In this document: positions 1-64,000 of the stretch, piece after piece | Numbering within the stretch: the stretch's first letter is position 1 | Layout of the letters: the number at the start of each line of letters is the position of its first letter | NCBI GenBank assembly: GCA_965223845.1 | Contig: CBDCXR010000004.1 | Coordinates: 2,144,001-2,208,000, forward strand | Direction: 5' to 3' | Source of the DNA: Planctomycetota bacterium | Lineage (GTDB): Bacteria; Planctomycetota; UBA8108; SXIK01 | DNA length: 64,000 bases | Translations under genes and position numbers: made by a program | Notes under the pieces: model-generated | Told to the model about the DNA's origin: nothing | Database searches by the model: none | Seen by the model: the letters and a program-made list of their open reading frames with translations, nothing else

Positions 1-1
1 C

Positions 2-538
2 GACGACGGGGTGGTCGTGTATCTGAATGGAACGGAGATCGACCGGCGACAGATGCCGGGAGGGACGATCACACGGCAAACGACGGCCGCGGCGTCCGGC
101 GAATCCAACGTCGCGACGTGGACGCTCCCGCGAGCCGAATTCGTGGAGGGGGAAAACGTGCTCGCCGTGAGCGTTCACAACGCGTCCCTCGGCAGCTCCG
201 ATCTCAGCTTCCACGCGGTGCTCGTCCCGCGCGATGCTTCCACCGCCGTCGATTGCGACCCCGAATCGACGATCCGTCGCGGCGACGCGAACGACGACGG
301 CGACCTCAACATCGCCGACGCGCTGTTCACTCTCGCCTATCTGTTCGAGGATGGGCCGCCGCCGGAGTGTCTCGACGCGGTCGACGCAAACGACGACGGG
401 CGGGCGGAAATCAGCGATGCGCTCGCGATTCTCCTTCACCTCTTCGTCGGAAGGGCTCTCCCGCCTCCCGTAGGCACGTGCGCAGAGGATCCGACGCCGG
501 ACGACATTCGGGATTGCGTACTTCGACAGTGTGAGTGA
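2..538 (+). CDS. 5'-truncated exported protein: beta-sandwich (DDGVVVYLNG motif) plus C-terminal planctomycete-type dockerin domain
   Basis: Frame is open from the window edge. DDGVVVYLNGTEI...GENVLAVSVHN...SSDLSF motif; dockerin pair RRGDANDDGDLNIADA / CLDAVDANDDGRAEISDA. Confidence 0.85.
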   Translation, partial: DDGVVVYLNGTEIDRRQMPGGTITRQTTAAASGESNVATWTLPRAEFVEGENVLAVSVHNASLGSSDLSFHAVLVPRDASTAVDCDPESTIRRGDANDDGDLNIADALFTLAYLFEDGPPPECLDAVDANDDGRAEISDALAILLHLFVGRALPPPVGTCAEDPTPDDIRDCVLRQCE

Positions 539-610
539 GCTCGGCGGATCCGAGCGACGGGGCCGTTCTCCGGCGCGCACGCCGCCGCGGATCTCGATGC
601 GGGCTGCACG

Positions 611-1207
611 ATGAAGAGACGGCTGTTCGACCAGCGCGTAAACGTTGAGGAGAACGCGCGCGGCGTCACCATCGAAGCTCGCGCCGACACTTCTCGCTGG
701 CTCACGGCGCTGTTCTTTCTCACGATTCTGGCCGCGATCTCCGCGCCCGTATTCTATGGATTCAGCCGGACCACGATCGATCCGGGGAACCGCATCTTCT
801 TCGTCGCCGGTGCCGCGGCCGGCGGATTCGCTCTCATCCTCGGAGTCGCTGCGTGCTTCTTCGCGTTCCATCTTCGGCGCGTGCGAGTCGAAGTTGATTC
901 CGCCGCGGGAGTCTGTCGCATAACGCGATTTCGCAGCGTTTCGATTCCGCTGGGGGAGATCTCCGCCGTCGAGCTCAAGACCGGCGGTGACGGGGACGCG
1001 GGCGCCGCATGCTTCTCCCTTCGCCGCCTCGATTCTCGATCACTGCCCCTCTTCCATTGCTCGTTCGTGGAATCGGACGGATCGCTCCCTGGAATGGAGG
1101 GGTGTCGCGATTTCGGTCAGTCGCTAGCGGAGCGACTCCGGACGCGACTCATCGAAGCCGACGCTCGTCCGCGACGAGCTACGCGAAGAGTGGAACCCGA
1201 AGATTGA
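611..1207 (+). CDS. Hypothetical membrane protein (2 TM helices plus PH-like soluble domain)
   Basis: ATG start; hydrophobic segments WLTALFFLTILAAISAPVF and IFFVAGAAAGGFALILGVAACFFAF. Confidence 0.65.
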   Translation: MKRRLFDQRVNVEENARGVTIEARADTSRWLTALFFLTILAAISAPVFYGFSRTTIDPGNRIFFVAGAAAGGFALILGVAACFFAFHLRRVRVEVDSAAGVCRITRFRSVSIPLGEISAVELKTGGDGDAGAACFSLRRLDSRSLPLFHCSFVESDGSLPGMEGCRDFGQSLAERLRTRLIEADARPRRATRRVEPED

Positions 1208-1234
1208 CTCCCTCGGGTGTACTCCCGATCCCGT

Positions 1235-3238
1235 TCAGAGCGACTCGATGAACGCGACGAGATCCCGCAGTTCGTCGTCGCTCAGTCCTTCGGCTTCGCG
1301 ATGAAACTCAGGTACCGCAGTTCCGCGGAAGACATCGCCGATGGACCTCGCGTTCGCGCCGTGAAGGTGACGCGGGACGTCACGGATTCCGCGTAGGGCG
1401 GGAGGATTGAACGTAGGCCGCAACACGTCCGTCGCGAGTGCGGGGTTCGCCGGCCGACGCGAAGTGTAAGTCGGCGGCCGATGGCAGCGCCCGCACCCGA
1501 GGTCGTCGAAGCGCGCGCGGCCTCGCGCGACGGACTCGCCGTTCGCGCTTTCGGCGAGAGCGGGCGATGGAAACCTCAGAGTCTTCAAGTACGCGATGAC
1601 GGCGTCGACTTCATCCCGCGTCGGCGGTGAGTCCGCCGCCATGGTGTGGTGAAGAGATGACTCGACCTTGTCTTCGAGCGTTTCGAAACGTCCCAGCCAA
1701 GACCATGGTCCAGTTTCCGCAACGCCGCGAAGACTCGGAACGCGGAGCGGACGCCACGCGAGGATATCGGGAACGACGAAGCGGTGGCCGTCGCTGCCGC
1801 CGCCGGGATGGCAGCTTTCGCAGCTGTACCAAGCGCCGCGCGAACGACGCGCGTCGAAGTAGATCGTCGCGCCGCGGTGCGCGAGCGTCGGCCGCGGTGG
1901 GGGACCGAGCCGGATCGTGCGGCGCACCTCGCGCCGAATGAGATCGACCTCGACGATCGTGTCGTCGAGGTAGCAAGAGACGAATACGCTCTTCCCGTCC
2001 GGATGGAGGGCAAGCGCCGAAGGACGCCGCCCCACGTCGACCGAGGGAAGCGCCGAGCCGCGAGTGAGCGAAGCCGCGCGCTCGGCCGATGCCGGCTCGA
2101 CGTCCGCGAAGACGAGACGATCCGTGCCACCCGAAGCGACGACGATCGTCCGCGCCGTGTCCGCGTCTTCCGATCCAGCTCGGGTGGTTCCGCGCGGAGA
2201 GTCGACGACGACGAGGTCCGTCGGATCGCCAATCGCGCTCTCCCGTTGGTCGAGTGCGACGATCCAATCGAAGTCTCGCGACTTGGCGCCGGGACCCGGC
2301 GCGTCCCCGAGTCCGGAGAGCGCGACACCGGTAATTCGATTCGCGAGGATCTGCCCCCAGGAGAGCGCCTCTTGCGAGATCGGACACTCTGTCGCCTGGA
2401 CCATGTGCGAGACGGCGACCCAATCCGCGAAGCGAGCCAGTCCAGAGATATTCCGGGCGCCGCGATGCGCGAACGCGAGAACGTGCGACCGAACCGCGCC
2501 GCTCTCGAGGTCGATGACGCCGAGATCCGTTCGACCGGCGACGAGCGCTCGCACGGAACCATCGCGCCGAGCGCCGACATCGTCCACGACGAGCAATCGA
2601 CGCGCACCTTCGACCGCGCGAATTCGGCGGACGAGTCGCATCGCGCGGGCATCGACATCCCACACCTCGCTCGAACCTCGGCAGGCGACGAGCAATCCCT
2701 CGCCGCCGCGCCAGAAAACGACGTCGGCCGGCAGCCGCCCCACGACGAGCGAGCCGCGGTGAACCCAACGATCCTGCGCCGCCTCGAGTAGAGTCACTCG
2801 GTGGGCGAACGACTCCGCTACGGCGACCGTGAAACTCTCGCCCTTCTTCGCAAGCGCCAGTCGTGCGGGTCGTCCGCCGGGAACGAGGGCGATTTCATCC
2901 ACCACGCTTCCCGCCCGTGCGTCGACGAGCGAGACCGTCCCCGACTCCTCGTTAGCGACGGCGAGCCACCGTCCGTCGGGAGAGACGACCACGTCGGCGG
3001 GGTATCGCGGGCGGGCGATCTTGGCTTCAGCGCCCGAACCGGCGCGCGGCGACGACGTCCGCGGGGAATCATCCGGAAGCGCGACCCTCCCCGAAAAAGT
3101 GAGAAGGATGCTCATCGCTGCGATGCAGAGCAGACGGAGAGATCGTGCGCGCGACGGACTCCGTTCCTTGGGGGATTCCTCGCGCTCCGTTCTCGCCAAC
3201 TTGATCGCTCCTCGAGATCGTCGTCGAATCTGGCTCAT
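1235..3238 (-). CDS. YVTN-type beta-propeller fused to a di-heme cytochrome c (CCP/MauG-like) domain, exported
   Basis: Propeller blades (VSPDGRWLAVANEESGTVSLVD, LHPDGKSVFVSC); two CxxCH motifs (CESCH, CGRCH); VPSLRGV and PALRG motifs; signal-like N-terminus. Confidence 0.85.
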   Translation of the reverse strand: MSQIRRRSRGAIKLARTEREESPKERSPSRARSLRLLCIAAMSILLTFSGRVALPDDSPRTSSPRAGSGAEAKIARPRYPADVVVSPDGRWLAVANEESGTVSLVDARAGSVVDEIALVPGGRPARLALAKKGESFTVAVAESFAHRVTLLEAAQDRWVHRGSLVVGRLPADVVFWRGGEGLLVACRGSSEVWDVDARAMRLVRRIRAVEGARRLLVVDDVGARRDGSVRALVAGRTDLGVIDLESGAVRSHVLAFAHRGARNISGLARFADWVAVSHMVQATECPISQEALSWGQILANRITGVALSGLGDAPGPGAKSRDFDWIVALDQRESAIGDPTDLVVVDSPRGTTRAGSEDADTARTIVVASGGTDRLVFADVEPASAERAASLTRGSALPSVDVGRRPSALALHPDGKSVFVSCYLDDTIVEVDLIRREVRRTIRLGPPPRPTLAHRGATIYFDARRSRGAWYSCESCHPGGGSDGHRFVVPDILAWRPLRVPSLRGVAETGPWSWLGRFETLEDKVESSLHHTMAADSPPTRDEVDAVIAYLKTLRFPSPALAESANGESVARGRARFDDLGCGRCHRPPTYTSRRPANPALATDVLRPTFNPPALRGIRDVPRHLHGANARSIGDVFRGTAVPEFHREAEGLSDDELRDLVAFIESL

Positions 3239-3453
3239 CGCCGATCGATTCTCACCGCGAGAACGGAACGGCGCGATTCCTTCGTCCGACTGAGTTTACT
3301 CGGCGCGGGGCGGCAGTGTAGATGTTAGTGACCGTTTCCGAGCTGACTCTGACGGTGGCGATGGCCTCCGGCCGGGCACCGAATGCCCGCCGGAGTCTCA
3401 GGCGCGGCCGGGCTCTCTCGGCTCGAGCAGTTCCCTCTCCCGAAAGGACTCCC

Positions 3454-4593
3454 ATGACGAAGCAAATGACGGCCGCCGTGCTGGCCTCTTTCATCGCGCT
3501 CACCGCGCCCTCCTGCGAACTCGTGCGCGAGCTCACGTCGTCCTCGAACATCGATGTCGACGACTTCGGCAAGCTCGAGGATGGCACCGAGATCAAGATC
3601 TATACGGTCACGAACAAGAACGGCGTCCGCGCCAAGCTTACGACCTACGGCGCGATACTGACGGAGCTCCACGTTCCCGATCGCGAAGGCAAGCTCGCCG
3701 ACGTCGTTCTCGGCTTCGACACGCTCGAGGGGTATCTCGCCGGGCACCCGTTTTTCGGGGCGACCACCGGCCGCGTTGCCAATCGCATCGCGAAGGGGAA
3801 GTTCACGCTCAACGGGACGGACTACCAACTCGCCGTCAACAACGGCCCGAACCATCTTCACGGTGGCAACGTCGGACTCGACAAGCGCGTCTGGGAGTCC
3901 GAGCCCTGGACCGGGAACGCGGAACGCGGCGTCCTATTCTCGTACGTGAGTCCCGACAAGGAAGAGAACTACCCGGGGACCCTGACCATCGCGGTCAAGT
4001 ACGTCCTCACCGACGAGGACGAACTTCGCATCGAGTACACCGCAACGACCGACAAGGCGACGCCCGTCAACCTCACTCACCACTCGTACTTCAACCTGGC
4101 GGGAGCGGGCGCCGAGACGGTTCTCGATCACGAGCTGAAGATCGTCGCCGAGAACTACACGCCCGTCGACGACACGCTCATTCCGACCGGGGCAATCGCG
4201 CCGGTCGAGGGGACGCCGCTCGATTTCCGTACGGCGAAAGTCGTCGGAGCGCGCATCGCTGAGCTCGACGGGCCGACGAACGGCTACGACCACAACTTCG
4301 TGCTCGACAATCAGAACGGCGACCTCGCGCTCGCGGCGGTTCTCCGCGACCCTGCGAGTGGACGCACGATGGAGCTGTGGACCACGGAACCGGGGCTCCA
4401 GCTCTACACGGGGAACTTTCTCGACGGCTCGAACGTCGGGAAAGGCGAGAATCCGTACCCGCACCGGTCGGCGCTCTGCCTCGAGGCCCAGCACTACCCG
4501 GATTCAGTCAATCGCCCGGAGTTCCCGTCGACGATTCTGAAGCCCGGGGAAACCTACACGCAGACGACGGTGCATAGATTCATCGCGGAGTGA
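3454..4593 (+). CDS. galM: Aldose 1-epimerase (galactose mutarotase), with possible lipoprotein signal
   Basis: GRVANRIA, NHLHGG, VNLTHHSYFNL, GYDHNF, CLEAQHYPDS motifs; ATG 3454 after AAAGGA RBS. Confidence 0.95.
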   Translation: MTKQMTAAVLASFIALTAPSCELVRELTSSSNIDVDDFGKLEDGTEIKIYTVTNKNGVRAKLTTYGAILTELHVPDREGKLADVVLGFDTLEGYLAGHPFFGATTGRVANRIAKGKFTLNGTDYQLAVNNGPNHLHGGNVGLDKRVWESEPWTGNAERGVLFSYVSPDKEENYPGTLTIAVKYVLTDEDELRIEYTATTDKATPVNLTHHSYFNLAGAGAETVLDHELKIVAENYTPVDDTLIPTGAIAPVEGTPLDFRTAKVVGARIAELDGPTNGYDHNFVLDNQNGDLALAAVLRDPASGRTMELWTTEPGLQLYTGNFLDGSNVGKGENPYPHRSALCLEAQHYPDSVNRPEFPSTILKPGETYTQTTVHRFIAE

Positions 4594-4798
4594 TGGGTCC
4601 GGACGTGAGTCCTCCGGCCGGTACACGAGAGGGAGATTGTTCGGTCGAATCGACCCGAAGCTCGCGGAGGACGGGCGACTCTTTAGCGTCATAGAGCCAC
4701 GATGTCACGTACGATGCGGAGATCCTGTAGTTCGACATGAGCGAGCCTTCGGCTCGTATGCACCTGAAACGACGCGCCGCCTGGTCCGGAGGTGTCCG

Positions 4799-6268
4799 GT
4801 GAACAGAACCGAGAATCGAGCGGACTCTCGCGCTGATTTCAGAAGGAACTCTGCGCCGAGCAGAACTCACGGCCTGGGGTGGCGCCGCGGCTGGGTGCTG
4901 CAGTTCTTGTGCTCGTTCCTTTTCGCTCTCGATGTCCCTTCACTCTTCGCTCAGGGCGACGGTCCGGATTTCACGCGGCCCACGGCCGTCGCGGCCGAGT
5001 CATCGGGGGATACCGCAGGCTCGCTCGTCGTGATCGACGGTAAGAGTCTCATCCGAGTCGACCCGCGCTCCGGCGATCGGACGATTCTCTCGGGCTTAGA
5101 CCCCGAGGAATTGGATCTCGTCGGCGAGGGTCCGGAATTGCGAACCCCCACGGCGATCGCCGTCGAGCCAGCGGGTGAAACCGCGGGCCAGCTCGTCATC
5201 GCCGGCAACCGCGTCCTTCGTGTGGACCCCGCCTCGGGCGACCGCACGGTTGTTTCGAACCGCACCGGGATCAACGCGATCGCGGTCGAGACGTCGGGTA
5301 GAACCGCGGGCCAGCTCGTCGGCGTCCAGACGGACTGGGAGAATCTCGTTCGTTTGGACCCTCAGACCGGCGAAATCTCGATTCTCTCTGGATTCGACCC
5401 CGATCAGGAGCGCGTAGTCGGAGACGGACCGGGTCTTGATCCCACTTCCGGTTTTAACAACGATCTCGGCTACGATACCAGCGAGTGGAGGACCGTGGCG
5501 ATCGCGGTCGAAACCGCCGGCGAGACCGCCGGTCAGCTCGTCGTCGTTGAGCATAGCCTCAATCAGGCCGCTGCTCCGAGCGTGCTTCTTCGAGTCGACC
5601 CGGAGACGGGTGACCGCGCGATTCTCTCTGGATACGCGAGAGAACTCATCGGCGAAGGAACGGACTTTGACAAGCCCGTGGCGATCGCGGTCGAGGCATC
5701 CGGGAATCTCGTCGTCGTCAATCAATCGAACGGTCGACGCCCAGCTTTCCTTCTTCGCGTGAACCCATCGACGGGGAACCGGACGCTTCTTTCCGGTGAG
5801 GTGAGAGGAGGAGAGACAGCAGGCGAGGGGCCGGAATTCGACGAGCCCGTGGCGGTTGCGGTCGAGACCACCGGCGAGACGGCGGGGCATCTCGTCGTCG
5901 TCAACCGCGGGTCGAAACGCCTCCTCAGTGTCGATCCGATGACGGGCGATCGGACCGCGCTCAGCTCCGCCACCGCCTCGCTGCCCATTTTTCTTCGCGG
6001 GGACTGTAACGGCGACCGCCGGCTCAATCTCGCCGATCCGATTTTTCATCTTCTGTTTAACTTTGTCGGCAACGTGGAGTTGATCTGCCGCGCGGCGTGC
6101 GACGCCAACGGAGACGCGGAGCTCGGAGGGAGCTCGGATGCGCTCTATCTGCTCAACTTTCTCTTTCGCGGCGGCCCCGCTCCGCCCACGCCGTTTCCTC
6201 GTTGCGGGAGGAGCTCGGACGCCGCGGACGCGACGCTCGGCTGCGAGATCGAGCGTTTGTGCCCGTAG
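4799..6268 (+). CDS. Exported six-repeat beta-propeller-like protein with C-terminal dockerin
   Basis: Six repeats of P.AIAVE..G.TAGQLVV...LLRVDP.TGDRT.LSG; dockerin FLRGDCNGD...CRAACDANGD; GTG 4799 follows GGAGG. Confidence 0.8.
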   Translation: MNRTENRADSRADFRRNSAPSRTHGLGWRRGWVLQFLCSFLFALDVPSLFAQGDGPDFTRPTAVAAESSGDTAGSLVVIDGKSLIRVDPRSGDRTILSGLDPEELDLVGEGPELRTPTAIAVEPAGETAGQLVIAGNRVLRVDPASGDRTVVSNRTGINAIAVETSGRTAGQLVGVQTDWENLVRLDPQTGEISILSGFDPDQERVVGDGPGLDPTSGFNNDLGYDTSEWRTVAIAVETAGETAGQLVVVEHSLNQAAAPSVLLRVDPETGDRAILSGYARELIGEGTDFDKPVAIAVEASGNLVVVNQSNGRRPAFLLRVNPSTGNRTLLSGEVRGGETAGEGPEFDEPVAVAVETTGETAGHLVVVNRGSKRLLSVDPMTGDRTALSSATASLPIFLRGDCNGDRRLNLADPIFHLLFNFVGNVELICRAACDANGDAELGGSSDALYLLNFLFRGGPAPPTPFPRCGRSSDAADATLGCEIERLCP

Positions 6269-6293
6269 AGGATCGGAGTTGCGTCCGACGGCC

Positions 6294-6339
6294 GACGATA
6301 GCCCGCTCAGAGAGGACGATAGCCCGCCCAGAGAGGACG
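6294..6339. repeat. 21-bp tandem direct repeat (about 2.2 copies)
   Basis: gacgatagcccgctcagagag / gacgatagcccgcccagagag / gacg. Confidence 0.8.
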
Positions 6340-6462
6340 GCGCTCCGATCGGACGAATCCAGGTTCTTTGCTCGGGCTCCCGGAGATCGTTCGGCTACCA
6401 TGAGAGCCTCGAGCCGGAAGAACCGGCCAACGATTTCTACTCCATTCGACACGGTGGATCTC

Positions 6463-7347
6463 ATGCGAGCTTCGATCCTCATCGCGCCCCTCCTCCTCAC
6501 CGCCTTCAGCTCCCTCGCAGCGGACGAGTCCGCTCGGAAGTCTTCGGCCGCGGCGAAGGACGCGAACACGCCCCCGCTCAAGGCTCTCCTCATCACCGGC
6601 GGCTGCTGCCACGACTACAAGAACCAGATCAAGATCCTCACCGAGTCCCTGAGCGCGCGAGTCCGCGTCGAGTGGAAAGTCGTCCACGGACCAAACGAGC
6701 GGAAGAAGCTACTCGACGTCTACGCGAAAGATGACTGGGCGAAGGGCTTCGACGTCATCGTTCACAACGAGTGCTACGGAGCGGTGGACGACATCGAGTA
6801 CGTCGAGCGCATCGCTCGCGCGCACTTCGAAGGGACGGCGGGCGTCGCGATCCACTGCTCGATGCACAGCTACCGCGCCGCGGCCACCGACGAGTGGCGG
6901 AAGTGCCTCGGCGTGACGTCACGCCGGCACGAGCGCCACCGTCCCGTCGAGGTGAAGCGGGTGGCGAAGAAGCACCCCGTCCTCCGCGGATTCCCGGACA
7001 CGTGGAAGACACCCAAGGGCGAGCTCTACATGATCGAGAAGGTCTGGCCCGAAGCCGAAGTCCTCTGCACTGCGTGGGGCGCCGACACGAAGAAGGATCA
7101 CCCCGTCGTCTGGACGAACACGTACGGCGCCGGACGCATGTTCGTCACGACGCTCGGCCACCATAACGAAACGATGTCGGAGAAGGTGTACCTCGATCTG
7201 GTCGCGCGCGGGCTCCTCTGGGCCTGCGACAAGCTCGACAAGAACGGAAACCCGCTCAAGGAGTACGTGGCGAAACCGGCGGGCGGCAAGAGCGGCTCCG
7301 CCGGAGAGAAACCCGCAGGAACGAAGCCCGAGAAGGACGAGTCATGA
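6463..7347 (+). CDS. ThuA (trehalose-utilisation, class I GAT-like) domain protein, exported
   Basis: LLITGGCCHDY, FDVIVHNEC, IHCSMHSYR, HPVVWTNTYG.GR.FVTTLGH motifs; signal peptide; stop overlaps next ATG (ATGA). Confidence 0.9.
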   Translation: MRASILIAPLLLTAFSSLAADESARKSSAAAKDANTPPLKALLITGGCCHDYKNQIKILTESLSARVRVEWKVVHGPNERKKLLDVYAKDDWAKGFDVIVHNECYGAVDDIEYVERIARAHFEGTAGVAIHCSMHSYRAAATDEWRKCLGVTSRRHERHRPVEVKRVAKKHPVLRGFPDTWKTPKGELYMIEKVWPEAEVLCTAWGADTKKDHPVVWTNTYGAGRMFVTTLGHHNETMSEKVYLDLVARGLLWACDKLDKNGNPLKEYVAKPAGGKSGSAGEKPAGTKPEKDES

Positions 7348-8702
7348 GCGAGATCAACCGCCGACACTTCCTCGCGCGATCCACGCGAACGATCGTGGGC
7401 CTCGGTGCTGCAGCGGCGACCGGTCCGGGCCTCGCGCGCGCGACCTCCGCGTCCGACAAGGTACGTCTCGCGGCGATCGGAATCGGCGGGCGCTGCTCAT
7501 CGCTCATCCGCGGTTTCCTCGAGCGCTCCGATGTCGAGATCGTGAGTCTTTGCGACGTGTATCCGGCGCGCGACACCGTCCAATCGATGGCGAAATACGT
7601 CGAGGACAAGCAGAGCCGTCGCCCGGAGGTCGTTCAAGAATTTCGCCGCGTGTTAGACAGTCAAGACGTCGACGCCGTCATCGTCGGCACCCCGGACCAC
7701 TGGCACGCGCCGATGTCGATCTTCGCCTGCCAAGCCGAGAAGGACGTCTACGTCGAGAAACCGCCGTCCCACAACATTTGGGAAGGGCGAAAGATGGTCG
7801 AGGCGGCGCGACGCTACAACCGCGTCGTCCAAGTCGGCACGCAGAATCGTAGCGCGCCCTACGTTCAGGCTGCGGCGGAGATGATCGCCGCGGGTGAGAT
7901 CGGAACGATCCATCTCTGCAAGGTCTTCAACATGAAGCCGGGCGGACCGTACCGGAAGACTCCCGACGGGAAGCCGCGGGCGGGAATGGACTACGCCACT
8001 TGGCTCGGCCCGGTGAGTCCGCGACCCTACAACGACCGAATCGTCTACGGCGGCGGCTGGCACCAGTACTGGGACTTCTCGGGCGGCGACATGGCGGACG
8101 ACGGCGTTCACCAGCTCGACATCGCGCGCTGGCTCATCGGGCGCGACGTCCCGCACGCCGTCCATGCGACAGGGGGCAACTTTGCGTTCGACGACGATCG
8201 CGAGACACCGGACCTTCAAGTCGTATCGTTCGACTTCGATGATCTCGTCATGACGTTCGAGCTCACGCAGTACCTCCCGTACATGAAGAAGACGAACGGA
8301 CAGATCCGCTTCGGCAAGGCGTTCCCGCACTGGCCGCAGAACGCGACGCGCATCGAGCTCTACGGCACGAAGAATCTGATGGTCCTCGGTCGCCACGGCG
8401 GTGGGTGGCAGGTCTTCACCGGCGACGGGAAGGTGGTGAAGCAGCAGTACGGGAGTTTCCCGGATGACGTCCACAAGGAAGACTTCATCCGCGCCATCCG
8501 GAGTCGCGAGCGCCCGAGCGCCGACGTTGAAGAAGGACACCGGAGTGCGATGCTCGTTCACCTCGGGAACATCGCGTACCGCGTGGGACGGCGGAAGCTG
8601 GCCTTCGACAAGAAAGCCGAGCGATTCGTGGGTGACGACGATGCCAACCGCCTCGTCCGGCGTGACCACCGCGGGCCCTTCTCCGTTCCGGACACGGTCT
8701 GA
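7344..8702 (+). CDS. Gfo/Idh/MocA family oxidoreductase with Tat signal
   Basis: NRRHFL twin-arginine; IGIGGR; TPDHWH; VYVEKP; VQVGTQNRS. Confidence 0.95.
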   Translation: MSEINRRHFLARSTRTIVGLGAAAATGPGLARATSASDKVRLAAIGIGGRCSSLIRGFLERSDVEIVSLCDVYPARDTVQSMAKYVEDKQSRRPEVVQEFRRVLDSQDVDAVIVGTPDHWHAPMSIFACQAEKDVYVEKPPSHNIWEGRKMVEAARRYNRVVQVGTQNRSAPYVQAAAEMIAAGEIGTIHLCKVFNMKPGGPYRKTPDGKPRAGMDYATWLGPVSPRPYNDRIVYGGGWHQYWDFSGGDMADDGVHQLDIARWLIGRDVPHAVHATGGNFAFDDDRETPDLQVVSFDFDDLVMTFELTQYLPYMKKTNGQIRFGKAFPHWPQNATRIELYGTKNLMVLGRHGGGWQVFTGDGKVVKQQYGSFPDDVHKEDFIRAIRSRERPSADVEEGHRSAMLVHLGNIAYRVGRRKLAFDKKAERFVGDDDANRLVRRDHRGPFSVPDTV

Positions 8703-8961
8703 GCTTGCGCTCGGCGCCGCGGCGAGCCCCACACGACCGCGGTGTCCCGGAGGGGATCTCGGGGTTGTTCGGTACGGCTCCTCGTCGGCGCGCGCGAGCG
8801 GGGAATCCCGTATGGAAATGGCTCGATCGCTCGCGTATCGTGGGGGAGCGTGAGGATGGAAGGGTTTCGCGGACCACGTGCTCGCCACCGGCGAGCCGAG
8901 ACGCTGTCCGCCCACACCGAGTCACGAATTGCCTGTCCTAGGAAATGGAGAAACGAGCGCA

Positions 8962-10287
8962 ATGAAACGGCAAACCAGTCGTCGCGATTTCCTTCGCACC
9001 TCCGCCGCCGCGGGGCTCGCTGGGGTCGGTTACTGGACCTCGAGCTCGAGCGTCGTCGCCGCGAGCAAGTCGCCGAACGAGAAGCTCAACATCGGCTGTA
9101 TCGGTGTCGGTGGGAAGGGCTACAGCGACATGCGCGGCGTGAGCAGCGAGAACATCGTCGCGATCTGCGATGTCGATGAAGCGAACGCAAGCCGCGCGTT
9201 CTCCGAGATGACGAAGGCGAACAAGTACCACGACTACCGCCGCCTCATCGACATGGAGAAGACGCTCGACGCGGTCGTCGTCTCGACACCGGATCACCAT
9301 CACGCGCCGGCGAGCCTGCGCGCGATGCGCCGCGGGCTCGGCGTCTACTGTCAGAAGCCGCTCACGTACTCGGTCTACGAAGCGCGCCTCATGCGCGACA
9401 CGGCGCGGCAGATGAAGGTCGCGACGCAGATGGGAAACCAGGGGACGTCGACCAAGGGACTCCGCGAGGGCGTCGAGGTCGTTCAGTCCGGCGGGATCGG
9501 CGAAGTCAAGGAAGTGCACGTCTGGACCAACCGTCCGGTGTGGCCGCAAGGCATCAAGACCGCACGGCCGTCGTCGCAGAAGATTCCTTCGACGATGAAG
9601 TGGGACCTCTGGCTCGGCCCGGCGCGCGAGCGACTCTTTAACGAGGCGTACTGCCCGTTCAAATGGCGCGGCTGGCTCGACTTCGGAACGGGCGCACTCG
9701 GTGACATGGCGTGCCACACCGCGAATCTGCCGTTCATGGCGCTCAAGCTCGAGCATCCGACGCGCGTCGAGTGCCTCGAGAACGAAGGGAAGAACGCCGA
9801 GACGTTCCCTGATCGCTCGAAGATCAAGTTCGACTTCCCCGCGCGCGGTGGTCTGCCCGCCCTCGAGTTCTTCTGGTACGACGGCGGCGCGATGCCGTCG
9901 AAAGAGCTCACCTCGAAGCTCGGCGAGGTCGCGACGAGTGGTTGCCTCCTCATCGGAAGCGAAGGCTGGCTCTACTCGCCGAACGACTACGGCGCTCAGT
10001 ACGTCCTCTTCCCGCGCGACAAGTTCGCGGAGTACAAGGAGCCGGAGCCCTGGCTCCCGCGCTCGAAGGGCCACTACCGCGAGTGGATCGACGCGCTGAA
10101 GGGCGGTGCACCGGCGATGTCGAACTTCGACTACGCGGCGCTCCTCACCGAGACGATCCTTCTCGGGAACGTCGCCCTGCGCGCCGGTCACGCGATCGAG
10201 TGGGACGGTCCGCGCATGCGCGTCAAGAACTCGCCGTACGCCGACCAGTTCGTATCGCGCGAGTACCGTAAGGGCTGGGAGGTCTGA
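8962..10287 (+). CDS. Gfo/Idh/MocA family oxidoreductase with Tat signal
   Basis: SRRDFL; IGVGGKG; STPDHHH; VYCQKPL; TQMGNQG; GALGDMACH. Confidence 0.95.
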   Translation: MKRQTSRRDFLRTSAAAGLAGVGYWTSSSSVVAASKSPNEKLNIGCIGVGGKGYSDMRGVSSENIVAICDVDEANASRAFSEMTKANKYHDYRRLIDMEKTLDAVVVSTPDHHHAPASLRAMRRGLGVYCQKPLTYSVYEARLMRDTARQMKVATQMGNQGTSTKGLREGVEVVQSGGIGEVKEVHVWTNRPVWPQGIKTARPSSQKIPSTMKWDLWLGPARERLFNEAYCPFKWRGWLDFGTGALGDMACHTANLPFMALKLEHPTRVECLENEGKNAETFPDRSKIKFDFPARGGLPALEFFWYDGGAMPSKELTSKLGEVATSGCLLIGSEGWLYSPNDYGAQYVLFPRDKFAEYKEPEPWLPRSKGHYREWIDALKGGAPAMSNFDYAALLTETILLGNVALRAGHAIEWDGPRMRVKNSPYADQFVSREYRKGWEV

Positions 10288-10346
10288 TCGCCGCGACGAG
10301 CGCGGCGCGCGCCCTCTGACGGGCAGCGCGTTCAGACCGCGAAGCG

Positions 10347-10388
10347 AAATGAGAGCGGGCCGCTCGCCGAGCGGCCCGCTCTCATTTT
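10347..10388. terminator. Perfect 20-bp inverted repeat between convergent genes (likely bidirectional terminator)
   Basis: aaatgagagcgggccgctcg-c-cgagcggcccgctctcattt. Confidence 0.8.
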
Positions 10389-10407
10389 CGTAGCGCGAAG
10401 GATGGTC

Positions 10408-11523
10408 TCAGTCGTCGGACGATTCGCCCGCGGCGACCGCCTGAGACTCGACGGCCTCGCTCTCACCGGAGTTGGTGACGTTGTCGGCGACTTCGGCGAT
10501 CGAGGAGAACTCCTTCCAGTAGTCCTCCGGCATGTCGAGCGCGATCTTGAGCGCACCGTTCGAGCCGGCGTACTGAGGTTCCTCGACGGTCGTGACCCGG
10601 CCGCCCCCGTACTCGTCGAGCGCCTCTTCGATCGCGCGGCCGAGGCCGCGAATCTGCGAGCCACCGCCTCCGAGGAGGACGTTGTTGCGCATCTTCGCCT
10701 GGAATTCGGGATCGTAGGTCGCGATGAGATCCTGGAGCGAGGCGACCGTCGGCGGAACGATCGAGTAACAAGCCTCGTAGACGAGATCGGTGATCTCGAA
10801 CTCCTGCGGCTTACCGGCGACGGGCATCGTCACCATGGCGCGATCCATGTTGCGACTGACACTCGCATGCCGCTCCTTGAAGCCGCGCACCATGTTGATC
10901 GAGAACTGCGCCTCGGAGTGGTTCTGGCGAATGAGCTCGCAGAGCTTTTCGTCGACCGCGTCACCGGCGACTTCGTGAGTCCGCTGATCTTCGGGGCCGG
11001 GCATGGTTCCGTGGACTCGACAGAGGTCCGTCGTACCGGCACCGAGGTCGACGACGAGCGTGTCGTCGAGAAAGTCGAGGCCGTACGCGACGGCGAACGG
11101 CTCGGAGCAGATGATGACGCTGTCGGTCGAATTGGACGCGGCCTCGAGAATCGCGGACTTTCCTTCGACGCTCGCCTCGGCCGGAGCGCCGATGACGGCG
11201 TAGACCGTCGCGCCCGACGGTGCCTGAGCGAGGCTGACGGCGTACTCGACGAGATCGCGGAGAGCGCGGCGGCGCTCGTCGGAATCCTGCGCGCCCTTCA
11301 CCTTGATCGACCCGCCGGCGAGCGGACGATGCAGGTTGAGCGACATCCGGTTCTCGACGGCTTCCTTGCCGTAGATGACTTCGCGGCCGCCGAACTTCTT
11401 CCGTGCGACGTGATCCTTCGGATATCCGACGTACGACCAGACCGTTTCCCGGATTCCGGTCGACGCGGTGACGGAAGTGCGACTCGTCCCGAGGTCGATC
11501 CCCAGGTAAACGGTCTCAGACAT
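10408..11523 (-). CDS. mamK: MamK-like bacterial actin
   Basis: Actin phosphate loops GIDLGTS and VDLGAGTTD, and GGGGSQ; MamK-typical segments VGYPKD, AVIGAPA, SEPFAVAYGLD, GTMPGPEDQ, GALKIALDMPEDYW; strong RBS GAGGAGGAGG. Confidence 0.85.
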   Translation of the reverse strand: MSETVYLGIDLGTSRTSVTASTGIRETVWSYVGYPKDHVARKKFGGREVIYGKEAVENRMSLNLHRPLAGGSIKVKGAQDSDERRRALRDLVEYAVSLAQAPSGATVYAVIGAPAEASVEGKSAILEAASNSTDSVIICSEPFAVAYGLDFLDDTLVVDLGAGTTDLCRVHGTMPGPEDQRTHEVAGDAVDEKLCELIRQNHSEAQFSINMVRGFKERHASVSRNMDRAMVTMPVAGKPQEFEITDLVYEACYSIVPPTVASLQDLIATYDPEFQAKMRNNVLLGGGGSQIRGLGRAIEEALDEYGGGRVTTVEEPQYAGSNGALKIALDMPEDYWKEFSSIAEVADNVTNSGESEAVESQAVAAGESSDD

Positions 11524-11707
11524 GAATCCTCCTCCTCTGAAGGTTTCTCAGCATCCCGATCGTGTTCGGGTCGGATTACGCGTAGGTGTGGTTCGATCTC
11601 TTCGGAACCGGCGATCGGGTGCCACTCAAGGATGACATCGTTTTTCGAGCTGTCCCACCCGAGCCGCAATCGGTCGGATTTTCGGAATTCGCTGCCCCGA
11701 CGATGAG

Positions 11708-13315
11708 CTACGACTTGAGTGCGGCGACTTCCTCGCGCATCTCTTTGTTCTCGCGGAAGATCGTCGCGAGCAGCTCCTTCTTCTTCTCCTTGAGCGGATC
11801 CTTGTCGATCGTCGAATGAATGACGTTTCGGAGTCCGCTTCCGGACGCTTCGAGCGCGGCGGCCAGTTCGCGAGCTTCGTCGCGCTCGCGCGTGATCGTG
11901 TCGAGGTTTCGCGCGAGACGCTGGATCTTTCGCTCGAGGAGAGTGATTTGATCCTGTTGAGCTCCGCGGCGTTCGCTTTCAACGCGTTCGCGCTCCTGCT
12001 CGAGAAGGCTTCCGATGAGGCTCCGCATCTCTTCGGCGACGTCCTCGGCGACTGGCGTGCGGCGGAGAGCCCGCGCGAGAACGCGTTCGAGGCGTTCCTC
12101 GAGCGCGATCACCGCCGCCTCGGGAAGCGTCTCAGTCTCGCCGACGAGTCCACGCTGAGTCTCGACGGCGGCCTGTGCGCGCTCGAGCTGCTTCCGGAGC
12201 ACCTCCGTCTGCTTCTCTAGACCGTAGCGCTCGGCTTCGAACGTCTCGAAACGCTCGCGGAAGACGTCCTCCGTCTGCGCGAGCATCTCCTTCCGTTCTT
12301 CGTCGGTGATCGCGCGTGTACCGATCGCTTCGGTGACCGCGCCTTGGATCAGCTCCTTGATCGTCTGGGTGTTGAGCACCTTGACGGTCTTGTGCCGCGC
12401 CGCGAGCTCGGCGGCGCTGACCGTGCGCGCCTCGCGGTGGAGGTGAACGGAAACCTCCTCGGCGACGTCGCGAGCTCCCGAGAGCACGGGCGGAGTGTCG
12501 GGATCGATTTCCGCCGGACCCATCCCCGGTAGGAGCGGCGGCAACTCCGTTTCGGATTCCGGCAGTCCCTCCGCGAGCGGCTGGATCGCGGTGGATTCTT
12601 CGGGCTCGCTTTCCGCCAAGACCGGTGGGGCACTCTCGCGCGCCCTCGGGATGCGGATCAAGGTGGACTCGTTCGGATCGGGCAGATCGATCTCTGAGGA
12701 AGCTTCCGCGCCATCTTCGCCTTCTTCTCCGTCTTCCGGGAGGAGGTGATCGCGCACAAAGCGACCGAGCTCGGTCTTTTGTTCCGGGTCGGAGTGCACC
12801 CAGCGGAGGGCGTAGGTCCGAATCTCCTCGTCCACTTCCTGATCGGACGAGAAGACGTCGTCTTCGCATTCGAGAATCTGCGCCGCGAGGTTCTTCCGAG
12901 CGGTCTTCCCGATCTGAAGAATCACGTCGACGTACATTCCGAGCGTCAATTCTTCGAGCGTGAGGACGATTCCCTTCCGCGTGCTGATGGCGGCGAGCGT
13001 GACGCACTGCGGCCCGACCCGAGGGTCGTCGAAGAAGCACGTACAGCGAAGATCGGTCGCGTCGGCGGTGGAGTCTTTCACGCGGGGCCGCTGGATCGTG
13101 GGGGCTGGATCGTAAGGATCGGCCGTCTGCGCCGCGAACGGACGACGAACGGCAGGAGGGCGGCGAGATCGCCGAATCGGTCCGAGCTCGACTCGAGACG
13201 GGATCGCGAGTCGCTGGACGACCCCCCGGCACGATGCGAACGGACAGCTACCGAAATATAGGACAGTCGCGCACGATCCGGCAAACCGGCGCAACGGCGG
13301 ACGGGGAGTCGACAC
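11708..13315 (-). CDS. Hypothetical protein: PilZ-like N-terminal domain, acidic Pro/Glu linker, long C-terminal coiled coil (start uncertain)
   Basis: Codon-like composition from about 13100 down; heptad-rich C-terminus (LERKIQRLARNL...KKKELLATIFRENKEMREE); lies directly upstream of the actin on the same strand. Confidence 0.75.
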   Translation of the reverse strand: MSTPRPPLRRFAGSCATVLYFGSCPFASCRGVVQRLAIPSRVELGPIRRSRRPPAVRRPFAAQTADPYDPAPTIQRPRVKDSTADATDLRCTCFFDDPRVGPQCVTLAAISTRKGIVLTLEELTLGMYVDVILQIGKTARKNLAAQILECEDDVFSSDQEVDEEIRTYALRWVHSDPEQKTELGRFVRDHLLPEDGEEGEDGAEASSEIDLPDPNESTLIRIPRARESAPPVLAESEPEESTAIQPLAEGLPESETELPPLLPGMGPAEIDPDTPPVLSGARDVAEEVSVHLHREARTVSAAELAARHKTVKVLNTQTIKELIQGAVTEAIGTRAITDEERKEMLAQTEDVFRERFETFEAERYGLEKQTEVLRKQLERAQAAVETQRGLVGETETLPEAAVIALEERLERVLARALRRTPVAEDVAEEMRSLIGSLLEQERERVESERRGAQQDQITLLERKIQRLARNLDTITRERDEARELAAALEASGSGLRNVIHSTIDKDPLKEKKKELLATIFRENKEMREEVAALKS

Positions 13316-13443
13316 AATCCCGTCACGCGAGGAGAGATACGTCCCGCCCGCGTGACCTCGATCGCGGCGATGAGAGAGTTATCGGAGAAACGGCGTGATT
13401 GGCCCGGGAATTGCCTTCAAGAGCCGGCACCGCGCACCGGGTC

Positions 13444-15870
13444 TCATCTCTCCGCGAGCTCCTCGAACGATCGGTTCTCGATCGCGTAGCTCTTCCAGCT
13501 CTGAAAGTCGAAATGCCACCACTCGTACTCGTAGACGGTGAAGCCCGCATCCGCCATCGCGCGCCGAAGGAGCCCTCGCAGGTATCGCTGTCGCGACGAG
13601 CCGCCGACGTAGTTCGGGTACGCGCGCTCGGTGAACTCGTCGTAGCCGCTCAGCATCGCGACGGGCTCCCCCGTAGCGCGATCGTAAAGCGTGATGTCGA
13701 CCGCGCAACCGCGGTTGTGACGCGAGCCCTTCGCGGGATCGGCGACGAAGTCGCGCTTCGCCTCGGGCGTTCCGTCCCAGAACATCTTCGTCACGCTCCA
13801 AGGACGATACGCATCGTGGACGAGGATCCCGTACCCGCGCGCCTCGAGCGCCCGGTGGACGCGGACGAGTGCCTGGGCCGCCGGGCGCTGCAGATAGGCC
13901 GCCGCCGTGCGATAGAACGCTGCCCCCATAAAGTTGTTCGTGCCGGCGTAGCGGATGTCGTAGCGGAGGGTCGGGTCGAGGGACTTCAGCTCCACGAGAT
14001 CGGACGGTAGAAACTCGCCGTCCTCCGCGGGCGGTGTCGCCTCCCGAGCCGCGGCGCGAAGCTCCTCGATCGGCTGTGTCAGCTCGATGCGGAACGACTC
14101 TCCCAGAGATGAACTTTCGGGCCGCCGACGGAATGCGATTCCCGCCGCGGTCACCTGTTCGACGGTGCCGTCGGCACCGCGCGAAAACACGAGGCGTTCG
14201 CCGTGGTAGAGACCCCAATCGGGAAAGCGGAAGACGTCCGGAGAAATCTCGTCGATCGGGTAGAGATCGATCCACTCGATGAGAACGAAGAGCTGACCGT
14301 AGCGCTCGAGGACGAAAAGGACGTTGTGATCCTGACCGTACTCCCCGAGAAGCGGTCGCCACTTCTCCGGCGCGGGCGCAGGGAGCGCGTCCGCGATGCG
14401 AGTGAAGACGCGGCGTCCGACGCGGAGGCCGCGCCCGACCTCGACCGAGACCGGAACTCCGAAGTGGTGGCGATCGTCGGTCTGGAGCTCGCCACCGACG
14501 AGTCGCAGCTCGGCGATCGACTGGCGGCCGTCGATGAGAACGAGGCGATCGTCCCGGCGCTCCAGCTCGACGAAGCGCTGGCCGTCGCGATAGAGTCCCG
14601 CCCATTCGAGATGGCGGGGTTCCGGGGGGCGGGACGGTGCCGGCACCGTGAAAGTTCCACCGCGGCTGGTCTCGAGAAGCCCTTCGAGCGCCGTACGGGC
14701 GATGCGCCCGACCACCGCGTTCGTCACGTCGAGGGACGACGCGGCGACGACCGCGAGACGTCGATCGGGGAGAACTTGAAACGAACTCGAGTACCCGTAG
14801 ATCGCGCCATCGTGCGAGACGCGGCGTTCGCCCTGAAACTCGGACACGAAGAATCCGAGTCCGAATCCGCGCTCGGCGCCGGATTGAACCTTCCACATCG
14901 ATTCGAGCACGGGCCGCGAGACGCCGGGAACGCCGGGGCCATCGTCGTCCGAGAAAAGCGCGATCGCGAATCGTGCGAGATCCTCGACGCTCGAGTAGAG
15001 ATTCCCGGCCGAAGACGTTCCGAGCGCGAACCCGGGCGCGGCGAATCGGCGCCCGTCGAGACTCCACATGAAGGCGGAGGCGAGTCGTTCGCTCGGGATG
15101 TCACTCGCCTCGAACGAGCTCGCCGCCATTCCGAGCGGCAGTAGGAAGCGCCGTCGAATCTCTGCGGCGAACGGGCGATCCCAAGCTACCTCGAGCGCGC
15201 GACCGGCGACCGCGAGCGCAGCGTTCGAATACTTCGTCCGCGAGCCGGGTCGATAGACGAGCCGGGTCGAGTTCAAGCTCGCAACCGTATCGGCGAGCGA
15301 AGGCGACGTGGCGTCGAAATAGTGGCCGACGGGAGGCTCTCGGACTAGTCCGGAGCGGTGGGAGAGCACCTGGCGAAGCGTGAGCGGCGGCGCGTCGAAC
15401 GGATCCTGCGGAGAAAACTCGGGCAGAACATCGGTGATGGGCGCATCGAGATCGAGCTTGTCTTCGGCATCGAGCTGGGCGAGAGCGAGTGCGGTGAAGA
15501 GCTTCGATACGGATCCAACACGGTAGATCGTCTCGCCGGAAGCTCGGCGGGTACGTGCGTCGTCTTCCCACCCGAAACCGCGTGACCAAAGAAGTTCACC
15601 GTCGCGAACGAGCGCGATCGAGAGCGCAGGGATCTCCTTTGCCTCGCGTTCCGCTTCGATCCAGCTCGCCAGGTCGTCGAGCCAGCCCTCGACGGGGGCG
15701 ACTCTCGCCGCGTCGCGCGCGCTTTCGCCGGTATCTGAAGTCGAGCGGCACGAAGCTGCCCCGGCGATGATCGCCGCGACGAGAAGATACGATGTCGCCG
15801 AAGGATCGCGCCCGGTCGCGATCGAACGGAGACGACAGCCGATGCGGTAACCGCGCCTACTCCAAATCAC
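13444..15870 (-). CDS. Serine hydrolase (class C beta-lactamase-like) fused to D-Ala-D-Ala dipeptidase (M15D/VanX), probable lipoprotein
   Basis: SVSK (SxxK), YSN, HDG; C-terminal DAYRP, SRHNRGCAVD, EWWHF; lipobox-like GAASC. Confidence 0.92.
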   Translation of the reverse strand: MIWSRRGYRIGCRLRSIATGRDPSATSYLLVAAIIAGAASCRSTSDTGESARDAARVAPVEGWLDDLASWIEAEREAKEIPALSIALVRDGELLWSRGFGWEDDARTRRASGETIYRVGSVSKLFTALALAQLDAEDKLDLDAPITDVLPEFSPQDPFDAPPLTLRQVLSHRSGLVREPPVGHYFDATSPSLADTVASLNSTRLVYRPGSRTKYSNAALAVAGRALEVAWDRPFAAEIRRRFLLPLGMAASSFEASDIPSERLASAFMWSLDGRRFAAPGFALGTSSAGNLYSSVEDLARFAIALFSDDDGPGVPGVSRPVLESMWKVQSGAERGFGLGFFVSEFQGERRVSHDGAIYGYSSSFQVLPDRRLAVVAASSLDVTNAVVGRIARTALEGLLETSRGGTFTVPAPSRPPEPRHLEWAGLYRDGQRFVELERRDDRLVLIDGRQSIAELRLVGGELQTDDRHHFGVPVSVEVGRGLRVGRRVFTRIADALPAPAPEKWRPLLGEYGQDHNVLFVLERYGQLFVLIEWIDLYPIDEISPDVFRFPDWGLYHGERLVFSRGADGTVEQVTAAGIAFRRRPESSSLGESFRIELTQPIEELRAAAREATPPAEDGEFLPSDLVELKSLDPTLRYDIRYAGTNNFMGAAFYRTAAAYLQRPAAQALVRVHRALEARGYGILVHDAYRPWSVTKMFWDGTPEAKRDFVADPAKGSRHNRGCAVDITLYDRATGEPVAMLSGYDEFTERAYPNYVGGSSRQRYLRGLLRRAMADAGFTVYEYEWWHFDFQSWKSYAIENRSFEELAER

Positions 15871-15987
15871 CGAATCCTCCTGGGTTGAGCTCGAGCGCGG
15901 CGATGCTCGAGCGCTGCTTCTTCGTCATCGAAACCGCGGCGGACGCACGCGTCTCCTCCGCGCGGGGAGAGAATTCGGCGCTCGGAC

Positions 15988-16302
15988 TCACTCGTCAGCG
16001 AGGCCATCCAAATACTCTGCCATTTCCCGAGCGGCGTGCGCATCGCCGGTGGCACTCGCAATCTCGATCCCCTTCCTCAATACCGATCGCGCGTCGGTCG
16101 CGCGTCCGGTAGACGCCAGAAGACGACCCTTGTGGAAATACGCTGCGACGTAATTCGGATCGACGTCCATCGCACGGTCGAAAGAACCGAGCGCGTCGGC
16201 GTCTCGCCCTTCCTTCGCGAGCGCCATCGCGAGACCGAAGTGGAGGAAGGGGTCGTTCGGATCTCGCTCGAGGAGCGCGCTCAGTTGTTCGATCGTCGGC
16301 AT
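15988..16302 (-). CDS. Small TPR protein
   Basis: DPNDPFLHFGLAM...DPNYVAAYFHKG...GDAHAAREM TPR pattern. Confidence 0.85.
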   Translation of the reverse strand: MPTIEQLSALLERDPNDPFLHFGLAMALAKEGRDADALGSFDRAMDVDPNYVAAYFHKGRLLASTGRATDARSVLRKGIEIASATGDAHAAREMAEYLDGLADE

Positions 16303-16438
16303 GAGACCAACCTTCGCGAGTCGGAGAGTGGATTGCAACGAGGTTCCGCGCAAAAGCAGTCCCCGAGTGATCCTAGGCCGGGAAAAGGTATAATGATCGG
16401 CGAGAATGGACCTCGGGCGCGTACCGGGAAAGCGAACG

Positions 16439-18577
16439 ATGCCAAGATCTTCCGAATTCGTGCGGCGAGGATTCGTACTCGCATTCGCGCTGTCACTGCT
16501 CCCGGTCGAGACGCCGGAGGCGCGTTGCGCGGAAGAGACTGCACCCGAAGACTCGGGTGCAGTGAATCCTGCGGACGAACTTCTCCGTCGCGCGGCAGAG
16601 TCTCACGCACGCTGCAGCAAGAAGCTCGACGACGACGCCCGCACCGAAGCAGAGTCGATTCTCGCGCGTCTGTCCGAGCGGAACGACTCACCGGCGGTTT
16701 ACGCGGTGCGTCGCTTCTACTCGATCGAGGAACTCGCGGACCGGGTGACGGAAGCGCTTCTCGAGATCGGCACCCCGGCGGCTCACACGGCGCTTGTCGG
16801 CCGAGCGGAGTCGCACGTCCGTCGCGGCCGGAGTGGAGAACGGCGCTGCCCGAACGTCGCGCTGTTCGACCGCTTCATCAAGAACGGAGTCGCTCTGCCG
16901 GCCACCGTTCTGCGCGCCCTCATCCTCTCCGATCCCCATGTGAAAGGCATCGCCGCCGGGCTCGAAGTCCCGGCCGAGTCGACGGCCGATTCAACCGCGG
17001 TCATCCTTTCGCTACTCGATGCGGAGGATTGGGGCGCGAGTCGATCGCTGCGAGTATTCGCACGCGATGACATCGTCGATCTCTTCGTCCCCTTCTTCGT
17101 TGCGCAGCTCGAGTTTCTCGAACGCACGGCCTCGTCGCGCGAGAACGCCTCGAAGCCGGCGGACGCGAAGCCGGAAGGGGACGACGCGGCAAACTCGGCG
17201 GGCACGAAATCCACAGAGACGAACTCACCGGGAGCTGGGACGGCGGTCGAGGATGCGGGAGAACCAGAATCCGGCTCCGCGGTCGATCGAACCGTCGAGG
17301 CGGAGCTCGAGGAGTTCCGTCGTCGCCGCGCTGCCCGCGCGATCGTCGAGCGACTGCGCAAAGTCGCGATGGACGTCGAGCGTTCCTCCTCCGCCCGTCT
17401 CACCGCGATCGGGACCCTGCGCACTCGGCCCGTGGTAGACCGGAGCTCCGTCGGCGTCGAGATTCTCGGATCGGAGATCGAACCGGACATCATCGTGGCC
17501 GCGGCGAGCCTCGTCGCGGTGCAGGACGCCGAAGCCGCACGCCCACACATCGCCGCTCGGCTGAAAGAGTGGACTCGCAGCCGCAAAGACGCGTCTCTCG
17601 AGGACTCGATCGCAGCCCTTTTGGAGATGGTGATCCCCCTCGGGGTCGAAGACGCCGCGCCTGCGGTCGAAAAGCTCGCGAGGTCGTCGAGCTCGATCCT
17701 ACGCGGCGCCGCGATCGCGGCGCTGCCGATCGTCGGCGCCGAGCGGGCCTACGGGCGTGTGCGCGGCGCACTCAAGGATCGGGTTTGGCGCGTACGCGAG
17801 GGGGCGATCGAGGCCTGCCGCGCGATGAAGACCGCCAAGGCCGTCTCGCTTCTGATCGACCGAATGGACAAGGAGGACGGCGAGCTGCGCGTCGCGCTCC
17901 TCGGAGCGCTCCACGATCTCACGGGAGCACCGATGCCCTACGCGCCCGACGACTGGGAAAAGTGGTGGTCCTACTCAAAGGATTCCTACCGCCCTCCGGG
18001 AGCTCGCCGGAGCGGGAAGAGCACGGTGCTCACGTTTCCCGACGCCGCCACGTACTTCGGACTCGAGGTGCTCTCGAAGAACGTCTGCTTCGTCGTCGAC
18101 GTATCCGGAAGCATGGCGGCGGCACTCGAATACAAAGGAAAAGAAACCACGCGCCTTCGCGTTCTCAAGGAACAACTCCACGGAATCCTCGACGGCTTAG
18201 CGAAAGAGGCGCGCATCAACGTGATCCACTTCCACTCGGAGTTTCGCCCGTTCTTCTCCCAGCTCGTCCCCTTGACGAAGCGAAACCGCGCCGTCGCGCG
18301 CGACCTCGTCCGCCGATTGAACGCGAGCGGCGGAACGAACATCTTCGACCCGCTCGCCGCCGCGCTTCGGGACTCGCGCGTCGACACGATCTTCCTCCTC
18401 TCGGACGGAAGGCCGGGAAGCGGAAAGTGGGTGGACACGGAGGACATCCTCGGGGCCGTGCGAGCGCTGAACCGAAAGCGACTCACCCGCATCCACACGA
18501 TCTCGATCGGCGAAGACTCGAGCCTCCTCCGGCGACTGGCGCGACAGAACTTCGGCACGTACGTCGCGTTCGACTGA
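16439..18577 (+). CDS. Exported HEAT-repeat plus von Willebrand A domain protein
   Basis: HEAT repeats (LKDRVWRVREGAIEA); VWA MIDAS FVVDVSGSM, GGTNI, FLLSDG; TATAAT at 16389. Confidence 0.88.
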   Translation: MPRSSEFVRRGFVLAFALSLLPVETPEARCAEETAPEDSGAVNPADELLRRAAESHARCSKKLDDDARTEAESILARLSERNDSPAVYAVRRFYSIEELADRVTEALLEIGTPAAHTALVGRAESHVRRGRSGERRCPNVALFDRFIKNGVALPATVLRALILSDPHVKGIAAGLEVPAESTADSTAVILSLLDAEDWGASRSLRVFARDDIVDLFVPFFVAQLEFLERTASSRENASKPADAKPEGDDAANSAGTKSTETNSPGAGTAVEDAGEPESGSAVDRTVEAELEEFRRRRAARAIVERLRKVAMDVERSSSARLTAIGTLRTRPVVDRSSVGVEILGSEIEPDIIVAAASLVAVQDAEAARPHIAARLKEWTRSRKDASLEDSIAALLEMVIPLGVEDAAPAVEKLARSSSSILRGAAIAALPIVGAERAYGRVRGALKDRVWRVREGAIEACRAMKTAKAVSLLIDRMDKEDGELRVALLGALHDLTGAPMPYAPDDWEKWWSYSKDSYRPPGARRSGKSTVLTFPDAATYFGLEVLSKNVCFVVDVSGSMAAALEYKGKETTRLRVLKEQLHGILDGLAKEARINVIHFHSEFRPFFSQLVPLTKRNRAVARDLVRRLNASGGTNIFDPLAAALRDSRVDTIFLLSDGRPGSGKWVDTEDILGAVRALNRKRLTRIHTISIGEDSSLLRRLARQNFGTYVAFD

Positions 18578-18595
18578 GGATCTTCCCGCGGGTGG

Positions 18596-19030
18596 TTACC
18601 GTGAGAGCTTTCCGAGCGCGGCGGTCAGCACGGCGCGCGCGCCGTCCGCACTCAGCTCGCTCGATTCGTCGATGCGATCGAGGACTTCACCCTCTGGAGA
18701 AAGAAGAACGACTTCCGGGACGTACCTCGTGCTCTTCCACTCACTGGCGGGGGCGCCGGCACCGGGATTTCGGGGGTCGACCTTCAGGAGCACGAAACGG
18801 TCGAGCAAGGAGCGAACTTCGGGGAGGGAGAACACCCGGTTCTCCAGCTGAACGCAAGCCGGTCACCACGGCCCGCCGAAGTTGATCAGCAGCGGACGGC
18901 CGCTGGCGCTCGCTTCCGCCCGCGCCTCGTCGTAGCTCGACAGATAGCCGAGCGCGTCCTTCGTCGTCGACTCGCCGGCCTCGCAACCGAGGAAAAGGAG
19001 AGAAACCAGGGCGCCGAAAACCCATTTCAT
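18596..19030 (-). CDS. Thioredoxin-fold lipoprotein, probable selenoprotein (in-frame TGA at 18863-18865 read as Sec; WUPAC)
   Basis: ORF-track pieces 18863..19099 and 18596..18835 are in the same frame. Read-through gives ...GRPLLINFGGPW-U-PACVQLENRVFSLPEV...RFVLLKVD...YVPEVVLLSPEG; lipobox LLFLGC. Confidence 0.88.
18827..18845 (-). promoter_or_regulatory. Candidate bacterial SECIS hairpin
   Basis: mRNA GGAGAAC-CGGGU-GUUCUCC: 7-bp stem starting 18 nt after the UGA, with a G-containing loop. Confidence 0.65.
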
Positions 19031-19632
19031 GGGAAGACTCCTCGCCAATCGGCGGTCTTGCTGTGTTCCGATTCGATCGTCGTGTCCCGGTCGGGGCACG
19101 ACGCGTCCGACCGATCAGTGTAACATCCCCCGACCGGAGGGCGTCGGACGGGACAGGAGCGCTCGCTTGCGAGTCGAGCTCGCCCACCCTCAAAAATGGG
19201 TGAAACCGGCCCTCGACCGTCTACAATCACGAGGTGCTGGGCGAGACGCGGCGAGCGGAGTCGAAGACGGATTCGGCGCCGGAGGAGCAAAAACGTGCGC
19301 GCCGGGTGGGGCCCCAGCGGTATCGGACGCGCTGGACGGATCGCTTCGAGAGACCGGAAAGGCCACCAGAGTGACGGTTGGGATCGCCTTCGGTGTGTCC
19401 GCGCGGCGCGTGGATTCCCCGTGCCCTGCAGAACCCCGTCGAACGTGGAAAACGGGGATTCTCGAGAGGGCTCCGATGAAGCCTATACCGTCCGTTCGCA
19501 TTTGAACTGAGGAGACCCGCCGCCGTGATCTGAGATCGCGGCGAGGGCGTTGCCGGGCTGAAACGGACGATCGGGCGCAGGCTCGGAGACCGTTCGCGCC
19601 TCGAGAGCAGAACGAGCAGAATCAGGGTCACC

Positions 19633-22600
19633 GTGTCTCGAATCGTCATCACGTTCCCAGACGGCTCTCAGCAGCAGGCGACGCTTCCGCACAGCGGAGT
19701 CGTGCGAATCGGACACAATCCCGCGTGCGAGGTGACCCTCGACGACCCGCAGGTGCGGCCGGTTCACTGCGCGCTCAAGTGCGCCGACGGGCGAGTCGTT
19801 CTCGTCGTTCCGGAGGGCGGCGGGTTCGTGACCCTCGGGGACGAGCCCGTGACAAAGCGTGCAATGGAATCGGGCGATGAGCTGAAGATCGGCCGCCTTC
19901 GGCTGAGCTTCGTGATCACGGACACCGATCCGAACGTCGGCACCACGCTCGCCGGCTACCACGTCGAGGCGCGGCTCGGAGCGGGAGCGATGGGGACGGT
20001 GTATCGGGCGAAGCAACTCTCGCTCGATCGACCCGTCGCGCTGAAGCTTCTTTCGCCGTCTCTCACTCAGGACCACAAGTTCGTTCAGGGCTTTCTCAAG
20101 GAGGCGCGAAACGTGGCGCGCCTCAACAATCCGAAGGTCGTCCAGATCTACGACGCCGGACAGGAAGACGGCCGATTCTACTTCTCGATGGAGTATCTTC
20201 CCGGCGGCACCCTGGAGAGCTTGCTTCGAGGCGGACAGCGCGTCGAAGTCGAGCGCGCCCTCGAGATCGCGCTCGACGCCGCCGAGGCGCTCGCGTGGGC
20301 GGAAGAGCAGGGCATCGTTCACCGCGACGTCAAGCCGGCGAACCTTCTGATCGCCGACGACGGATCGGTCAAGCTGAGCGACCTCGGCATCGCGTTCGAC
20401 GTCTCGGGCGCGACGGCGGAGCAGCAGCGCCGCGTCGGATCGCCGAAGTACATGGCTCCCGAGCAGGCGGCGGGTGAACGCGTCGATCACCGCGCGGACG
20501 TCTACGGACTGGGCGCCACCCTGTTCCATCTCATCGCGGGGCGCCCGCCCTTCAAGGGACGCACCCACGCCGAGGTCCTCAAGCAAAAGCTCGCCCACGA
20601 CGCGCCGCGTCTCTCGTCGGTCGTTCGAAACGTCTCGCCGGAAGTCGACGACCTCGTCGCAAAAATGCTCGCGCGGTCTCCCTCCGCCCGGTTCGGCAGC
20701 TGCGCGGAAATGCGGGCTGCCGTTGCCGACGTCTACGGCGTGCTCACCGGAACCGGGGAGCAGACCGACGGAGTGCGCGGTCTCGCCTCGGAGGCTTCGG
20801 CTCCGACATCGAAGCGCCACAACGAGGCGATCGTCATCGGGATCGCCTCGCTCATCGTGGTCATCGCCGGATTCTGGGCGTTCTCGGGTGGAGGCGACGC
20901 GCCTTCGCCGACTCCCGCCGATTCCGGGGGCACTGCGACGGCCGGAGAAACCGGAGACGGGACGAGTCAGCCACCCCTGAAAGGCACAACGACTCCCGGG
21001 GCGGAGACGGAGTTGCCGTCGGAGCTCGCGGACCGACTCGCGCGGATGCGGCAGCACACGACGGGCGATGGCGGGGACAGCCCGGGCAACAACGGCGGTT
21101 CGGGAGCCTCCTCGTCGACGCTCGAGGACGCCGACCTCGCCGTCACGCGCGAGTTGGGCGACATCGCTCGAGTGTGGAGGAGCGGTCTCATCGACGATCG
21201 TTCCGCCCTCCGGCGGATTGCCCGCTTTCGCGAACGCCACCCGGAGCCGAAGTACGAAGCAGACATCCGCCAGGTTCTCACCGATATCGAGAAGAGCGTC
21301 CGCGAAAAGAACGAGAAACGGCTCCAAGAGGAGCTCGAAAAGACGATCGCGCCGCTCATCGCGGCGTCGAACTTCGCTGAAGCCGAGACACAACTCGGCG
21401 AGCTAAGGGACGCATTCCCGGATCAGACGGTAACGATCGAGCGCGAGCTCCAATCGCTCGCAGAGAAGGCCTCGGCCCTCTGGGGAGAGGTCTCGGAGGC
21501 CGCCGCGACGGCCCTCAACGCCGGTAACTTCGACGTTGCGGAGCACATTCTCCGCCCTCTCACAAAATCGTTTCCGACGGTGCTTCAGGGGGAGATCGAA
21601 GCGAAGCTCGCCGAGATCACCGCGGCGAAGACGGACTACGAAACTGCCGCGGCAGGATTCGTCGGAGTCGAAGCGGAAATCCAGCACGCGATGGCGCTCG
21701 CGCGTTTCGACGAAGCGCTCAAGCTCGCGGAGACGCTCCCGCAGCCTTCGGGGGACGCACTGAGTGACCGGATCCTCAAGCAGCGCCGCGCGCTGACGGT
21801 TGCCGAAACGCAACTGTGCGCGGACGCGTGGAATCGACTCGAGCGCGGCGTCGCAGAGCTCGCGAAGGAGTCCTCTACGGTGCAGCTGCGACTCGTTGGT
21901 CAGTCCGTAGATGATGGCGCCCCGGTAAAGTTCAAGTCGGTGGACGGTCGCTTCCTCGTCTATGTCGAGCGCGACCGGACGAAACGAGTGCCGGTGCTCG
22001 ATCTAGACTCGCAGGTTCTCGAGAACGCGACGAAGAAAGCAGTCGCGGACGGAGGGGGCGAGACGCATCCGGTCGAAGCGCTCGGTGTTCTGGTCCTCCA
22101 CACTCAGGGCCCGCACCGCGCGGAGGGTTTTCTCACGAACGCGGCGGTCTTGGGCGCCGAGCGCCAAGGAGAGTACCTCCTCCGCCTGAAGATGGATGAG
22201 GCGCCGTGGCTCAAGCGCACGGTCGGATCGCTCGAGCGTCGCCGGGACGAGCTTCGCGGCGCGCCGGGCGAATCAGCGAGCGGGAAAGCGCTCGAGCGCT
22301 GGAGGGGACTCCTCGAGGTGACGAGCCGGACCATTCGAGCGACGCGCTCACGACCGGCGTACCGAGGCTACCGCGATCGGCTCGCCGCGCTCTTCCTCGA
22401 CGGTCACGCGGCGCTCGCCGGCCCCGACGGACTCGCTTCGCTCGTCAACGGCAAGGTAAAGAACAAGAGAAACGGCCTAGTCGAAATCTCGTACGACTTC
22501 AAAGAAAAGTCTCAGCTCCGCGACTTCCACCCCGTCCACCGCTCCTCGAGCAGTGTTTCGCACTATCAAAAATCCGCTCGCATCCGCGGTGAGATTCGCT

Positions 22601-23289
22601 ACCTCCGCGGGGAGCCGTTCCGCCGGCGGCTCACCGTCACCGGCCTCGTCCCCGCGAAGGGGTATTCCTTGGCGGCCCCCAACATCAACATCGCGCTCTG
22701 GACGCACGACGATGATCGCGTGTCCACGATCGGAAGCACCATCAGCAGCTCGTCCTCGTCGTCGTCATCGATCACCACGTTCTTCGATGACGATGGCGCG
22801 AGTCCAAACGACTTCATGGTCTTCGGGATCGGCTACCACTACGACACGCGCGGCTATCTGAGAGTTCGCGGCATCAACAACATCGTTCCGATGCCGGCGA
22901 TGGCGTTTCTCGGCGGCGAGCGAGGTAAGCGCCTCAGCGTCTACTCGTCGTCGCAGTGCGTCTGGGCTCGCGGGGTGAGCTCGCAGGTCAAGGGCGCTCA
23001 GGCGTTTCGCATCGCGGTCGCCCCCGAGCGCATTTCGTGGCAGGTGAACCGAAAGACGATCCCGATTCACAAGTCGGACGAATACGATCGCTTCGATCGC
23101 GAAGAGCCGTACACCGGTTCGATCACGATCTTCACGAATCGGCAGACCGTCTTCTACAAGATGCTGACCTTCGAGGGCGAGCTCAACCCCGACTGGGTCG
23201 GAAAAGAGCTCCGCCGCCGGGCGGAGAGCGACTTACGCGCGATCGAGCCATCGTTTCCGTTCAAGTCCTCCCGCAGCCGCTCGCGGTAG
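19633..23289 (+). CDS. Hanks-type Ser/Thr kinase with N-terminal FHA-like domain, TM helix and large helical/beta extracytoplasmic region
   Basis: LGAGAMGTVY, VALK, HRDVKPAN, DLG, GSPKYMAPE; TM IVIGIASLIVVIAGFWAF. Confidence 0.92.
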   Translation: MSRIVITFPDGSQQQATLPHSGVVRIGHNPACEVTLDDPQVRPVHCALKCADGRVVLVVPEGGGFVTLGDEPVTKRAMESGDELKIGRLRLSFVITDTDPNVGTTLAGYHVEARLGAGAMGTVYRAKQLSLDRPVALKLLSPSLTQDHKFVQGFLKEARNVARLNNPKVVQIYDAGQEDGRFYFSMEYLPGGTLESLLRGGQRVEVERALEIALDAAEALAWAEEQGIVHRDVKPANLLIADDGSVKLSDLGIAFDVSGATAEQQRRVGSPKYMAPEQAAGERVDHRADVYGLGATLFHLIAGRPPFKGRTHAEVLKQKLAHDAPRLSSVVRNVSPEVDDLVAKMLARSPSARFGSCAEMRAAVADVYGVLTGTGEQTDGVRGLASEASAPTSKRHNEAIVIGIASLIVVIAGFWAFSGGGDAPSPTPADSGGTATAGETGDGTSQPPLKGTTTPGAETELPSELADRLARMRQHTTGDGGDSPGNNGGSGASSSTLEDADLAVTRELGDIARVWRSGLIDDRSALRRIARFRERHPEPKYEADIRQVLTDIEKSVREKNEKRLQEELEKTIAPLIAASNFAEAETQLGELRDAFPDQTVTIERELQSLAEKASALWGEVSEAAATALNAGNFDVAEHILRPLTKSFPTVLQGEIEAKLAEITAAKTDYETAAAGFVGVEAEIQHAMALARFDEALKLAETLPQPSGDALSDRILKQRRALTVAETQLCADAWNRLERGVAELAKESSTVQLRLVGQSVDDGAPVKFKSVDGRFLVYVERDRTKRVPVLDLDSQVLENATKKAVADGGGETHPVEALGVLVLHTQGPHRAEGFLTNAAVLGAERQGEYLLRLKMDEAPWLKRTVGSLERRRDELRGAPGESASGKALERWRGLLEVTSRTIRATRSRPAYRGYRDRLAALFLDGHAALAGPDGLASLVNGKVKNKRNGLVEISYDFKEKSQLRDFHPVHRSSSSVSHYQKSARIRGEIRYLRGEPFRRRLTVTGLVPAKGYSLAAPNINIALWTHDDDRVSTIGSTISSSSSSSSSITTFFDDDGASPNDFMVFGIGYHYDTRGYLRVRGINNIVPMPAMAFLGGERGKRLSVYSSSQCVWARGVSSQVKGAQAFRIAVAPERISWQVNRKTIPIHKSDEYDRFDREEPYTGSITIFTNRQTVFYKMLTFEGELNPDWVGKELRRRAESDLRAIEPSFPFKSSRSRSR

Positions 23290-23338
23290 CGCAGCCCATC
23301 GAACCGGCGCTGAGCTTCGGCCTGAGTCGCGTCCGGCT

Positions 23339-24019
23339 TCAAGCGTGAGCGAGTCGTACGAAGGTTCGCGTTCCCGCTCCCGACGGGAGCGCACGCGATC
23401 CCACGAGCTCGGCGGAGAGGCCGAGCCGCCGAGCGAGCGGTCGTGCGGCTTCGAGTTCGGCGCCGACGCGGGGGCCCTTGTAGAGAAAGAGCTCCTTAAA
23501 CCGGTGGTGAACGGGGCGGAGGACCCGAAGCAAGCGCTCGATCGGGGCAACGGCTCGCGCGACCACGACGTCCACCGAACGCTCCGCGAGGACGAGCTCC
23601 GCTCGCGCCGCGACGACCTCGACGTTCGTTCGCCGGGGGATCGGCTCCGCCGCGAGGGCGTCGCGGACTTCGGTGAGGAATGCAGCCTTCTTCTGTACGG
23701 ACTCGACCAAGACGACCCGCGTCTCCGCCAGAGCAAGTGCCAGCGGGACGCCCGGAAATCCGGCTCCGCTCCCGAGGTCGAGGATCGTCGAGGCATGCGC
23801 GAGCTCGCGCCATGGGAGGAGGCTGTCGAGCGCGTGCTTGATGACGAGCTCGGCGTCGTCGCGAATCGCGGTCAGGTTCAGGCGATGGTTCGCCGCGGCG
23901 ACGAGCTCGAGATGACGATTCGCCAGATGGACTACGTTCGCTCGATTGGGAAGGTCGGACGGAAGGAGCCGGTCGAGCGACTCGGCGAATCGCCCGCCCG
24001 TTTCGGCCGCTTCCCTCAT
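23339..24019 (-). CDS. rsmG: 16S rRNA m7G527 methyltransferase RsmG (GidB)
   Basis: NLTAI, HALDSL, LDLGSGAGFPG, VESVQKK, VARAV, YKG; ATG overlaps clpX stop. Confidence 0.93.
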   Translation of the reverse strand: MREAAETGGRFAESLDRLLPSDLPNRANVVHLANRHLELVAAANHRLNLTAIRDDAELVIKHALDSLLPWRELAHASTILDLGSGAGFPGVPLALALAETRVVLVESVQKKAAFLTEVRDALAAEPIPRRTNVEVVAARAELVLAERSVDVVVARAVAPIERLLRVLRPVHHRFKELFLYKGPRVGAELEAARPLARRLGLSAELVGSRALPSGAGTRTFVRLAHA

Positions 24020-25746
24020 GAGACGCCGGAAGTCGATCCGTGTGTCTCTTCCGTGCCCGGCTCGCGGTCCGCCAGCCACAGCTCGACGCCGTCACCGGGA
24101 CGACTCAGGATCTGGGGGGTTACCGGGAACGACTCCCGCCCGGTTTCTTCGCGAAGCTTGACGAGAAACTCGGTGTGATCGTCGAACACCTGCTCGAGAT
24201 ACTCGACGACGTCGAGCGACATCTCCTCGGCGATCGCCCCGGCCATCGTCGACGCCGCTTCGTCCAGCTCGAGTCTCACCCCGTGTCGCCGGGCGAATTC
24301 GCGCTCGAATCGGCGCACCTCGAGCAAGGCGAATTCCCGCTCGACGGACGACGGATCCGCGATGAGACGATCGAGAGCACTACGGGGGTCGGCGATGAGC
24401 TCGGATGTGACGACGAAGCGCTCGATGTGGCGCTGGGAGGGGAGCTCGAACTTGAAGTCACGCAGCGCCGCTTCGAGGATCGTCATCAGTCCGCGCGCCC
24501 CGGTTTCTTCATCTTTCGCGAGCGCAGCGACCGCTCGAAGCGCTCCGTCATCGAAGGCGACGTCGATCGAGTACCCGCGAAAGCTCTCGACGTGTTGCCG
24601 CAGAATCGAACCTTCCGAAGTCGCGAGAATCTCGAAGAGGTCGTCTTCCGTCAGTCCCGAAAGGGCGACGCGAATCGGCAATCGACCGATGAACTCGGGC
24701 TCGAAACCGTAGTCGACGAAATCCTTCGTCGCCACCTCGCCGAGGACGAGCTCCGTTCGCGGCTCAGTAGTGGCCGGCTGCTTCGCGCCGAATCCGACGC
24801 GCTGCGCGGAAAGTCGCTTTTCGACGATCTCGTCGAGACCGGAAAACGCTCCACTGACGACGAAGAGTATGTGTTTCGTGTTGATCATCCGCCGCGCGAC
24901 TGCGCCGGAGCGTGACTGCATGAGCTCCTGAAACTGCGCGCTGATGTCGTTCGGGCTCCGCGCCGGAACATCGGTGTCCTCGAGAAGCTTCAGAAGTCCG
25001 GTCTGAACGCCTCGTCCGCTGACGTCACGACCGGTCGAATTCTGAGCGGCCGCGATCTTGTCGATCTCGTCGAGAAAGATGATCCCGTATTCGGCGAGCT
25101 CGATGTCGCCGTCGGCAACGCGGACGAGCTCGCGGACGAGCTCGTCGACGTCCATACCCACGTAACCCGTCTCCGAGAACTTCGTGATGTCCGCCTTGAC
25201 GAACGGGACGCCGAGAAGCTGGGCGAGAGTGCGGATGAGATAGGTCTTTCCGACGCCGGTGGGCCCCAGCAGGATGACGTTCTGCTTGACGTAGTCGATG
25301 TCGTCGGTCGCGCCTTCGTGCGCCCGGCGCGCGTGGTTGTAGTGGTCGCATACCGCGACCGCCAGCGTGCGCTTCGCTTGCTCCTGACCGATGACGAACC
25401 GATCGAGATGCGCTTTCACTTCGGCCGGCTTCATCGAGAAGTCGAGGGCTTCGCTGCGTCGATGCCTCAGCTCCTCCGCGTCCTCGACTTCGTCGGTCGG
25501 CGGCGATGGCGCGGCCCCGACCGGAGAGAAGAAAACATTCGTCTCGCCGAACCGATCCTTGAAGAACTCTTGAAGATCTTTTTGGATCTCCTCGGGCGAA
25601 GGAGTCTTCGGCCCCTCTTCGCGGCGATCGCCACCCGGATCGCGCTCCACATCCCCCGAGCCGTCGCCGCCCGAGGCGGAGTCGCCCGACTTCTGAGTGT
25701 CGTCTTGGTCGCTCGTGTCCGGTTCCGTCGTCATCGCGGTTCTCAT
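24016..25746 (-). CDS. clpX: ClpX-family AAA+ ATPase lacking the N-terminal zinc finger
   Basis: VIGQEQAK, GPTGVGKT, FSETGYVG, FLDEIDKI, RDVSGRGVQ..LLKLLE, VGF loop, PEFIGRLP, TGARGL. Confidence 0.88.
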   Translation of the reverse strand: MRTAMTTEPDTSDQDDTQKSGDSASGGDGSGDVERDPGGDRREEGPKTPSPEEIQKDLQEFFKDRFGETNVFFSPVGAAPSPPTDEVEDAEELRHRRSEALDFSMKPAEVKAHLDRFVIGQEQAKRTLAVAVCDHYNHARRAHEGATDDIDYVKQNVILLGPTGVGKTYLIRTLAQLLGVPFVKADITKFSETGYVGMDVDELVRELVRVADGDIELAEYGIIFLDEIDKIAAAQNSTGRDVSGRGVQTGLLKLLEDTDVPARSPNDISAQFQELMQSRSGAVARRMINTKHILFVVSGAFSGLDEIVEKRLSAQRVGFGAKQPATTEPRTELVLGEVATKDFVDYGFEPEFIGRLPIRVALSGLTEDDLFEILATSEGSILRQHVESFRGYSIDVAFDDGALRAVAALAKDEETGARGLMTILEAALRDFKFELPSQRHIERFVVTSELIADPRSALDRLIADPSSVEREFALLEVRRFEREFARRHGVRLELDEAASTMAGAIAEEMSLDVVEYLEQVFDDHTEFLVKLREETGRESFPVTPQILSRPGDGVELWLADREPGTEETHGSTSGVS

Positions 25747-26121
25747 CGTCGACCCGTCCCGCGCGCGGAGCGGGGCGAGCGTCGGGAGACTCCTTCGTAG
25801 AAAAGAGAAACGCCGCGGGCGCGGCGGGGGAGTGACACCGGGGATAGAATACCGCGTCTCGAGTCCTGCTCCCGAAGAATCTCGGCGATCGCGCCGCTTC
25901 TCCTCCGTGCGTTCGCCCGTTCCGTTCGCGGCTTCGACCGCCGCTCACGGAACGAAATCCTAACGCGCGCCGGCCGGTGACGGTGACCCGCCCGCGCGTC
26001 TCTCGCACGGGATACACGACACTGTTTCGACTAGCGAACGATTCGGAGATACGAATTCGTGGAAAGCGACGCGGACGACCTGGTCACAGGCCCGGGAGAA
26101 CACCCAAGGAGAGACGAATCG

Positions 26122-27279
26122 TTGAACCGGGCTCGTCCATCGGCGGACCGAGCACCTCGTCTCCGCGTTCTCTGTCTCGAGCCCTACTTCGGCCTCTCGC
26201 ATGAGACGTTCCTCGAAGGCTACCGGCGGTTCTCGCGTCACGAGGTGGAGATCTGGAGTCTCCCGCCGCGGAAATGGAAGTGGCGGATGCGAGGAGCCGT
26301 GTACGAGTTTTGCCGTCGCGCGCGCGAGGAGAGTTCGCCTCCAGATGTGATTCTCGCATCGGACTACGTTCACCTCGCCGAATGGAAGGCCCTCGCGCCG
26401 GCGGGCTATCGCGAAACGCCGAGTGTCATCTACTTTCACGAGAACCAGCTCACCTACCCGCTATCCGAAGGCGCGCCGCCCGATTTTCACTACGGCTGGA
26501 TCAATCTGAGCTCGGCGCTCGCCGCCGAGCGCGTGCTCTTCAATTCGGGCTATCACCGGCGCGAATTCCTCGGCGGAGTCGCCGCCGCGCTCGGGCGGAT
26601 GCCGGATTTCGTTCCGGAGCATCTTCCCGCCGAGATCGAGCGGAAGTCCGGCGTGTTTCCCGTCGGAAACGATTTCTCCGTTCACCGCAAGATTCTCGCC
26701 GCCGCGGAGGAGCGTTCGAGCGAGACGCCGATCATCGTCTGGAATCATCGCTGGGAGTACGACAAGGACCCCGACCGCGCGGTCGAGGCGCTCATCGCTC
26801 TCAAGCGCCGGGGGATCCCGTTCCGCGCCGATCTTTGCGGGGAGGTGTTCGAGCAGCGCCCGGCCGCCTTCGAACGCGCGCGGCGAGAGCTCGAAGGATG
26901 TCTCGTTCAAATCGGCTACTACGAGGATCACACCGCGTACCTCGAAGCTTTGGTGCGTGCCGACTTCGTCCTATCGACGGCCCGGCACGAGTTCTTCGGG
27001 GTTGCCGTGGTCGAGGCGATGTACATGGGCTGCATCCCGATCCTGCCGCACGATCTCAGCTATCCCGAAATCGTCCCGGCCGCCTGCCACGCCGATCTTC
27101 TCTACGAACGTAAGGCGCCGCTCGATCGCGTACTCGAGCGCGTGCTCGCGAGCCCCCCGATTCAGCATCGCGAGGCCCTCCGAGCCGCGGCCGCGCGGAG
27201 CGATTGGACCCACCTAGCGGGCGAGCTCGACGCGATCGTCGACGAGACGGCGGGGCGGGCGAACCGCCGGGGAGCGTGA
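26122..27279 (+). CDS. GT-B glycosyltransferase, DUF3524/GTDC1 (tRNA-queuosine mannosyltransferase-like) family
   Basis: LEPYFGLSH, LPPRKWKWRMRG, YFHENQLTYP, WNHRWEYDK, STARHEFFG; TTG start after AAGGAG. Confidence 0.88.
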   Translation: MNRARPSADRAPRLRVLCLEPYFGLSHETFLEGYRRFSRHEVEIWSLPPRKWKWRMRGAVYEFCRRAREESSPPDVILASDYVHLAEWKALAPAGYRETPSVIYFHENQLTYPLSEGAPPDFHYGWINLSSALAAERVLFNSGYHRREFLGGVAAALGRMPDFVPEHLPAEIERKSGVFPVGNDFSVHRKILAAAEERSSETPIIVWNHRWEYDKDPDRAVEALIALKRRGIPFRADLCGEVFEQRPAAFERARRELEGCLVQIGYYEDHTAYLEALVRADFVLSTARHEFFGVAVVEAMYMGCIPILPHDLSYPEIVPAACHADLLYERKAPLDRVLERVLASPPIQHREALRAAAARSDWTHLAGELDAIVDETAGRANRRGA

Positions 27280-27352
27280 CTCCGTTGCCGGATGCCGACC
27301 GTCGCTCCTTCCCCCTTTTCTTGCTCCGGTCCTGCGCTAAACTGTCGCCCTT

Positions 27353-28474
27353 ATGGAACCTCAGCCTGCTTCAGAACGACGCGCGACCGTCCGCGAGCTC
27401 GCTGAAATCGCGGGAGGCGAACTGATCGGGGGCGGCGATCGCGAGATTCGCCGCGCGGCCTCGCTCGATTCCGCCGACGCCGACGCGATCGTCTTCGTCG
27501 ACGGCCCTCGGTACGCGTCCTCCCTCGCGAGTTCGAGGGCCGGTGCGGCGATCGTCCCGCCGGACACGGATCTGCCCGAGAACATGAGCGGAATCGTCCA
27601 CCCGATGCCCGCGCTCGGAATGGCGAAGGCGTCGACGTACCTCCACCCGACCCCGCGGCGCTACCGCGGTGTGTCGCCGCAGGCGATCGTCGACGAATCG
27701 GCGGAGATCGGCGAGGACGCGGGAGTCGCGCCGGGCGCGGTTGTCGGGCCGGGCGCTCGCATCGGAGCTCGCTCCGAGATCCACCCGACGGCGACGATCG
27801 GACCGGGAGCAGTCGTCGGTGAGGACTGCATCGTGCACGCCGGCGTGCACGTCTACGCCGGCTGCACTCTCGGCGATCGCGTGATCATCCACAGCGGTGC
27901 GGTCGTCGGCGCCGATGGCTATGGATTCACGCAAGAGCCTACGCCGGACACGGCTCCCGAACTTCCGGTGCGCCATCGCAAGGTGCCTCAGATCGGAACG
28001 GTGATCATCGAAGACGACGTCGAGATCGGCGCGAACTCGACCATCGATCGCGCCGCCTTCGATACGACGCGGATCGGGCGCGGAACCAAGATCGACAACC
28101 TCGTCATGATCGCCCACAACTGCGAGATCGGTCGGCACTGTCTAATCGTCGGGCAGGTCGGGATCTCCGGTTCGACGCGAATCGGCGACTACGTCACGAT
28201 CGCCGGCCAGGCGGGACTCACCGGCCATATCGAAATCGGCGATCGCGCCATCATCGGCGCCCAAGCGGGCGTGACGAAGAGCGTTTCGAGTGGCTCTGCC
28301 GTCCTCGGGAGCCCGGCGATCGATCTCCGGCGCGCGCGGCGGATGTTCGCCGTTATGGAGAAGCTTCCGGAGCGGATGCCGGATCTTCGCGCTCGGGTTG
28401 CGGAGTGCGAACGCCGACTGGCGGAGTCGTCTCCTCCTCTCGCGGCGGAAAACGACGACGCTTCTCCCGAGTGA
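27353..28474 (+). CDS. lpxD: UDP-3-O-acylglucosamine N-acyltransferase
   Basis: Hexapeptide repeats; [37 protein letters not shown]. Confidence 0.95.
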
Positions 28475-29363
28475 GCCCAGGGGTTTCGGTCGACTCGGCT
28501 TCGGCGCCCACGGCAGCGGCCCCTTCGGCCGCCGCCTCGTCTGTCCCTGCTGCCGGAGTCGGCGCTTCGCGAGGTGCGTCGGCTTCGGGACGTGCGTAGC
28601 GCATTCCGCCGAGGATCGATTCGAAGCGCGGTACGGCGGCGGCGAAGCGCGACGCGCTCGATCGGAACGAGAACATCGGCCGCGCGAAGCCGAAGTCGAG
28701 GAAGAGGCGCCGCTCGCGAAACCGCGTCCCGTTCGCATCGAACCGAAAGTCGATCTCCCACGTCTTCACGGCACCCCAGAGATTGCCGAAGCGCTCGCGA
28801 TCGACCCCGAAGTTCTCGCGCTCATCCGCGTACTCGCGGCGAAGACGCGATGGCAGCCCCCAGAACGCGGACGCGGTCTCGAGCGGGCGCACGGCGAACT
28901 CGGCCGCATCGCCGTCGACAGCGAAACGCAGCTCGCCGGCGGCGGTCGGCTTCTCGGCGGTCCAGCTCCGCGGAATCTCGAGCCGGAGGACTCCGCGGCG
29001 CTCGGCGTCGCCTTGAAGTGGCACGACGAGAGGTCGAGTCTCCGGCGCGCCGCTGCTTTTCGACTCCGAAGCTTCCGCGTCTTCCGCAGAGCTCTCCCCG
29101 TCGGGCGCCGTCGCGCTCGGAGGTTCTGCGCTGGTCTCCGCGCGCTTGGCGTCGTGGAGCCGCGCAATCCGCCGCTTCGAGAACCTCATCTCGCCGCCCG
29201 TCACGGCGATGACCACCGTGCGCTCCGTCTCCTCGATGAGCCGCCCGGCGATGCGGTATCCGTTCTTGAGTTCGACGACGATCTCCCGCCGCGCCGGCGC
29301 GATGCTCTCGGCGGATTCCGTACCCGGGTTCGTCAATAGAAGGACGGCGAAGAGAACGCTCAT
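28353..29363 (-). CDS. Hypothetical exported protein
   Basis: Signal-like N-terminus and ELKNG..I.G.LIEE motif common in planctomycete exported proteins; low-complexity tail overlaps the lpxD 3' end. Confidence 0.6.
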
Positions 29364-29477
29364 GCGGCACCTCAACTCGCGAGTGGACGGGCGCCGAACG
29401 GGCGCACCTTCTCGGACATCGGTCCGCCGCTCGTTGCGCCTTGCGCTATCGCCGTTCCCGGAACGTCTCCCGCGGGC

Positions 29478-30563
29478 TCACTTGCGCTTCGGGGGCTCCG
29501 CGAAGAAGCCGAAGAAGGGGAGCGTCACGCGAGGCTTTTCCGGATGGTCCGTCGTGACGATCACGTCCCCCGAAAACGAGCCGCGCTGCCCCGGCGACTC
29601 GAGACGCGCCGTGAGGATGTGCACGCGCCCCTCGCGTCTCTCCACCGCACTGACTTTCACGCGGAACTTCGCCCCCGCGGGCTTTCGGATCCGGACCTTG
29701 GTGTCGAGGATCTTGAACGGTCGATCGGCGACCGACTCGAGCCTCGCCGTCTCCATCCACGTCTTCGGATCAGTGCGAACGACCCGACTGAAGTTGAATT
29801 GCTTTGGGCGGAGCACGATCCCTTTGAACACATCTCCGGCCACGGGAACGACGAAGGGCCTGCCGTCGAGCTCACCCTCCAGCTCACCCCAGATGCGCCC
29901 TTCGGGGTGACCGGGGAGAACGGTGACCGAGACCGCGTACCCGCCCTCGATCTCGGCGACCTCGGCCTTGAACCATTTGGCGCCTCTCGGCGGGCGCTTA
30001 CCGAGGACCTTGACGCCTCGGATGGTGAGCTTACCGCCTTCGGAGCGCTTCTCGCGGCTCTTCACCTCGAGGCGGGCCGTCGCGGGCGGACCACCGACGC
30101 TTCCCACGAGGCGGATCTCGCGCGGCTCGACCGCGTGATCGGGGAAGACCCGCAAGACGACGCCGCAATTCAACGTACCGCGCTGACCGTCCGCCCGCTC
30201 GACGTCGACTTGGATCCGCTTCCGCAGCGTTGCGCCGACGGAGCGCCCGCTTTCCATCGTGACGTCGATCCGACTCGAGCCCCCGGGAGGAATCGGGGCA
30301 GGAAATCGGTTCGGCCGGACCGAGAGGCAACTGCACGACGGACGGACGCCGGTGATCCGGATCGCCATCTGGTCGTCGTTCTTGACTTCGAACGACGTCT
30401 TCACGCGCTCGCGATGGCCCCTCTCGCCGAGATCGAGAAGCGAGGGGACAACACGCACCTGCGCCTGGAGGACAACGCTGAGTCCCATCACTCCGCCTAG
30501 GGCCGCCACCCACATCCCTGCGTGCACGCCGTCGCTTTGAAGCCTTAGTGTTCGTCGCCGCAT
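29478..30563 (-). CDS. DUF1573 Ig-like domain protein
   Basis: LDLG...FEVKN...IRITGVRPSCSC...IPPGGSS motif followed by repeated Ig-like domains; start uncertain. Confidence 0.8.
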   Translation of the reverse strand: MRRRTLRLQSDGVHAGMWVAALGGVMGLSVVLQAQVRVVPSLLDLGERGHRERVKTSFEVKNDDQMAIRITGVRPSCSCLSVRPNRFPAPIPPGGSSRIDVTMESGRSVGATLRKRIQVDVERADGQRGTLNCGVVLRVFPDHAVEPREIRLVGSVGGPPATARLEVKSREKRSEGGKLTIRGVKVLGKRPPRGAKWFKAEVAEIEGGYAVSVTVLPGHPEGRIWGELEGELDGRPFVVPVAGDVFKGIVLRPKQFNFSRVVRTDPKTWMETARLESVADRPFKILDTKVRIRKPAGAKFRVKVSAVERREGRVHILTARLESPGQRGSFSGDVIVTTDHPEKPRVTLPFFGFFAEPPKRK

Positions 30564-30774
30564 ATTGGACCGTTTCCGTGGTTTCTCGAGACGATCGCGC
30601 CGATCCGCCGCCGGAACATTCACCGCCGAGGATTCCGGACGAAGGCTCGGTCGAAGAGTCATGATAGTCTACACCCATCGCGAGTCGTGCGGCGAGCGGA
30701 CCGCGAGGCCGAAGACGGGTTTGCCCACCGGCGCCGAACGTCGCTCCGCACCGAGATCTCTCCGCCCCAGTGTT

Positions 30775-31998
30775 ATGGACCTGATGTCTCCCGCCGATCG
30801 ATGCGTCATCGCGTTCGTCGCGCTCTGCGGAGTCGGCGCGTTCGCTGCGGAGCTGAGCGGCGCTTCCGCGGAAGACCGGCTCGCGCCGGCGAGAGCGGCG
30901 CTCGCACGCGGCGATTGGCCGAAAGCCGTGGAGCTCCTCCGACCCGTGATCGCAGAGGGAGGAGCTCCCGCCGATCGTGCCGCGGCGTTCGCCCTCTGGG
31001 GCGAGATCGAGCTCCTCGGTGGGGATCCCGAGGCCGCGATCGCGACGTGGGAAAAGGCCCACGCCCTCGCGCCGTCGGCGGGCCTCGCGGAGAGTCTCGC
31101 CGACGCTGCGCTGTCGGTCGGTGACCCGAAGGCGGCGCTTCGTTGGCTCGAGGCGGCGAAGGTGCAAACCGACGGAGGTACGATCCTCCGCGCGATCGCC
31201 CGTCTCGCGCTCGGTGAGCGAGACCGTGCCGAGCGCGAGCTCACCGCCGTCACCGGCCCGGCCGCGGGAATGGCCGCCCACTATCTCGGTGTCATCGCGT
31301 TCGAGCGCGGCGAATCCGAGACCGCCCTCGTCCACTTCGATCGGGCCGCGACCGGCGGTCCCGACGACTACTACGCCGTGATCTACCGCGCGCGCGCCCT
31401 CCTCGATCTCCACCGGATTGCGGCAGCCGAGCGCGAGCTCACGCGAATCGAAAGCGTCCGCGCCAGCGCTGAGGTTGCCTACTTGCGCGGACTCTCCGCG
31501 TTGCGCGCTCGACGTCCCGGCGAGGCCGTGCGGCACTTTCGCGCCGCGCTCGAGCGTCGCGAAAACTACCCGGAGGCGCTCTACGGCCTGGCGACGGCGC
31601 TCAAGAAGGCGGGGGAAACCGCGTCCGCTCGCTCGGCGTTCGAGCGATTCCGCGCCGCGCGGACAAAGGAGTCGAAACTCCGAGGCCGGGTCGAGATGCT
31701 CGAGCAGAAAGTCACGCGGACGCCGAAGGAGCTCGCCCCGCGCCTCGAGCTCCTTCAGCTCACGCGCGAGCTCGGCGATCTTGAATCAGCCGAGCGCCAT
31801 GCTTGGACCGCCGTCCGGCTCGCGCCGGATTCGCCTGCCACGCGCCTTGCGCTCGCACGGACGCTCGTCCTCGTCGGCCGCTTCCAGCGCGCTTCGGTAC
31901 AGTACCAGCGGATCCTCACCGCGCAGCCATCCCACCGAGCGGCTCGCGAGGAGCTCGATCGACTCGTGCGCGAGCACGCCCGCGGGGCGACGCCGTGA
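30775..31998 (+). CDS. Exported TPR protein
   Basis: Multiple TPRs (AHYLG, AYLRG, YPEALYGLA); coupled to the next gene via GTGA. Confidence 0.85.
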   Translation: MDLMSPADRCVIAFVALCGVGAFAAELSGASAEDRLAPARAALARGDWPKAVELLRPVIAEGGAPADRAAAFALWGEIELLGGDPEAAIATWEKAHALAPSAGLAESLADAALSVGDPKAALRWLEAAKVQTDGGTILRAIARLALGERDRAERELTAVTGPAAGMAAHYLGVIAFERGESETALVHFDRAATGGPDDYYAVIYRARALLDLHRIAAAERELTRIESVRASAEVAYLRGLSALRARRPGEAVRHFRAALERRENYPEALYGLATALKKAGETASARSAFERFRAARTKESKLRGRVEMLEQKVTRTPKELAPRLELLQLTRELGDLESAERHAWTAVRLAPDSPATRLALARTLVLVGRFQRASVQYQRILTAQPSHRAAREELDRLVREHARGATP

Positions 31999-33731
31999 GG
32001 GTCGGCGCGTGCTTGGTGCTCGCTGCGATCGCGGCGGGCACCGGTTCGGCGTGCCGTCCTTCGGCGACGCCAACCGAAACGCCCGCGCCGATCGCGCGGT
32101 CGGAGGCGACTCCCGCGGCGGCGCCGACCGGCGAAGCCGATCGCGTTCGGCTCGTCGACGTCGCCGCAGCGCGGGGGCTCACGCGTCCGTCCGCGGCGGG
32201 TAGCGACGAAAAGTTCGCGATCCTCGAGAACATAGGCTCGGGCTGCGCCCTTTTCGACGCGAACGGCGACGGGAGGCTCGACGTTTACCTTGGAAATGGT
32301 GGACGCCTCGAGCAAGCGAAGGAGCAGCGCGGCGACGGCGGCTCCCTGTGGCTCCAAGAGTCGTCCGGGAGCTTCCGCGATGTCACCTCGTCCGCCGGGC
32401 TCGAGTTCGACGGCTGGGTCACCGGCCTCGCGGTTGGCGATGTCGAAGGCGATGGCGACGAGGATCTCTTCGTCGCGTGCTACGGACGGAATCGGCTCTA
32501 CATCAACGACGGCGAAGGCACGTTCACCGAACGCGGCGCGGAATTCGGACTCGCCGGTACGGAGCTGAGCGCGAGTGCGGTCTTTCTCGATTTCGACCGC
32601 GATGGCTGGCTCGACCTCTACGTCGCGAACTACGTCGAGATCGATTGGAGCGCGCTCCCGAACGACGGCCATCCTTGCCTCACCTCCGGCGTCTCGACGT
32701 CCTGCGGACCGAGTTTCTACTCGCCCGAGGCGGACCGGCTCTACCGCGGGCGCGGCGGCGCTCGGTTCGAGGACGTGTCCGACCGCGCCGGGATCGCGTC
32801 TTCCGCCGGCGCGTACGGTCTCGGCGTCGCGGCCGGTGACCTCGATCGCGACGGGTGGACGGACATCTACGTCGCGAACGACAGCACGCCAAACGTGCTC
32901 TGGCGCAATCGCGGCGACGGCACCTTCGAAGATTCGGCGCTCTGGAGCGGAGTGGCCCTGAGCGAGCACGGTCAGGGTCAAGCTGGAATGGGCGTCGATC
33001 TCGCCGATGCCAACGGCGATGGCATCCTCGACATCGCGGTGACGAACTACGCCGAGGAGTACTACTCGGTTTACGCGAGCATCGGCGCCGGTGACTTCGA
33101 GGACGTCTCCCACCGCTGGGGAATCGCCTCGGCGACGCGGCCGCTTCTCGGCTGGGGCGTGAAATGGCTCGACGTCGAGAACGACGGCGACCTCGACCTA
33201 TTCACGGCGAACGGACATGTCTACCCGCAGGCGGATCGTCTCCCGGACGGCTCCCCTTACGCGCAGCGCTGCGTGCTCTTGCGTCGGACCGGAGACGCGA
33301 ATTCGTACAAGGAAGTGGCGGACGTTCCCGCCGGCACGCGCTCACATCGCGCCGCAGCGGTGGGGGACATCGACCGCGACGGCGACCTCGACCTTGTCGT
33401 CACCGCTCTCGACGCACCGCCGCGGCTATTCGAGAATCGATCGACGCCGCGCGGAACTTGGGTGCGCCTGCGACTCGTGGGTTCCGGGCCCAACCGAGAC
33501 GCGATCGGTGCGCGCGTCACTCTCCGTGCCGGCGGATCCTCTCAGCTGCGCGAAGTGAGCCGCGGCGGAAGCTATCTCGCATCGAGCGAAGTGACGCTCC
33601 ACTTCGGGCTCCGCGACCACGCGAGCCCGGTCACGGCTGAAATCGCCTGGCCATCGGGACGGACGGAGACGATCTCGGTCGCGGTGAATCGCGAGCACCG
33701 CGTCGTCGAACGCGCAGCGGGCGAGGATTAA
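31995..33731 (+). CDS. CRTAC1 family protein (FG-GAP repeats plus ASPIC/UnbV)
   Basis: DFDRDGWLDLYVAN-type repeats; NRDAIGARV, GGSYLAS, LHFGL, WPSG. Confidence 0.93.
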   Translation: MRVGACLVLAAIAAGTGSACRPSATPTETPAPIARSEATPAAAPTGEADRVRLVDVAAARGLTRPSAAGSDEKFAILENIGSGCALFDANGDGRLDVYLGNGGRLEQAKEQRGDGGSLWLQESSGSFRDVTSSAGLEFDGWVTGLAVGDVEGDGDEDLFVACYGRNRLYINDGEGTFTERGAEFGLAGTELSASAVFLDFDRDGWLDLYVANYVEIDWSALPNDGHPCLTSGVSTSCGPSFYSPEADRLYRGRGGARFEDVSDRAGIASSAGAYGLGVAAGDLDRDGWTDIYVANDSTPNVLWRNRGDGTFEDSALWSGVALSEHGQGQAGMGVDLADANGDGILDIAVTNYAEEYYSVYASIGAGDFEDVSHRWGIASATRPLLGWGVKWLDVENDGDLDLFTANGHVYPQADRLPDGSPYAQRCVLLRRTGDANSYKEVADVPAGTRSHRAAAVGDIDRDGDLDLVVTALDAPPRLFENRSTPRGTWVRLRLVGSGPNRDAIGARVTLRAGGSSQLREVSRGGSYLASSEVTLHFGLRDHASPVTAEIAWPSGRTETISVAVNREHRVVERAAGED

Positions 33732-33774
33732 GCCGACTCGCGCGCGCGGTTCCCAACCGAAGCCCGCCGGCAGT

Positions 33775-34680
33775 CTACCCGTCCTCGGCGGACTCGATTC
33801 CCGCCTCCGAGAGCGCTCTGAGAACAGCGTTTCGACCGTCGCCTTCGAGCGGAAGTAGAGGTGGACGCGGCGCCCCTACCCGGTAGCCGAGGTGCTCGAG
33901 CGCGCACTTCAGTCCGGCGACACCGAACCGCGCCGTGACGGCGGCGTTCACATCGAGAAGGGCGGTCTGTTCAGCGCGCGACTCGTCGAATCGCCCCGCT
34001 CGAGTGCCCTCGAAGATGCGGACGCAACGCCTCGGCGCGACATTCGCGAGCGCGAGGATCCCTCCGTGAGCACCGAGGCACGTCGAGGCGAAGAGGTGGC
34101 TCCCGAGTCCTGCGTACACCCGAAAGCCGGGCGAAGTATCGCGGAGGATCGTCGCGAGGAACGCGGGGTTTCCCGAGGTGTCCTTGATCCCGGCGATGTT
34201 CGGATGCTCCGAGAGGCGAGCGACGAGCGACGGCGAGAACTCGACCGGTGCGAACTTCGGCACGTAGTAGAGCACGACCGGGATGGGCACGGCATCGGCG
34301 ATCGCACGGTAGTGCGTCTCGAGAACCGTTTCGTTCATCGCCGAGCGGTAGTAGGCCGGCGGAACGATGAGCGCCGCCTTCACTCCTGCGTTCGCGGCGG
34401 CGCGCGTCAACTCGATGGTGTGACGCGTCGATGGCCGGCCGGTCCCGGCGATGAGAAACTTGTCCGTCGTCGCCTTGGCCAAGCGAAAGCACTCGACGGA
34501 CTCCTCGTCCGAAAGATGCACACTCTCGCCGTTGGAGCCGCAGACGACGTATCCCGCGAGATCGGTCGCGTCCCACTGGCGAAGATTGTGCGCGAAACCT
34601 TCGCGATCGAGACCGCCATCGGCGTCGAACGCTGTCGGTATCGGAGGTAGGACGCCGGCAGGGAGTACGCTCTCGCTCAC
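33775..34680 (-). CDS. DHDPS/DapA family class I aldolase (HOGA-like, GSNGE)
   Basis: GSNGE, IAGTG, VLYYVP, GIKDTSG Schiff-base Lys, PRPPLLPL. Confidence 0.88.
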   Translation of the reverse strand: MSESVLPAGVLPPIPTAFDADGGLDREGFAHNLRQWDATDLAGYVVCGSNGESVHLSDEESVECFRLAKATTDKFLIAGTGRPSTRHTIELTRAAANAGVKAALIVPPAYYRSAMNETVLETHYRAIADAVPIPVVLYYVPKFAPVEFSPSLVARLSEHPNIAGIKDTSGNPAFLATILRDTSPGFRVYAGLGSHLFASTCLGAHGGILALANVAPRRCVRIFEGTRAGRFDESRAEQTALLDVNAAVTARFGVAGLKCALEHLGYRVGAPRPPLLPLEGDGRNAVLRALSEAGIESAEDG

Positions 34681-35891
34681 AAGTCGATCTTCGCCACCGC
34701 GAAGTCGTCTAAGGATCCTATTTCGGGGAGCCCCCCCGTCAGCGGCAAGGCGTAGTCGATGAATGCACGCGAAATGTCGTTTCCGGAGGAAGAGAGGAAC
34801 TCGGGCGCGAGCGAGCGCGTTCTGCGGGCGACGCTCGAAAGCTCGGTGAGGAAGTACTCTACGTCGTACGCGCCGCCGGCGAGTCGCCGCATCGCGACGG
34901 ACGTGCTCGACACCTCGCCGCTCAGAACGGCCTTCACCGCCTCAGCGCCGACCGCTCGCGCTTCGCGCGCGTCGACGTCGGAGATGCTTCCCGGAAACGA
35001 GCGCTGGAGATACCCGAAAGTATCGGCGCGCACGCGCTCCACTCCGAGGCGACGTCGAATGGTGCCCGCGAGTTTGTCGCCGAGCGCGCCGGACCCCGAG
35101 AGCTGAGGGTTACCGTGAGAGTCGAGGTCGCCGGTCGAGCCGATCGGATTCCCGGCTTCGTCCTCGATCCCCTCCGAAACCGCGATGACGCACCGTCCGT
35201 ACTTCTGCAGGCAAGCCTCGACATCACCGCAGAAGCGGTCGAGGCTGAACTTCACCTCGGGCACGTAGATCAGGTGCGGCCCGTCGTCCTCGCGCTGCCG
35301 ACCGAGCGCGGCCGCCGCGGTGAGGAAGCCGGCGCTCCGGCCCATGATCACGTTGATCTTGACTCCGGCTAGCGCGCGATTGTCGAGGTTGTCCCCCATC
35401 AGCGCGAGCGCGACGAACCGCGCGGCCGAGCCGAAACCGGGACAGTGATCCGTGACGAGGAGATCATTGTCGATTGTCTTCGGAATGTGCGCGACGCGAA
35501 AGTCGTAGCCGCTCTCCTGCGCGAGCTCGTCGATGATGTTCGCGGTCTCGGCGCTGTCGTTGCCCCCGATATAGAAAAAGTACCGGACGTCGTGCGCGCG
35601 CAGAATCTTGAACAGACGCTCGCAATGATCCCGATCGGGCTTCATGCGGACCGAGCCGAGGCCGGCCGACGGGGTGCGGGCGAGAACCTCGAGACGCTCG
35701 CGGGACTGGCTCCCCAGATCGACGAAGTTCTGCTCCAGGATGCCATGGATCCCGTGTCGCGCCCCGTAGATCGCGGTGATCGCGTCGTGTTTCGCGGCCT
35801 CCTCGATCGCGCCGACCAGACTTTGATTGATCACCGCGGTCGGACCGCCCGATTGACCGATGACCGCCTTTCCTCGCGGGATACTCGTCAT
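34677..35891 (-). CDS. pfp: Phosphofructokinase, probably PPi-dependent
   Basis: QSGGPTAVIN, GGNDS (Asp at the specificity site), PKTIDND, MGR. Confidence 0.9.
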   Translation of the reverse strand: MTSIPRGKAVIGQSGGPTAVINQSLVGAIEEAAKHDAITAIYGARHGIHGILEQNFVDLGSQSRERLEVLARTPSAGLGSVRMKPDRDHCERLFKILRAHDVRYFFYIGGNDSAETANIIDELAQESGYDFRVAHIPKTIDNDLLVTDHCPGFGSAARFVALALMGDNLDNRALAGVKINVIMGRSAGFLTAAAALGRQREDDGPHLIYVPEVKFSLDRFCGDVEACLQKYGRCVIAVSEGIEDEAGNPIGSTGDLDSHGNPQLSGSGALGDKLAGTIRRRLGVERVRADTFGYLQRSFPGSISDVDAREARAVGAEAVKAVLSGEVSSTSVAMRRLAGGAYDVEYFLTELSSVARRTRSLAPEFLSSSGNDISRAFIDYALPLTGGLPEIGSLDDFAVAKIDL

Positions 35892-36386
35892 GAAACTACC
35901 AGATCCTTTTCGCCGTCCGCGCGCACGAACTCGATCGAGAATGGAGCGTCGTCAGTGAATGAACGTCGTTAGTGAACCAGGCGCCGACGCTCGGCGTCGG
36001 CCGAGCGCTGCGAACCCACGCTCGCCCGCGACTCGTGGCGGACGCAGCATCCGCCCGCGCCGCGATCGCCGCGTGTCCCACCTCAATCTGCCCGGTTCGG
36101 CGCGCCTCCGTGCGGGCGACGGCGACCAGCCAACTCGGCGGGGCCCTCGACCGCCCGACCGAAGAGTACCGCGGGAAACGAGACCGCCGGCCCGCATCGC
36201 ACCCGCACCCGTAGAGCGGCGCTCCTGAGCTAAGTCGCGGCGTGATGCGTTGATCCGGATGGAGCCGAGTCGAGACGTTGTACTCGATCCGGCCGCCGAG
36301 ACGAAAGCGAATTCCTCCGCGGCAGAGCGCGAACAAGCACCTCCCAATCGTACACAACCCCTTATCTCACAAACGCTTATTCAGAG

Positions 36387-36415
36387 TTGCAAACCGCCTA
36401 GCCCGACTCTATACT
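36387..36415 (+). promoter_or_regulatory. sigma70-type promoter for the DksA-like gene
   Basis: TTGCAA-17 bp-TATACT. Confidence 0.7.
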
Positions 36416-36590
36416 TTCGCACCCTTCGCTCCGGGGGCGACGACGCATCCGCCCACGCGAAGGGAGCAAACGAGTGTGGGGCTCCCGAGTTGAGCGCCCA
36501 TGACGCTCGATCGAGAGTCGAGATGAGTGACCGAGACCTGACGCGGCGCCGGCGCCGCGGGTGCTGGCTCTGGCAATCGGGACCTTAGCG

Positions 36591-37427
36591 ATGGCGAAGA
36601 AGACGACGAAGAAGAAATCGGCGGCCGCCGCTAAGTCGAAGAAGAGCCCGGCGAAGAAGAGCCCGGCGAAGAAGAAAAGCCCCGCGAAAAAGAAGACCCC
36701 GGCGAAGAAGAAGGCGGCTGCGAAAAAGACGAGCGCGAAAGCCGGCGCGGGGAAGAAGAAAGCCGCCCCGAAGAAGAAGACCCCCGCGAAAAAGAAAGCC
36801 ACCGCCAAGAAGGCACCGGCGAAGAAGACCGCCAAAAAGAAAACCGCCGCAAAGAAGACGGTGGCGAAGAAAGCCGCCGCAAAAAAGGCGAGTACGAAGA
36901 AGGCCCCGCGGTCCGCCGCCTCCAGTACGGCGAAGAAGAAATCGTCCGCGAAATCCCCGGCGCGGGCCGCGGCCTCGGCCGCTACGCTTCGCGGATTCGA
37001 CGACGCCGCCGAGAAGCCGATCAAGCCTCGGAAAACACCCAAAAATATGCGGTCGGGACTCGGACGGATTCGAAAGGCCCTGATCGCAAAGCGTGAAGTC
37101 CTCAAGCAGCAGCTTCAGTCCGAGCTGAGCGAGCTCGAGCGTCCGGAGAAAAGGCATCGAGCCGATCTCGAGGAGATCGCGAGCGATACGCACGACACCG
37201 ATTCGCTCTGCCACATCATGGACATCAACTCGAGCCAGCTCGATCAGATCGACGCGGCGATCGCGAAGATCGACGCCGGGACGTACGGAATCTGCGAAGA
37301 TTGCAACGAAGAGATTCCGCTCCCTCGACTCGAAGCGCTCCCCTTTGCCACCCAGTGCATCGAGTGCAAGAAGAAGGCCGAGGTCGAGGCGCAGTTTTCG
37401 TCGTTCTACGGCGGTTACGAACGCTGA
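36591..37427 (+). CDS. dksA: DksA/TraR C4 zinc-finger protein with about 120-aa histone H1-like Lys/Ala/Pro N-terminus
   Basis: PAKKK repeats; coiled-coil tip DLEEIA; GTYGICEDC..EIPLPRLEALPFATQCIECK. Confidence 0.88.
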   Translation: MAKKTTKKKSAAAAKSKKSPAKKSPAKKKSPAKKKTPAKKKAAAKKTSAKAGAGKKKAAPKKKTPAKKKATAKKAPAKKTAKKKTAAKKTVAKKAAAKKASTKKAPRSAASSTAKKKSSAKSPARAAASAATLRGFDDAAEKPIKPRKTPKNMRSGLGRIRKALIAKREVLKQQLQSELSELERPEKRHRADLEEIASDTHDTDSLCHIMDINSSQLDQIDAAIAKIDAGTYGICEDCNEEIPLPRLEALPFATQCIECKKKAEVEAQFSSFYGGYER

Positions 37428-37553
37428 CGTTCGCGTCCGTGCGTAGACGTTGGACTCGGCCGAGCGGAGCGCGACGGACTCGACGCTGACTCCCGGCAGC
37501 TCGGCTAAGAAACAGCCACTCCGACCGGGACGCGGCCAAGAACTGGCCGGAAT

Positions 37554-37584
37554 CGGTAACTCCCTTTGCATGAAAGAGTTACCG
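37554..37584. promoter_or_regulatory. Inverted repeat (9-bp arms, 13-nt spacer), candidate protein-binding site upstream of the sigma54 promoter
   Basis: cggtaactc-N13-gagttaccg. Confidence 0.5.
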
Positions 37585-37737
37585 GAATGAGGCGGTTCGA
37601 GCTGACGCTGGAAGAGCGCAGTTTTTGGCCGTCCGGTCCATCAGGGCCAGTGCTCGGCCTGCGGAGCGAGCCATCGAATCAAGGGCAACCCTCGACTAGG
37701 TAAGCACTTAGACAAATATCGATCCGATCTGGATTCG

Positions 37738-37753
37738 AGGCCCATGGGTTGCT
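37738..37753 (+). promoter_or_regulatory. Candidate sigma54 (-24/-12) promoter
   Basis: AGGCCCATGGGTTGCT: GG-N10-GC with TTGC; AT-rich IHF-like tract at about 37701. Confidence 0.55.
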
Positions 37754-37763
37754 TAGTAGTGCA

Positions 37764-37951
37764 CCCGAGAGAGGGTAGGGATGCAGCCGTGGGATGATTT
37801 CGAGGAGTGAAGGGCTCCTCGGGTCGCGGGTATGGTTGGAGGGCGGGGAATGAGGGAAGTCGGAGGGCCGAGGGCACCCACGATTCTCTTGAGACTTGCT
37901 TCATTTCTTACGGAAGGGCGCCAGAGAAGACGGTCTGGCGTCCTTTTTTTT
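37764..37951 (+). ncRNA. Candidate GGA-rich small RNA (about 190 nt)
   Basis: Bounded by the sigma54-like promoter and an intrinsic terminator; 8 GGA motifs; no credible ORF. Confidence 0.45.
37914..37951 (+). terminator. Rho-independent terminator
   Basis: aagggcgccaga-N8-tctggcgtcctt followed by a T run. Confidence 0.85.
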
Positions 37952-38034
37952 GTTCGCGAACACGGGCCGGGACACGGTGGTGACCGGTCATGGGATGTGC
38001 GGGACTTGGTCGCGGCCCGAACGGGATTTTTTTT

Positions 38035-38063
38035 TTGCGCGCGACACGGTCGGGATCTACCAT
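38035..38063 (+). promoter_or_regulatory. sigma70-type promoter with upstream T-tract
   Basis: TTGCGC-17 bp-TACCAT, preceded by a poly-T run. Confidence 0.65.
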
Positions 38064-38069
38064 GACCTT

Positions 38070-38501
38070 CAGACTCGGTGAAGTCGGGCGGCAGGGACAT
38101 CGGTTCCGGCGCCAGGTGTAGGAGCTTCGTTAGAGTCTCGTTCGATCGCCGGCTCGATTCTCCGAATCGGCGGATCGACTCTCAGCTACGAAATTCGCAA
38201 GGGGGGGTCGGGCAGTCAAGGAGTGGCGCAACGAAGAACGTTCGCGGTCCGGCTGTTAGCGGATTGGTGGGGCGGTCTCAGTACCGCTCTTCACCGAGGC
38301 CGAGAGTCGGCCTCTCCGAGGATCGGATCGTGACGTCAGGATCAGCGACGCTCAGTGGCCGAAACTGGTCGCCGTAACCACGCGGCGGTCGCTTCGAACG
38401 AGCCCCAGATCCCCCAGCGGGCAACGATCCGCCCGAGCTTAGATTTTTCATTTTTTTCTCCTCGTTTGTGCCCCCTCGTGTTCCGCACGGGGGGGTTTTT
38501 T
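38070..38501 (+). ncRNA. Candidate structured non-coding RNA (about 430 nt)
   Basis: Bounded by a promoter and a terminator; several hairpins (e.g. gaggccga-gag-tcggcctc, 38296-38314); only an unconvincing 99-aa GTG ORF. Confidence 0.4.
38471..38501 (+). terminator. Rho-independent terminator
   Basis: ccccctcgtg-ttccg-cacggggggg-tttttt. Confidence 0.85.
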
Positions 38502-38803
38502 CATTGCGAACGCTTGGGGTAGTCTCCGCGCGCGCGGGCCCGCGAAGCGGCGAATCGTGAGACCGCCGATCCCAGCCGAGAGGAAGCGTTCCCGGACTAC
38601 ACGCACCGAGCTCTAGGGGTCTCAGCGTCGTGCTCGACGAATCGTTCTGAGGAACTCAGGATTCCCCGGGCGAGCCGACCCCGAGGAACTCTCGCAGAAG
38701 CACTCGGCGTCGCGGCCCTAGCGGCGCTGGTCGTGGGACTTCTCGCTGCGGACCCCTCACGCCTCAAACGTCGCGGTGACGAAGTGGGTCGGAGCGTTCG
38801 ACC

Positions 38804-39046
38804 TCAATGGTCGTTTGTCGGCGGCGTTCTGCTTCCCAGGAGCCGGTTTAGACCGAACCCTCCGCCGACGATCGCGAAGGCCACGGAAAGCCGGAGAGCC
38901 CAATCGAGGTACCCGTCCACCAGCGATCCAAGGACGAATCCGACGACCGGAAAGCCTACGAGTAGAAGCGCGATTCTCAGTCGGGAAGCGATCGTCCACT
39001 CTCCTGCCGTCTCTTTCCCTACCGTCGATCGTCGAGCGCACGACAT
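38804..39046 (-). CDS. Small two-TM membrane protein, AtpZ/AtpI-like
   Basis: LLLVGFPVVGFVLGSLVDGYLDW...VAFAIVGGGFGL resembles the G..LD pattern of AtpZ. Confidence 0.5.
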   Translation of the reverse strand: MSCARRSTVGKETAGEWTIASRLRIALLLVGFPVVGFVLGSLVDGYLDWALRLSVAFAIVGGGFGLNRLLGSRTPPTNDH

Positions 39047-39114
39047 TCCCGCCGCTCATCAAGCCGATAGCTCGGCTCCCGCGACGACGCGCATCTGGCC
39101 GGGACAAACGGGCG

Positions 39115-40347
39115 CTACTCGCACCCGAGCGAATCGGTGATCTGCGAGTCGCGGCCGGGCTGCGGGTAGGGATCGAACGGCGCACGACCGCCCGCGAACA
39201 AATGGAGGGCGAGCGAGATCGCGTCCGAGATCACGATCGAGCCGTCGTCGTCGAAATCTGCCGCGTCCTCGCAGGGGAATCCGGCTCCCTGATAGAGCCC
39301 CGCGAGGACTCCGACGACATCGGAGAGATTGACGCTTCCGTCGCGATTCACGTCACCGCGGACGAAGAGCTCGGTGGGCTCGACGACATCGACGCGGAGG
39401 TCGCAGACCGAATAGAACTGAGGGCGGCCGTCCCGCGACAGCTCGTTCACGATCGCTGGCGACGTCGCCGTTTCGGGAATCGAATGAAACTCGATCTCGT
39501 AGCGGTCGCCCGGCCGCGCGTCGTCTGAAATGCCGAACTCGAGCCACGCGATCGTCTGATCGTGGAGAGCGGGGAGCGTCGCAAAGGTGTCGCCGAACGT
39601 CATCGCTGCGGTAAGGGCGAGAAAACCCTCGTCGAGCTGCCCGTCGAACTCGTGGACCCACGCCGGGGCGACGTCCACTCGATCGTACACGGCACCGCTC
39701 ACGTCCAGGCCTTTGAAGCGGATCTCCGGCGCCGACGAGTGGAAACTGAGAGTGAAACCTTCCACCGCGCCCGTCGTCGTCAACTGCACGGGCACACGCA
39801 CGGAGCGCTGACCCGGAATCACCTCGACGTGGCGACGAAAGTGAATGAACTCGAGATCCGCGACTCCGTCGTCGTGGGATTCGCAGGGTCCCCGGTGGCG
39901 GACGAAGCTCGCCGCGCCTTCCGCCTCCGCGTCGCGATCGTCCGCTCCCTTCGCGTCACGAGCGATCGGAAGCACCGGGCGCGGACCGCTCTCGCAGCTC
40001 AGTGAGTCGAGCGTGGAGTCCGTTCCGAGCACCTTGTACGGCGGGGGGATCGGGCTATGCCGATAGAAAAGCGTTCCTACGAGGTAGAGCGGATCGACGA
40101 GATCCAAGTGGCCACTGTCGTCGACGTCCGCGGCGTCCTCGCACCCGATCGACTCGCCGAGGTGCATATGGCGAAGGATGGTGAACACATCGGCGAGACT
40201 CAGAGCCCCGTCGGAATTCGCGTCCCCGCGATAGAAGGACGAGTCCGCCGCGCGCGCGGGCGCGGACAACCCAACGACACCGAACAACAGGCCGAGAAGC
40301 AGAATTCGGTACGCCCACCGGCCGCCGGCGATCCACCGAGCGTCCAT
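39115..40347 (-). CDS. Exported dockerin - cohesin-like - dockerin protein
   Basis: Signal peptide ending APARA; FYRGDANSDG.../CEDAADVDDSG; central VRVPVQL...VEGFTLSF beta-sandwich; FVRGDVNRDG.../CEDAADFDDDG. Confidence 0.85.
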   Translation of the reverse strand: MDARWIAGGRWAYRILLLGLLFGVVGLSAPARAADSSFYRGDANSDGALSLADVFTILRHMHLGESIGCEDAADVDDSGHLDLVDPLYLVGTLFYRHSPIPPPYKVLGTDSTLDSLSCESGPRPVLPIARDAKGADDRDAEAEGAASFVRHRGPCESHDDGVADLEFIHFRRHVEVIPGQRSVRVPVQLTTTGAVEGFTLSFHSSAPEIRFKGLDVSGAVYDRVDVAPAWVHEFDGQLDEGFLALTAAMTFGDTFATLPALHDQTIAWLEFGISDDARPGDRYEIEFHSIPETATSPAIVNELSRDGRPQFYSVCDLRVDVVEPTELFVRGDVNRDGSVNLSDVVGVLAGLYQGAGFPCEDAADFDDDGSIVISDAISLALHLFAGGRAPFDPYPQPGRDSQITDSLGCE

Positions 40348-40708
40348 TCTCGATACGTTCCCCAGACTCTTGGAAATCCACTCCGAGGGCTCGGAGATTT
40401 CGAGATCTATCTTCGCCGACCCGCGCGCGAAGAACAAAGACATTCGCGCTGCGTTGCGGACCTGTGCGGGGCCCCCCGACGCTCGCCCGATTCGACGGAG
40501 AGCTCGCAGCACGCCCACCGTCTCCCCCAAACCCAGCGACGCCAGCTCCGACCTCACGATGGCCTGCGACTCCGATTGAGCATGAGCCGGAGTGAGAACA
40601 AAAGTTCCCAGATGGACTGATCGGCGTAAATCGCGATTGGCGTCGGCGTCGTCTCTGCTTTTCTTAAGATACTGGTACCAAACGAATTATGATTCTTTAC
40701 GACGCTGC

Positions 40709-40724
40709 TGGCACGATCGTTGCA
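40709..40724 (+). promoter_or_regulatory. Consensus sigma54 promoter
   Basis: TGGCACGATCGTTGCA with an AT-rich upstream tract (40655-40700). Confidence 0.75.
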
Positions 40725-40845
40725 ATACGAACCACCGACCCACCGGGCGGGCGTGGAATCCCTGGAGCGAGTGCCACGACGACCTGTCCTCTCCGGACAG
40801 TGGGGCACAGACGAGAGAGAAGGGTTCGGGATTGGGATTTCTTGT

Positions 40846-43800
40846 CTAGCGCCTCGCTCCGGGGCTCTTTTGCCGCGCCGGTCGCCGGTCGCGACCGCGG
40901 TACGCGTCGACGTCGACTCCATGTTTTTCGATGAGCGTCGTCAAGTGGCGCCGGGTCACATCGAGGGCGCGAGCCGCCGCCGACACGTTACCCGAATAGC
41001 GCTCGAGAGCGCGCCGGACGCCGTCCGCCTCGGCCGCCGCTTTCGCTTCGCGGAGCGGCCGAACTTCCTCGTCGACGTCGAGCGGCGGAGACGGCTCTTG
41101 CCCGCGGAGGCACAAGTGATCGACGTCCTCCGCGGCGATCTCGAGGGGCGAGTGAAGCGCCAGGCGCAGTAGCTCGTTCTCCAGCTCCCGGACATTCCCC
41201 GGCCAGTGGTAGCTCTCGAGCACGGCGAGCGCGTCGGGGTGAAGAAACGGCCGACGGATCCTGTTCGTTTCGGCAAGTTCGTCGAGTACGGCTTCGGCGA
41301 TTTCGGCGATGTCGCCTCGACGAGCTCGGAGGGGAGGCATTTCGACGACGAGTCCGCCGAGTCGATAGAAGAGGTCGGGCCGCACGAGCCCGCCGGCGGC
41401 GAGTGTCTCGCGACTCTGCCGACTCGAGGTTACGAGGCGAAACTCGACTCCGCGCGATGTCGTCTCTCCGACGCGGCGGACCTGCGCTTCTTCGATGACG
41501 CGGAGAAGCTTGGATTGAACCACCACATCGACATCGGTGATCTCGTCGAGATAGATCGTCCCGCCCGCGGCGGCTTCGAAGATTCCGGGCCGATCTTCGA
41601 TCGCATCGGTATACGCGCCGCGTGCGACACCGAAGAGCTCCAGCTCGAGCAGACTCGGGGGCGTATTGCAGATTCCAGCCACGAACGGCTTTTCCCGTCT
41701 CTCGCTCGCGTAATGGATCCACCGCGCAAGGAGATCCTTCCCCACGCCGCTCTCGCCGACGATGAGGACCGGAAGATCGCTCTCCGCCAGCGCGGGGATG
41801 CGATCGACCACGCGCTTCATGTCGGGAGAGCTCCCGACGAGTGGCCGCGGCCGGGATCCGCCCGTCGAGGTACGAAGATCGAGACGGGCCGTGCGGACGG
41901 CGGGGGTCGTCCCGATCGGTTCCGTGCCGATTTCCTTGTTCCCGCTCACGACCTGAGCGTGGAGCGAACGAAGATGATCCTCCGCTTCGGCGAGTCGCTG
42001 CGAGCGCGCCGATAGTTCCTTTTCCGCGGCGGCGAGAGCCGCGGCGAGACGAACGACGACGACCCCCCAATCCACTGCGGCATCGAGATCAGCCGGTGAG
42101 CCTCGGCCCGGCGCGCGCAAAGCGAGCACCGAATCGTCCTCGACACCGCCGATCCGCCGGAGAAGCCACCGGTCCCAGATCGATCGCCCCGTCCCGCCGG
42201 AGGCGAGTAGGTCGCGCCAAACTTCCTCGGGACACGAACGAAGCTCCGACCGCTGTGCGCTCGGCGGAAACGCAGCGACCGAAACGGCGCTCCCAGACTC
42301 GATCCGTAGGACGACAGCCGCAGCAACGGACCACGGGCGGTGCTCGGCACAGAGCTCCCGGAGCGCATCCCGTACCCCGCGGTGGCTTTCGTCGTCTCCC
42401 GTCGACTCGTCGTCGGCGCGGTCGCTCCACCACGCGGCGTCGAACGACGCTCGACGCTCCTCCGGCACGCTCCGACGCACGTGCGCAACATGCGTGTCGA
42501 GCATGACGCGAAGCTCCGGCGCGCCGCTCCGAGCGACCTCGACACGAAGCGCGAGCAAGACTTCCCAGCGCCACCCGGCGCGAGCGGATTCGCGGCACCG
42601 CGAGGCGAGCGCGCGCGGGTCGACGTCTGCGTCGAATCGGGCGCGAATCAGCTCGCCGGCGAGACGAGTCCGCGTCGATGCCGTCCTCCCTCCGGTCCGC
42701 GCGAGCCACCGTCGCGCGGATCGAGTCCGACCGAGAGTGAGGAGCACGCGAACGAGTTCGATCCTCGACTGTTCGAGGCGAAGCGCATCGCGAACTCGGC
42801 GAGCGAACGTGCCGCTCCGCCGCAGATGCGGAATCGCCTCGCGCGGGCGATCGAGGCCGGCGAGCGCGCGGCCGAGCGCGTACTCGCAGTACCCGAGAGC
42901 GCGGAGATCCGCGGCTTCGCGCGCGCGCGTGAGCGCGTCCGACAAGAGCTCGAGGCCACGCGAAGATCCCAGAACCCACTCGATCACGCCCTCGTAGCAG
43001 ATCGTCAGCGGAAGCAACCGCCGGCTCTCGGTTTCGCGCGCGAGGCGAACCGCCTCGCGGCTGTGCTCCCGGCTGCGTCCGAGCCGACCGAGCTCGAGGT
43101 AGAGCTCGGCGATGTTGTTGTGCGCGAGAATCCGGTCGTCGACCCGCGTCTCCGTCCCCGCACGGAGGACGCGGCGATAGAACCGGAGCGCAGCCCGAAA
43201 CTCACCGCGCTCGCGGAGCACGCCGCCGAGTCCCAACCAAACCGTCGCGACGAGGGGATGCGTTCCGAGGTCGGAGGCGAACCGACGCGCCCGGTGGAAG
43301 CACTCCTCCGCACGATCGAGGCGTCCGAGCCGATAGTGAGCGACGGCCTGGTTGAAGGTCGCTCGAAGCGCGTTGGCGCGATCCCCGCGCGAGGTGGCCT
43401 CGCGTTCGAGTCGCTCAAAGACTGCGAACGCGCGCTCCCACTCGAGCGAGCGCACGTGGAGGATTCCCAGCTCGTTTAGGATCGCCGGTGCGTCGCCCTC
43501 TCGAGCGCTCCCTTCGGCTGCGGCGACGACCGACTCGAGGAGCGAGCGAGCGAGCGCCCGATCGCCGTGACTCGAGTGCGCCGCCGCGAATTGCGCGGCG
43601 ATCCGAATGCCGGCGAGCACGCGCAGCTCCGGCGTCGCGCGGCGAAACCATGAGCGAAACTCCGCCGCTCTCCCGAGATGATCGCGCCCTTCGGTCGTGC
43701 GTCCTTCGCGAAAGAGGAGAGGCGCCGCGAGCGAGGCGAGTTCGAGTCGTCGCGCGGCCGAAACCGCATCCTCCGGGGAACTTTCGTGTGCGGATTCGTC

Positions 43801-46026
43801 GCAGAGGATCTCGATCGCCTCGGGCGCTCGCCCCGCGGCGATCAGGAGCTTTGCTCGCTTCTTCGCGAGCGCAAATCGTTCGCCCTCGCGCGTAGGCGCG
43901 AGATTCGTTTCATCGAGCATGTCGAGCGCGTCGCCGTGGCGCCCGCAGGCTTCGTACGCGGCCGCGATGCGAAGAGAAAGCGCCACGCTCGTCGGCGACG
44001 GAGTCCCGCCGGTGAGTTCCCCGTGGAATCGCGAGCGCATGAGGTCGTAGAGCTCGATGAGAAGCCGCGGCTCCGTGCGCCGAATGAGACGCGGCGCCAG
44101 GCGACGAAGCCGGCGCTCCTCGGCTCGGCAGGACGCCCCGGCGCCCGCGCCGCTCGGCCCTCCGAGCGCGACGTCGTTTCGGAGCGCCGCGATGGCGGAA
44201 GAGAACCTCACGCGACGACGCTCATCGGAGAAGTAGCGCGCGAGCGAGCGACGCGCCTCGGTCAGCTCTCGAGCGCCGAGGAGCTCCTCCGCCGGCGGGA
44301 CGCAGCTCCGCACGATCCGCACTCGACCGTCGCCGTCGTCGCTACTGAGGCCGAGGTGAACGAACCGCGCCACGGAGCGTTGCCATTGGGAACGCGCCCG
44401 GTGGGGGAAGCGTTCGGCCAACTCGTCCGGAGAGAGTGGCTCTCCACCTAGGATGAGCTCTCCGAGCGCTCGGCGCTCGTTGTCGCTGAGCGTCTCGAGG
44501 ACCGGAAACGAAGAGTCCTCGGGCTTCCAGTCGGGGAGCTCACCGACGGCGAGATCGCCGAAAGCATCTGCGCACACGTTACGCCGTTCGAGCTCCGCGA
44601 GCATCGCGAGAAGGATCGCCGGACTACCGGTCGCACCGGTGGACAACCAAGCGGACAACTTCTCCGGCAGGGACTCCGCGACGAAGAATCTCCGTGCCGC
44701 CTCGTCCATCTCCCTAGTCGACAGGGGATCGATGTCGACACGGACGATCGCCTTCGGGTCGACGCCCAGGGCGACCGCGATCGAATCGGGAGTCCGAGTC
44801 GCGATCGCTGCGGCGAAGGCCCCGCCCCGGCGCTTCATTTGCTGAATGAGATCGGCGAATCGGTCGCCGCCCGGGTCGGCAGCCGGCTCGGAAGTGACGT
44901 CGACGAGGATCGTCACTCGGGCGCGACGACAACGCTCGTAGATCCCGGCGCGCTCGTTCGCGCCCTGCAGCCCCTCGGCCTCGCCGGCATCGCGAAGCGC
45001 GCGCAAGAGCTCGGCCTCCGCCTCGGGATCGCTGAATCCGCGAGCGATCACGACGCGTCTCCCTCGCACGCGGAGCGGCGCGGCGATCGCCTCGAGCATC
45101 GCCCGCGCCGCGTCGGGGAGCGGGCTGAACACGACGGGGAGTCGATCACCGCGGGCGACCGTATCGGCGAGTTCGGCGATCGCGTCGCTACGACCTGCGA
45201 GCCAAAGCCGGTGGTGGAGGCGGGCGACGGGCCGCGGCGGCAGCGCGATGCGTTCGCGGAGAAACTCGAGCGCGTCGCGAGCAGTTCGAAACCTCTCTCG
45301 AGGATCGGGATCCGTCAGCCGGCGTACCAACTCGTCGAGAGTCGGTGGGACATCGTCGAGCGCGTCGCGAAGACGTGCAGGCACGCCGCGCGCGCGCCAA
45401 TCCTCGACGGCGCGAGGTCGACCGAGTACGAACGGCAAGCGTCCCACCGCCGCATGAAAGAGAGAGAGGCCGAATCCGTAGAGATCGATCCAAGGATCAC
45501 TTTCCTGTCCCGGCGCGACCTGCGGCCGGTACGCCGGCGTCCCGTCGTCGGACGCGAGGAACGGTCGATCGAATCGGCGAGCCGACGCGAAATCGATCAG
45601 CCGGAGCGCGTCGCTCTCGCCTTCGACGAGGAGGTTCGCGGGCTTGACATCCCCGTGAGAGATCGAGCGGTGGTGGAGATACGAGAGTGCGGCGAGTCCC
45701 TCTGCTGCTCGCGCGAGCAGCCAGCTCGCGCGACGCGAGAGCTCGACGCGCGCGGCGGCCTCGACGAGGTGGCCCCCCGCGACGTACACGCTCGTGAAGT
45801 AGAAGCCGCCGCCGGGCGCGACGCCGCAGTCGATCACACCGGCGATGTTCGGATGGGAGAGCTCCGCGAGCGTCAAGAACTCCCGTCGCGCGACGGCGCC
45901 GCGAACGGCGATGAGCTTCACCGCGACGAGCTCGTCGTCGCTCAGACGATCACGCGCGAGGACGACCTCTCCGTGCCCACCTTCTCCGAGGGATCGAACC
46001 ACGGAGTAGCGCGGAGGAAGGTCCAT
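40846..46026 (-). CDS. Ser/Thr kinase - TPR - sigma54-interaction AAA+ - Fis HTH enhancer-binding protein
   Basis: LGEGGHGEV, VAVK, HGDVKPAN; TPRs; GESGVGKD, ELFG..RGAYTDA, YLDEI, DLFYRL, WPGNVRELEN, GNVSAAARAL. Confidence 0.9.
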   Translation of the reverse strand: MDLPPRYSVVRSLGEGGHGEVVLARDRLSDDELVAVKLIAVRGAVARREFLTLAELSHPNIAGVIDCGVAPGGGFYFTSVYVAGGHLVEAAARVELSRRASWLLARAAEGLAALSYLHHRSISHGDVKPANLLVEGESDALRLIDFASARRFDRPFLASDDGTPAYRPQVAPGQESDPWIDLYGFGLSLFHAAVGRLPFVLGRPRAVEDWRARGVPARLRDALDDVPPTLDELVRRLTDPDPRERFRTARDALEFLRERIALPPRPVARLHHRLWLAGRSDAIAELADTVARGDRLPVVFSPLPDAARAMLEAIAAPLRVRGRRVVIARGFSDPEAEAELLRALRDAGEAEGLQGANERAGIYERCRRARVTILVDVTSEPAADPGGDRFADLIQQMKRRGGAFAAAIATRTPDSIAVALGVDPKAIVRVDIDPLSTREMDEAARRFFVAESLPEKLSAWLSTGATGSPAILLAMLAELERRNVCADAFGDLAVGELPDWKPEDSSFPVLETLSDNERRALGELILGGEPLSPDELAERFPHRARSQWQRSVARFVHLGLSSDDGDGRVRIVRSCVPPAEELLGARELTEARRSLARYFSDERRRVRFSSAIAALRNDVALGGPSGAGAGASCRAEERRLRRLAPRLIRRTEPRLLIELYDLMRSRFHGELTGGTPSPTSVALSLRIAAAYEACGRHGDALDMLDETNLAPTREGERFALAKKRAKLLIAAGRAPEAIEILCDESAHESSPEDAVSAARRLELASLAAPLLFREGRTTEGRDHLGRAAEFRSWFRRATPELRVLAGIRIAAQFAAAHSSHGDRALARSLLESVVAAAEGSAREGDAPAILNELGILHVRSLEWERAFAVFERLEREATSRGDRANALRATFNQAVAHYRLGRLDRAEECFHRARRFASDLGTHPLVATVWLGLGGVLRERGEFRAALRFYRRVLRAGTETRVDDRILAHNNIAELYLELGRLGRSREHSREAVRLARETESRRLLPLTICYEGVIEWVLGSSRGLELLSDALTRAREAADLRALGYCEYALGRALAGLDRPREAIPHLRRSGTFARRVRDALRLEQSRIELVRVLLTLGRTRSARRWLARTGGRTASTRTRLAGELIRARFDADVDPRALASRCRESARAGWRWEVLLALRVEVARSGAPELRVMLDTHVAHVRRSVPEERRASFDAAWWSDRADDESTGDDESHRGVRDALRELCAEHRPWSVAAAVVLRIESGSAVSVAAFPPSAQRSELRSCPEEVWRDLLASGGTGRSIWDRWLLRRIGGVEDDSVLALRAPGRGSPADLDAAVDWGVVVVRLAAALAAAEKELSARSQRLAEAEDHLRSLHAQVVSGNKEIGTEPIGTTPAVRTARLDLRTSTGGSRPRPLVGSSPDMKRVVDRIPALAESDLPVLIVGESGVGKDLLARWIHYASERREKPFVAGICNTPPSLLELELFGVARGAYTDAIEDRPGIFEAAAGGTIYLDEITDVDVVVQSKLLRVIEEAQVRRVGETTSRGVEFRLVTSSRQSRETLAAGGLVRPDLFYRLGGLVVEMPPLRARRGDIAEIAEAVLDELAETNRIRRPFLHPDALAVLESYHWPGNVRELENELLRLALHSPLEIAAEDVDHLCLRGQEPSPPLDVDEEVRPLREAKAAAEADGVRRALERYSGNVSAAARALDVTRRHLTTLIEKHGVDVDAYRGRDRRPARQKSPGARR

Positions 46027-46200
46027 CGGCGAAATCGCGTTCCACTGGGGCGAGAACCGGCGTAGGCGCGCGGGATCATCTCACGTAGCCGGGGCGCCGC
46101 TTCGCTGGCGAATCAACGACGAGTCCGGAGAGGCGATGGTACCACAGCTCGTATCGGCAAACCCGGGCGGAGGAACCGGAGCAAACCAGCAAAAAGACGC

Positions 46201-47106
46201 CTAACGCGCCGGCAGATCCGCGACTCCGAAGTGTTCCCCAGCCATCGCGAGGAATCGCCGCGCCGCGTGGGACAGACGTCGGTCCACGCGAAGCACAAGA
46301 GCCGAGACGAGCTCGACACGCTGATCGAGCTCGATGACCGCGAGTGCTTCACGTCCCGACGAGACGGCCGAACGCGGAACGAGCGCAACACCGATCCCAG
46401 CTTCGACGTAGCGCTTCACGATCTCGAAGCTGCTGAATTCGATCGACGGCAGGCGATCGAGTCCCGCGGATTCGAGAAGCTCGTCGATTCGACTCTGGGT
46501 CGCGCTGCGGCGCTCGAGAGAGATCAGCCGTTCTCCGGCGAGGCTCCCGACGGCGATGGTCTCGTTCCCGGCGAGCGCATGGTCAGCCGGCGCGATGCAG
46601 ACGAGATCTCCCGACGCGAGGGGAATGATCTCGAGGTGCTCCGTGTCGCGATCGCTCACGGGCAGCGTCACCACCCCGAGCTCGACGTCTCCGCTTCGGA
46701 CGGCGGCGAGCACGCCCGCGGAAAACGAGCTCGAGATCGCGAGCTCGACCTTAGGGAACGCTTCAACGAAATTCCGGAGGAGTTCGGGCAGGACGAACAT
46801 GCTCGTCGTGTCGCTCGCGCCGATCGACAATCGCCCGCGATCGAGGTCCTTGATTTCGACGGAGACCCGCTCCAACTCCTCGAACTTGCGGACGACCTCT
46901 TCCGCCTGCGAGAAGAGAGCTTCACCGGCTGGCGTGAGACGGATTCCGCGTCCTTGACGGTCGAAGAGCCGCTCGCCGAGCTGTCGCTCGAGTCGCTTCA
47001 CTTGGAGGCTGATCGCCGGTTGCGTCAGACCGAGCTTTTCCGCCGCCCCCGTGAAGCTGCCGCAGTGCGCGACGTAGAAGAATCCCTTGACCTCGTCGAA
47101 TTCCAT
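46201..47106 (-). CDS. LysR family transcriptional regulator
   Basis: SFTGAAEKLGLTQPAISLQVKRLE..LG..LFDR; substrate-binding domain. Confidence 0.95.
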   Translation of the reverse strand: MEFDEVKGFFYVAHCGSFTGAAEKLGLTQPAISLQVKRLERQLGERLFDRQGRGIRLTPAGEALFSQAEEVVRKFEELERVSVEIKDLDRGRLSIGASDTTSMFVLPELLRNFVEAFPKVELAISSSFSAGVLAAVRSGDVELGVVTLPVSDRDTEHLEIIPLASGDLVCIAPADHALAGNETIAVGSLAGERLISLERRSATQSRIDELLESAGLDRLPSIEFSSFEIVKRYVEAGIGVALVPRSAVSSGREALAVIELDQRVELVSALVLRVDRRLSHAARRFLAMAGEHFGVADLPAR

Positions 47107-47245
47107 CGAGGGAATGTGCCCTCCAGCCGAAGAACGAGAGAGGCGCCCAGCCGATCGGTGTCGCGGGCGGTGAAGTGAATTGTAGGGCACTCGCCGAACG
47201 GGATGCCAGGCGGGAGCGCAGTCGCGACGCGGAAGAAACTCGAGC

Positions 47246-48022
47246 GTGATCGAAGATGCACTGAAAGCCGCGCTCCTCGGGCTCGTCCAGGGCCTCACGG
47301 AGTTCCTTCCGATCTCTTCGAGCGCGCACCTCAAGGTCCTCCGCGAGCTCCTTTCCTTCTCCGTCGAAGGTCTCGCGTTCGACATCGCCGTTCACTTAGC
47401 AACGCTGGTCGCCGTCCTCCTTTACTTCCGGGCGGACTGGATCGGCGTACTCCGCGAGCGCGAAGGTCGTCTGCGGATGCTCGCACTCCTCGCGGTAGCC
47501 TGCATCCCTCTCTTCGCGATCGGGTTCTTTCTTCGCGATGCGAGGGAAGGCCTCTCGCTTTGGGTGCCGGTGGTGTGCTGGACGATCTCGGGGAGCTACC
47601 TCCTCCTCCTTCGCGGCAAAGGCGGCGACCGCCCTTACCGCCAGCTTTCGTTCGGTGCTGCGCTCCTCATCGGACTCGCTCAAGCCTGCGCATTCTTTCC
47701 GGGCATGTCGCGATCGGGCTGCACGATCGCCGCTGGCCTCGTTCTCGGACTCGAACGCGAGAGTGCCGCGCGGTTCTCGTTCCTCCTTTCGATTCCCGCG
47801 ATCCTCGGGGCGAGTGCGTCCCAGGTCCTCGACATCACCCGGGGCGCCGAGCTCGAAGGCCTCGCGTGGGCGGCGGGCGTCGCGATGCCCGTCGCGTTCG
47901 CCGTCGGGCTCGGCGCGATCCACCTTCTCGTCAAGCTCGTCCGAAGCGATCTCTTCTACCGCTTCGGCTGGTACAACCTCGCGGCGGCGATTGCATTCGG
48001 AGCGTATCTCGCCGCGCGGTGA
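47246..48022 (+). CDS. uppP: Undecaprenyl-diphosphate phosphatase
   Basis: QGLTEFLPISSSAH, PGMSRSG.TI, AARFSFLLSIP. Confidence 0.95.
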   Translation: MIEDALKAALLGLVQGLTEFLPISSSAHLKVLRELLSFSVEGLAFDIAVHLATLVAVLLYFRADWIGVLREREGRLRMLALLAVACIPLFAIGFFLRDAREGLSLWVPVVCWTISGSYLLLLRGKGGDRPYRQLSFGAALLIGLAQACAFFPGMSRSGCTIAAGLVLGLERESAARFSFLLSIPAILGASASQVLDITRGAELEGLAWAAGVAMPVAFAVGLGAIHLLVKLVRSDLFYRFGWYNLAAAIAFGAYLAAR

Positions 48023-48033
48023 CGATGGGGCGT

Positions 48034-49266
48034 TCAGGCGACCGGCCAGCGCCGGCTGATCGTCCCCGCCGAAGAGTCATCGACGAGCGGAACGTACCGC
48101 GGCGCCTCGTAAGGCGAGAGGTCGCGCGTTGCGATGACCTGGACGCGGCGACTGGCGATGCCGTAGACGACTCCGAGAGCGAGGTAGCTCGCGACAAGAC
48201 TCGAGCCGCCGAAGCTCACGAGCGGCAGAGTCAGCCCGGTGATCGGCGTCAACCCCATCGCCATCGCGATGTTTTGGAATGACTGCGCGGCGAACTGAAC
48301 TCCGACCCCGGTCGCGACGAGGCGTCCGAACGGCTCCTTGGTGCGGCTGGCGATTCGGAGGACGACGAACGCGAGAAGAAAGCTCGCGCCCACGGTGAAC
48401 GACGCGCCGACGAAACCGAGCTCCTCGGCGATGACGCTGAAGACAAAATCGGTGTGCCGAGCCGGGAGAAACCCCAGCTTGTTTTGCGTTCCTTGCTGAT
48501 AGCCCTTTCCTTGGAACCCTCCCGAGCCGATCGCGATCTCCGATTGATGGAGCTGGTAGCCGCTGTCGTTCCGCGTCGACTCGTCGCGCCGAACGAAGGA
48601 CTCGAGCCGCTGAAACTGGTACTGGTGGAAGACGGGGAGGCCGAGCGAATAGGCGAGATAGGCAGCGGGAAGCAGCGACAGACCGACGACCACCGCGACG
48701 GCGATGTGCCGGCGGTTCGCCCCCGCGACGAACATCATCCCGAGGAGCACCGGGGGAAACATGAGGCTCGTTCCGAGGTCGGGTTGCCGCAGGACGAGGT
48801 ACATCGGAACCACGGTGAGCACGAACGGCAGGAGAAGTCCGCGCACGGTGTTCTGGTCGCGTCGGTACCGGAGATAGCGCGCCAGGCAGAGTACGAGCGC
48901 GAGCTTCATGAGCTCGCTCGGCTGAACCTGAAACACGTAGAGATTGATCGACCGAAGCAGCGAATCCGAGAGGATAAGCATGACGGAGAGGACGACGATG
49001 AGCCCGCCGTAAGCGGCGTAGGCCCAGCGATCGAAGAGTCGGTAGTCGAATCGCGATACGAAGAAAAACGCGGCGATTCCGAGGATCGCCTTGAGCATTT
49101 GACGGCGCGCCTGCGTCCCCGGGAACGGCGCGTCGCCCCCCGTCGTCGTCGAATGGACGAAGACGACGCCGAGCGCGGTCAAGGTGAGCGCGAGTGCGAC
49201 GAGGACGAAGCGCAGCCCGGGGAGATATCCATTGCCGGAGCGCAGGCTCGTCGAAGGAGCGTTCAT
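48034..49266 (-). CDS. rodA: Rod shape-determining protein RodA (SEDS)
   Basis: QPSELMK, QPDLGT, GYQLHQS..AIGSGG, LPARHTDF.FSVIAEE.G, TGLTLPLVSFGGSS. Confidence 0.93.
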   Translation of the reverse strand: MNAPSTSLRSGNGYLPGLRFVLVALALTLTALGVVFVHSTTTGGDAPFPGTQARRQMLKAILGIAAFFFVSRFDYRLFDRWAYAAYGGLIVVLSVMLILSDSLLRSINLYVFQVQPSELMKLALVLCLARYLRYRRDQNTVRGLLLPFVLTVVPMYLVLRQPDLGTSLMFPPVLLGMMFVAGANRRHIAVAVVVGLSLLPAAYLAYSLGLPVFHQYQFQRLESFVRRDESTRNDSGYQLHQSEIAIGSGGFQGKGYQQGTQNKLGFLPARHTDFVFSVIAEELGFVGASFTVGASFLLAFVVLRIASRTKEPFGRLVATGVGVQFAAQSFQNIAMAMGLTPITGLTLPLVSFGGSSLVASYLALGVVYGIASRRVQVIATRDLSPYEAPRYVPLVDDSSAGTISRRWPVA

Positions 49267-51572
49267 TCGGGGGCGCCCGCAGAGACTTGGAATCGCGCAT
49301 CTCGAGCGGCGAAGTACTCGAGGACACGCGCGATGATCGGCGCCGTGACCTCGCCACCGGAACCCGGCGTATCTTCGACGACGAGCGCAAATGCGATCTC
49401 GGCCGGCGGGTCGTGTCGACCCGACTCGGACGCCGGCGCGAACCCGGCGATCCATGCGTTGTGCCTCGCCTCACGCGAGGAGAGCTGCGCCGTTCCGGTC
49501 TTCGCGGCGACGCGAAACACGCCGCGGAGACCGTAGTGCACCTTCGCCGCCGTGCCCCCGGGGCGCTGCGCGGCGTGCCACATGCCGCGGCGGAGCTCCC
49601 TCTTCGTCGCTCGCGAGAGAGCGAGCTCCGCGGGGGGTCCGGTGGGCTCGACGAGAAACGGGCGGGGGAGCGTTTCCTCGTTCGAAGCGATCGCCGCGAC
49701 GCTGCGGGCCACCTGTAGCGTCGTCGCCGTTACGTGTACGTGGCCGATGCTCAAGTGGCAGACGTCGAGCCCGCGAACCCCATCCGGCGCGGTCAGCAGT
49801 CCGCGGCCGCTCCGCCCGGGTAGATCGACGCCGGTGGGCAGCCCGAACCCGAATGCGCTCGCCAGCTCGTGGATGCGCTCGGCGCCGAGCACGTCGAGAC
49901 CGAGAGCGTAGAAGTAGTTGTTGCACGAAACTCCGATCGCTTCGGTGAGCGTGATCCCGCCGTGGCCGTATTGAGCGTTGCAGCGCCAACGAGTGTCGCG
50001 GAACTTTCCGTCGCAGGGGAGAGTCGTTCCCGGCTCGAAGCCGCCCTCGAGCGCCGCGGCACCGAGAACGAGTTTGAACACGGATCCCGGTACCGCCGCG
50101 TGGCGAGTGGGACGATCCATGCGCCATCCGCTGCGAGGGCCCCAGCGCGCATTCATTTCGTCGACGTAGTCGCGATCGCGGATGCGGCCGGGATCGAAGC
50201 TCGGCACACCGACGGCGGCGAGGATCGCGCCGCTCGCAATGTGGAGCACAACCGCGCTCGCTCGCTTCCCGCCGAACTCGCCCGGTCGCTCGACCGCGGC
50301 CACGAGCTCGCGGTGAAGGAGTCTCTGGAGTTCGAGTTCGATCGTCGTCCGGACGTCCAATCCGTCGATCGCATCCACTTCGTCGACGACTTCCCGAAGC
50401 GCGCCGGAACTCCCCACTCGCGCGAGTCGCACTCCGGGCGCACCGCGGAGTGCGCGATCGTAGGACTCTTCGATGCCTCCCTGCCCCGTCCAGCCTTCCC
50501 GAGACCACAGCTCTGGCTGAGCTCGCGCGAAGGCTTCCGGATCCCGGAGCACGCTTCGATCGAGACTCTGCACCGTGACGGCGCCTCGGTCGCGCTCGGG
50601 ATCATAGCGCCGCAAGTAACCGAGCAGAGAGCCCGAAACATCGGCTTCGGGATACACCCGTTGCGTCTCCGACCGGGTGAGGAGCCCCGCGAACGTCTCG
50701 GGGTGATACTCGATCTCCGTCACGACCGCGAGAGAGACGTCACGGGCGAGCAAGATGCGCTCGGCGTGGAGCCGCGACTGCTGGCGAGATCGCCGGCGGC
50801 GCCACGCGGCGAGCTCTTCGCGGTGCCGCCGCGCGCCTCCGACCCCTCCGACGGCCGGCGGGCTTCCGACCGCGCGAGTCGTCCGACGATCGAAGCGCTC
50901 GCGGATTTCCCTCACCCGCGCCCAAAGTTCGGATTCGACGGACTCGGGCTCTCGTCCGTCCTCGACCGCTATCGAGTCGGCGAGGCGACCGAGCACGCGC
51001 TCCGTCGAGAGGATCGTGTTCGGTTCGAAGTAGAGGTCGAAGAGCTCGCCACTCGCGGGCGACGTCCTCGGACAGAAGCGGAGGAGTCGCCGGAAGCGCG
51101 TGCCTGCGTAGTCACGCCAGCGGCGCTCGATCCGCCGCCGAGTCGAGCGGTCGACCGGGCCGAGCAGCCATTCCCAGTCGGCGTTGCCGCCGCAGTTCGC
51201 CGCTGAGCCCTCCACGGCCGGCGCCGGAGCGCCGAGCGCCAGCTCGACGACGCGTGACTCGATCCGCTCGGCGGTGTACTCGCCGCCGAGCTCTTCGGCC
51301 AAGATCTCGACGAGGACGTCGCGAGGGTAGAGATCTCGATAGTTGCAGTCGACGACGAAACGAGGCGCGTTCCCGGCGAGCACCGCGCCACCGGAAGAGA
51401 GGATGCGGCCTCGCCTCGGCGCGGTGAGGACCACGTGGAAATGCTGCGCCTGCTCGACGGCTTCTCGGTGCCGCGAGGGCACGAGCTGAAGCTGCGCGAG
51501 TCGCAAAAGAACGAGCGCGACCGGGAGCGCGAGCAGACCCGCGAGGAGGCGGACGCGAGAGCGCGGATTCAT
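49263..51572 (-). CDS. mrdA: Class B penicillin-binding protein (PBP2)
   Basis: APRRGRI; PGSVFK (SxxK), SCN, KTGTAQ; directly upstream of rodA. Confidence 0.9.
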   Translation of the reverse strand: MNPRSRVRLLAGLLALPVALVLLRLAQLQLVPSRHREAVEQAQHFHVVLTAPRRGRILSSGGAVLAGNAPRFVVDCNYRDLYPRDVLVEILAEELGGEYTAERIESRVVELALGAPAPAVEGSAANCGGNADWEWLLGPVDRSTRRRIERRWRDYAGTRFRRLLRFCPRTSPASGELFDLYFEPNTILSTERVLGRLADSIAVEDGREPESVESELWARVREIRERFDRRTTRAVGSPPAVGGVGGARRHREELAAWRRRRSRQQSRLHAERILLARDVSLAVVTEIEYHPETFAGLLTRSETQRVYPEADVSGSLLGYLRRYDPERDRGAVTVQSLDRSVLRDPEAFARAQPELWSREGWTGQGGIEESYDRALRGAPGVRLARVGSSGALREVVDEVDAIDGLDVRTTIELELQRLLHRELVAAVERPGEFGGKRASAVVLHIASGAILAAVGVPSFDPGRIRDRDYVDEMNARWGPRSGWRMDRPTRHAAVPGSVFKLVLGAAALEGGFEPGTTLPCDGKFRDTRWRCNAQYGHGGITLTEAIGVSCNNYFYALGLDVLGAERIHELASAFGFGLPTGVDLPGRSGRGLLTAPDGVRGLDVCHLSIGHVHVTATTLQVARSVAAIASNEETLPRPFLVEPTGPPAELALSRATKRELRRGMWHAAQRPGGTAAKVHYGLRGVFRVAAKTGTAQLSSREARHNAWIAGFAPASESGRHDPPAEIAFALVVEDTPGSGGEVTAPIIARVLEYFAARDARFQVSAGAPE

Positions 51573-51618
51573 GGCGCGGCCTCCGTTCGGCGCGAGGCTA
51601 GCCAGCAGCGCCGCTCGG

Positions 51619-52197
51619 TCATTCGAAGGCTCCCCGCAGCGGCGCGCGATGCCGCGAAAACTCGGACGAATTCGTGATCGCCGCGAACACGCCTCCGAAG
51701 GGGCTCGCGGCCTCGCGCGCTACGGCGGCGACGAGACCGCAGTACGCGCAGCTCGCCGCGCCGGCCGCCCAACCCGGGAGCGCGCCTCCTCCCTCGGCGA
51801 CGTAGCGGACGGCGAAGACGATCGCTTGAGCGGCGCTGCCGGTGAGCGCGAGACTCGCGAATCGCCACGTCCCCCCGTCGAGAACGCCGTGCGCGCGAGC
51901 GCGCAGCAGGGCCCAGGCGCCGAGGAGGTACGCGAGCGCGTGGGCGCCGACGGGGTCGAGAGAGAGAGCGTCGAAGGTCCCGCCCGCGATCGCTGCGGCA
52001 GTGACCGCGATCGCCGGCGCGGCGAACGTCGCGAGAACGAGCACCGCTGCGAGCACGAAGTCGGGCGCGACCGCGGTCGCGGCGCCCGGCGAGCCCATCG
52101 GAACGTGGACTTCATAAAAGGGAAGAAGCCCGAGCTGAAAGACGAAGCCGAAGGCGACGACAGCAAACGCGACGGCCGAGCTGCGCATCCGGTTCAT
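51619..52197 (-). CDS. mreD: MreD-like membrane protein
   Basis: Polytopic; PDFVL...G..FDALS..P.G..AL pattern; lies between mreC and mrdA. Confidence 0.7.
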   Translation of the reverse strand: MNRMRSSAVAFAVVAFGFVFQLGLLPFYEVHVPMGSPGAATAVAPDFVLAAVLVLATFAAPAIAVTAAAIAGGTFDALSLDPVGAHALAYLLGAWALLRARAHGVLDGGTWRFASLALTGSAAQAIVFAVRYVAEGGGALPGWAAGAASCAYCGLVAAVAREAASPFGGVFAAITNSSEFSRHRAPLRGAFE

Positions 52198-52345
52198 CCG
52201 CGACGCCCTCCGATCGAACTCCGTCGGACGAGTCGAGAACCGCATGCGCGCCCGGAGGGATCGTCAAGAATTCGCGCGGAAGAGCTCGGCCCGGTGACGC
52301 GCGAGCGGCTCAGTTTCGTTCGAGACGATATTTCGGCTACCCGAG

Positions 52346-53149
52346 TCATCGTGTTCCCGCCCGTCCGATGGATGCCTCCGAGTACGAGCTAGCCATCAAG
52401 TCGGGAGTGAGGACCACCCGACGGAGCGCAGCGAGGTGCGCGTCTGCGCGCACGAGCGGATGCCGCCCCGCGCGCGTCGCGAGCTCGGCGTCTCGGTCGT
52501 CGACGATGGTTCCGATGGGAACGCCGTGGGGGTAGATTCCGCTCCGTCCGTCAACCACGAGGCGTGTTCCCGCCGGGGGTTCGTCGGGTCCCTCGAGGTA
52601 CCGGATCTCGAGAAGCGCGGCTCCCGTCGCGTCGACGAGCCCGGTTCCGGCGAGCAGCCCGGCGCAGCCTTCGCCCGTGAATCGCACACGGAATCCGGGG
52701 TCCGAGAGGAGCTGGATCTGCGCGATCGTGTAGCGCTCCTCCCCGATCGGAGCGTCGAGAAAAGCCGGCGGGAATACGTCGACCACCCGACCGACCAAGG
52801 CGCCATCCGGGGCGAGCGCGGCGACGTCCGAGCCGACGGGACCGCTCGACCGGACTCCGGCGAGGAGCGAACTTCGTCGTGGTGACGGATCGCGCGCGAG
52901 CAGGACGTCAGCTAGGAGCCGCGCATGGCGTTCGTCTCCCGCGCGGGTGCGGAGTGCTTCGAGGTCGGCGTGCGCGGCTTCGAGTCGCGCTGCGAGCTCG
53001 GCCGCGTTCGGCGGCAGAGCTGCGTCCCGGTCGGGCGCGGACGAAACGTGCGGTAGCGCGAGTCGCACCACGCCGAGGAGAGCCGGCGCAGCGAGGAGCG
53101 CGGCCCAGACGATGTGCACGACTCGCGCAGAGCCGGTCGGTCGGCGCAT
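52346..53149 (-). CDS. mreC: Rod shape-determining protein MreC
   Basis: TM plus coiled coil; GALVGRV, LLSDP, SGIYPHGVPIG. Confidence 0.8.
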   Translation of the reverse strand: MRRPTGSARVVHIVWAALLAAPALLGVVRLALPHVSSAPDRDAALPPNAAELAARLEAAHADLEALRTRAGDERHARLLADVLLARDPSPRRSSLLAGVRSSGPVGSDVAALAPDGALVGRVVDVFPPAFLDAPIGEERYTIAQIQLLSDPGFRVRFTGEGCAGLLAGTGLVDATGAALLEIRYLEGPDEPPAGTRLVVDGRSGIYPHGVPIGTIVDDRDAELATRAGRHPLVRADAHLAALRRVVLTPDLMASSYSEASIGRAGTR

Positions 53150-53352
53150 TCCTCAGTTCCTCTCTTCCCTCCACTCGAGCGCCCTTTGTCCGCGGGGCGC
53201 GGAGCCCCCGCAGCGAGCGGGCGACACGCCGGACGCGCACGCGCGAACGAGACGCGCCCGACTAGCGGAGACGTTACCCGAGAGAGCCGCCGCATGCCAG
53301 GTTCTCGCCGGCGCGAGCCCCCTGCGCGAGTGCGGGCGTTCGGCCCCCGAGC

Positions 53353-54405
53353 TCAGACTTCGTCCCGCTCTCCTTCGAGCACGTCGACGAACGAATCGAG
53401 CGCCTCGAGGAATACTCCCGTCCCTCGCGCCACGGTCGTGAGCGGATCCGCGGTCACGCGGACCGGAAGACCCGTCTGCGCCTCGAGGAGGGCATCGAGC
53501 CCCGAGAGGAGCGCCCCGCCGCCGCAAAGATGGATCCCCGTTTCGACGAGATCGCCGGAGAGCTCGGGACCGGTGCGCTGGATCGCGGCTTCGACCGCCT
53601 CGACGATCTGACGGACCGGCTCGGCGATCGCCTCACGAATGTCGCCCGCGCTGACCGTCACCGCGCGCGGCCGTCCGGCGAGCAGATCGCGACCCCGAAT
53701 CACGTCGAATTCGTCATCGCTCCCTGGGTACGCGGCACCGAGGCGCATCTTGAGCGTCTCAGCGGCGTTCGGGCCGATGAGAATGTTGTAGTTGTGCTTT
53801 AGGTACTTCACGATCGCCTCGTCCATCGCGTCGCCCGCGACGGGGAGGTGTTCGGAGATCACGACGTCCGCGAGAGAGAGGATCGACACGTCGGTCGTTC
53901 CCCCGCCGATGTCGACGATCATGTGCGCGCGAGCCTCGTGGATCGGTATCCCGGCGCCGAGCCCCGCTGCGCGCGGCTCCTCGAGCAGGTAGACCCGGCT
54001 CGCGCCCGCTCGAGCCGCGGCATCGAAGAGCGCACGTTTCTCGACCGTGGTCAAGCCGAGGGGCACCGCCATCACGACCCGCGGACTCACCCAGCGACGG
54101 CGCTGAAACACGCGCCGAAGGAAGTTCGCGAGCATCGCCTCGGTCATCTCGAAATCGGCGATCACGCCCGCTCGCACCGGCCGAATCGCATCGATGCTCA
54201 TCGGCGTGCGCCCGAGCATCTCCTTAGCCGTCCGCCCGACCGCGTCACCGCCGAGCAGGACTTCCTGCGTCCCTTTCTTCACCGCGACGACGGTCGGTTC
54301 GTCGAGGACGATCCCCTCGCCCTGAACGCAAACGAGGGTGTTCGCGGTCCCGAGGTCGATCCCGACATCGGGGGAGAAGTAGCGGAAGATCCTCGAGAAG
54401 ACCAT
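53353..54405 (-). CDS. mreB: Rod shape-determining protein MreB
   Basis: IDLGTANT, GVIADF, VDIGGGTT, LCGGGALL, DPLTTVARG. Confidence 0.96.
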   Translation of the reverse strand: MVFSRIFRYFSPDVGIDLGTANTLVCVQGEGIVLDEPTVVAVKKGTQEVLLGGDAVGRTAKEMLGRTPMSIDAIRPVRAGVIADFEMTEAMLANFLRRVFQRRRWVSPRVVMAVPLGLTTVEKRALFDAAARAGASRVYLLEEPRAAGLGAGIPIHEARAHMIVDIGGGTTDVSILSLADVVISEHLPVAGDAMDEAIVKYLKHNYNILIGPNAAETLKMRLGAAYPGSDDEFDVIRGRDLLAGRPRAVTVSAGDIREAIAEPVRQIVEAVEAAIQRTGPELSGDLVETGIHLCGGGALLSGLDALLEAQTGLPVRVTADPLTTVARGTGVFLEALDSFVDVLEGERDEV

Positions 54406-54744
54406 GAGCGGCGGCTTCAAAAAAGTGCGTCGAAGCCCGAGATCCACGCGGGTCGGTCCGAGTTCCGGTGCCCGAACGGGCCGAGCATCGCGTGTGGCGT
54501 CCGAGCTCCTCTGTGGCGACGCCGGGCAACCGACCGCCGTTTCTCTTCGCCTCGCGCCGGATCACTCGCGGCCGCAGCATAGTCCGAGGGCGCGGCGATG
54601 TAAACGGCGCGTCCGACGCGGCGACGAGATGCCGCCCGCGGCAGGGAAGATCATCCAGGCCCCGCCCCGAACAAAAAAACACCGGGGCTCGAGAGGATCG
54701 ACTCGAGCCCCGGTGCGCTTGGTCTTTCGATCGACGACTAAGTC

Positions 54745-55173
54745 TCAGATGTCGTCGTCATCGTCGTCGTCGCCGAGATCATCGTCGTCATCGTCGCCGA
54801 GATCGTCGTCGTCATCATCGTCGTCGTCGCCGAGATCATCGTCATCATCGTCGTCGTCATCGTCGCCGCCGAGATCGTCGTCGTCGTCGTCCGACGCCGC
54901 GGGATCTTCAAGCCCGGCGCCCGGGCTCCCGCTCAGAATCTGTTCGACGTCCGCCTTGAACGCGCGGAGGTCTCTCTGAACGATCGCCGAGGCCGGATCC
55001 TGCTCCGCCGCCTGCGCAGGCGAGAGCCCGGCGCGGTACTCCACCAGCTCCGCCACGCAGAATGCGATCGCGCCGAGAAGCGCAACGCAGCTCACGATCA
55101 GGCTCGCAGTGGCGAGAGGGCTCGCCTCTTTCTTCTCGATGATCTCTTCGGTCGGTCGGTTCGTTTTGGCCAT
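54745..55173 (-). CDS. Single-TM protein with poly-Asp repeat tail
   Basis: TM ASLIVSCVALLGAIAFCV; tail of DDDDDD-LG units. Confidence 0.8.
   Translation of the reverse strand: MAKTNRPTEEIIEKKEASPLATASLIVSCVALLGAIAFCVAELVEYRAGLSPAQAAEQDPASAIVQRDLRAFKADVEQILSGSPGAGLEDPAASDDDDDDLGGDDDDDDDDDDLGDDDDDDDDDLGDDDDDDLGDDDDDDDI
54748..54894. repeat. Low-complexity (tcg/tca)n repeat punctuated by gccgagatc, encoding (Dn-LG)x4
   Basis: Four gccgagatc units separated by TCR triplet runs. Confidence 0.9.
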
Positions 55174-55232
55174 GGTCGATCACCTGGGTGGGAAGGTCTC
55201 GTCGTCTCCGTGCACTTCGCTCGGCGTCGACC

Positions 55233-56081
55233 TTAGTTGATCCGCGTCGAGGCCTGGTCGCCCCGGGCAACCTCCTCGCCGGGCTTCGTGTAGAGGACGC
55301 GCGCGCCGCTCAAACCCGGATACACCCGGAACACTTCGACCTTGCCGACGAACGAGTCACCGCGGTAGACGGTGAAGCTGTGCCCTTCCTCGACGTTGTC
55401 GTCACGCCCCACGGACAGCACAACGAGGTCTTCTTCGGTGTCCACATCGACGATCTGACCCTCGATGAGCGGAACCGCTTCGGGCGCACCGCCAGGGCAG
55501 CGGTCGCGGAGAGCGTTGTACTTGAGGCTGAGCTCTTCGTGATCCTCGTTGAGCTCGTTCATCGCGACGCGGAGAGCGTGGAGTTCCTGCTGCGACTTCT
55601 CGAGGTCGAGCCGAATGCTGTTCGCCGCACTGTTTGCCGACTCGGCACTCGTGAGCGCTTCATCGCGGCTCGTGTTCGCCGCCTGAAGCTGACCGAGGAG
55701 ATCGGAATTGCGCGCTTCCTTCGACTCGAGGAGCTTCGAAGTCTGCGCAACCGCCTCCTGCGCGCTCTGCACCTGCTGCTGCGCACCCTGGAGACGCTTC
55801 TCCTTGTCCGAGTTCTCTTCGCGCAGATTCTTGTTCGTCAGTCCGGTGTTCTCGAGCTCGCTCTTCAGCCGGCTCACGTTCTGCTCGAGACGCGAGTTCT
55901 CGCCAACGACACTGTTATTCTTCTCCTGCAGCTGCGCGAGCTCGGCCCGCGCCTGCGATCGGAAGTCCTCGTGAGCGAGGCGCCAATTCTGGCGCGCGAG
56001 GTAAAGCGTCGCCGACGCGCCGAAGAAAAACACGGTGAGCACGAGGTTGAAGACGACGAAGAACTTGGCAAGCGCACTCAT
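55233..56081 (-). CDS. Membrane-anchored coiled-coil protein with C-terminal beta domain
   Basis: N-terminal TM KFFVVFNLVL; long heptads; VLSVGRDD.V..G..F.VYRG..FVG motif. Confidence 0.85.
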   Translation of the reverse strand: MSALAKFFVVFNLVLTVFFFGASATLYLARQNWRLAHEDFRSQARAELAQLQEKNNSVVGENSRLEQNVSRLKSELENTGLTNKNLREENSDKEKRLQGAQQQVQSAQEAVAQTSKLLESKEARNSDLLGQLQAANTSRDEALTSAESANSAANSIRLDLEKSQQELHALRVAMNELNEDHEELSLKYNALRDRCPGGAPEAVPLIEGQIVDVDTEEDLVVLSVGRDDNVEEGHSFTVYRGDSFVGKVEVFRVYPGLSGARVLYTKPGEEVARGDQASTRIN

Positions 56082-56596
56082 GATACGTTGATCCTCCCTG
56101 AGGCGGGACGTCCGCCCGTTGCGTTCATTTCTTCTCTGAGAGTTCGCGTGTCGAGTCCGGCGCGAGCGAAAGACGCCGACACGCAGAAAGTGTCAGACTG
56201 GATTTGCAGCCGATGAGAATTCAGGGGCAAGCAGAAAACGAAGATATCAGGTGGGGGGCTTCGGCAGCTCGAGGCACGGAAGGGGAGCCGTTACGGCCCG
56301 GAAGAATCGCCCGAACTCGCGAAGTAGATTGCGAAGAGACTCGGCGGAACTCGCAGCGGTCGCAAAACGCGAATCGCGCGGCGACGGTACGCTCTCGCGA
56401 GCCCAAGACCCAATCGCCCGCCGCGGCGCTGAACCGGCGTCGAAGACCCGCGCCTCGAACCCGAGCCAAATGAACTCAACTCGAGTCGCCAGCACCTTTT
56501 GGCAGACTTAGCCAGTTTTACGGAACCAGGCCTCAAAAAGCAACCCTCAAAAGAGTCCACGACGCACCTCCACGGTGCGCACCTGAGGCCGCTCGT

Positions 56597-57868
56597 TCAT
56601 GCCTTGTTTGGGCGATGGGACGTGAGATCGCGTCCGACCCAGATCGCCCGCGAGAATTCAGCGCCGGTCGGGGGCGTGAGGATCCAGCCCGACTCCCCGA
56701 CCGTCGGGCGATTCCAATCGGATTCCGCGATGTCGATCGCGACCGGGCCCCGATCCTCGATTCGTCCCGGCGCGATCGCCCAGCTCGCCCCCGCTGGACT
56801 GGATTCGTCCCCGGTCGCGTGGGCGGCTTCGCCCGAACGAACGCGCTTCGACCAGTCCCAGGCGCGCGACTCGACCCCACGGCGCGCCGCGAGCGCCGGG
56901 ACGACGAGGCAGTCGAAGAGCGCACTCGCGGCCAGAGGGAGGCCGGGTAGGCAGAGGACGTCGAGCCCGCGCGTCTTCGCGTAGACGAACCCCAAGCGAC
57001 GAACGACGTCGACCCCGGAAAAGTAGATCCGCGCGCCTAACCGGCGCAGCGACTCGACGACGCGGTCCTCGACTCCCGTTCCGACGCCTCCCGAGAGTAC
57101 GACCGAGTCGACGCCCCGCCGCGAGCAAGCGAGAAGCACTTCGCCCAGCCGGGCGGGTGAATCGGAAACGATTCCGAGCGGCACGACGGACTCCCCGCCG
57201 GCGGCGAGCGCGTCGCCGAGCCAGTACCCGGTGACGTCGCCGCGGACGGAGCTCGACGCCGCGGCGAGGTCGGTCAACTCGTCACCGACGCTCCCGAACG
57301 CTACCCTTCCCGCCCGCCGGACGGCGACCTCGGCGACCGGGGTCGCGACGAGCAGCGCGCGGAGGCGCGGCGTGACTGGAGCCCCTTCGGGCCACTCGAG
57401 GGCGTCGCCGGACTCGCCGCCTGCGGCGCGGATGCCGAATCCGGGCGGAGGGACGGACTGAAGCCGGACGCGCGCGAGACCCGAGAGTTCGGCCGACTCG
57501 ACCGGCACGATCCGGTCGGAGTCGAGGGGAACTCGCGCCCCCGTTTCGACGCGCCACACGCCGGACGGCGAGGGTGAACGAGCGTTCTCGTCGAGGTCTT
57601 CCCCGTCCGGCCCAAGGCGCGCGCCCGCGGCGGTGATGACGCCGAGGAGCGGTCGCTCGTCGCCGGAAGTCGCCTCCGGGCCGACGGAGTATCCGTTGAG
57701 CGCCGCGTACGCCGATGGCGCCGCCCGACGTGGGATCACCACCGCGCGAGCGAGGTGTGCGCCGGCAGCATCCGCCGGCGCACAAGACTCAACGGGCCGG
57801 CGACTTATCGCATCGGCGAGCGCCGCGAGCGCACGCGGAGGATCGAGAGTTCGCGCGGTGATCGTCAT
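56597..57868 (-). CDS. moeA: MoeA/gephyrin-E-like protein, degenerate
   Basis: TGARVP.D, GDEL, SGGVG.G..D, LPG.P motifs present but several are altered. Confidence 0.7.
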   Translation of the reverse strand: MTITARTLDPPRALAALADAISRRPVESCAPADAAGAHLARAVVIPRRAAPSAYAALNGYSVGPEATSGDERPLLGVITAAGARLGPDGEDLDENARSPSPSGVWRVETGARVPLDSDRIVPVESAELSGLARVRLQSVPPPGFGIRAAGGESGDALEWPEGAPVTPRLRALLVATPVAEVAVRRAGRVAFGSVGDELTDLAAASSSVRGDVTGYWLGDALAAGGESVVPLGIVSDSPARLGEVLLACSRRGVDSVVLSGGVGTGVEDRVVESLRRLGARIYFSGVDVVRRLGFVYAKTRGLDVLCLPGLPLAASALFDCLVVPALAARRGVESRAWDWSKRVRSGEAAHATGDESSPAGASWAIAPGRIEDRGPVAIDIAESDWNRPTVGESGWILTPPTGAEFSRAIWVGRDLTSHRPNKA

Positions 57869-57928
57869 GAGTTCGTGGTCGCTCGAAGAATCGACGGCCG
57901 GCGTGGGGAATCGGACACGCTGCCGAGC

Positions 57929-57958
57929 TTGACACTCTCCCGCTCGATCCCGTACGGT
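57929..57958 (+). promoter_or_regulatory. sigma70-type promoter upstream of the CBS-ribE unit
   Basis: TTGACA-18 bp-TACGGT. Confidence 0.55.
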
Positions 57959-58209
57959 GCAAGAGGTCCATTTTCGAACGCATCTCGGCGGAATCTGGGT
58001 CGGAGTCTGCGGCTGAGCGGCCCCCCGACCCGGCTGAAACACGCGGATGCGGCCGACCAACGGTCGAGGCAGGCTTCGAAACGATCCTCTCGAACACCTA
58101 CTCTTGAGGCTTCGCTCCGGTTCCCCGGCCCCGATCCGGTCAAATCGCTCGCGACGGGTTCGTCCGGGCGTTCGCGGGGTGGTTGTTTCGGAGAGGGAGG
58201 AGGTCAGTG

Positions 58210-58686
58210 ATGGAGCTCAGGATTCCGACCGTCCGCGATTACATGGACACGAACTTCGTGCGCCTGCGCCCGGAGCAGGATGTCTACGATGCGATCGACC
58301 TCTTTCTGAGGCGGCGCATCACCGGGGCGGCCGTCGTCGACGAGGACGGTAGCGTCGTCGGCATTCTATCCGAAAAAGACGTCCTCTCGACGCTGGTCGA
58401 AGGCGCGTTCAACGCCGTCCCGGCCGGGACCGTGCGCGAGTACATGTCCGAAGTCGTCATGACGGTGCCTCCGGACATGGACGTGATCAATGTCGCGCTC
58501 ACGTTCCTCAAGCAGGTGTTTCGGCGCCTTCTCGTCGTGGAGGATGGACGGCTCGTCGGCCAGATCACGCGCCGGGATCTCCTGCGAGCCGTGCGGCACG
58601 TGGTGAAGCGGAAGGATCAGCTCCCACCGATCCTCGAAGCGAAGCCGGAGCCGGGACTCCGGGTGTCCGCTCTCGACCGAAGCTGA
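58210..58686 (+). CDS. CBS domain pair protein
   Basis: TVRDYM, VVGILSEKD, TVREYM, LVGQITRRD; RBS GGAGG. Confidence 0.93.
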   Translation: MELRIPTVRDYMDTNFVRLRPEQDVYDAIDLFLRRRITGAAVVDEDGSVVGILSEKDVLSTLVEGAFNAVPAGTVREYMSEVVMTVPPDMDVINVALTFLKQVFRRLLVVEDGRLVGQITRRDLLRAVRHVVKRKDQLPPILEAKPEPGLRVSALDRS

Positions 58687-58718
58687 CGCCGCCCGGAGGG
58701 GAGGGAGCCGAGCGCGCG

Positions 58719-59408
58719 ATGTTCACCGGAATCGTCGAGCGCACCGCCGCCGTCACCTCCGTAGCCGAGCGCAGCGGTAACCGTCGACTCGTCCTCGACA
58801 TCGGGGAAGTCAACGGGCGACCCGCGTGGGACGACGTCGCGATCGGGGAGAGTATCGCGGTGAGCGGGACGTGCCTCACGGTCGTCGAGCAACCGTCGCC
58901 GACCGGGATCGCCTTCGACGTCGTCCCCGAGTCGCTCGCGAAGACCACGCTCGGGTCGCTCCGACCGGGTTCTCACGTCAATCTCGAGCGCTCGCTGGCG
59001 GCCGGCGATCGCTTCGGCGGACACTACGTCACCGGCCACATCGACGGCGTCGGAGAGGTGAGCGCTCGCGAGCCCGAGGGCGGACAGATCACCTTCGCGA
59101 TCACCGTCCCGCCCGAGCTCGTCCGTCAGATTCTTCCCAAGGGATCGATCGCGGTCGACGGGATCAGCCTCACCGTGATCGACGTCGACCCCGCGAGGAG
59201 CGGATTCACGTTTGCGGCGATTCCGCACACGCTCGAATGCACGACCCTCGGCGGCACGGCGGTCGGGACGAAGGTCAATCTCGAAACCGACGCATTCGGA
59301 AAGTGGGTCCTCCACGCGGCCGACGGGGCCGCGCGCGGCGAAGGCGGCGACGAGCGGCTGCGCGGCCTCCTCGAAGCGGGAGGTTGGTCGAAGCCTCCGG
59401 CAGACTAG
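58719..59408 (+). CDS. ribE: Riboflavin synthase
   Basis: MFTGIVE, GESIAVSG.CLTV, VNLERS, GGHYVTGHIDG, KGSIAVDGISLT. Confidence 0.96.
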   Translation: MFTGIVERTAAVTSVAERSGNRRLVLDIGEVNGRPAWDDVAIGESIAVSGTCLTVVEQPSPTGIAFDVVPESLAKTTLGSLRPGSHVNLERSLAAGDRFGGHYVTGHIDGVGEVSAREPEGGQITFAITVPPELVRQILPKGSIAVDGISLTVIDVDPARSGFTFAAIPHTLECTTLGGTAVGTKVNLETDAFGKWVLHAADGAARGEGGDERLRGLLEAGGWSKPPAD

Positions 59409-59506
59409 CCCCGTCAGAACCCAGCACGTGATCTGGATTGACCCGACATTCGAGATTGGAAATAACTAATCTCTTGAATCGCCCCTCTTTGGTCAAACGC
59501 GAATTA

Positions 59507-59534
59507 TTTACAGGTAAACATTTACCGTTATAGA
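59507..59534 (+). promoter_or_regulatory. AT-rich promoter with an internal palindromic operator
   Basis: TTTACA-16 bp-TATAGA enclosing GGTAAA-CA-TTTACC (59513-59526). Confidence 0.5.
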
Positions 59535-59569
59535 CCTACTCTCTAATTCGTAAGCATGATCGAATAGTC

Positions 59570-60397
59570 TTGTTTGACCTTCACATTCATACTACACTTT
59601 CTGATGGGTATGCGACTCCGTGCGAAGTGGTTCGTCGCGCCCGAGAATGCGGCTTGCGGGGGATCGCGATCGCCGACCACGACAACATCGACGCGTACAA
59701 GGAGCTCGAATCCGCTCATAGCGAGGCCAGCACGGATCGCCTGCGCATCATTCCGGCCGTCGAAGTCAGCGCGAGCCGCGGAGACACCACGATCCACGTG
59801 CTCGGCTACTATCCGCAGGGCTTTTCGAGCTCGGCGCGCGCCTGGATCGAGGAGCTCGTCGCCGCGCGCCGAGCGCGACTCGAGCGTGGGCTGAAGGCCC
59901 TCGCGGCCCGTGGCGTCCATCTCCGCGCGGCCGAGTGCGCGGCCGCCGCCGCGGGGCGCGTCGTGTGCCGGAGCCATCTCGCCGCGATCCTTTGTCAGCG
60001 CGGATTCGCACCGAGCCCGCGTGCGGCGTACCGTCATTTGTTGAGCCCGGCCGTCTTCCCGTCGACCGGAATTGCCGCGACGACGGCGATTCGACGAGTG
60101 GGGGAGACGGGAGGCATCGCGGTGTGGGCGCATCCGAGAAGAGACGAACTCCCCGAGCACCTGAGCGCCTTCGTCGACGCCGGTCTCACGGGGCTCGAGG
60201 TCCTCGTTCCGTGGCGACGACGCGCGGAGAGTAGAGCTCTCCGTGCTTTCGCCGAAGAGAACGGGCTCTGCGTCACCGCGGGATCCGACTGGCACGGCAT
60301 TCCGGGGGGACCAGAACTCGGCCGGTTCTCGGCCCCGGCGGAAGAGATCGCGCCGTTTCTCGAACTGCTCTCGGCGACCGGCGCTCGCCCGACGTAG
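59570..60397 (+). CDS. PHP domain phosphoesterase (TrpH/YciV-like)
   Basis: DLHIHT..SDG, ADHD, IHVLGY, WAHP, GSDWHG. Confidence 0.92.
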   Translation: MFDLHIHTTLSDGYATPCEVVRRARECGLRGIAIADHDNIDAYKELESAHSEASTDRLRIIPAVEVSASRGDTTIHVLGYYPQGFSSSARAWIEELVAARRARLERGLKALAARGVHLRAAECAAAAAGRVVCRSHLAAILCQRGFAPSPRAAYRHLLSPAVFPSTGIAATTAIRRVGETGGIAVWAHPRRDELPEHLSAFVDAGLTGLEVLVPWRRRAESRALRAFAEENGLCVTAGSDWHGIPGGPELGRFSAPAEEIAPFLELLSATGARPT

Positions 60398-60635
60398 TCC
60401 CGGTGAGCGAGATCGAACCCTCCGACGACGAAGCCATCGGAGAAGTCGCGCTCGATCTGACGCGACCCGGCCACCGCTTGCTTCATCCGGCGCCCAACGC
60501 AATCGGAGATTGCCGAGCAACCGCGTCGTCGAGAAGGAGATGTCGGTTGAACAACTCGAGGATTCGGCGCATAAGGGCGGGGCGTAGTCTGGCCGTGATC
60601 GGCCGAGAACGCCGACGCAAACTCCGGTCCTTCCC

Positions 60636-62165
60636 ATGAGCCCGCTGCGAAACCTCCCGTTTCCACCGATTGCCTGCGTCGTCGGCGGCACCGCGGACGC
60701 GGTCGAGACCCAGCTTCGAGCACTCGAACGTATCGACCTAGGCGCGAAACTCGGGGTCGAGCTGCGTGCTGATCTTTGCGCGAGCGCGGAGGCCTCTCTG
60801 TCGCTGCTCAAGCAGCTCAAGCAGCGACGCCCCGTGCTCGTCACGCTGCGCACAAAAGTCGAAGGCGGACGCTGGGAAGGGGATCGCGATCGGGTCTCGA
60901 TCTACAGATCCGCGCTCGAGCTCGGCGCTGACCTCGTCGATGCCGAGTTGCGAAGCGAGGCCGCGCGGGAGTTAGGGGCGGCGGGACTTCCACTCGTCGC
61001 GTCGTACCACGACTTTGCGGGAATGATCGAGCGCCCTGAGCTCGAACGACTGGCGACAGCGGCTCGTGAGCTCGGCGCGCGCGCCGTCAAGGCCATCGCA
61101 ACGGCGGAGTCCGCCGCGGATGGCCTGCGCCTCCTCGAATGGATCGGAGAGAGATCTCCGGACGAACCGGAGCGCATCGGGTTCGCGATGGGCGAACTCG
61201 GCATCTACAGCCGCGTGCTCGCGGTATCGCGCGGCGCGCCGTTTACGTACGGTTCGCTCGACAAGGCCGTGGCGCCGGGTCAAATCTCCGCGCGCGAGTT
61301 GAGCGAAGTCTATCGGGTGGGGGAGCTGCCGCGTGAGGTCAAGGTGTTCGGTGTCGTCGGTCGGCCGATTTCGCATTCGCTCTCGCCGCACATGCACAAC
61401 AGGTGCTTGGCCGGTGCGAGCCCGGCCGCGGTTTACCTGCCGCTCGCCCTAGTAGAGCTCAGCGAAATCGACGCCTTGCGTCGGGGGCTCGACCTCGGCG
61501 GCGTCAGCGTGACGATTCCGTTCAAGGAAGCCGCGCTTCGGTATGCCGACCGGAGCGACGAGCGATCGCGGCGCGCGGGAGCGGCGAACACGCTCGTCTT
61601 CAGTACGGACGGAGCCTCGCACGCGCACAACACGGATTTCGAAGGCGTCGTCGGGCCGCTCCGAAGCCGCGGCGTCGATCTCGAGCAGCTCTCGGTGGGA
61701 GTCATCGGCAACGGCGGTGCGGCCCGCGGGGCCGTCAGCGCGCTACTCGAGAAAGGCGCGTCCCCCACCCTCTACTATCGGAACGTCGAGCGGGGCGGGC
61801 CGGTCGCGGGCGAACTCGGAGTGCCCGGACGTCAGATCGACGAGCTGGCGGGTGGCCAGCATCGCGTACTCATCAATGCGACACCGCTCGGACTCCACGC
61901 CGAGGATCGATCGCCGGTGCGAGCCGAGCAGCTTCGCGGCGCCGATGTTGCGTTCGATATGGTGTACACGAACGGGAAGCCGACGGTATTTCTACGCACG
62001 GCTGCGACGGTGGGCGTCGGGACGCGCATCGGCGGACACGAGATGCTCGTCGCGCAAGGTACGGTTCAGTTTCAACTCTTCACTGGTCGCGAAGCGCACG
62101 CGGACGACTTCGAAGCGGGTCTTGTTGCCGAGTGGGAGTACCGCGCGCAATTCGGATCGAATTAG
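60636..62165 (+). CDS. aroE: Type I 3-dehydroquinate dehydratase / shikimate dehydrogenase fusion (AroDE)
   Basis: VELRAD, TLRT..EGG, SYHDF, AMGELG..SR, APGQ; SHSLSP..HN, SVTIPFK, AANT, NTD, GNGGAA, INATPLG. Confidence 0.93.
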   Translation: MSPLRNLPFPPIACVVGGTADAVETQLRALERIDLGAKLGVELRADLCASAEASLSLLKQLKQRRPVLVTLRTKVEGGRWEGDRDRVSIYRSALELGADLVDAELRSEAARELGAAGLPLVASYHDFAGMIERPELERLATAARELGARAVKAIATAESAADGLRLLEWIGERSPDEPERIGFAMGELGIYSRVLAVSRGAPFTYGSLDKAVAPGQISARELSEVYRVGELPREVKVFGVVGRPISHSLSPHMHNRCLAGASPAAVYLPLALVELSEIDALRRGLDLGGVSVTIPFKEAALRYADRSDERSRRAGAANTLVFSTDGASHAHNTDFEGVVGPLRSRGVDLEQLSVGVIGNGGAARGAVSALLEKGASPTLYYRNVERGGPVAGELGVPGRQIDELAGGQHRVLINATPLGLHAEDRSPVRAEQLRGADVAFDMVYTNGKPTVFLRTAATVGVGTRIGGHEMLVAQGTVQFQLFTGREAHADDFEAGLVAEWEYRAQFGSN

Positions 62166-62248
62166 ACGCCATCTCAGGCCGAACGCTGGTACGAACCGGA
62201 AGAAGCGGAGCGGGACCTCGATCCCACTCGCCATCAGACCGCCCCACC

Positions 62249-62276
62249 GGGTCCGATAATCAATATTATGATGAGT
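62249..62276. other. Candidate dif (XerC/XerD) recombination site
   Basis: GGGTCCGATAA-TCAATA-TTATGATGAGT: 11-6-11 layout with ATAA-N6-TTATG core; intergenic. Confidence 0.65.
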
Positions 62277-62456
62277 TGAGTAGGGGGCAGCCGCGAACGA
62301 ACCGCTACGCAGCACACAGAGCCGCGCCCTGCCACTGGCGACAAAAGGATTTGGCTTTCTCTCTTCGCTCCGCGACGTACACTGTTGCGCGTCTCTCTTG
62401 CTCTTCGCACGTCGATCGAACCCGACGCGCCTCGAAGAATCAAGCACCCGATCCGA

Positions 62457-62894
62457 ATGAGACGCACGACTCAAACCTCGAACGTCAACGCGCCGCGGCG
62501 ATCGCGCGCCGCGACCATCGCAATCGCCGGGATCGCAGCCGCAGTCGTCGCTAGCGCTCCCGGCTGCGCCGCGATTTTCCGCGGGACCACGCAGACGGTC
62601 ACGATTCGAACGGATCCACCCGGACGCTCGGTGCACTACCAGGGACTCGAGATTACGGACGGCTCCGCCGTTTCGATTCGAAAACGCGCCGAAGAGCCGC
62701 GAGTCTACGTCGGAGCGTGGTCGCGAGAGCTCTCGTACGAGCCCGATCCGCTCCTCATCGCGGATGCAGCACTCCTCGTCGTGTTCGTGATCCCCGGCAT
62801 CGTCGCGCTCGGAATCGACTTCGCGACCGGCGCGTGGCGGGACCTCGACGACGTGCAGAGAATCTATGTCCCCGATCCGCCGCAAGGCGAGTGA
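62457..62894 (+). CDS. Small PEGA-like lipoprotein
   Basis: GCAAIFRGTTQTV.I.TDPPG; GI.AL.IDFATGAW. Confidence 0.75.
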   Translation: MRRTTQTSNVNAPRRSRAATIAIAGIAAAVVASAPGCAAIFRGTTQTVTIRTDPPGRSVHYQGLEITDGSAVSIRKRAEEPRVYVGAWSRELSYEPDPLLIADAALLVVFVIPGIVALGIDFATGAWRDLDDVQRIYVPDPPQGE

Positions 62895-63163
62895 TTCAAG
62901 AGCCTTACGTCCGGTCCGGCGCGGACGCGCCGAGCGGGAGCGGCGAGAGATTGAGGTCCTGCGCAGATCAGACGAGCGCGCTGACGAAACGGACAAAACT
63001 TTCCGAAAAACCCAAAAGTTCCGATTCTGTGCTGCCGACGACAGCAGGGTAAGCGACGTTTACGGAACCCCTTCGCGGGTGCGTCGCACGTCGGGACGGT
63101 AGTCGCGTCGGCTACCGACGGCAGAACGGATCAGTTCTCATCCTGTTTATGGAGGAGATGGTA

Positions 63164-63487
63164 ATGCGTACCCTGTGCTCCTTGGCCGCAGTCGGCCTCA
63201 TCGTGTCGTCGATCGGTTGTGCGTCGGGCCCCACCCCGCTCCAGGGCCTGATCTTCGCGGACACCCAGTACCCCGGGTACTACGAGGGAGTGAGTGAGGA
63301 AGGTCCGGGCAGCAAGTCCGGCACGTCGAGCATGGTCGCCTACCTCGGCCTGATCGCCATGGGCGATGCGAGCATCGAGGCGGCTTGCCAAGATGGCGGC
63401 ATCAAGCAGATCAAGACGGTCGACCACCACTACAAGTCGATCCTCGGGATCATTCAGAACTGGGAGACGAACGTCACCGGCGAATAG
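63164..63487 (+). CDS. TRL-like family lipoprotein
   Basis: Lipobox SIGC; KSG....AYLGLIAMGDASIEAA...GI..I.TVD; RBS GGAGG. Confidence 0.88.
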   Translation: MRTLCSLAAVGLIVSSIGCASGPTPLQGLIFADTQYPGYYEGVSEEGPGSKSGTSSMVAYLGLIAMGDASIEAACQDGGIKQIKTVDHHYKSILGIIQNWETNVTGE

Positions 63488-63511
63488 TCTGGCTGACGCT
63501 CGATCGAGTTG

Positions 63512-63552
63512 AACGGGGAGGGCGCGAGCTCCATCGTGCCCTCCCCGTTTTT
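63512..63552 (+). terminator. Rho-independent terminator
   Basis: aacggggagggcgcga-N6-tcgtgccctccccgtt-ttt. Confidence 0.85.
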
Positions 63553-63579
63553 ATTGTTCTCGAATCGCGCCGGTCTGGA

Positions 63580-63879
63580 TCACGGTTGTCCGCGAGGCTC
63601 AGCGTGGGCAGGGGACACTTCGGAAAGCGCCGACCAGTCGAACTGCCACTCCGAAAGCCCAAAGCTTTCCGTGCTGCCGAATTCGTCCTTGAGTCGCCGG
63701 AGGGCGCGAAAGAGGAGCATCGATGCCGCGTCCCTGCTCCGGCTCATCCGCGTCGCCACTTGCTGCATCGGAAGCCCGCACAGTCGCGCCAGGATGATGA
63801 CTTCACGATAGTCGGCCGGCAGTCTACCGAGAGATTCCCCCAACCGCTTGAACCGCTCCTCCCGCTGAAGTCGCTGGGA
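63580..63879 (-). pseudogene. C-terminal fragment (region 4) of an ECF sigma factor
   Basis: SQRLQREERF.RL...L..LP.DYREVI.LARL.GL....VA.RM.RS.DA..MLL.RAL..L; no region 2, and an in-frame TGA lies at about 63943. Confidence 0.6.
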
Positions 63880-64000
63880 TCTTCTTCGCGCCGTCGGGGG
63901 TGATGGACGTCGTCGGTCGCGCCACGAGGGCCGCCCCACCCGTCATGTCCTCACGCGCGATGCGCCGCGCCGTATCGCGACTTTTCGCGAATCCCCGGAC

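What the first reader, a model, noticed from the sequence alone, without database searches (positions are those of the whole stretch)
10408..13315. MamK-like actin plus dedicated partner gene, outside any magnetosome island and alongside a separate MreB
Seen: the actin has MamK-type rather than MreB-type signatures (VGYPKD, SEPF.V.YGLD, GT.PGPEDQ, P.DYW C-terminus) plus an acidic tail. It forms a two-gene unit closed by a strong hairpin. No mamA/B/E/M/O/P/Q-like gene is recognisable in the 64 kb, and a canonical mreB lies 42 kb away. Known: MamK filaments position magnetosomes through adaptor proteins such as the acidic MamJ. Inference: a stand-alone actin/adaptor module that positions some other cargo (organelle, granule, nucleoid or division site) in a phylum that generally lacks FtsZ. 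This is the best candidate here for an undescribed system.
Basis: partly seen in the sequence, partly recalled or inferred. Interest (0 to 1): 0.8.

Follow-up and report, generated by a model that had tools for sequence, protein, structure and literature searches.

The report
Planctomycete MamK-like actin with docking adaptor
A non-magnetic planctomycete carries an actin-like filament gene of the magnetosome MamK type next to a conserved, unnamed partner gene whose last helix is predicted to plug into the actin, which gives a testable handle on a little-studied bacterial cytoskeleton.

Summary
Window 10408-11523(-) encodes a MamK-family actin: NCBIfam MamK 384 bits (cut-off 400), MreB 59; PDB MamK E 1e-74. 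Window 11708-13081(-) encodes a 457-aa partner with no family hit of its own.

The genome is 7.9 Mb and 91.7% complete. I found no magnetosome genes and no FtsZ. A true MreB lies 42 kb away.

In a tree, the actin falls with saltatorellin, the MamK-like actin named in a 2019 preprint, and apart from magnetosome-linked MamK.

The partner has a degenerate PilZ barrel, an acidic disordered linker, a helical region and a conserved C-terminal helix. A profile of its C-terminus hits the ORF directly upstream of the actin in:
- 60 of 61 close relatives
- 50 of 66 more distant planctomycete relatives, including the saltatorellin locus
- 0 of 7 comparison loci: 3 magnetosome mamK loci, 3 archaeal homologues and the genome's own BeeR-like paralogue

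A complex model places the last helix in the actin cleft: score 0.71, best control 0.00.

My best reading is a filament-plus-adaptor module. Its cargo is unknown. The actin kind is known. I found the partner in no paper, but this scan has met the module before on other DNA.

The parts
10408..11523 (-). MamK-family (saltatorellin-clade) actin-like ATPase, 371 aa, with a 35-aa acidic C-terminal extension
   Evidence: NCBIfam MamK 384 bits (cut-off 400), BeeR 195, MreB 59. PDB MamK 5jyg E 9.7e-75. The nucleotide-binding motifs D10/G12, D159/G161 and G286-G288 are invariant in alignment A2. Tree position.
11527..11538 (-). purine-rich ribosome-binding site AGAGGAGGAGGA in front of the actin ATG
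   Evidence: Read directly from the sequence.
11708..13081 (-). partner (adaptor) gene, 457 aa from GTG 13081; the open frame runs on to 13315
   Evidence: The gene product on record is 457 aa (P0001). It has no Pfam or NCBIfam hit of its own. It is conserved directly upstream of the actin in relatives.
12743..13054 (-). N-terminal PilZ-fold beta-barrel plus helix (partner residues 10-113), without the canonical c-di-GMP motifs
   Evidence: AF2 pLDDT is 92-96 over most of it. The best Foldseek PDB matches are PilZ domains: YcgR E 4.6e-5, Alg44 TM 0.74. Pfam PilZ matches 4 of 33 relatives, best E 1.9e-5. Motifs were read.
12476..12724 (-). acidic, proline-rich disordered linker (partner residues 120-202)
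   Evidence: pLDDT is under 50 across 120-202. This region is not conserved in A1.
11813..12475 (-). conserved helical / coiled-coil region (partner residues 203-423), with invariant E363 R364 L382 K385 R388 L389 L393
   Evidence: Long helices in the AF2 model. Invariant columns of A1. 34-44% identity to upstream ORFs of relatives.
11717..11812 (-). C-terminal amphipathic docking helix (partner residues 424-455; G424 D428 K434 L437 N445 R449 conserved)
   Evidence: It forms the predicted interface with actin residues 119-126, 137-153, 172-174 and 327-339. Score 0.71 against a best control of 0.00. Conservation.
10346..10390 (-). strong hairpin after the actin stop, between convergent genes (terminator-like)
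   Evidence: -46.8 kcal/mol, z -6.72, 0 of 200 shuffles as stable. Sequence.
13255..13284 (-). weak sigma-70-like promoter match upstream of the partner gene
   Evidence: TTGCCG-18-TATATT, 9 of 12 matches. One site was found against 0.3 expected. This is a consensus match only.

Best explanation
The two genes encode a cytoskeletal filament protein and its dedicated adaptor.

The actin is a MamK-family ATPase of the planctomycete saltatorellin clade, and it most likely polymerises. The partner is a modular adaptor made of four parts:
- a PilZ-fold head that has lost the usual c-di-GMP motifs and probably binds another protein or structure
- a floppy acidic linker
- a long helical region, probably a dimerising coiled coil
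- a conserved amphipathic C-terminal helix

The C-terminal helix is predicted to insert into the hydrophobic cleft between actin subdomains IA and IIA. As I recall it, ParR uses the same cleft on ParM. The adaptor would therefore tether filament ends or subunits to whatever its head recognises, so that filament growth or treadmilling positions that cargo.

Status of each step:
- Shown by computation: family membership, domain anatomy, conserved gene pairing, absence of magnetosome genes.
- Supported by a model with controls: binding through the last helix.
- Inferred: polymerisation, by homology to saltatorellin and MamK.
- Inferred: dimerisation, the adaptor role and the cargo.
For: Actin family:
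- NCBIfam MamK 384 bits against MreB 59; PDB MamK E 9.7e-75.
- In the careful tree the actin sits in a 9-row clade (support 100/100), inside a 15-row clade with S. ferox saltatorellin (97/90), inside a 33-row clade holding 16 of 17 labelled planctomycete rows (95/97). This is separate from the 16-row clade that holds the three magnetosome-cluster mamK genes (100/98).
- Saltatorellin fused to mCherry formed filaments in two hosts (bioRxiv 10.1101/817700, passages read).

Pairing:
- The C-terminal profile hits the ORF directly upstream, same strand, in 60 of 61 distinct close relatives (at least 64% identity, at least 600 bp upstream available).
- It does so in 50 of 66 distant planctomycete relatives (48-63% identity), including the saltatorellin locus at 19.5 bits.
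- It does so in 0 of 7 loci of magnetosome mamK, archaeal homologues or the own BeeR-like paralogue.
- No other neighbour is widely conserved.

Binding:
- Score 0.71 (runs 0.67, 0.74, 0.71), best of 3 controls 0.00.
- The runs agree in at least 55% of contacts; partner pLDDT is at least 58.
- This mark was reached by 58 of 80 solved complexes and 2 of 110 mismatched pairs. The counts hold only roughly, because I supplied my own alignments.
- The interface helix 424-455 holds the invariant or nearly invariant G424, D428, K434, L437, N445 and R449.

Head domain: a PilZ fold.
Against: - No experiment exists on this protein pair, and the complex score is only the model's own confidence.
- A second invariant block of the partner (E363 to L393) lies outside the predicted interface and is unexplained.
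- The actin scores just under NCBI's MamK cut-off.
- The partner's own sequence matches no Pfam model.
- The PilZ head is missing from 10 of the 44 close relatives that have enough upstream sequence, and from all 56 such distant relatives. The head, and hence the cargo, is therefore not the conserved core of the system.
- Binding in the inter-subunit cleft could equally mean capping, nucleation or monomer sequestration rather than cargo tethering.
- Profile hits in the distant tier are weak (19-44 bits) and coiled coils attract spurious matches. Their fixed position is the only control.
- The 184-bp gap and the actin's own ribosome site leave co-transcription unproven.
Confidence: 0.6

Rival explanations
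1. The partner is a regulator of polymerisation (nucleator, end-capper or monomer-sequestering factor) rather than a cargo adaptor. Its helix occupies the cleft that the next subunit would use.
For: - The predicted interface is the IA/IIA cleft: actin 137-153 and 327-339.
- The conserved core of the partner family is only the C-terminal helical part, and heads vary or are absent.
- Many close relatives carry extra short repeats after the helix, TRRVVRP in the linker and DPDDxPWE..VKKI..PPPLERK at the end. These could bind further subunits.
Against: - The own protein lacks those repeats.
- A folded head, a long linker and a coiled coil are more than a capper or sequestering factor would need.
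- No test separates the two readings here, and they are not exclusive.
Confidence: 0.25
2. A ParMRC-like DNA segregation system: an actin-like motor plus an adaptor that binds a centromere.
For: The layout is an actin-like ATPase plus an adaptor whose C-terminal helix is predicted to enter the same cleft that ParR uses on ParM. The ParR detail is recalled, not tested.
Against: - No DNA-binding domain was found in the partner.
- There are no iterated repeats upstream or between the genes, only two-copy 9-10 nt matches.
- The gene order is adaptor first.
- The pair is chromosomal and conserved across a phylum: 148 of 401 genomes have the actin.
- ParM-type Pfam models score only marginally.
Confidence: 0.05
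3. An ordinary mamK displaced from a magnetosome gene cluster elsewhere in the genome.
For: MamK is the best-matching named family.
Against: - tblastn with MamE, J-position, L, M, N, O, P, A and Q from two real clusters (named) gives 0 hits for MamM, MamP, MamN, MamL and the J-position protein.
- It gives only scattered generic protease, TPR or LemA matches for the rest.
- MamP and MamB profiles reach at most 24 and 33 bits, like non-magnetic control genomes.
- The genome is 91.7% complete, with 7.87 Mb in one contig.
- The actin lies outside the clade of cluster-linked MamK.
Confidence: 0.01
4. The two genes are merely neighbours. The conserved adjacency reflects co-regulation or history, not physical interaction.
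For: The 184-bp gap and a separate ribosome site. No experimental data. The tool's own note that 7 of 44 blindly picked neighbours pass the complex test.
Against: The adjacency survives down to about 50% actin identity and through changes of the partner's head domain. The complex model passes with all three controls at 0.00, on the most conserved helix.
Confidence: 0.1

Closest known systems
Saltatorellin, the MamK-like actin of Saltatorellus ferox Poly30 (bioRxiv 10.1101/817700; locus L102:2745-3827)
   Same: - Same well-supported clade (97/90 and 95/97), at 56% identity.
- Also found in non-magnetic, FtsZ-less planctomycetes.
- Its gene is likewise preceded by an ORF that carries the C-terminal docking motif (L102:1671-2537; 19.5 bits; sequence read).
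   Different: - The window's actin belongs to a distinct subclade (100/100) with a C-terminal extension after the YW motif.
- Its partner has a PilZ-fold head, which is absent from the 288-aa Saltatorellus ORF.
- The preprint text contains none of the words coiled, operon, upstream, PilZ or neighbo, so it does not describe a partner.
- Saltatorellin passes NCBI's MamK cut-off (419.9 bits); this actin does not (384).
MamK with its adaptors (MamJ and others) in magnetotactic bacteria; PDB 5jyg, 5ljv
   Same: Best-matching solved structure and named family, at 39-41% identity. The logic is the same: an actin filament plus an acidic or coiled-coil adaptor. The adaptor biology is recalled, and also appears in abstracts listed.
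   Different: - No magnetosome genes are present.
- The actin falls in a separate clade.
- The partner profile finds nothing next to 3 real mamK genes.
- The MamJ-position protein has no match in this genome.
ParM-ParR (type II plasmid partition)
   Same: An adaptor whose C-terminal helix is thought to enter the IA/IIA cleft of an actin-like ATPase. The ParR detail is recalled; here the interface is only predicted.
   Different: No sequence relation, no DNA-binding domain and no centromere repeats. The pair is chromosomal and phylum-wide.
BeeR, the MamK-related tubule-forming actin of Verrucomicrobiota (PMC11929497)
   Same: Another MamK relative in non-magnetic PVC bacteria (passages read).
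   Different: This actin scores only 195 bits against a cut-off of 530. A different gene of the same genome (C4:500532-501560) is the BeeR-like one, at 384.7 bits.
PilZ-domain adaptor proteins (YcgR, MotI/DgrA, MapZ, Alg44)
   Same: The partner's head has the same fold.
   Different: The own sequence has neither RxxxR nor D/NxSxxG. It reads ..TDLRCTC.. and AISTRKG. c-di-GMP binding is therefore doubtful.

Membership tests
MamK family (NCBIfam NF040964) | Score at or above the curated cut-off of 400 bits | tested here: not met
   384 bits. MamK is the best family by far, but the score is 16 bits short.
MamK family (functional sense) | Encoded in, or together with, a magnetosome gene cluster | tested here: not met
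   No MamM, P, N, L or B over threshold anywhere in the 91.7%-complete genome.
MamK family (functional sense) | Branches with magnetosome-cluster-linked MamK | tested here: not met
   The cluster-linked MamK rows form a separate clade at 100/98. The backbone between the major clades is unresolved.
Saltatorellin-type planctomycete actin | Same clade as S. ferox saltatorellin | tested here: met
   A 15-row clade at 97/90 and a 33-row clade at 95/97.
Saltatorellin-type planctomycete actin | Forms filaments | not testable with these tools
   The ATP-binding motifs are invariant. Filament formation is reported only for the S. ferox protein.
MreB | Score over the MreB cut-offs (293 / 365.75 bits) | tested here: not met
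   58.7 and 46.7 bits. The real MreB is at window 53353-54447.
BeeR (NF053558) | Score over 530 bits | tested here: not met
   194.7 bits.
ParMRC partition system | Adaptor with a DNA-binding domain, plus iterated centromere repeats | tested here: not met
   No such domain and no repeat arrays.
PilZ domain (partner head) | PilZ beta-barrel fold | tested here: met
   The best-ranked Foldseek matches are PilZ domains, TM up to 0.74, on a segment with pLDDT above 90.
PilZ domain (partner head) | Pfam PF07238 match | tested here: inconclusive
   The own protein has no hit. 4 of 33 relatives match, best E 1.9e-5. One relative carries a precomputed PF07238.
PilZ domain (partner head) | c-di-GMP motifs RxxxR and D/NxSxxG | tested here: not met
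   Absent in the own sequence. Relatives keep at most one of the two. The motif definitions are recalled.
MamJ | Sequence similarity to the protein encoded just upstream of mamK in Magnetospirillum-type clusters | tested here: not met
   The J-position protein of locus L091 has 0 tblastn hits in the genome. That protein itself matched no NCBIfam model, so its identity as MamJ rests on position only.

The most novel reading that the evidence does not exclude
The pair is the core of an actin-based positioning or division machine specific to FtsZ-less Planctomycetota. In this reading a treadmilling saltatorellin-type filament has its ends tracked, ParR-fashion, by a dimeric adaptor through the conserved C-terminal helix. 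The adaptor's exchangeable head plugs the filament into different cellular structures and into second-messenger signalling. The heads seen are a PilZ fold here, a dead GGDEF in another genome according to an earlier unchecked note of this scan, and possibly membrane or LysM-like proteins in a third lineage.
Probability: 0.15. Interest if true: 0.85.

Novelty: new variant of a known kind. Interest (0 to 1): 0.6.

Why it matters
According to the papers I read, Planctomycetota divide without FtsZ, and the machinery that shapes and divides them is largely unknown. A MamK-type actin occurs in 148 of the 401 sampled genomes of the phylum, yet it has only been named and imaged heterologously.

A conserved partner with a predicted 32-residue docking helix turns this orphan filament into a system with concrete experiments:
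- peptide binding assays
- point mutants
- pull-downs with the PilZ head to find the cargo

It also offers a second natural example, unrelated in sequence, of the ParR-type way of holding an actin-like filament.

Tried and rejected
- RNA evidence: no RNA holder was listed.
- Word-indexed protein search with the partner gave only 2 and then 10 proteins. This was too few to map the family. The only name given by a source was 'hypothetical protein'.
- ESM Atlas: the nearest clusters are unnamed planctomycete proteins (0.94, 0.93) and a PilZ cluster (0.90). Recognition was 2032, below the 2300 mark, so this is a lead only.
- Rosetta-stone idea: long actin fusions of 523-1232 aa exist in the library, but none of them matches my partner profiles.
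- FimV/LysM reading of the partner-like proteins in loci of the L059 type: only one sub-threshold LysM hit, 18.2 bits against a cut-off of 20.9, so it stays a weak lead.
- Comparing the cleft residues between clades showed mostly conservative differences and decided nothing.
- No other gene of the window is conserved beside the pair beyond the closest relative.
- The antisense ORF 10402-11706(+) is a high-GC shadow of the actin gene; its hits simply mirror the actin's.
- The saltatorellin preprint's supplementary tables could not be seen. They may list planctomycete actin homologues that overlap this clade.
Full report
**What is there**

On the minus strand, window 11708-13081 encodes a 457-aa protein. 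Window 10408-11523 encodes a 371-aa actin-like protein.

A 184-bp gap separates the two genes. The actin has its own strong purine-rich ribosome site. A 16-bp perfect hairpin follows the actin stop: -46.8 kcal/mol, z -6.7, and 0 of 200 shuffles fold as well. It lies between the actin and a convergent Gfo/Idh/MocA oxidoreductase gene.

Upstream of the partner, after a 362-bp gap, lies an 808-aa fusion of a beta-lactamase-fold domain and an M15 D-Ala-D-Ala dipeptidase. It is not conserved beside the pair.

**The actin**

- NCBIfam ranks MamK first at 384 bits (cut-off 400), then BeeR at 195 and MreB at 59.
- Among solved structures, MamK is best (5jyg, E 9.7e-75). Next come 8r2n, deposited as 'Actin/actin family protein' (2e-38), and MreB (7e-9).
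- The nucleotide-binding glycines and aspartates are invariant in a 19-sequence alignment.
- Identity to three mamK genes that sit in real magnetosome clusters is 39-41%. I named the flanking MamE, M, O, P, A, Q, N and L genes of those clusters with NCBIfam.

**Genome context**

The window lies in a 7.93-Mb genome of 4 contigs, 91.7% complete. Record titles of relatives place it in Planctomycetota.

- tblastn with ten proteins from the two real clusters found nothing for MamM, MamP, MamN, MamL or the MamJ-position protein. For the others it found only scattered generic matches.
- The MamP and MamB profiles reach 24 and 33 bits, as they do in non-magnetic control genomes.
- The FtsZ profile finds nothing, although it rings in 13 of 14 control genomes.
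- A genuine MreB (423.5 bits) is at 53353-54447.
- The genome has two further actin-like genes. One is BeeR-like (384.7 bits) and one is more divergent.

**Distribution and phylogeny**

The actin has matches at E <= 1e-30 in 148 of 401 sampled genomes of the phylum, counting G000 itself. By my count from that table, 38 of the 400 other genomes have close matches at E <= 1e-150. Most other matching genomes lie at 51-58% identity; a few give weaker hits.

The same-order family f3 has none in its 5 genomes, and several large families also have none.

A search of 1.84 billion representatives gave 164 proteins at E <= 1e-30.

The tree used 91 rows. Two long-branched rows were left out, and fragments below about 300 aligned residues had been dropped beforehand. 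It shows:

- The window's actin sits in a clade of close relatives with support 100/100.
- That clade sits inside a 15-row clade with S. ferox saltatorellin (97/90).
- That clade sits inside a 33-row clade holding 16 of the 17 labelled planctomycete rows (95/97). One labelled row is unresolved at the base.
- The cluster-linked MamK genes lie in a different 16-row clade (100/98).
- The BeeR-like genes form another clade (100/100).
- The backbone between these clades is unresolved.

Saltatorellin was named in bioRxiv 10.1101/817700. I read passages of that preprint. It reports filaments of an mCherry fusion in E. coli and Magnetospirillum. I fetched its gene with the published primer. It scores 419.9 bits against the MamK model.

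**The partner**

The partner has no Pfam or NCBIfam match of its own and no significant PDB sequence match (best E 0.25). An AlphaFold model built on a 33-sequence alignment has mean pLDDT 73 and shows these parts:

| Residues | Feature | Support |
|---|---|---|
| 10-113 | Beta-barrel with a helix | pLDDT 92-96 |
| 120-202 | Disordered, acidic and proline-rich linker | pLDDT under 50 |
| 203-457 | Long helices | Model |

For the barrel, the best-ranked Foldseek PDB matches are PilZ domains: YcgR, MotI, Alg44, MapZ, BcsA, MrkH and PlzA. Pfam PilZ matches 4 of 33 relatives.

The two c-di-GMP motifs, as I recall them, are absent from the own sequence. Relatives keep at most one of them.

Invariant residues cluster in two blocks:

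- E363, R364, L382, K385, R388, L389, L393
- the last helix: G424, D428, K434, L437, N445, R449

**Is the pair conserved?**

tblastn with the partner found its C-terminal half next to the actin in 27 of 29 short loci from other genomes. Of the two misses, one had only 40 bp of upstream sequence and the other was recovered later by the profile.

I then built profiles from the alignment and searched all ORFs of 182 loci. After removing duplicate actins, 142 distinct actins remained of 171 loci.

| Set of loci | C-terminal profile hits the ORF directly upstream, same strand | PilZ head in that ORF |
|---|---|---|
| Close relatives (at least 64% identity) | 60 of 61 | 34 of 44 with at least 2.4 kb upstream |
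| Distant planctomycete relatives (48-63%) | 50 of 66 | 0 of 56 |
| Magnetosome mamK, archaeal homologues, own BeeR-like paralogue | 0 of 7 | not applicable |

- Hits anywhere else in these loci number 7 in the close set and 1 in the distant set.
- The profile came from close relatives only. It missed at least one partner that looks homologous by eye (L083), so the figure for the distant tier is a lower bound.
- The ORF upstream of saltatorellin carries the motif.
- No other neighbouring gene is widely conserved.

**Do they bind?**

I sent the actin and partner residues 205-457, each with its alignment, to the complex predictor.

- Scores were 0.67, 0.74 and 0.71, median 0.71. The best of three controls was 0.00.
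- The runs share at least 55% of their contacts, and partner pLDDT is at least 58.
- This mark was reached by 58 of 80 solved complexes and 2 of 110 mismatched pairs. The counts hold only roughly, because I supplied my own alignments.
- The confident interface is partner 424-455 against actin 119-126, 137-153, 172-174 and 327-339. This places the last, most conserved helix in the cleft formed by the SEPF..YGLD segment and the C-terminal P.DYW segment.
- I know of no solved MamK-partner complex, so a pass from memory seems unlikely. The geometry does resemble ParR on ParM, which I recall but did not test.

**Interpretation**

The best-supported reading is a filament plus a dedicated adaptor, in which the conserved helix is the docking element. 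The head, where present, would define what is attached.

Because the helix sits in the cleft used for subunit contacts, the protein may act at filament ends or on monomers. I cannot separate a role as capper, nucleator or sequestering factor from an adaptor role.

- A partition-system reading is unlikely. There is no DNA-binding domain and there are no repeat arrays.
- A displaced mamK is excluded as far as a 91.7%-complete genome allows.
- Any link to division or shape in an FtsZ-less phylum is inference only.

**Novelty**

The actin kind is in print as saltatorellin. Related MamK-like actins of non-magnetic PVC bacteria are also in print as BeeR (PMC11929497, passages read).

I found no paper that describes the partner:

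- Full-text searches for MamK/Planctomycetes/actin-like, MamK-like/Planctomycetota, saltatorellin, and PilZ/actin-like/Planctomycet/coiled-coil returned nothing on it.
- The preprint contains none of the words coiled, operon, upstream, PilZ or neighbo. Its supplements were not visible to me.
- Database sources call relatives 'hypothetical protein'.

This scan has already met the same module on other DNA. One earlier case has the same PilZ-headed form. Several are in the saltatorellin tier and carry an extra kinase-like ATPase gene. That ATPase gene is not beside the pair here.

Noticed in passing
G000:C4:500532-501560 (locus L002:1501-2529): The same genome has a BeeR-like actin paralogue. It scores 384.7 bits against BeeR (cut-off 530) and groups 100/100 with BeeR-like representatives. 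Its upstream ORF of 409 aa is not coiled-coil and does not match the partner profiles.
   Followed up: partly
G000:C4:7149207-7150061 (locus L003:1321-2388): A third, divergent actin-like gene of 355 aa. It scores BeeR 131 bits and MamK 109 bits, and has 24% identity to the window's actin. It is very long-branched and was left out of the final tree.
   Followed up: partly
loci L043, L047, L055, L057, L037, L038 and others (partner ORFs upstream of the actin): Many close relatives' partners carry 2-5 copies of a basic TRRVVRP-like motif in the linker. They also carry one or two C-terminal repeats of the form DPDDxPWE ... VKKI ... PPPLERK after the docking helix. The window's protein and its nearest relative lack both. 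These motifs could be further actin-binding or proline-rich recognition sites.
   Followed up: no
loci L059, L061-L066, L075 (records labelled Verrucomicrobia or Akkermansia, actin 70-71% identical): Here the actin is flanked by two or three different proteins that each end in the docking-type motif, including one directly downstream (64-70 bits). One of them has a sub-threshold LysM hit and an apparent membrane segment.
   Followed up: partly
protein P0056 (768 aa): A library protein joins an FtsZ-like N-terminal domain, read by eye, to a MamK-clade actin domain. It branches beside the cluster-linked MamK genes.
   Followed up: no
proteins P0016-P0030, P0038, P0039 (523-1232 aa): A well-supported clade (98/92) of MamK-family actins has long N-terminal extensions: a short coiled coil, very acidic low-complexity sequence, then a basic stretch. 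None matches the partner profiles.
   Followed up: partly
window 13444-15870 (-): An 808-aa fusion of a beta-lactamase-fold serine hydrolase and an M15 D-Ala-D-Ala dipeptidase lies directly upstream of the pair. It is cell-wall related but is not conserved next to the pair in relatives.
   Followed up: partly
loci L088-L090 (ANME-2 / Methanosarcinales MAG records): Archaeal MAG records hold MamK-family actins at 41-42% identity to the window's. One representative scores 370.8 bits against the MamK model. They have no partner-type ORF upstream.
   Followed up: partly

Follow-up and report, generated by a model that had tools for sequence, protein, structure and literature searches.

The locus studied here raises the question of whether an in-frame TGA ends a gene or encodes selenocysteine (Sec, U) in the middle of one. 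The window, by which we mean the whole 64,000-nucleotide stretch of the planctomycete contig CBDCXR010000004.1 that was analysed, carries on its reverse strand a frame of 144 codons with a single in-frame TGA, in the context TGG TGA CCG GCT TGC, i.e., W-U-P-A-C. The initial annotation had placed this TGA at the first Cys position of the thioredoxin W-C-x-x-C motif, and W-TGA-P-A-C was indeed read at 18865-18863. The fold features that it had named in an 88-codon continuation (FVLLKVD, YVP, and LLSPEG) were all present in the translation, where the 88 codons downstream of the TGA include RFVLLKVD, RYVPE, and VLLSPEG. In our interpretation, the locus is one intact gene for an exported thioredoxin-fold selenoprotein, in which Sec would replace the active-site Cys (Table 1).

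Table 1. Coordinates of the predicted selenoprotein gene and of the features within and next to it.
Feature	Position in the window	Strand	Basis
Whole selenoprotein gene (predicted), 144 codons plus TAA	18596..19030	-	Translation with TGA read as U; PF13899; AlphaFold2 model
Start codon ATG; stop codon TAA	19030-19028; 18598-18596	-	Read from the sequence
TGA, putative selenocysteine codon 56 (U56)	18863..18865	-	Same alignment column in orthologues
Redox motif U56-P-A-C59, with Trp55 just before it	18854..18865	-	Translation and alignment
Shine-Dalgarno-like GAGGAG, 7 nt upstream of the ATG (putative function)	19038..19043	-	Read from the sequence
Predicted signal peptide with lipobox, MKWVFGALVSLLFLG-C16	18983..19030	-	Sequence and the lipobox rule
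T-R-Y-V-P loop within KSTRYVPE, predicted cis-proline Pro105 (18718-16)	18716..18730	-	Alignment A1; cis form expected from the thioredoxin fold
79-residue fragment, GTG start at 18835	18596..18835	-	ORF list; database protein P0001
SECIS-type hairpin GGAGAAC / CGGGU / GUUCUCC	18827..18845	-	Sequence and comparative folding

ORF calling broke the gene in two, and the protein database entry is the 79-residue fragment only (P0001), which is 99% identical to the read-through query and covers 55% of it. The earlier statement that gene callers split the gene was thus borne out for the C-terminal half, the only piece with a database protein. TGA is an ordinary stop elsewhere in this genome, and the neighbouring gene at 16406-18577 terminates with it. 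That convergent neighbour, on the forward strand, encodes a 723-residue HEAT/VWA protein, with 18 nt between its TGA stop and the TAA of the selenoprotein gene. A 1218-residue protein with FHA and Ser/Thr kinase domains is encoded divergently (19633-23289, forward strand).

The TGA was conserved among the relatives of the gene. A six-frame search over 60 related genomes gave eight clear orthologues with 42-52% identity, each with one TGA inside the match and all at the same column, in the contexts W-U-P-A-C, W-U-P-G-C, W-U-G-A-C, or T-U-G-P-C. A profile search covering all 59 genomes of the class detected the gene in nine, the own genome included, at E ≤ 1e-24 and with the TGA in all nine; the second TGA counted in two rows of that search is the terminal stop. 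Across 401 sampled genomes of the phylum, the next-best matches dropped to 84 bits or less. The metagenome scan contributed five orthologues (a count that leaves out loci L131 and L132), of which four had TGA and one (L123) had TGT. All 13 Sec-type genes (the window gene, eight from genomes, and four from metagenomes) therefore share the TGA column, and these relatives span different genera. Loci L128-L130 were rejected as orthologues, being longer Cys paralogues of ~400 residues.

Cys was found at the TGA column in L123 and in the database proteins P0002, P0003, and P0008-P0010. The latter five are full-length forms reading WCPAC or WCPSC, and they aligned across the break. Among the protein-database relatives, 13 of the 150 listed representatives were examined, and C-terminal fragments of Sec forms stood there as separate short proteins (P0004, P0036, P0072, P0089, P0117, P0122, and P0130). 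Searching the genome contigs with the G037 orthologue returned just that genome and distant Cys paralogues, and the same contigs yielded nothing with the Cys orthologue P0002; DNA of a Cys form came from one orthologue only, L123 of the metagenome scan. Residues were kept on both sides of the TGA, with C59, R65, V66, S68, K83, P86, K99, P105, and E106 invariant past it (alignment A1), and the pattern is that of classical Sec/Cys pairing. Downstream of the TGA, pairwise differences by codon position numbered 799/629/1103, i.e., with a third-position excess. The initial annotation had looked to the Cys/TGA pairing of homologues; 12 orthologues carried TGA at this column and a minority carried Cys, so the relatives were not all TGC/TGT.

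A nonsense mutation or an assembly error as the origin of the TGA, in a pseudogene or in a gene that truly has Cys (TGC/TGT), would agree with the database entry being only a fragment and with the existence of Cys-type orthologues, but it is hardly credible given the same TGA in 12 orthologues from different genera and metagenomes and the protein-level conservation downstream. The TGA also recurs with 0 differences in contigs from two public runs of a single study, which may, however, be the source of the assembly itself; no RNA run was among the sequencing runs listed. Genuine termination at the TGA would leave a 55-residue peptide bearing the signal peptide and a separate 79-residue protein starting from the GTG at 18835. 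Standard gene calling gives exactly these two pieces, and the C-terminal fragments of several relatives are likewise filed as separate proteins. However, neither half makes up a complete thioredoxin fold, the active-site motif straddles the break, the fragments of the relatives begin at differing, non-homologous positions, and the full-length Cys orthologues align over the break. We consider termination very improbable.

The machinery for reading the codon as Sec, which the initial annotation had suggested looking for, was found in the 7.93 Mb genome. A tRNA-Sec scored 68.1 bits (reported by ARAGORN as tRNA-SeC, anticodon tca), selA 536.2 bits, selB 320.2 bits (352.7 bits with its C-terminal piece counted), and selD 307.8 bits, all of which exceed the curated cut-offs. 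The selA gene was present in 57 of the 59 genomes of the class. In the own genome but outside the window, SelD forms the C-terminal part of a 784-residue ORF (L017:1393-3744), the N-terminal half of which is a pyridine nucleotide-disulphide oxidoreductase domain, making this ORF a Pyr_redox_2-SelD fusion.

The perfect 7-bp hairpin described earlier for the region after the UGA was present, composed of GGAGAAC (18845-18839), the loop CGGGT (18838-18834), and GTTCTCC (18833-18827). It begins 17 nt past the TGA, and its isolated fold has -9.2 kcal/mol. Taken singly, this hairpin is only mildly unusual: among 3000 random 50-nt pieces drawn from the window, 128 had a perfect Watson-Crick stem of at least 7 bp with a loop of 3-9 nt, and 623 had one when G-U pairs were allowed. 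The whole-region fold of the window copy showed no excess stability compared to shuffled sequences (z = +1.17), and the minimum-energy structure lacked the hairpin. An Rfam scan of 18500-19150 gave nothing at E ≤ 1. What lifts the hairpin above chance is its recurrence at one position in all 13 Sec-type genes, with 7-8 bp and 16-17 nt past the UGA, and the one seen at first in the window is this conserved one.

When the 13 Sec genes are aligned without gaps, the stem pairs columns 29-36 with columns 42-49, and RNAalifold predicted the same stem independently. Pairing was found in 97.1% of the 104 stem cells, compared to 36-71% in slid registers. Two of the pairs showed compensatory changes, G-C to C-G in two sequences, and A-U to G-C in three with G-U intermediates in four. 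Equal pairing was reached by 3 of 500 shuffles, a control that overstates the significance because the sequences are related. The A-U to G-C change goes with a concerted replacement of Asn/Phe by Ser/Leu on the two arms. Twelve of the 13 Sec genes have the loop CGUGU; the window copy has CGGGU and, in addition, a U-C mismatch at the eighth pair, which makes it the weakest version. The Arg codon of the loop is CGT in 12 of 13 genes, compared to 17 of the 145 other Arg codons of the same genes. In the TGT orthologue L123, the loop reads AAAGU, there is a mismatch beside the closing pair, and six of the eight pairs are kept. Cys forms derived from Sec forms may, according to the literature, retain remnant SECIS-like stems. 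The partly kept stem of L123 would fit such a remnant, and protein conservation would explain it equally well.

For a wider control, the active-site codon was located in another 48 Thioredoxin_7 loci from the phylum, of which 11 with TGA and 25 with Cys were used, leaving out 12 near-duplicate Cys loci (L035-L039, L042-L045, L063, L068, and L078). The best hairpin averaged 8.1 bp in the 11 distant TGA loci and began 11-17 nt past the TGA (25 nt in one), compared to 5.4 bp at scattered positions in the 25 Cys loci; these figures are descriptive, as the loci are related to each other. Ten of the small Thioredoxin_7 genes (L053-L055, L064-L066, L069, L070, L072, and L074) read W-U-x-x-C with a 7-9 bp hairpin 11-25 nt past the TGA. 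In L053-L055, the stem resembles that of the window gene (UGGAGRRCG...CGUUCUCC), with a loop of 3 nt.

It is also conceivable that the hairpin is a by-product of the peptide L-E-x-R-V-F-S and that the real SelB element lies elsewhere, e.g., in a small stem directly after the UGA. Part of the stem conservation is in fact at the protein level, because the stem encodes that conserved peptide; moreover, the Cys orthologue retains six of eight pairs, and the minimum-energy fold of the window copy favours a CCGGCU/AGCUGG stem right after the UGA. Against this, the two arms change amino acids together with the pairing kept, the loop Arg is fixed to a rare synonym, and unrelated TGA-bearing Thioredoxin_7 genes with other peptides have a hairpin at a like distance while Cys genes do not. 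The alternative stem lacks conservation, and the alignment fold retains only a 3-bp version of it. A by-product is, in our view, improbable, and the comparison gives good support to the hairpin as a putative family-specific SECIS. Like the SECIS of E. coli fdhF, it is an in-ORF hairpin that follows closely on the 3′ side of the UGA and whose apical loop contains G and U. It differs from that element in its sequence, its short 7-8 bp stem, its 5-nt loop, and the lack of a predicted bulge, and its binding by SelB is putative. With the machinery, the conserved TGA, the Cys forms, and the conserved hairpin in agreement, the Sec thioredoxin-like assignment first made for this locus was supported.

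The N-terminus of the window protein reads MKWVFGALVSLLFLGC, with the codon of Cys16 at 18985-18983. A hydrophobic N-terminal segment was found in all 12 orthologues with the N-terminus on the contig, and export of the protein is predicted on this ground. The segment MKWVFGALVSLLFLG-C16 fits a lipobox, and Cys16 is probably lipid-modified in this genome. A lipobox-like G/S-C was found in just 3 of these 12 orthologues (the window gene and those of G012 and G003), the rest having a signal peptide or a signal anchor, so export appears to be a general trait of the family and lipid anchoring a local one.

Among prokaryotic selenoproteins, those with a thioredoxin fold and UxxC form the most frequent type, and the window protein belongs to this well-known kind, which will not surprise specialists. 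Its best Pfam match was Thioredoxin_7 (PF13899; E 1.4e-15, 57.6 bits, above the gathering cut-off of 27), with weaker matches to Thioredoxin_2, DsbH, and Thioredoxin. The AlphaFold2 model built from nine orthologues had a mean pLDDT of 84.8 and a thioredoxin fold, in which strand 47-51 is followed by helix 57-67, beginning right after U56, so that the redox motif lies at the N-terminus of helix 1. The closest solved structures were AGR2, ERp19/TXNDC12, Thermus thioredoxin, DsbD-gamma, and Chlamydia DsbH, and the PDB matches were all thioredoxin-fold. The family has a signature of its own, composed of GGPW-U-PAC, VKVDPR, and KSTRYVPE together with the export signal. Conserved charged residues were located near the predicted active site, i.e., D85-P86-R87, K99, R102, and E106.

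Two NCBIfam selenoprotein families were tried and rejected. The match to NF041199, the Trx7/PDZ (seleno)protein, scored 27.7 bits against a cut-off of 300, with no PDZ match, and that to NF045694 (TsoB, a rhodanese/DsbD fusion-like selenoprotein) scored 31.2 bits against 805, with the C-terminal thioredoxin part alone matching. In the family tables of the reviews PMC9312934 and PMC13188914, which were searched by term, NF041199 is the sole PF13899 family, and it resembles the window protein in being a Thioredoxin_7 selenoprotein. It differs in having ~390 residues, a PDZ domain, and the motif CxxU, whereas the window protein has 144 residues, no PDZ, and UxxC. The 354-357-residue frames with one TGA and a Thioredoxin_7 match that were observed in eight genomes of one genus (G004, G008, G010, G011, G013, G015, G018, and G019) may belong to this Trx7/PDZ (seleno)protein family.

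The same tables list, among others, thioredoxin (PF00085), a PF13098 UxxC family, and DsbA-/DsbG-like, redoxin, and TlpA-like proteins. The PF13098 family, named 'thiol:disulfide interchange protein', resembles ours in its thioredoxin fold, in having Sec as the first residue of the CxxC-type motif, in the existence of Cys homologues, and in a SECIS inside the ORF. The comparison was by catalogue description only, and by that measure the window protein differs in its best Pfam match (PF13899), its own signature, and its export signal. PF13098 itself scored 27.2 bits (cut-off 27), with UxxC present, and PF13899 fits far better. A stand-alone exported PF13899 UxxC family was absent from the tables so searched and from the papers listed by full-text literature searches, where the Trx7/PDZ entry alone turned up, and the text of the BSepDB paper had no matching terms. 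For the phylum, PMC4807772 reports two planctomycetes with Sec machinery and candidate selenoproteins.

DsbD-gamma (1uc7, 2fwf, and 1vrs) and Chlamydia DsbH (2ju5) are periplasmic, thioredoxin-like, and members of the Pfam family to which the window protein belongs. A profile search matched 2ju5 at E 7e-11, and Foldseek comparison with DsbD-gamma and DsbH gave E ~1e-6 with target-normalised TM-scores of 0.61-0.72. Both use Cys and not Sec, and their identity to the selenoprotein is 22-24%. The gamma domain of DsbD is part of a membrane protein, whereas the window protein is a separate, predicted lipoprotein. By these likenesses, the window protein is probably an oxidoreductase of the Thioredoxin_7 / DsbD-gamma / DsbH type that would act as a membrane-tethered periplasmic thiol/selenol reductase, the reductase direction being suggested by the resemblance to DsbD-gamma and DsbH.

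Sec insertion itself, as far as the sequence allows it to be predicted, would proceed as follows. UGA codon 56 would not be read as a stop; SelB with Sec-tRNA(Sec) would bind the in-ORF hairpin 17 nt downstream and deliver selenocysteine, and the U-P-A-C selenol/thiol pair would form where helix 1 begins. The signal peptide would carry the protein over the cytoplasmic membrane, and lipidation of Cys16 would tether the mature protein of ~129 residues on the periplasmic side. There, the selenolate would act as the nucleophile on disulfides or sulfenic acids of the substrate, leaving a mixed selenenyl-sulfide for Cys59 to resolve. Re-reduction of the oxidised protein would probably fall to the single DsbD-type transporter of the genome. 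We regard this explanation, a selenoprotein gene with SelB-dependent Sec insertion, as highly probable, its product being probably a tethered periplasmic reductase that DsbD may re-reduce.

No conserved redox partner gene was found next to the window locus or the orthologous loci. The FHA-kinase neighbour recurs solely in G003, a genome of the same family, among the orthologous loci; a PAS/response regulator is found in G037, G046, and mg126, FG-GAP proteins in G048, G049, and mg124, and other genes elsewhere. Because no redox partner lies nearby and the neighbours differ, it is from the likeness of fold that the reductase role and the link to DsbD are drawn.

The selenoprotein might instead be an oxidant or isomerase (DsbA/DsbC-like) or a scavenger of peroxides or sulfenates, and not a reductase fed by DsbD. 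The fold leaves the direction unfixed, and the PDI-family proteins AGR2 and ERp19 are among the nearest structures together with DsbD-gamma and DsbH. The lack of an adjacent partner gene also fits such a role, and the residues D85-P86-R87, K99, R102, and E106 could bind a small anionic substrate. However, Sec at the N-terminal, nucleophilic position of UxxC is listed for reducing thioredoxin-fold selenoproteins in the tables of PMC9312934 and PMC13188914, and the genome has a DsbD-type transporter, neither of which is decisive. We consider an oxidant or scavenger the less likely role and retain the periplasmic reductase.

The sole DsbD_TM match in the genome was an 884-residue frame located outside the window (L133:193-2844; G000:C4, ~2830225-2832876). 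This frame comprises two DsbD_N stretches, a membrane domain, and, at the C-terminus, a Thioredoxin_7 domain. An in-frame TGA makes the active site of the latter G-H-T-U-T-N-C, so that the frame looks like a selenoprotein too. As a DsbD-like protein, it is the obvious candidate electron donor. Similar frames of ~950-1000 residues with one TGA were observed in 13 relatives, and the one checked, L046, reads G-H-T-U-Q-N-C. The Sec-DsbD family was likewise absent from the tables of PMC9312934 and PMC13188914 as searched by term. We tentatively propose that the small Sec-thioredoxin is a link in a selenium-based periplasmic reducing relay of the class, from Sec-DsbD to tethered Sec-thioredoxins, an idea that is rather unlikely as it stands. 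If such a relay exists, the envelope reducing pathway would run on selenols and not on thiols.

With respect to annotation, the 79-residue hypothetical fragment would be corrected to a complete selenoprotein, and a small exported Thioredoxin_7 UxxC family, with 13 Sec-type genes known from DNA and with Cys forms, would be added to the prokaryotic selenoproteome. The well-defined in-ORF SECIS hairpin may be used to find more selenoprotein genes in Planctomycetota. Given selA in nearly all genomes of the class and the many other TGA-bearing thioredoxin-like frames, the lineage looks rich in exported selenoproteins, a richness that is relevant to the way redox stress is managed in the planctomycete envelope.
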